IMG/VR virus record: IMGVR_UViG_2695420685_000016
Coordinates: 1-20,790 of that record
Length of the DNA stretch: 20,790 nt
Reading direction: 5' to 3' (one strand)
Source of the DNA: a virus
Lineage: Duplodnaviria > Heunggongvirae > Uroviricota > Caudoviricetes
Positions 1-20,790 of this stretch are shown here, in pieces. The notes beneath the pieces are model-generated. The model was given only the letters and a program-made list of their open reading frames with translations, searched no databases and was not told the DNA's origin. The position numbers and the translations under genes were made by a program. Every line of letters starts with the position of its first letter. The stretch's first letter is position 1.

Positions 1-3
1 CTA

Positions 4-329
<326 letters not shown>

Positions 330-333
<4 letters not shown>

Positions 334-779
334 TTACTTAAGACCTCATCAATAGCCTGATTCATTCGCTGTATGGCAACCTGCGCCGCCAGCTCCTCTG
401 TCGTATCGAAAGCCGGGCGAATGAATGGATGCGCGGGCATGTTTATCGTTCCCAGCTCCACAAAGCGCCAGTAAAATGCATTTCGGGGATCGCTGGCTTT
501 CATGCTGTTATCACTGTTTCCGGTTCGCAGGTTCCGTCCGCGAATGTGGACACCCGAGATAATTTCCCCCCGACGCTTTGAACGCTGAGTGAGAACAACC
601 ACATTTTTCTTCAGTTTCCCGGTTCGCTCCGGCGCACGTTCAACAACTGCATCCCGCATAACTTCAGCACCGGCACGGGTGGCATCGCGCAGAACCTTAT
701 TGTTTTCTGCCCTGCTGAGCGTCTCCAAATCCCGTGCAATATCCGCCAGGCCGGAAAAATCAAGACTGAAATCCATCAC
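330..779 (-). CDS. HK97 gp10-family head-tail joining / tail component protein
   Basis: 149 aa ORF in a tightly packed minus-strand structural operon; 4-nt overlap with neighbours; family assigned from memory of the sequence pattern. Confidence 0.5.
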
Positions 780-1114
780 ACATTCCCCTTCAGGCTGCAG
801 AGTATTTCAAGCCGGGTAGCGCGTGCATCCGGTATTGGTGGACCTTCTATACCCAGAATGGCCCCTTTAAATGCACCGGTCAGCACTTTCAGACGTGAAG
901 TCGCTGTCACATCGCGCCGGAATCTCATCCAGACTCTGACCGTAGCCTGAGCGGTTTCTGCTCCGCCTGAGATTATCTCCCTCCCGCTGATACCCTTAAC
1001 TTCTGCCCATACGGTAGCTCCCTCCGTCACCGTCCCCACCGGATGCCCTGACGGAGAGCGGGCGGTGGTGACATTCAGAATAATTACGCGATCACGTAAT
1101 CTGCCCGCCTGCAT
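776..1114 (-). CDS. Head closure / head-tail adaptor protein
   Basis: 112 aa ORF between the connector-like gene and the gp10-like gene; position and size fit the HK97-type head completion genes. Confidence 0.5.
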   Translation of the reverse strand: MQAGRLRDRVIILNVTTARSPSGHPVGTVTEGATVWAEVKGISGREIISGGAETAQATVRVWMRFRRDVTATSRLKVLTGAFKGAILGIEGPPIPDARATRLEILCSLKGNV

Positions 1115-1122
1115 CTCTCCTC

Positions 1123-1440
1123 CTACAAAGGAATAAAACGATAAGGCTCCAGCAGAGAAGAAAAACCAAACGGGACTGGTGCCTTGCTGACATCTGAGGA
1201 ATTTTCCCGGTTTTCGTGCCAGTGCCCGACCAGCAACATGAGCGCCAGCAAAACATCATCAGCTATAAGCACCCCTTCAGGATCACCTTCCGGCACCGTC
1301 TCCTCATAAAGCTTACGGTTGATAAAATTTTCTGCCTTGCGGCAGGCAGCCCGGAAATACAGCATCAGTAACTCATCATCAGTTGCATCATCTGTATCAA
1401 TACGGCACTGCGCCCTGAGTTTTTCCACTATTGCTGCCAT
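1123..1440 (-). CDS. gp6-like head-tail connector protein
   Basis: Internal ATG at 1440 with AGGAG 8 nt upstream; product MAAIVEKLRAQCRIDTDDATDDELLMLYFRAACRKAENF... matches the gp6-like connector pattern (LRID-acidic-LI...AA...E); the longer 1123..1620 ORF overlaps the capsid terminator and is unlikely. Confidence 0.65.
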   Translation of the reverse strand: MAAIVEKLRAQCRIDTDDATDDELLMLYFRAACRKAENFINRKLYEETVPEGDPEGVLIADDVLLALMLLVGHWHENRENSSDVSKAPVPFGFSSLLEPYRFIPL

Positions 1441-1473
1441 CAGAAACTCCTGCCCGCAACACTGTGCGGGCAT

Positions 1474-1497
1474 AAAAAAACCGCGTCGGCGCGGTCT
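1474..1497 (-). terminator. Rho-independent terminator after the major capsid gene
   Basis: On the minus strand: GACCGCGCCGACGCGGTTTTTTTAT, a GC stem-loop followed by a T7 run, 20 nt downstream of the capsid stop. Confidence 0.6.
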
Positions 1498-1516
1498 GTA
1501 ACTGAACAACGAGTGG

Positions 1517-2734
1517 TTATTTGCCAGTGAGCGCCTTGATGGCTGCCACATCTTCCAGCACACAGTCAAAACGATGGAAAGCCAGAAATGCCACCTGATC
1601 AAACTCAGCATAACGCTCAACCAGACGTTTCAGTTCCATATAAGTAACGCGGCGAATAATAAAGCGGTTGAAATCCCCCAGGAAAATGAATTTTTTTCCG
1701 GTACCAATCCCGTCAATAGCCTGATCAATAACATAAGGGATCCCCAGCACAGTAGCCGGCGTACCGCCTGCAATATCCGGCAGCCATAACGGGCGTTTCT
1801 GTCCATCCTCCATCTCTTCAATAGTCTGCAATGTGGCATCATTGAATGCCCAGCGGTATTTCGGCCCACCACGATATGCCGGATCAATAGCATGTTTCAG
1901 GGCATTCATTTCTTTCCAGGTGAAAGCGGCAGAGGCTGCAGTCTGGATGGTTCCCGTCACCGACGCTGCCAGCCCTTTTGGCTGTAACGGTGATCCCGTT
2001 CCGGTCCCCTGAACCAGATATTTTGCCTCTCCACGACCAATACGCTGGGCAATACGGTTTGCCAGATAAGATTCAATATCCACCCCACTGTCCTGGAGCA
2101 GCTCATTGGACACACGAATTATTTTTGATGACAGCTTTTTAGCCCCCAGAATAGCGGTCCCGAACGTCACATCCTGTTCCGTTGCGGCTGTATTCTCCGC
2201 CAGCAGTTCGCCCTCTTCAGTCGTGCCATCAGACGTTGACCAGGTGATATCCTGCCCGGTTGATGTGGTCAGAAGTTGCGCCACACTGGCAATCCCGCCA
2301 TAAGCCTTCATGGTGTCAATGATTTTGTTACGCATCTGCGTGGGCACCGTATATCCGCCCTGAGAATCCGTTGTTACACTCTGAGCCCGCAGTTCACGCA
2401 TCAGATTACGCTCTTCAGCATTCAGTTCTGCAAATCCGGCACGCAGAAAACGGTTAAATGCCGCAGCGCGCTTCTCTTCCACCGCCTTTTTCCCGTTCTC
2501 CGCCTCATTATTCTGGCGCTCTTCCGGCCCGGACTCATCCACATATGCCTGATCCTGACGGCGCAACTCTTCTTCACGGGCGATTTGCTCATCCAGCGCA
2601 TCCAGCTCAGCTTTCGCCCTGTTCCACTCTGCCCGTTGCTCATCAGTCCATGCGTTATCACCAATTTTTTCATGCAGTGCACGCATATCCTTTGCAATGG
2701 TGTTTCGTTTTTGCTTCATCTCATGAAGTTTCAT
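1517..2734 (-). CDS. Major capsid protein, HK97 family, with N-terminal coiled-coil delta/scaffold domain
   Basis: 405 aa; N-terminal about 110 aa is charged coiled coil (EELRRQDQAY..., KRAAAFNRFLRAGF); sits directly after the prohead protease and portal genes. Confidence 0.85.
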   Translation of the reverse strand: MKLHEMKQKRNTIAKDMRALHEKIGDNAWTDEQRAEWNRAKAELDALDEQIAREEELRRQDQAYVDESGPEERQNNEAENGKKAVEEKRAAAFNRFLRAGFAELNAEERNLMRELRAQSVTTDSQGGYTVPTQMRNKIIDTMKAYGGIASVAQLLTTSTGQDITWSTSDGTTEEGELLAENTAATEQDVTFGTAILGAKKLSSKIIRVSNELLQDSGVDIESYLANRIAQRIGRGEAKYLVQGTGTGSPLQPKGLAASVTGTIQTAASAAFTWKEMNALKHAIDPAYRGGPKYRWAFNDATLQTIEEMEDGQKRPLWLPDIAGGTPATVLGIPYVIDQAIDGIGTGKKFIFLGDFNRFIIRRVTYMELKRLVERYAEFDQVAFLAFHRFDCVLEDVAAIKALTGK

Positions 2735-2748
2735 CGTCAGTAGTATCC

Positions 2749-3348
2749 TTATGCATTAAGAAGGGTCAAAAGACGCTCACGCGCCATTCGTTCGTTAACA
2801 GCTTTCTTCAGCGCACCACTCGCCCGCGCTTCCTGCCAGGCTTTCATTGAGCGGACACCAGAGTCTGCGTCCTGATAGGCCGGATATGTCACCGGGCTGA
2901 CGTCATACAGACGAGAAATGCGCGTGATTTCCCGGATAACAATCCCCTCGTCGTCTTCATACCAGCTCTCTCCGTCACGGGCGACACGAAACGCGAACGA
3001 GGACTGATTAATGTCACCACGCAACATTGGAGACAGCACCAGGTCACAAATAGTCGGAGTATCCGGTGCAACAATGTCATAACGTAAACCGCGTTCATCC
3101 ACCGACAATGACAACGTGCCGGCAGAACTTCGTCCGAGAATGAAATTAGGATCATGATTAAACAAGCCACGTACATCATCATTCAGTACATCATCAAAAG
3201 CCCCCGGCTTGATGATTTCACGAAATCCCCACAGAGGTTCTGAACGACTGTTAAATACCGAGCCATACCCCAGAATGTGGGTCGGGGCATTATCATATTG
3301 TTCCGCCCGCACCTCCCCGCTGTAACAGCGCGTTTCACGGTCATTCAT
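2749..3348 (-). CDS. Prohead maturation protease (HK97 family)
   Basis: 199 aa ORF between portal and capsid; its start overlaps the portal stop (ATGAATGA), the classic portal-protease-capsid order. Confidence 0.8.
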   Translation of the reverse strand: MNDRETRCYSGEVRAEQYDNAPTHILGYGSVFNSRSEPLWGFREIIKPGAFDDVLNDDVRGLFNHDPNFILGRSSAGTLSLSVDERGLRYDIVAPDTPTICDLVLSPMLRGDINQSSFAFRVARDGESWYEDDEGIVIREITRISRLYDVSPVTYPAYQDADSGVRSMKAWQEARASGALKKAVNERMARERLLTLLNA

Positions 3349-4567
3349 CGTTCTTTTCCTCTTTGCCTTTCGTATCTTTAAAGTTATTCAACGGATTTGC
3401 TGCATTTACGCTGACCAGCATTTCATCCAGACCGTCAACCGGGTTCATATCCTCAAATGCCCTGGCTTCATTCCGACTCATCCAGCCATCTGTAATGGCA
3501 AAGTGATAGAACTGCGCACGCTCCTGTGGGGTCCCACGGAGCAACCCCGTGAGGTTGAAACGAACGTAATACCCGGCAGCCCGTTCTGTACGGGTAAACA
3601 GGCGACGGTTAAGCTCCTGCTCCCAGTTCGCAACCCAGGGCATCATCGTGTAGCGAACAAACTGAATCGCCTGCTGCGTAATATTCGAAAATGTGGCTTT
3701 TTCCAGGTCATTAATCATGTGCGCCGGGACATTAAAAATCCCGGCAATCATCGACCGGTTCAGCTTGGTCATATCAATGATCTGAGCATCCACCGGAGAA
3801 ACTGTCAGAGCGCGGTAATCCAGTTGCGCAGGCAGCAACATGGTTTTATTTTCCTGGCTGCGAAGCGCTGTCACCGCCCGCTGCCACATATTTTTAAGCC
3901 TGCCCCAGCTTTGTTCGTTCAGTTCATTTTTCACAGAAATAATACCGGCAGGACGGGCATTACCGTTAAAAAAGGCGCTGGTATACTGCTGGCCACTCAT
4001 TCCCATACCAATGGTTTCAGCATGCTGCATGATCGGGCTCAGTCCCATTTTCTGATTGTTTCCCAGCGCCCTGATATGGATCATGTCGTCCGGACTTACC
4101 GCAAATGCACCCTCTTCGTTATACACCCCGTAAGTATGACGCCCACCGGTGTTAAGTAACGTAGTTTCCCATGGCATACAGCATTCAAGGCTGGTAACCT
4201 CTCCACGACGATTACGTTTTACCCACGTATAACCATTGCCCCACCCCAGCACATGACGCTGCTTCAGTTCCCGCCACTTATAGCTGGTCTGCCAGGCATT
4301 CGGTTCATCATGAACGAGCCAGAACAACGGATGATCGCGTGCAGGCTGAACATGCTCATTCGTTTTTCGCATCACATGCAGGGGCATCTGAGCCACACTG
4401 GATGAAATAACATAAATACAGGCATAGACAGCAGCCAGCTTCATGGATGTTTCCGGACTGACATACACATCCCGGGCAAAAATATTATCCGTCTCAGCGG
4501 CCTCTCCGGTTACCGGAACCGAGGGATTTTCCAGAGGCTCACTGCGAAACAGAGCATCAAGAAGCAT
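3341..4567 (-). CDS. Portal protein (HK97 family)
   Basis: 408 aa ORF immediately downstream of the large terminase; size and position typical of portal proteins. Confidence 0.85.
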   Translation of the reverse strand: MLLDALFRSEPLENPSVPVTGEAAETDNIFARDVYVSPETSMKLAAVYACIYVISSSVAQMPLHVMRKTNEHVQPARDHPLFWLVHDEPNAWQTSYKWRELKQRHVLGWGNGYTWVKRNRRGEVTSLECCMPWETTLLNTGGRHTYGVYNEEGAFAVSPDDMIHIRALGNNQKMGLSPIMQHAETIGMGMSGQQYTSAFFNGNARPAGIISVKNELNEQSWGRLKNMWQRAVTALRSQENKTMLLPAQLDYRALTVSPVDAQIIDMTKLNRSMIAGIFNVPAHMINDLEKATFSNITQQAIQFVRYTMMPWVANWEQELNRRLFTRTERAAGYYVRFNLTGLLRGTPQERAQFYHFAITDGWMSRNEARAFEDMNPVDGLDEMLVSVNAANPLNNFKDTKGKEEKNDE

Positions 4568-4697
4568 GTTTTCTCCTCATGGACACCACCAGTGCATAAA
4601 GCAGCAACAAACAGCCCGACAGCATCAGAGACGCTGGCAGACCTGCATACAGATAAACGCCAGCAGTGAGCAAACCGAAACCGATCAGCCCGGTCAT
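4557..4697 (-). CDS. Small hydrophobic protein (46 aa) between large terminase and portal
   Basis: Hand-translated: MTGLIGFGLLTAGVYLYAGLPASLMLSGCLLLLYALVVSMRRKHAS; stop overlaps the portal start; below the ORF-track size cutoff. Confidence 0.3.
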   Translation of the reverse strand: MTGLIGFGLLTAGVYLYAGLPASLMLSGCLLLLYALVVSMRRKHAS

Positions 4698-4714
4698 ATC
4701 AGTAATAAGCTGTT

Positions 4715-6472
4715 TCACAGAATTAACAGGTCCTCATCAGGATCAAGCGTGGACAGAAAGTCATTCACGCCCCCGCCATTTACCAGAAAGCGGCTCATGG
4801 CCGTAAAAAGTGCAACAGGGCCGTCGATTTTGGCTTCAGGCGTGGATTTATTCGGGAAGATGTTGTCGTTTTTGTCCGGTTTTACCGTAACGTTAGACAT
4901 CATCCAGTTCATGACCGGATGATTGCTGTGATGGAAACGCCCGGCATAAACCAGTGATTCCGTTTCCTTCATGGCCTCTGACAGATTGCGGACCGTCTGC
5001 GGAACCTCCACCAGCGGTATCCCTTCTTCAGCCAGTGCCAGGCTGAACTGCATTGCGCTCCACGGGTCAAATCCCAGTTCCCTGAGGTTTTCACCGCCAA
5101 TCCATTCCAGTAAGTCACTTTTTATCTGAGCATGATCGATAACATCACCATCCGTCAGGATGAGCTTATCCATCTCCGCCCACTTCCGGTAAAGTTCTGC
5201 CTGCTGCCGCGAGCATCGCTCCAGCCGTCCTTCCGGAAGCCAGAATTTAAAATCAGCATGAACATGTCCGTTATCGGTTCGCCAGAGTTTTGCCGCCGCA
5301 CAGATATCAATCTTATGAGCAAGGTCTACGCCGACCCACATGGGATATGTTTTCAGCTCATGTTGTGGAGCAATGTATTCGCACTTCTCCCACTTAATCA
5401 TATCCATCCAGGCAGATTCGGCAGTGACCCACACATTCATGTGTTTGGTAAAAAAATTCACCCGCGCAGAGACCTGCTCCTTCGCTTTTTTCGCCAGACG
5501 ACGCAGATCATCCCAGCGTTTACAGATGCCCAGGCCAGGATTCGCTTTCTGCCAGACCGTTTCATCAAACGGATCATCTCCCTCATCGAGCGTGTAAATG
5601 ATCGCAAAGTAGGAGTCGTCTTTTACCGCGCCCTCCACGTCGCTGTTATAGCCTCGCAATACCTTAATGGCGTAATCGCGCTGCTCGTAGCAAATCCCTT
5701 CCTTGTTAAAGCCAGCCGTGGTGATGCCAAATAACAGAGACTGCAGACGGGCACCGGTTGCCGTTTCCAGAACGTCCCACACGTCACGGGTTTTATGAGC
5801 ATGCAGCTCATCAATAATGGCGCAGTGGATGTTCAGACCGTCCAGGTTGTTTGCATCCGAGGAAAGCGGTTCAAATTTTGATGCGCTCTGCTCCTGGTAA
5901 ATCGCCAGCTTGTTGAAGTCAAACAACCGCCCGAGTGTCGACCGGGCTTTTCTGACCATATTTTTGGCGTCTTCAAACACGATTCTGGCCTGATCACGCG
6001 TGGTTGCGGCTGAATACACCTCAGCACCACCTTCACCATCTGCCCCCGTCATATACAGACCGATACCCGATGACAGGGTTGATTTTGCGTTTTTACGGGC
6101 GACTTCGTTGTACGCCGTCCGGAACCGGCGCACCATCACCGGGCGTCCGCTGCCATCGCTGCGCATGACAACTTCCCCGGTCTCTTCATTCACCAGCGGA
6201 ATGACAAAACCAAAAATATTAATGAGGATAAATACATGCCAGTCCATCAGTTCAATGGGCTGGCCTGCCAGCGCCCCTTTCACATGGGGCACAAATTTGT
6301 AGAAATTAAGGATGTGCTGCGCACGGGGTTCACTAAAATAAATCCCCCGCTCTTCGCCGTACTTCAGATCATCAAGAAAACGCTGGCAGGCCAGACGGAC
6401 AAATTCGCCAGCGACAATTTCTCCTGCAACAACACGTTCGGCGTAGCGGATCCCGTCAGCCACTTTTGCCAT
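4715..6472 (-). CDS. Terminase large subunit
   Basis: 585 aa ORF; start overlaps the TerS stop; size and position between TerS and portal. Confidence 0.9.
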   Translation of the reverse strand: MAKVADGIRYAERVVAGEIVAGEFVRLACQRFLDDLKYGEERGIYFSEPRAQHILNFYKFVPHVKGALAGQPIELMDWHVFILINIFGFVIPLVNEETGEVVMRSDGSGRPVMVRRFRTAYNEVARKNAKSTLSSGIGLYMTGADGEGGAEVYSAATTRDQARIVFEDAKNMVRKARSTLGRLFDFNKLAIYQEQSASKFEPLSSDANNLDGLNIHCAIIDELHAHKTRDVWDVLETATGARLQSLLFGITTAGFNKEGICYEQRDYAIKVLRGYNSDVEGAVKDDSYFAIIYTLDEGDDPFDETVWQKANPGLGICKRWDDLRRLAKKAKEQVSARVNFFTKHMNVWVTAESAWMDMIKWEKCEYIAPQHELKTYPMWVGVDLAHKIDICAAAKLWRTDNGHVHADFKFWLPEGRLERCSRQQAELYRKWAEMDKLILTDGDVIDHAQIKSDLLEWIGGENLRELGFDPWSAMQFSLALAEEGIPLVEVPQTVRNLSEAMKETESLVYAGRFHHSNHPVMNWMMSNVTVKPDKNDNIFPNKSTPEAKIDGPVALFTAMSRFLVNGGGVNDFLSTLDPDEDLLIL

Positions 6473-6954
6473 CAGTCTCTCGCTTTTAAAAGCTCCGCCA
6501 GCGGATCAACATCATCCGGTCCGGCGGTATTTACTTTCGCCCGGCTTGCCGGTGACATACCAAATTCTGCAAGCATCGCCCGGATCCGCTTCCAGGCATC
6601 CGCTTTCATCGCAGCAGCCGGGTGTGCCTTAATCAGCACATCACCGTTCTGCGTTTCCGTGCGGTAGGTATACCCCTCAACATCGAGTGTTTCGCAGTGA
6701 TGCCGGTATTCGGTGTAGGCTTCCACCAGTAACTCGAGTGCACGCGCATCAAGCTGAGAAATGATCCCTTCCGCATTCAGTTCTTCCGCCATTCGCCTGA
6801 ACCAGTACTTCCCCTGCGACCCTAAATGTTGCGGAATTTTAGGGAGACATTTTTCATCCTTTTTAGCGGTTTTTTTTGGGTCTTTAACGGGGCGCTTTGA
6901 GGGGTTGCCTCGTATCAAATGCAGGCGTGGCGGGGTTTTCAGGGGTCCTGACAT
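6472..6954 (-). CDS. Terminase small subunit (P27/HK97-like)
   Basis: 160 aa basic N-terminus (KRPVKDPKKTAKKDEK), translationally coupled to TerL; follows an HNH gene as in HK97-like phages. Confidence 0.75.
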   Translation of the reverse strand: MSGPLKTPPRLHLIRGNPSKRPVKDPKKTAKKDEKCLPKIPQHLGSQGKYWFRRMAEELNAEGIISQLDARALELLVEAYTEYRHHCETLDVEGYTYRTETQNGDVLIKAHPAAAMKADAWKRIRAMLAEFGMSPASRAKVNTAGPDDVDPLAELLKARD

Positions 6955-7101
6955 AATCGGTTTTACCTATCAATCATTTAATCACATTCCAAAAAAAAGT
7001 TTTCGAACCTGCGGCGATGCGAGGAAAGGTCAGGCGGCGGTACTGAGCAGCCAGGGTTGCAGAGATTTGACCTGCCCCTCCCCTACAGATGGGAACTGTT
7101 A

Positions 7102-7551
7102 TCAATTGATGCGTTCGCGCGCTGTTTTTGCTTTATGACAGGGCCAGCACAGACTCTGCAGGTTACTGTCTGCATCCGTGCCACCATGAGCTTTCGGAAT
7201 GATGTGGTCCACAGTTCTGGCTTCAACGGCTCTCCCATTGCGCAGGCAGTTCTGACACAGATGATTATCACGCTTCAGTATGCGCGCACGTATGGCATCC
7301 CATTTCGAGCCATAGCCACGCTGGTGGCGGCTCAGTCCGCGTTGATGCTGTACCCATCCTTCGCCACGATGTTTATCGCAGTAACCAGAACTGTCTGTGG
7401 TTGTACCTGCACATCCACGCTTACGGCAGGCGCGTGGGATTCGTGGGGGCATATGTACTCCAATGAAGAAGCCACCGACATAGCCTCCTCCATTCATAGT
7501 GAAACTATTTTCATCTACCCAGTAATGAATTCTTTGTAGAGTTGTGATCAA
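7102..7551 (-). CDS. HNH homing-type endonuclease (terminase-associated)
   Basis: C-terminal motif CQNCLRNGRAVEARTVDHIIPKAHGGTDADSNLQSLCWPCHKAKT (HNH with Zn-binding cysteines); true start may be internal (MPPRIPR..., about 7452). Confidence 0.8.
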   Translation of the reverse strand: MITTLQRIHYWVDENSFTMNGGGYVGGFFIGVHMPPRIPRACRKRGCAGTTTDSSGYCDKHRGEGWVQHQRGLSRHQRGYGSKWDAIRARILKRDNHLCQNCLRNGRAVEARTVDHIIPKAHGGTDADSNLQSLCWPCHKAKTARERIN

Positions 7552-7674
7552 TACAACTCACTAATGGAGAGGCTTGTCCAACACGTTGGACAAGTTTCCT
7601 GTTTGATTTACTGGACACTATAGAAGGACAGAATGCCTTCATCACTCGAATAACATCAATTAAGGAGGTTCAAC

Positions 7675-7797
7675 ATGTTTCATTCCACAAATCATCAGGC
7701 TGTAATTATGGCTGCATCAGCTTGTGCCACAGACCTTTTCCGCTTCACTTTGAGCCTGATTCATTTCTACCTGACCGGCTCGCCTCTATCTTTTTAA
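7675..7797 (+). CDS. Small ORF (40 aa) with a strong Shine-Dalgarno sequence
   Basis: TAAGGAGGT 7 nt upstream of the ATG at 7675; product MFHSTNHQAVIMAASACATDLFRFTLSLIHFYLTGSPLSF; function unknown. Confidence 0.25.
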   Translation: MFHSTNHQAVIMAASACATDLFRFTLSLIHFYLTGSPLSF

Positions 7798-7977
7798 TCC
7801 CCGCTTTATCCAAATTGCATTGCCAGAATGCCGACAACAGACTGACATTCAAATCCTGACTACCTCCGATAGGCTGAGCATCCACCTATATAGTTTTAAT
7901 TTTCATCAATCCATTTAACTATCGTTTAATTGTTGTCACATAGGATTCTGCCGTTTTTAACAATGCAGGATAATAAG

Positions 7978-8271
7978 ATGAAAAAAATGTTGTTTTCTGC
8001 CGCTCTGGCAATGCTTATTACAGGATGTGCTCAACAGACGTTTACTGTTGGAAACAAACCGACAGCAGTAACACCAAAGGAAACCATCACCCATCATTTC
8101 TTCGTTTCGGGAATTGGACAGGAGAAAACTGTTGATGCAGCCAAAATTTGTGGCGGCGCAGAAAATGTTGTTAAAACAGAAACCCAGCAAACATTCGTAA
8201 ATGGATTTCTCGGTTTTATTACTTTAGGCATTTATACTCCACTGGAAGCGCGTGTGTATTGCTCACAATAA
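7978..8271 (+). CDS. bor: Bor lipoprotein (serum-resistance outer-membrane lipoprotein)
   Basis: Product MKKMLFSAALAMLITGC... has a lipobox (LITGC) and is near-identical to lambda Bor as I recall it; opposite strand to Rz as in lambda; AGGA RBS upstream. Confidence 0.85.
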   Translation: MKKMLFSAALAMLITGCAQQTFTVGNKPTAVTPKETITHHFFVSGIGQEKTVDAAKICGGAENVVKTETQQTFVNGFLGFITLGIYTPLEARVYCSQ

Positions 8272-8302
8272 TTGCATGAGTTGCCCATCGATATGGGCAG
8301 CT

Positions 8303-8779
8303 CTATCTGCACTGCTCATTAATATACTTCTGGGTTCCTTCCAGTTGTTTTTGCATAGTGATCAGCCTCTCTCTGAGGGTGAAATAATCCCGTTCAGCGG
8401 TGTCTGCCAGTCGGGGGCTGGTTGCATTATCCACGCCGGAGGCGGTGGTGGCTTCACGCACTGACTGACAGACTGCTTTGATGTGCAACCGACGACGACC
8501 AGCGGCAACATCAGCGCGCAGAGTTTCATTTTCAGCTTTCGCATTGGCTAATTCTCTCGAGTACTTTGCATCGAGTGCAGCAACATCACGCTGACGCTGC
8601 TGCATGTCAGCGATGGTGGCGATCGACTGCTTCAGCTCACTGACTTTTTTATCACGCTGTTCTTTGTAGGCGATGGCGTTATCACGGTAATGATTGACCG
8701 CCCACGACAGGCAGACGATGATGCAGATAACCAAAGCATAAATAATCGCGGCGACTCTGCTCACTGCTCTATCCCCCAA
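8303..8779 (-). CDS. Rz: Rz inner-membrane spanin
   Basis: C-terminal half matches lambda Rz from memory ([25 protein letters not shown]...QKYINEQCR); N-terminal TM segment; start may be the GTG 15 nt downstream of the listed ATG. Confidence 0.85.
8362..8544 (-). CDS. Rz1: Rz1 outer-membrane lipoprotein spanin, embedded in Rz in the +1 frame
   Basis: Product [41 protein letters not shown]... has a lipobox and proline-rich region matching lambda Rz1. Confidence 0.8.
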
Positions 8780-9294
8780 CAGGCTAATGCGCTTTCCTGG
8801 TCACGACGAATAACCTGTCCATAGCAGTTATTTGAACGTATGCGGCAATCGCGCCCACCATCTTTTATCCACCAGCGAATCGCCTCGCATGCGCCCTTAC
8901 GATCACCGGCATTCAGCCGCTTATAAAACGTCGACGGGAAACACTTACCGGGGCCAATGTTATAGGGACAGAATGACGCTATACCCGCTTTTTGTGGTTC
9001 GGTCAGTAGTACTTTAATATTGCGCTCCACCCATGCCAGCGCCTTATCACGCTCAATGGCGTTGACCTGGTCGCATTTTTCCTTCGACAGTTTCATACCG
9101 GGAAAAACGGGTTTTCCATCCACCATCGTGGCACCCCGACAGATGGTCCAGATGCCGGACCCATCGCGGTATGCCGTTGTGTGGTTACCTTCTTTTTCAT
9201 CCAGAAACTGGTCGAGAATATCAGGCGCGGGCGCACCGACGGCAATCAGTGCCAGAACGGCAGCCGACAGGCCGTATCTGATTTTTGCGTTCAT
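8761..9294 (-). CDS. R: SAR endolysin (T4-lysozyme-like muramidase, P21 R type)
   Basis: N-terminal signal-anchor-release segment ([17 protein letters not shown]) followed by a lysozyme E-D-T catalytic arrangement ([20 protein letters not shown]). Confidence 0.85.
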
Positions 9295-9357
9295 GGATAT
9301 TTATCAGGATTTATCGGTTTCTGCCCACGGACAGGTTTATCTGTTCCGGTCAGTGAC

Positions 9358-9708
9358 TTAAGGTTGTGATTCCGGAGGAGTCTTCAGAGAACCAGTAATT
9401 CTTCCCGGTAGCTTTCCTTTGTAGGTTATCCATACATTCTGCGCCTCTAAAATTACGGGGCGCTTTTCCGGCGACTGCTCATCCCCTTCACATAACCCGG
9501 CAGCAACATCCAGGAAGACCTGTCTGATGCTCATTCTGGCTGCTGCCTCATAAAACTCCAGCGCGGCACCTTCAACACGGTCCAGCGAGATATCCAGGTC
9601 AAAAATTTCACCGTCAAAGCGTTTTTTGTCCCGTAACGCTAAAGTTACCGTAACTTTATTCTCAAAATTGCGGATCCCTTTCACAATCAGTTCATAGTTT
9701 TGAGTCAT
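9358..9708 (-). CDS. Hypothetical protein (116 aa) inserted between holin and endolysin
   Basis: ATG at 9708 with GGGGAGAG RBS, 5 nt after the holin stop; no motif I recognise; a gene in the same position (ydfR) exists in the E. coli Qin prophage as far as I recall. Confidence 0.45.
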   Translation of the reverse strand: MTQNYELIVKGIRNFENKVTVTLALRDKKRFDGEIFDLDISLDRVEGAALEFYEAAARMSIRQVFLDVAAGLCEGDEQSPEKRPVILEAQNVWITYKGKLPGRITGSLKTPPESQP

Positions 9709-9712
9709 TGAA

Positions 9713-9928
9713 TTACTCTCCCCGTGCCGCCTTACGACGGTCCTCTCTGATTTTGAAATACAGGTTAGTCAGATATGTCAGCAGCCCAAACAGCAGACTC
9801 CCCAGCACGCCTATTGCCGCCCACTGAGACGGGGAAACCCTGTCCAGCAACTGCAGGAACCAGTAGCCCGTTCCCACCGCTGACGTGGTGTATGACACAC
9901 CTGTTGTGATTTTTTCCATCTGGTCCAT
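9713..9928 (-). CDS. S: Pinholin (S21-type class II holin) with dual-start motif
   Basis: Product [71 protein letters not shown] closely matches phage 21 S as I remember it; Met1 and Met4 give an antiholin/holin dual start; paired with a SAR endolysin. Confidence 0.8.
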
Positions 9929-10235
9929 ACCCCGTCTCCCGTTATCCGGAAGCTGACAACAATAAAAAAGCCACCAGTTAACTACTGATGGCTCTGATAA
10001 CTCATGCAAGCGTCTCAGACGACCCACTGACACTACCGGTGAGTTTAACGATACCTTCCATTTGACTGGCTCACTTTTTATGATGATGCCGGTGCATTTA
10101 TCTCCAGCACCAGACTTTCTATCTCAACGCCATACGTTGCATTTTTGGTAATATCCGTCAGCGTCAGTACATTTAGTCCCACTGCCAGACTGTCTTTTAT
10201 GGCCTGGAATGCCGGGCCAGTACGATGACGTAGTA

Positions 10236-20790: not shown

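What the first reader, a model, noticed from the sequence alone, without database searches (positions are those of the whole stretch)
9358..9708. Unknown gene embedded inside the lysis operon between pinholin and SAR endolysin
The canonical P21 cassette is S, R, Rz/Rz1 with no gene between holin and endolysin. Here a 116 aa ORF with a good RBS starts 5 nt after the holin stop and ends 64 nt before the endolysin. It has no TM segment or recognisable catalytic motif. A gene in the same position (ydfR) exists in the E. coli Qin prophage as far as I recall, also of unknown function. It could modulate lysis timing or SAR-endolysin release.
Basis: partly seen in the sequence, partly recalled or inferred. 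Interest (0 to 1): 0.55.

Follow-up and report, generated by a model that had tools for sequence, protein, structure and literature searches.

The report
YdfR-family cargo gene in lysis operon
The ORF is real, but it is a catalogued E. coli prophage gene (YdfR/DUF1327 family, function unknown) sitting in a fast-changing cargo slot between the holin and endolysin genes, and the comparative evidence argues against it being part of the lysis machinery.

Summary
Observation confirmed. A 116-aa ORF (9358-9708, minus strand) starts 4 nt after the pinholin stop and ends 63 nt before the SAR endolysin. It is PF07041/DUF1327 (E 5e-42), a "YdfR family protein". Identical proteins occur in sequenced phages, and related DNA is in 4314 of 5426 complete E. 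coli genomes. K-12 Qin ydfR occupies the same position.

The lysis-modulator reading is not supported. Among 77 informative cassettes with a ≥97% identical holin, 11 have nothing in the slot and 11 carry an unrelated gene. dN/dS is 0.4-0.9, against 0.05 (holin) and 0.08 (endolysin) in the same loci.

The protein is modular: a β-β-β-α core plus swappable tails. Distant homologues lie in tail operons or after Rz, paired with a convergent antisense gene.

The window's 63-nt spacer is a vestige of that antisense gene's promoter/leader block.

The only functional data are for K-12 YdfR, whose residues 1-72 (79% identical over the first 75 residues) associate with the RNase E catalytic half, and which co-purifies with RNA.

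Best reading: a late-expressed, moron-like cytoplasmic accessory protein, possibly acting on RNase E/RNA. Already known as a family; function open.

The parts
9358..9708 (-). ydfR-family ORF, 116 aa (DUF1327/PF07041), modules A+B
   Evidence: ORF list. Pfam E 5e-42. RefSeq name 'YdfR family protein' at 99.7% nt identity. 100% aa identity in phages vB_EcoS-716R1 and vB_EcoS-640R1.
9499..9708 (-). Module A (codons 1-70): conserved DUF1327 core, predicted beta-beta-beta-alpha domain
   Evidence: AF2 gives E4-13, E17-26, E33-42, H49-72 with block-mean pLDDT 72-89, and again in a second model. 79% identical to K-12 YdfR over the first 75 residues. It is the only part shared by all family members, including the 71-76-aa stand-alone forms.
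9358..9498 (-). Module B (codons 71-116 plus stop): swappable tail GLCEGDE...KTPP(ESQP)
   Evidence: Unrelated to the K-12 tail. Found joined to other modules, including without module A (P0146, a C-B protein). AF2 pLDDT below 50. The homology break with the 176-aa forms comes right after KTPP.
9709..9723 (-). Translation-initiation junction: SD-like GGGGAGAG inside the holin 3' end, holin stop TAA, 4-nt gap TTCA
   Evidence: Read directly from the sequence. The same junction drives whichever gene follows the holin (DUF1327, the C-D gene, or the endolysin itself) in 77 related loci.
9295..9357 (-). 63-nt spacer: endolysin 5' UTR (…CCGATAAATCCTGATAAATATCC) plus a vestige of the promoter/leader block of an antisense gene that is present in relatives but deleted here
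   Evidence: It aligns with the region upstream of the 90-aa antisense gene of L016. The conserved TATGTT (-10-like) is mutated here. No promoter, terminator or significant fold was found. No SD-like motif is visible upstream of the endolysin ATG.
9713..9928 (-). P21-type class II holin (pinholin), 71 aa, Met1/Met4 dual start
   Evidence: PF04971 E 9e-33. dN/dS 0.05 across related loci.
8761..9294 (-). R21-like SAR endolysin, 177 aa
   Evidence: PF00959 E 1.5e-23. The N-terminal segment [18 protein letters not shown] is read. dN/dS 0.08.
8303..8779 (-). Rz spanin with embedded Rz1 (8362-8544)
   Evidence: PF03245 E 2e-49. The Rz1 ORF carries a lipobox-like LVVVGC.
9967..9995 (-). Terminator-like hairpin just upstream of the holin (tR'-like start of the Q-dependent late operon)
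   Evidence: 12-bp stem followed by a T-run. An antitermination Q homologue lies upstream in the near-identical prophage L001.

Best explanation
The ORF is a YdfR/DUF1327-family accessory (moron-like) gene. It occupies a hypervariable cargo slot between the pinholin and SAR-endolysin genes of Escherichia lambdoid prophages.

Expression (inferred from anatomy): it is transcribed with S, R and Rz/Rz1 on the Q-dependent late transcript. It is translated from the Shine-Dalgarno sequence embedded in the holin 3' end.

Product (shown or predicted here): a soluble, acidic, two-module cytoplasmic protein. Module A is a beta-beta-beta-alpha core. Module B is a swappable tail.

Role (inferred from comparison): it is not a component of the holin-endolysin-spanin pathway. 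Ancestrally it belonged to a small mobile unit made of a DUF1327 gene facing a convergent, independently transcribed antisense gene. In this window the antisense gene has been deleted and only a vestige of its promoter/leader remains.

Mechanism (extrapolated from one study of the K-12 homologue): module A most likely acts late in infection by binding a host factor. The only experimentally indicated partner is the catalytic N-terminal half of RNase E, and/or RNA. That would let the phage adjust RNA decay or processing.

My probabilities: about 0.8 that it is an accessory gene not required for lysis, and about 0.3 that RNase E/RNA binding is the operative mechanism.
For: Family and range:
- PF07041 at E 5e-42.
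- The family is almost confined to Escherichia/Shigella. There were 7 loci among 185,579 species representatives and 64 clusters among 1.84e9 representative proteins.
- Related DNA is in 4314 of 5426 complete E. coli genomes.

Dispensable and variable slot:
- Of 77 informative IMG/VR cassettes with a ≥97% identical holin, 55 carry DUF1327, 11 carry an unrelated 185-213-aa gene, and 11 have the endolysin ATG at the same +4 position.
- DLP12 has no gene there.
- In the phage collection, 427 records have this holin but only 101 have DUF1327.

Fast, modular evolution:
- Intact ORF lengths run from 72 to 328 aa, built from shuffled modules.
- Module A alleles 48-51% identical to the window's lie next to near-identical holins.
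- dN/dS is 0.54-0.94 for module A and 0.39-0.68 for module B. In the same loci it is 0.05 for the holin and 0.08 for the endolysin.
- GC3 is 46%, against 65% (holin) and 55% (endolysin).

Mobility:
- DUF1327 plus a convergent small gene sits between gpM and gpL (L099), between gpI and gpJ (L098, L112-114), after Rz (L111), and between S and R (phage Evi, L100-110).
- All 15 loci with a phrog_25324 (as3) homologue have an A-only DUF1327 gene convergent with it: the 12 IMG/VR hits plus L099, L112 and L113. The Evi partner is 61% identical to that of L099.
- The two genes co-diverge: 67%/85% and 31%/61% identity for A/as3.

Vestige in the window: the spacer aligns with the antisense promoter/leader block of L016.

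Function lead: K-12 YdfR residues 1-72 give two-hybrid signals with the RNase E and RNase G N-terminal parts. Rne1-598 co-purifies with Strep-YdfR, and DNase-resistant nucleic acid co-purifies too (PMC13232886). Module A of the window is 79% identical to K-12 YdfR over the first 75 residues.
Against: - No experiment exists on this protein or on any phage deleted for it.
- The RNase E association of K-12 YdfR was not tested with purified proteins or after nuclease treatment. It could be RNA-bridged, and overexpression changed few transcripts.
- The protein is acidic (pI 5.2), which is unusual for an RNA binder. The basic His-rich K-12 tail that might bind RNA is not shared.
- RNase E is highly conserved, so it does not obviously explain the allelic diversification.
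- The gene has no promoter or terminator of its own, so it is not a textbook moron.
- Its invariant position immediately after the holin stop in E. coli is also what a lysis-linked role would predict.
Confidence: 0.45

Rival explanations
1. Lysis modulator. The protein tunes pinholin triggering or SAR-endolysin release, for example by binding the charged cytoplasmic C-terminal tail of the pinholin. Alternatively, its translation sets the S:R expression ratio.
For: - In Escherichia it always starts 4 nt after the holin stop and takes over the SD in the holin 3' end. The endolysin behind it has no visible SD.
- It is co-transcribed with S, R and Rz; no internal promoter or terminator was found.
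- In K-12 the ydfR stop overlaps the rrrQ start.
- The Keio ydfR deletion scored in an envelope-leakiness (CPRG) screen (PMC3879167 supplement). I think this could equally be read-through from the resistance cassette into rrrQ (my inference).
- From established knowledge, cytoplasmic lysis regulators do exist (T4 RIII).
Against: - Absent from P21-like DLP12, from 22 of 77 cassettes with a near-identical holin, and from most deposited phages with this holin.
- No co-variation with S or R: alleles 48-51% identical, and unrelated tails, sit beside the same S and R.
- dN/dS is roughly 10 times that of S and R.
- Homologues lie in tail operons.
- An unrelated gene can fill the same slot.
Confidence: 0.12
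2. Orphaned half of a two-gene conflict module. DUF1327 is the late-expressed partner (antidote or regulator) of the convergent, lysogeny-expressed antisense gene. In this window the partner is deleted, so the gene is a leftover with reduced or altered function.
For: - Obligate pairing and co-divergence of A-only DUF1327 with phrog_25324 at four different insertion sites.
- About 50 of about 80 E. coli DUF1327 loci carry an antisense ORF from at least 7 families.
- These antisense genes share a conserved -10-like box and structured leader. The phrog_25324 gene (L100) and the L112-L114 loci also have a terminator hairpin at the convergent junction.
- The window's spacer is a vestige of that block.
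- High dN/dS fits a conflict gene.
Against: - The partner-less A-B form is common and intact: 9 loci in the sample, and the P0001 cluster has 1129 member sequences.
- The antisense cassette also occurs opposite the unrelated C-D gene, without module A (L063). So pairing in E. coli may be positional only.
- No PADLOC or Pfam hit for any component.
- No expression or toxicity data.
Confidence: 0.18
3. Functionless passenger. It is a decaying remnant kept open only because it lies inside an essential operon and its translation does no harm.
For: - Within-allele dN/dS approaches 1 (0.94 for the A2 alleles).
- Presence/absence polymorphism.
- K-12 ydfR is barely expressed, and its overexpression has little effect.
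- Many carriers are probably defective prophages.
Against: - Only about 4 of 62 complete ORFs look truncated.
- Frames of up to 328 codons are maintained.
- The domain's length and hydrophobic pattern are preserved down to 24-39% identity in Yersinia/Cronobacter-type relatives.
- It is present in plaque-forming or inducible phages (mEp460, Stx phages).
- Between-allele pN/pS is about 0.5 with dS saturated.
Confidence: 0.12

Closest known systems
E. coli K-12 YdfR (b1555, P76160), Qin cryptic prophage
   Same: Same Pfam family. Same position, essQ-ydfR-rrrQ. Module A is 79% identical over the first 75 residues, and this includes residues 1-72, which gave the RNase E/RNase G two-hybrid signal.
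   Different: The C-terminal tails are unrelated. K-12 is 103 aa and its stop overlaps the endolysin start. The window protein is 116 aa and is followed by a 63-nt spacer.
Phage morons (for example lambda bor/lom and the HK97/HK022 morons; definition quoted in PMC2629481)
   Same: Present or absent at a precise junction between otherwise homologous operons. Lower GC than its neighbours. No role needed for morphogenesis or lysis. In relatives the antisense partners have a -10-like box, and a terminator hairpin where examined (L100, L112-L114).
   Different: The DUF1327 gene itself has no promoter or terminator and depends on late-operon transcription and the holin's SD. It would therefore be expressed in lytic growth, not in the lysogen.
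Phage proteins that target RNase E (T4 Srd, T7 gp0.7, phiKZ Dip; from established knowledge)
   Same: A small phage-encoded cytoplasmic protein for which association with RNase E is reported. For YdfR the target is the N-terminal catalytic half, as for Srd.
Accessory lysis regulators (S21-71 antiholin, T4 RI/RIII, P1 LydB, Mu releasin; from established knowledge)
   Same: Encoded inside a lysis cassette and co-expressed with the holin and endolysin. RIII is likewise small and cytoplasmic.
   Different: No homology. It is dispensable in near-identical cassettes, does not co-vary with the holin or endolysin, and its family members also occur outside lysis cassettes.

Membership tests
DUF1327 / YdfR family (PF07041) | Match to the Pfam HMM above the gathering threshold | tested here: met
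   142.4 bits against a cut-off of 25, E 5.3e-42. Protein residues 1-112 match profile positions 1-92 of 93.
DUF1327 / YdfR family (PF07041) | Homology to the name-giving K-12 YdfR | tested here: met
   79% identity over the first 75 residues; the tails are unrelated. RefSeq names the 99.7%-identical gene 'YdfR family protein'.
DUF1327 / YdfR family (PF07041) | Position directly downstream of a P21-type holin in Escherichia lambdoid prophages | tested here: met
   ATG 4 nt after the holin stop in the window and in all 55 DUF1327 loci of the sample except L032, where the holin match is truncated.
P21-type lysis cassette machinery (pinholin, SAR endolysin, spanins) | A TM/SAR segment, a muralytic domain or a lipobox, as in S21, R21 and Rz/Rz1 | tested here: not met
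   Maximum KD19 of 1.03, acidic and soluble. Pfam finds only DUF1327.
P21-type lysis cassette machinery (pinholin, SAR endolysin, spanins) | Present in all cassettes of the type | tested here: not met
   Missing in DLP12, in 22 of 77 near-identical cassettes, and in about 75% of phage records with this holin.
Lysis regulator (antiholin/releasin-like) | Changes lysis timing or endolysin release | not testable with these tools
   Needs induction curves of isogenic constructs.
Lysis regulator (antiholin/releasin-like) | Co-inheritance or co-variation with its holin or endolysin partner | tested here: not met
   Alleles 48-51% identical, unrelated tails, or no gene at all lie beside ≥97% identical holins and about 90% identical endolysins. 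Homologues occur in tail operons.
Moron (Hendrix/Juhala sense) | Insertion at a gene junction when related operons are compared | tested here: met
   Empty, DUF1327-filled and otherwise-filled versions of the same junction. Four different insertion sites in relatives.
Moron (Hendrix/Juhala sense) | Own promoter and terminator (independent expression) | tested here: not met
   None found for ydfR in the window. Only the antisense partners in relatives show a -10-like box, a leader and, where examined, a terminator.
Moron (Hendrix/Juhala sense) | Base composition different from the surrounding operon | tested here: met
   GC 46.7% and GC3 46%, against 54%/65% for the holin and 53%/55% for the endolysin. 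The difference is modest.
RNase E-binding / RNA-binding phage proteins | Physical association with RNase E or RNA | not testable with these tools
   Reported only for K-12 YdfR, by two-hybrid and lysate co-purification without a nuclease control (PMC13232886).
RNase E-binding / RNA-binding phage proteins | Sequence or fold similarity to Srd, Dip or dsRBD proteins | tested here: inconclusive
Known anti-phage defence systems (PADLOC) | Match to a defence-system protein model | tested here: not met
   No hits for the window protein, the long forms, the C-D gene or the antisense proteins tested.

The most novel reading that the evidence does not exclude
DUF1327 genes and the convergent antisense genes that face them may form a previously undescribed kind of mobile phage conflict cassette.

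The cassette would consist of a late-operon-driven modular protein with a beta-beta-beta-alpha core, facing an independently transcribed payload gene. That payload comes from at least 7 unrelated families, and most share one conserved -10-like box and structured RNA leader. A terminator hairpin follows in the loci examined.

One possible logic is a lysogeny-expressed effector that is silenced or neutralised when the late operon fires. The cassette hops between late-operon junctions (S|R, after Rz, gpM|gpL, gpI|gpJ). The window would then carry a solo, partner-deleted copy of it.
Probability: 0.15. Interest if true: 0.7.

Novelty: already known. Interest (0 to 1): 0.4.

Why it matters
The gene family is found in about 80% of complete E. 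coli genomes and in Stx-converting phages. It sits inside one of the best-studied phage operons, yet it has no assigned function.

This analysis gives three concrete experimental handles:
- The gene behaves as fast-evolving, modular cargo rather than lysis machinery.
- Its core domain has one candidate host partner, RNase E.
- In relatives it is coupled to a conserved antisense cassette with a structured leader.

For this particular window the practical message is simpler. The gene is an ordinary, catalogued YdfR-family member and should be annotated as such.

Tried and rejected
- **Sequence searches.** A profile search of PDB sequences gave only noise, CENP-P at E 1.4. A lenient Pfam scan of 11 diverse core domains gave nothing but DUF1327 (ROF at E 0.16). 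NCBIfam had no model. PADLOC had no hit. The PHROGs hits are all 'unknown function'.
- **Rosetta-stone attempt on fused modules.** The C-D gene family is E. coli-only and all 'hypothetical'. AF2 of a 296-aa A-B-C-D form gave pLDDT 46, so I ran no fold search on it.
- **Giant repeat protein.** A 3128-aa protein (P0161) hit by phmmer aligns at 33% over 52 aa, repeated six times. I treat this as spurious.
- **Spacer 9295-9357 as a regulatory RNA or terminator.** The fold z-score is 0.11, and no promoter or terminator was found.
- **Literature.** Only one paper mentions DUF1327, and only in passing. The envelope-screen paper lists ydfR only in its supplementary tables.

Full report
**1. The observation**

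The ORF lies on the minus strand at 9358-9708: ATG at 9708-9706, 116 codons, stop at 9360-9358. Upstream on that strand is a 71-aa P21-type holin (9713-9928; PF04971, E 9e-33). Downstream lie a 177-aa Phage_lysozyme protein with a SAR-like N-terminus (8761-9294), then Rz (8303-8779) with Rz1 embedded at 8362-8544.

Four nucleotides (TTCA) separate the holin stop from the ATG. An SD-like GGGGAGAG lies in the last holin codons. Sixty-three nucleotides separate the ORF's stop from the endolysin ATG.

A strong terminator-like hairpin at 9995-9967 sits just upstream of the holin. No promoter or terminator lies between the ORF and the endolysin. The gene is therefore part of the late operon.

The protein is soluble and acidic, with pI 5.2 and no TM segment.

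**2. Identity**

The protein matches PF07041 (DUF1327) at E 5e-42. The same gene at 99.7% nucleotide identity is annotated 'YdfR family protein' in RefSeq, inside a near-identical prophage (L001). Identical proteins occur in sequenced E. coli phages.

Related DNA is found in 4314 of 5426 complete E. coli genomes, with up to 9 places per genome.

The family is narrow:
- 319 hits in a 5.8-billion-protein index, and those that carry a source name are almost all Escherichia/Shigella.
- 64 clusters among 1.84 billion representative proteins.
- 7 loci in 185,579 species-representative genomes, all Escherichia/Shigella apart from one MAG labelled Veillonella parvula, which I take to be misbinned.
- A few remote members in Yersinia rohdei and Cronobacter malonaticus.

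**3. Anatomy of the protein**

Alignment with K-12 YdfR shows 79% identity over the first 75 residues, and then completely unrelated tails.

Across about 60 related loci the protein is a mosaic of modules:
- Module A is the DUF1327 core, about 70 aa.
- Module B is GLCEGDE…KTPP, which the window has.
- Module C is a coiled-coil segment (…SEDEKKRRDEQFAAFYDYC).
- Further modules are C', D and a K-12-type tail.

Observed combinations include A alone (71-76 aa), A-B (114/116 aa, the window's form), A-B-C (176/183 aa), A-B-D (268 aa), A-B-C-D (296 aa), C-D without A (185-213 aa) and C-B (P0146).

AF2 predicts module A as three beta-strands followed by a long helix, with block-mean pLDDT 72-89. Module B is not confidently modelled. 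Fold and profile searches give only weak, generic matches.

**4. The slot is hypervariable and the gene is dispensable**

I fetched 80 IMG/VR loci whose holin is ≥97% identical to the window's. Of these, 77 were informative:
- 55 carry a DUF1327 ORF. The gap after the holin stop is 4 nt in every case except L032, where the holin match is truncated.
- 11 carry an unrelated 185-213-aa gene at the same offset.
- 11 have the endolysin ATG itself at that offset.

DLP12 (essD-rrrD) also has nothing in between. In the phage collection, 427 records carry this holin type but only 101 carry DUF1327.

Module A comes in alleles only 48-51% identical to the window's, next to near-identical holins.

Pooled Nei-Gojobori dN/dS values:

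| Gene or module | dN/dS |
|---|---|
| Module A, within alleles | 0.54-0.94 |
| Module B | 0.39-0.68 |
| Holin, same loci | 0.05 |
| Endolysin, same loci | 0.08 |

The frame is nonetheless kept in all but about 4 of 62 complete ORFs. The domain pattern survives to 24-39% identity. GC3 is 46%, against 65% and 55% for the flanking holin and endolysin.

**5. The family is not tied to lysis cassettes**

Remote DUF1327 genes lie between tail genes: gpM|gpL in L099, and gpI|gpJ in L098 and L112-L114. In L111 the gene lies after Rz. In L098, L099 and L111-L113 the gene is followed by a small convergent ORF.

The convergent ORF of L099 is 61% identical, over its full length, to the one that follows the 72-aa DUF1327 gene of E. 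coli phage Evi, where the pair lies between holin and endolysin.

All 12 IMG/VR homologues of that antisense protein (phrog_25324), plus L099, L112 and L113, are convergent with an A-only DUF1327 gene. The two genes co-diverge: A 67% and partner 85% identity in one comparison, A 31% and partner 61% in another.

In E. coli, about 50 of about 80 DUF1327 loci have an antisense ORF between DUF1327 and the endolysin. These ORFs come from at least 7 unrelated families. The five tested against PHROGs each matched a family of unknown function.

Most of these antisense genes share one upstream block. It has a conserved TATGTT box followed by a hairpin leader. The outer stem is UCAGCC/GGCUGA. The inner stem is fully replaced by compensatory changes in some loci, and G-U pairs favour the antisense strand. 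No Rfam family matches it. A GC-rich terminator hairpin sits at the convergent junction in L100 and L112-L114.

**6. What the window has**

The window's 63-nt spacer aligns with that promoter/leader block in L016, a locus with a 114-aa A-B gene plus a 90-aa antisense gene. In the window the TATGTT box is mutated and the antisense ORF is missing. The window therefore carries a solo A-B gene next to the scar of a deleted antisense cassette. This partner-less form is common: 9 loci in the sample, and the P0001 cluster has 1129 member sequences.

**7. Function**

The only experimental data concern K-12 YdfR (PMC13232886):
- A fragment of residues 1-72, which is module A, was recovered with RNase G as bait. 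It also gives two-hybrid signals with RNase E constructs that contain the catalytic half.
- Rne1-598 co-purifies with Strep-YdfR from lysate.
- DNase-resistant nucleic acid co-purifies as well.
- Overexpression changes few transcripts.
- There was no nuclease control or purified-protein test for YdfR.

Two screens list ydfR, as an envelope-leakiness hit (deletion) and as giving a 3-fold higher streptomycin MIC as a candidate survival gene. The first could be a polar effect on rrrQ (my inference).

I therefore commit to the following. This is a late-expressed, moron-like cytoplasmic accessory protein that is not required for lysis (probability about 0.8). Its core domain most likely works by binding a host factor, with RNase E/RNA the only candidate that has data behind it (about 0.3).

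The rivals are a lysis modulator (0.12), an orphaned partner of the antisense cassette (0.18), and a functionless passenger (0.12).

**8. Comparison and novelty**

The gene is a bona fide member of the catalogued YdfR/DUF1327 family, so as a feature it is already known. It resembles morons in its insertion pattern and composition, but it lacks its own promoter and terminator. It shares no homology with known lysis regulators or with known phage RNase E effectors.

As far as the searchable literature shows, three things appear to be undescribed:
- The S|R junction as a modular hotspot.
- The mobile DUF1327-plus-antisense unit.
- The shared structured leader.

All three lie mostly outside this window and rest on computation alone.

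Noticed in passing
L100 2412-2470; L007 3659-3703; L045 4385-4429; L098 3531-3586; L099 1018-1066; L112 3074-3128 (not present in the window): A conserved block lies upstream of antisense genes from unrelated protein families. It has a TATGTT box followed by a hairpin leader. The outer stem is UCAGCC/GGCUGA, and the inner 7-8-bp stem is fully replaced by compensatory changes in some loci. No Rfam match. It is a candidate new cis-regulatory RNA, or a cassette hallmark.
   Followed up: partly
L028 2846-3403, L059, L075, L078, L085 (185 aa); L026 and L063 (213 aa): An alternative gene fills the same slot 4-5 nt after the holin stop (MNHEEMNQRFSRLENEIAELNKKL…). It has no Pfam or PADLOC hit and is found only in E. 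coli. Its N-terminus is homologous to the C-terminal extension of the 176/183-aa YdfR forms, and its C-terminus to the tail of the 268/296-aa forms.
   Followed up: partly
L098 3001-3506; L099 449-1001; L112/L113 2501-3045; L111 2498-3034: A DUF1327 gene plus a convergent small gene is inserted in tail operons (gpI|gpJ, gpM|gpL) and after Rz. This shows that the pair moves as a unit between late-operon junctions.
   Followed up: yes
window 9916-9928 (holin N-terminus): The holin keeps the Met1/Met4 dual start of S21, but the extension is Met-Asp-Gln rather than Met-Lys-Ser as in K-12 EssQ (and, as I recall, P21 S). The positive charge that, as I recall, is thought to make the longer S21 product an antiholin is replaced by a negative one.
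   Followed up: no
window 9295-9325: The endolysin has no visible SD. Its 5' UTR contains a direct repeat, TGATAAAT-CC-TGATAAAT, that is conserved upstream of the endolysin in all cassettes with a filled slot, including K-12 in part.
   Followed up: no
window 7930-8271 (+): A Bor/Iss-type lipoprotein ORF (MKKMLFSAALAMLITGC…) lies antisense to the late operon, just after Rz. The equivalent gene is annotated iss in the near-identical prophage L001. It is a classical moron next to the lysis genes.
   Followed up: no
window 10684-11019 (+) and 11045-11234 (-): An IraM-like anti-adapter ORF (NCBIfam PRK09919, E 5e-48) and an STnc100 sRNA match (132 bits) lie between the Q region and the holin. DUF1737 (10236-10439, minus strand) is also here.
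   Followed up: no
window 11931-12007 and 12109-12184 (-); 15174-15349 (-): Two prophage tRNA genes were found: Arg-tct and a CAT anticodon. The CAT gene is called Met by ARAGORN and is annotated Ile in RefSeq L001. There is also a sok antitoxin RNA match, from the hok/sok locus (hokD in L001).
   Followed up: no
P0133 (206 aa) and L042 (328-aa ORF starting at 3221): Longer forms carrying the K-12-type tail continue into a segment (…VLSLMYKEDYDP…EARAREYALSVFAA…) that looks by eye like a second, diverged copy of the module A fold. K-12 YdfR may be a truncated version of such a protein.
   Followed up: no
P0161 (3128 aa; repeats at about 381, 791, 1201, 1611, 2021 and 2431): A giant protein rich in G2F domains matches module A at 33% identity over 52 aa in six near-identical repeats (phmmer E 3e-9). 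This is probably inflated by the repeats.
   Followed up: partly
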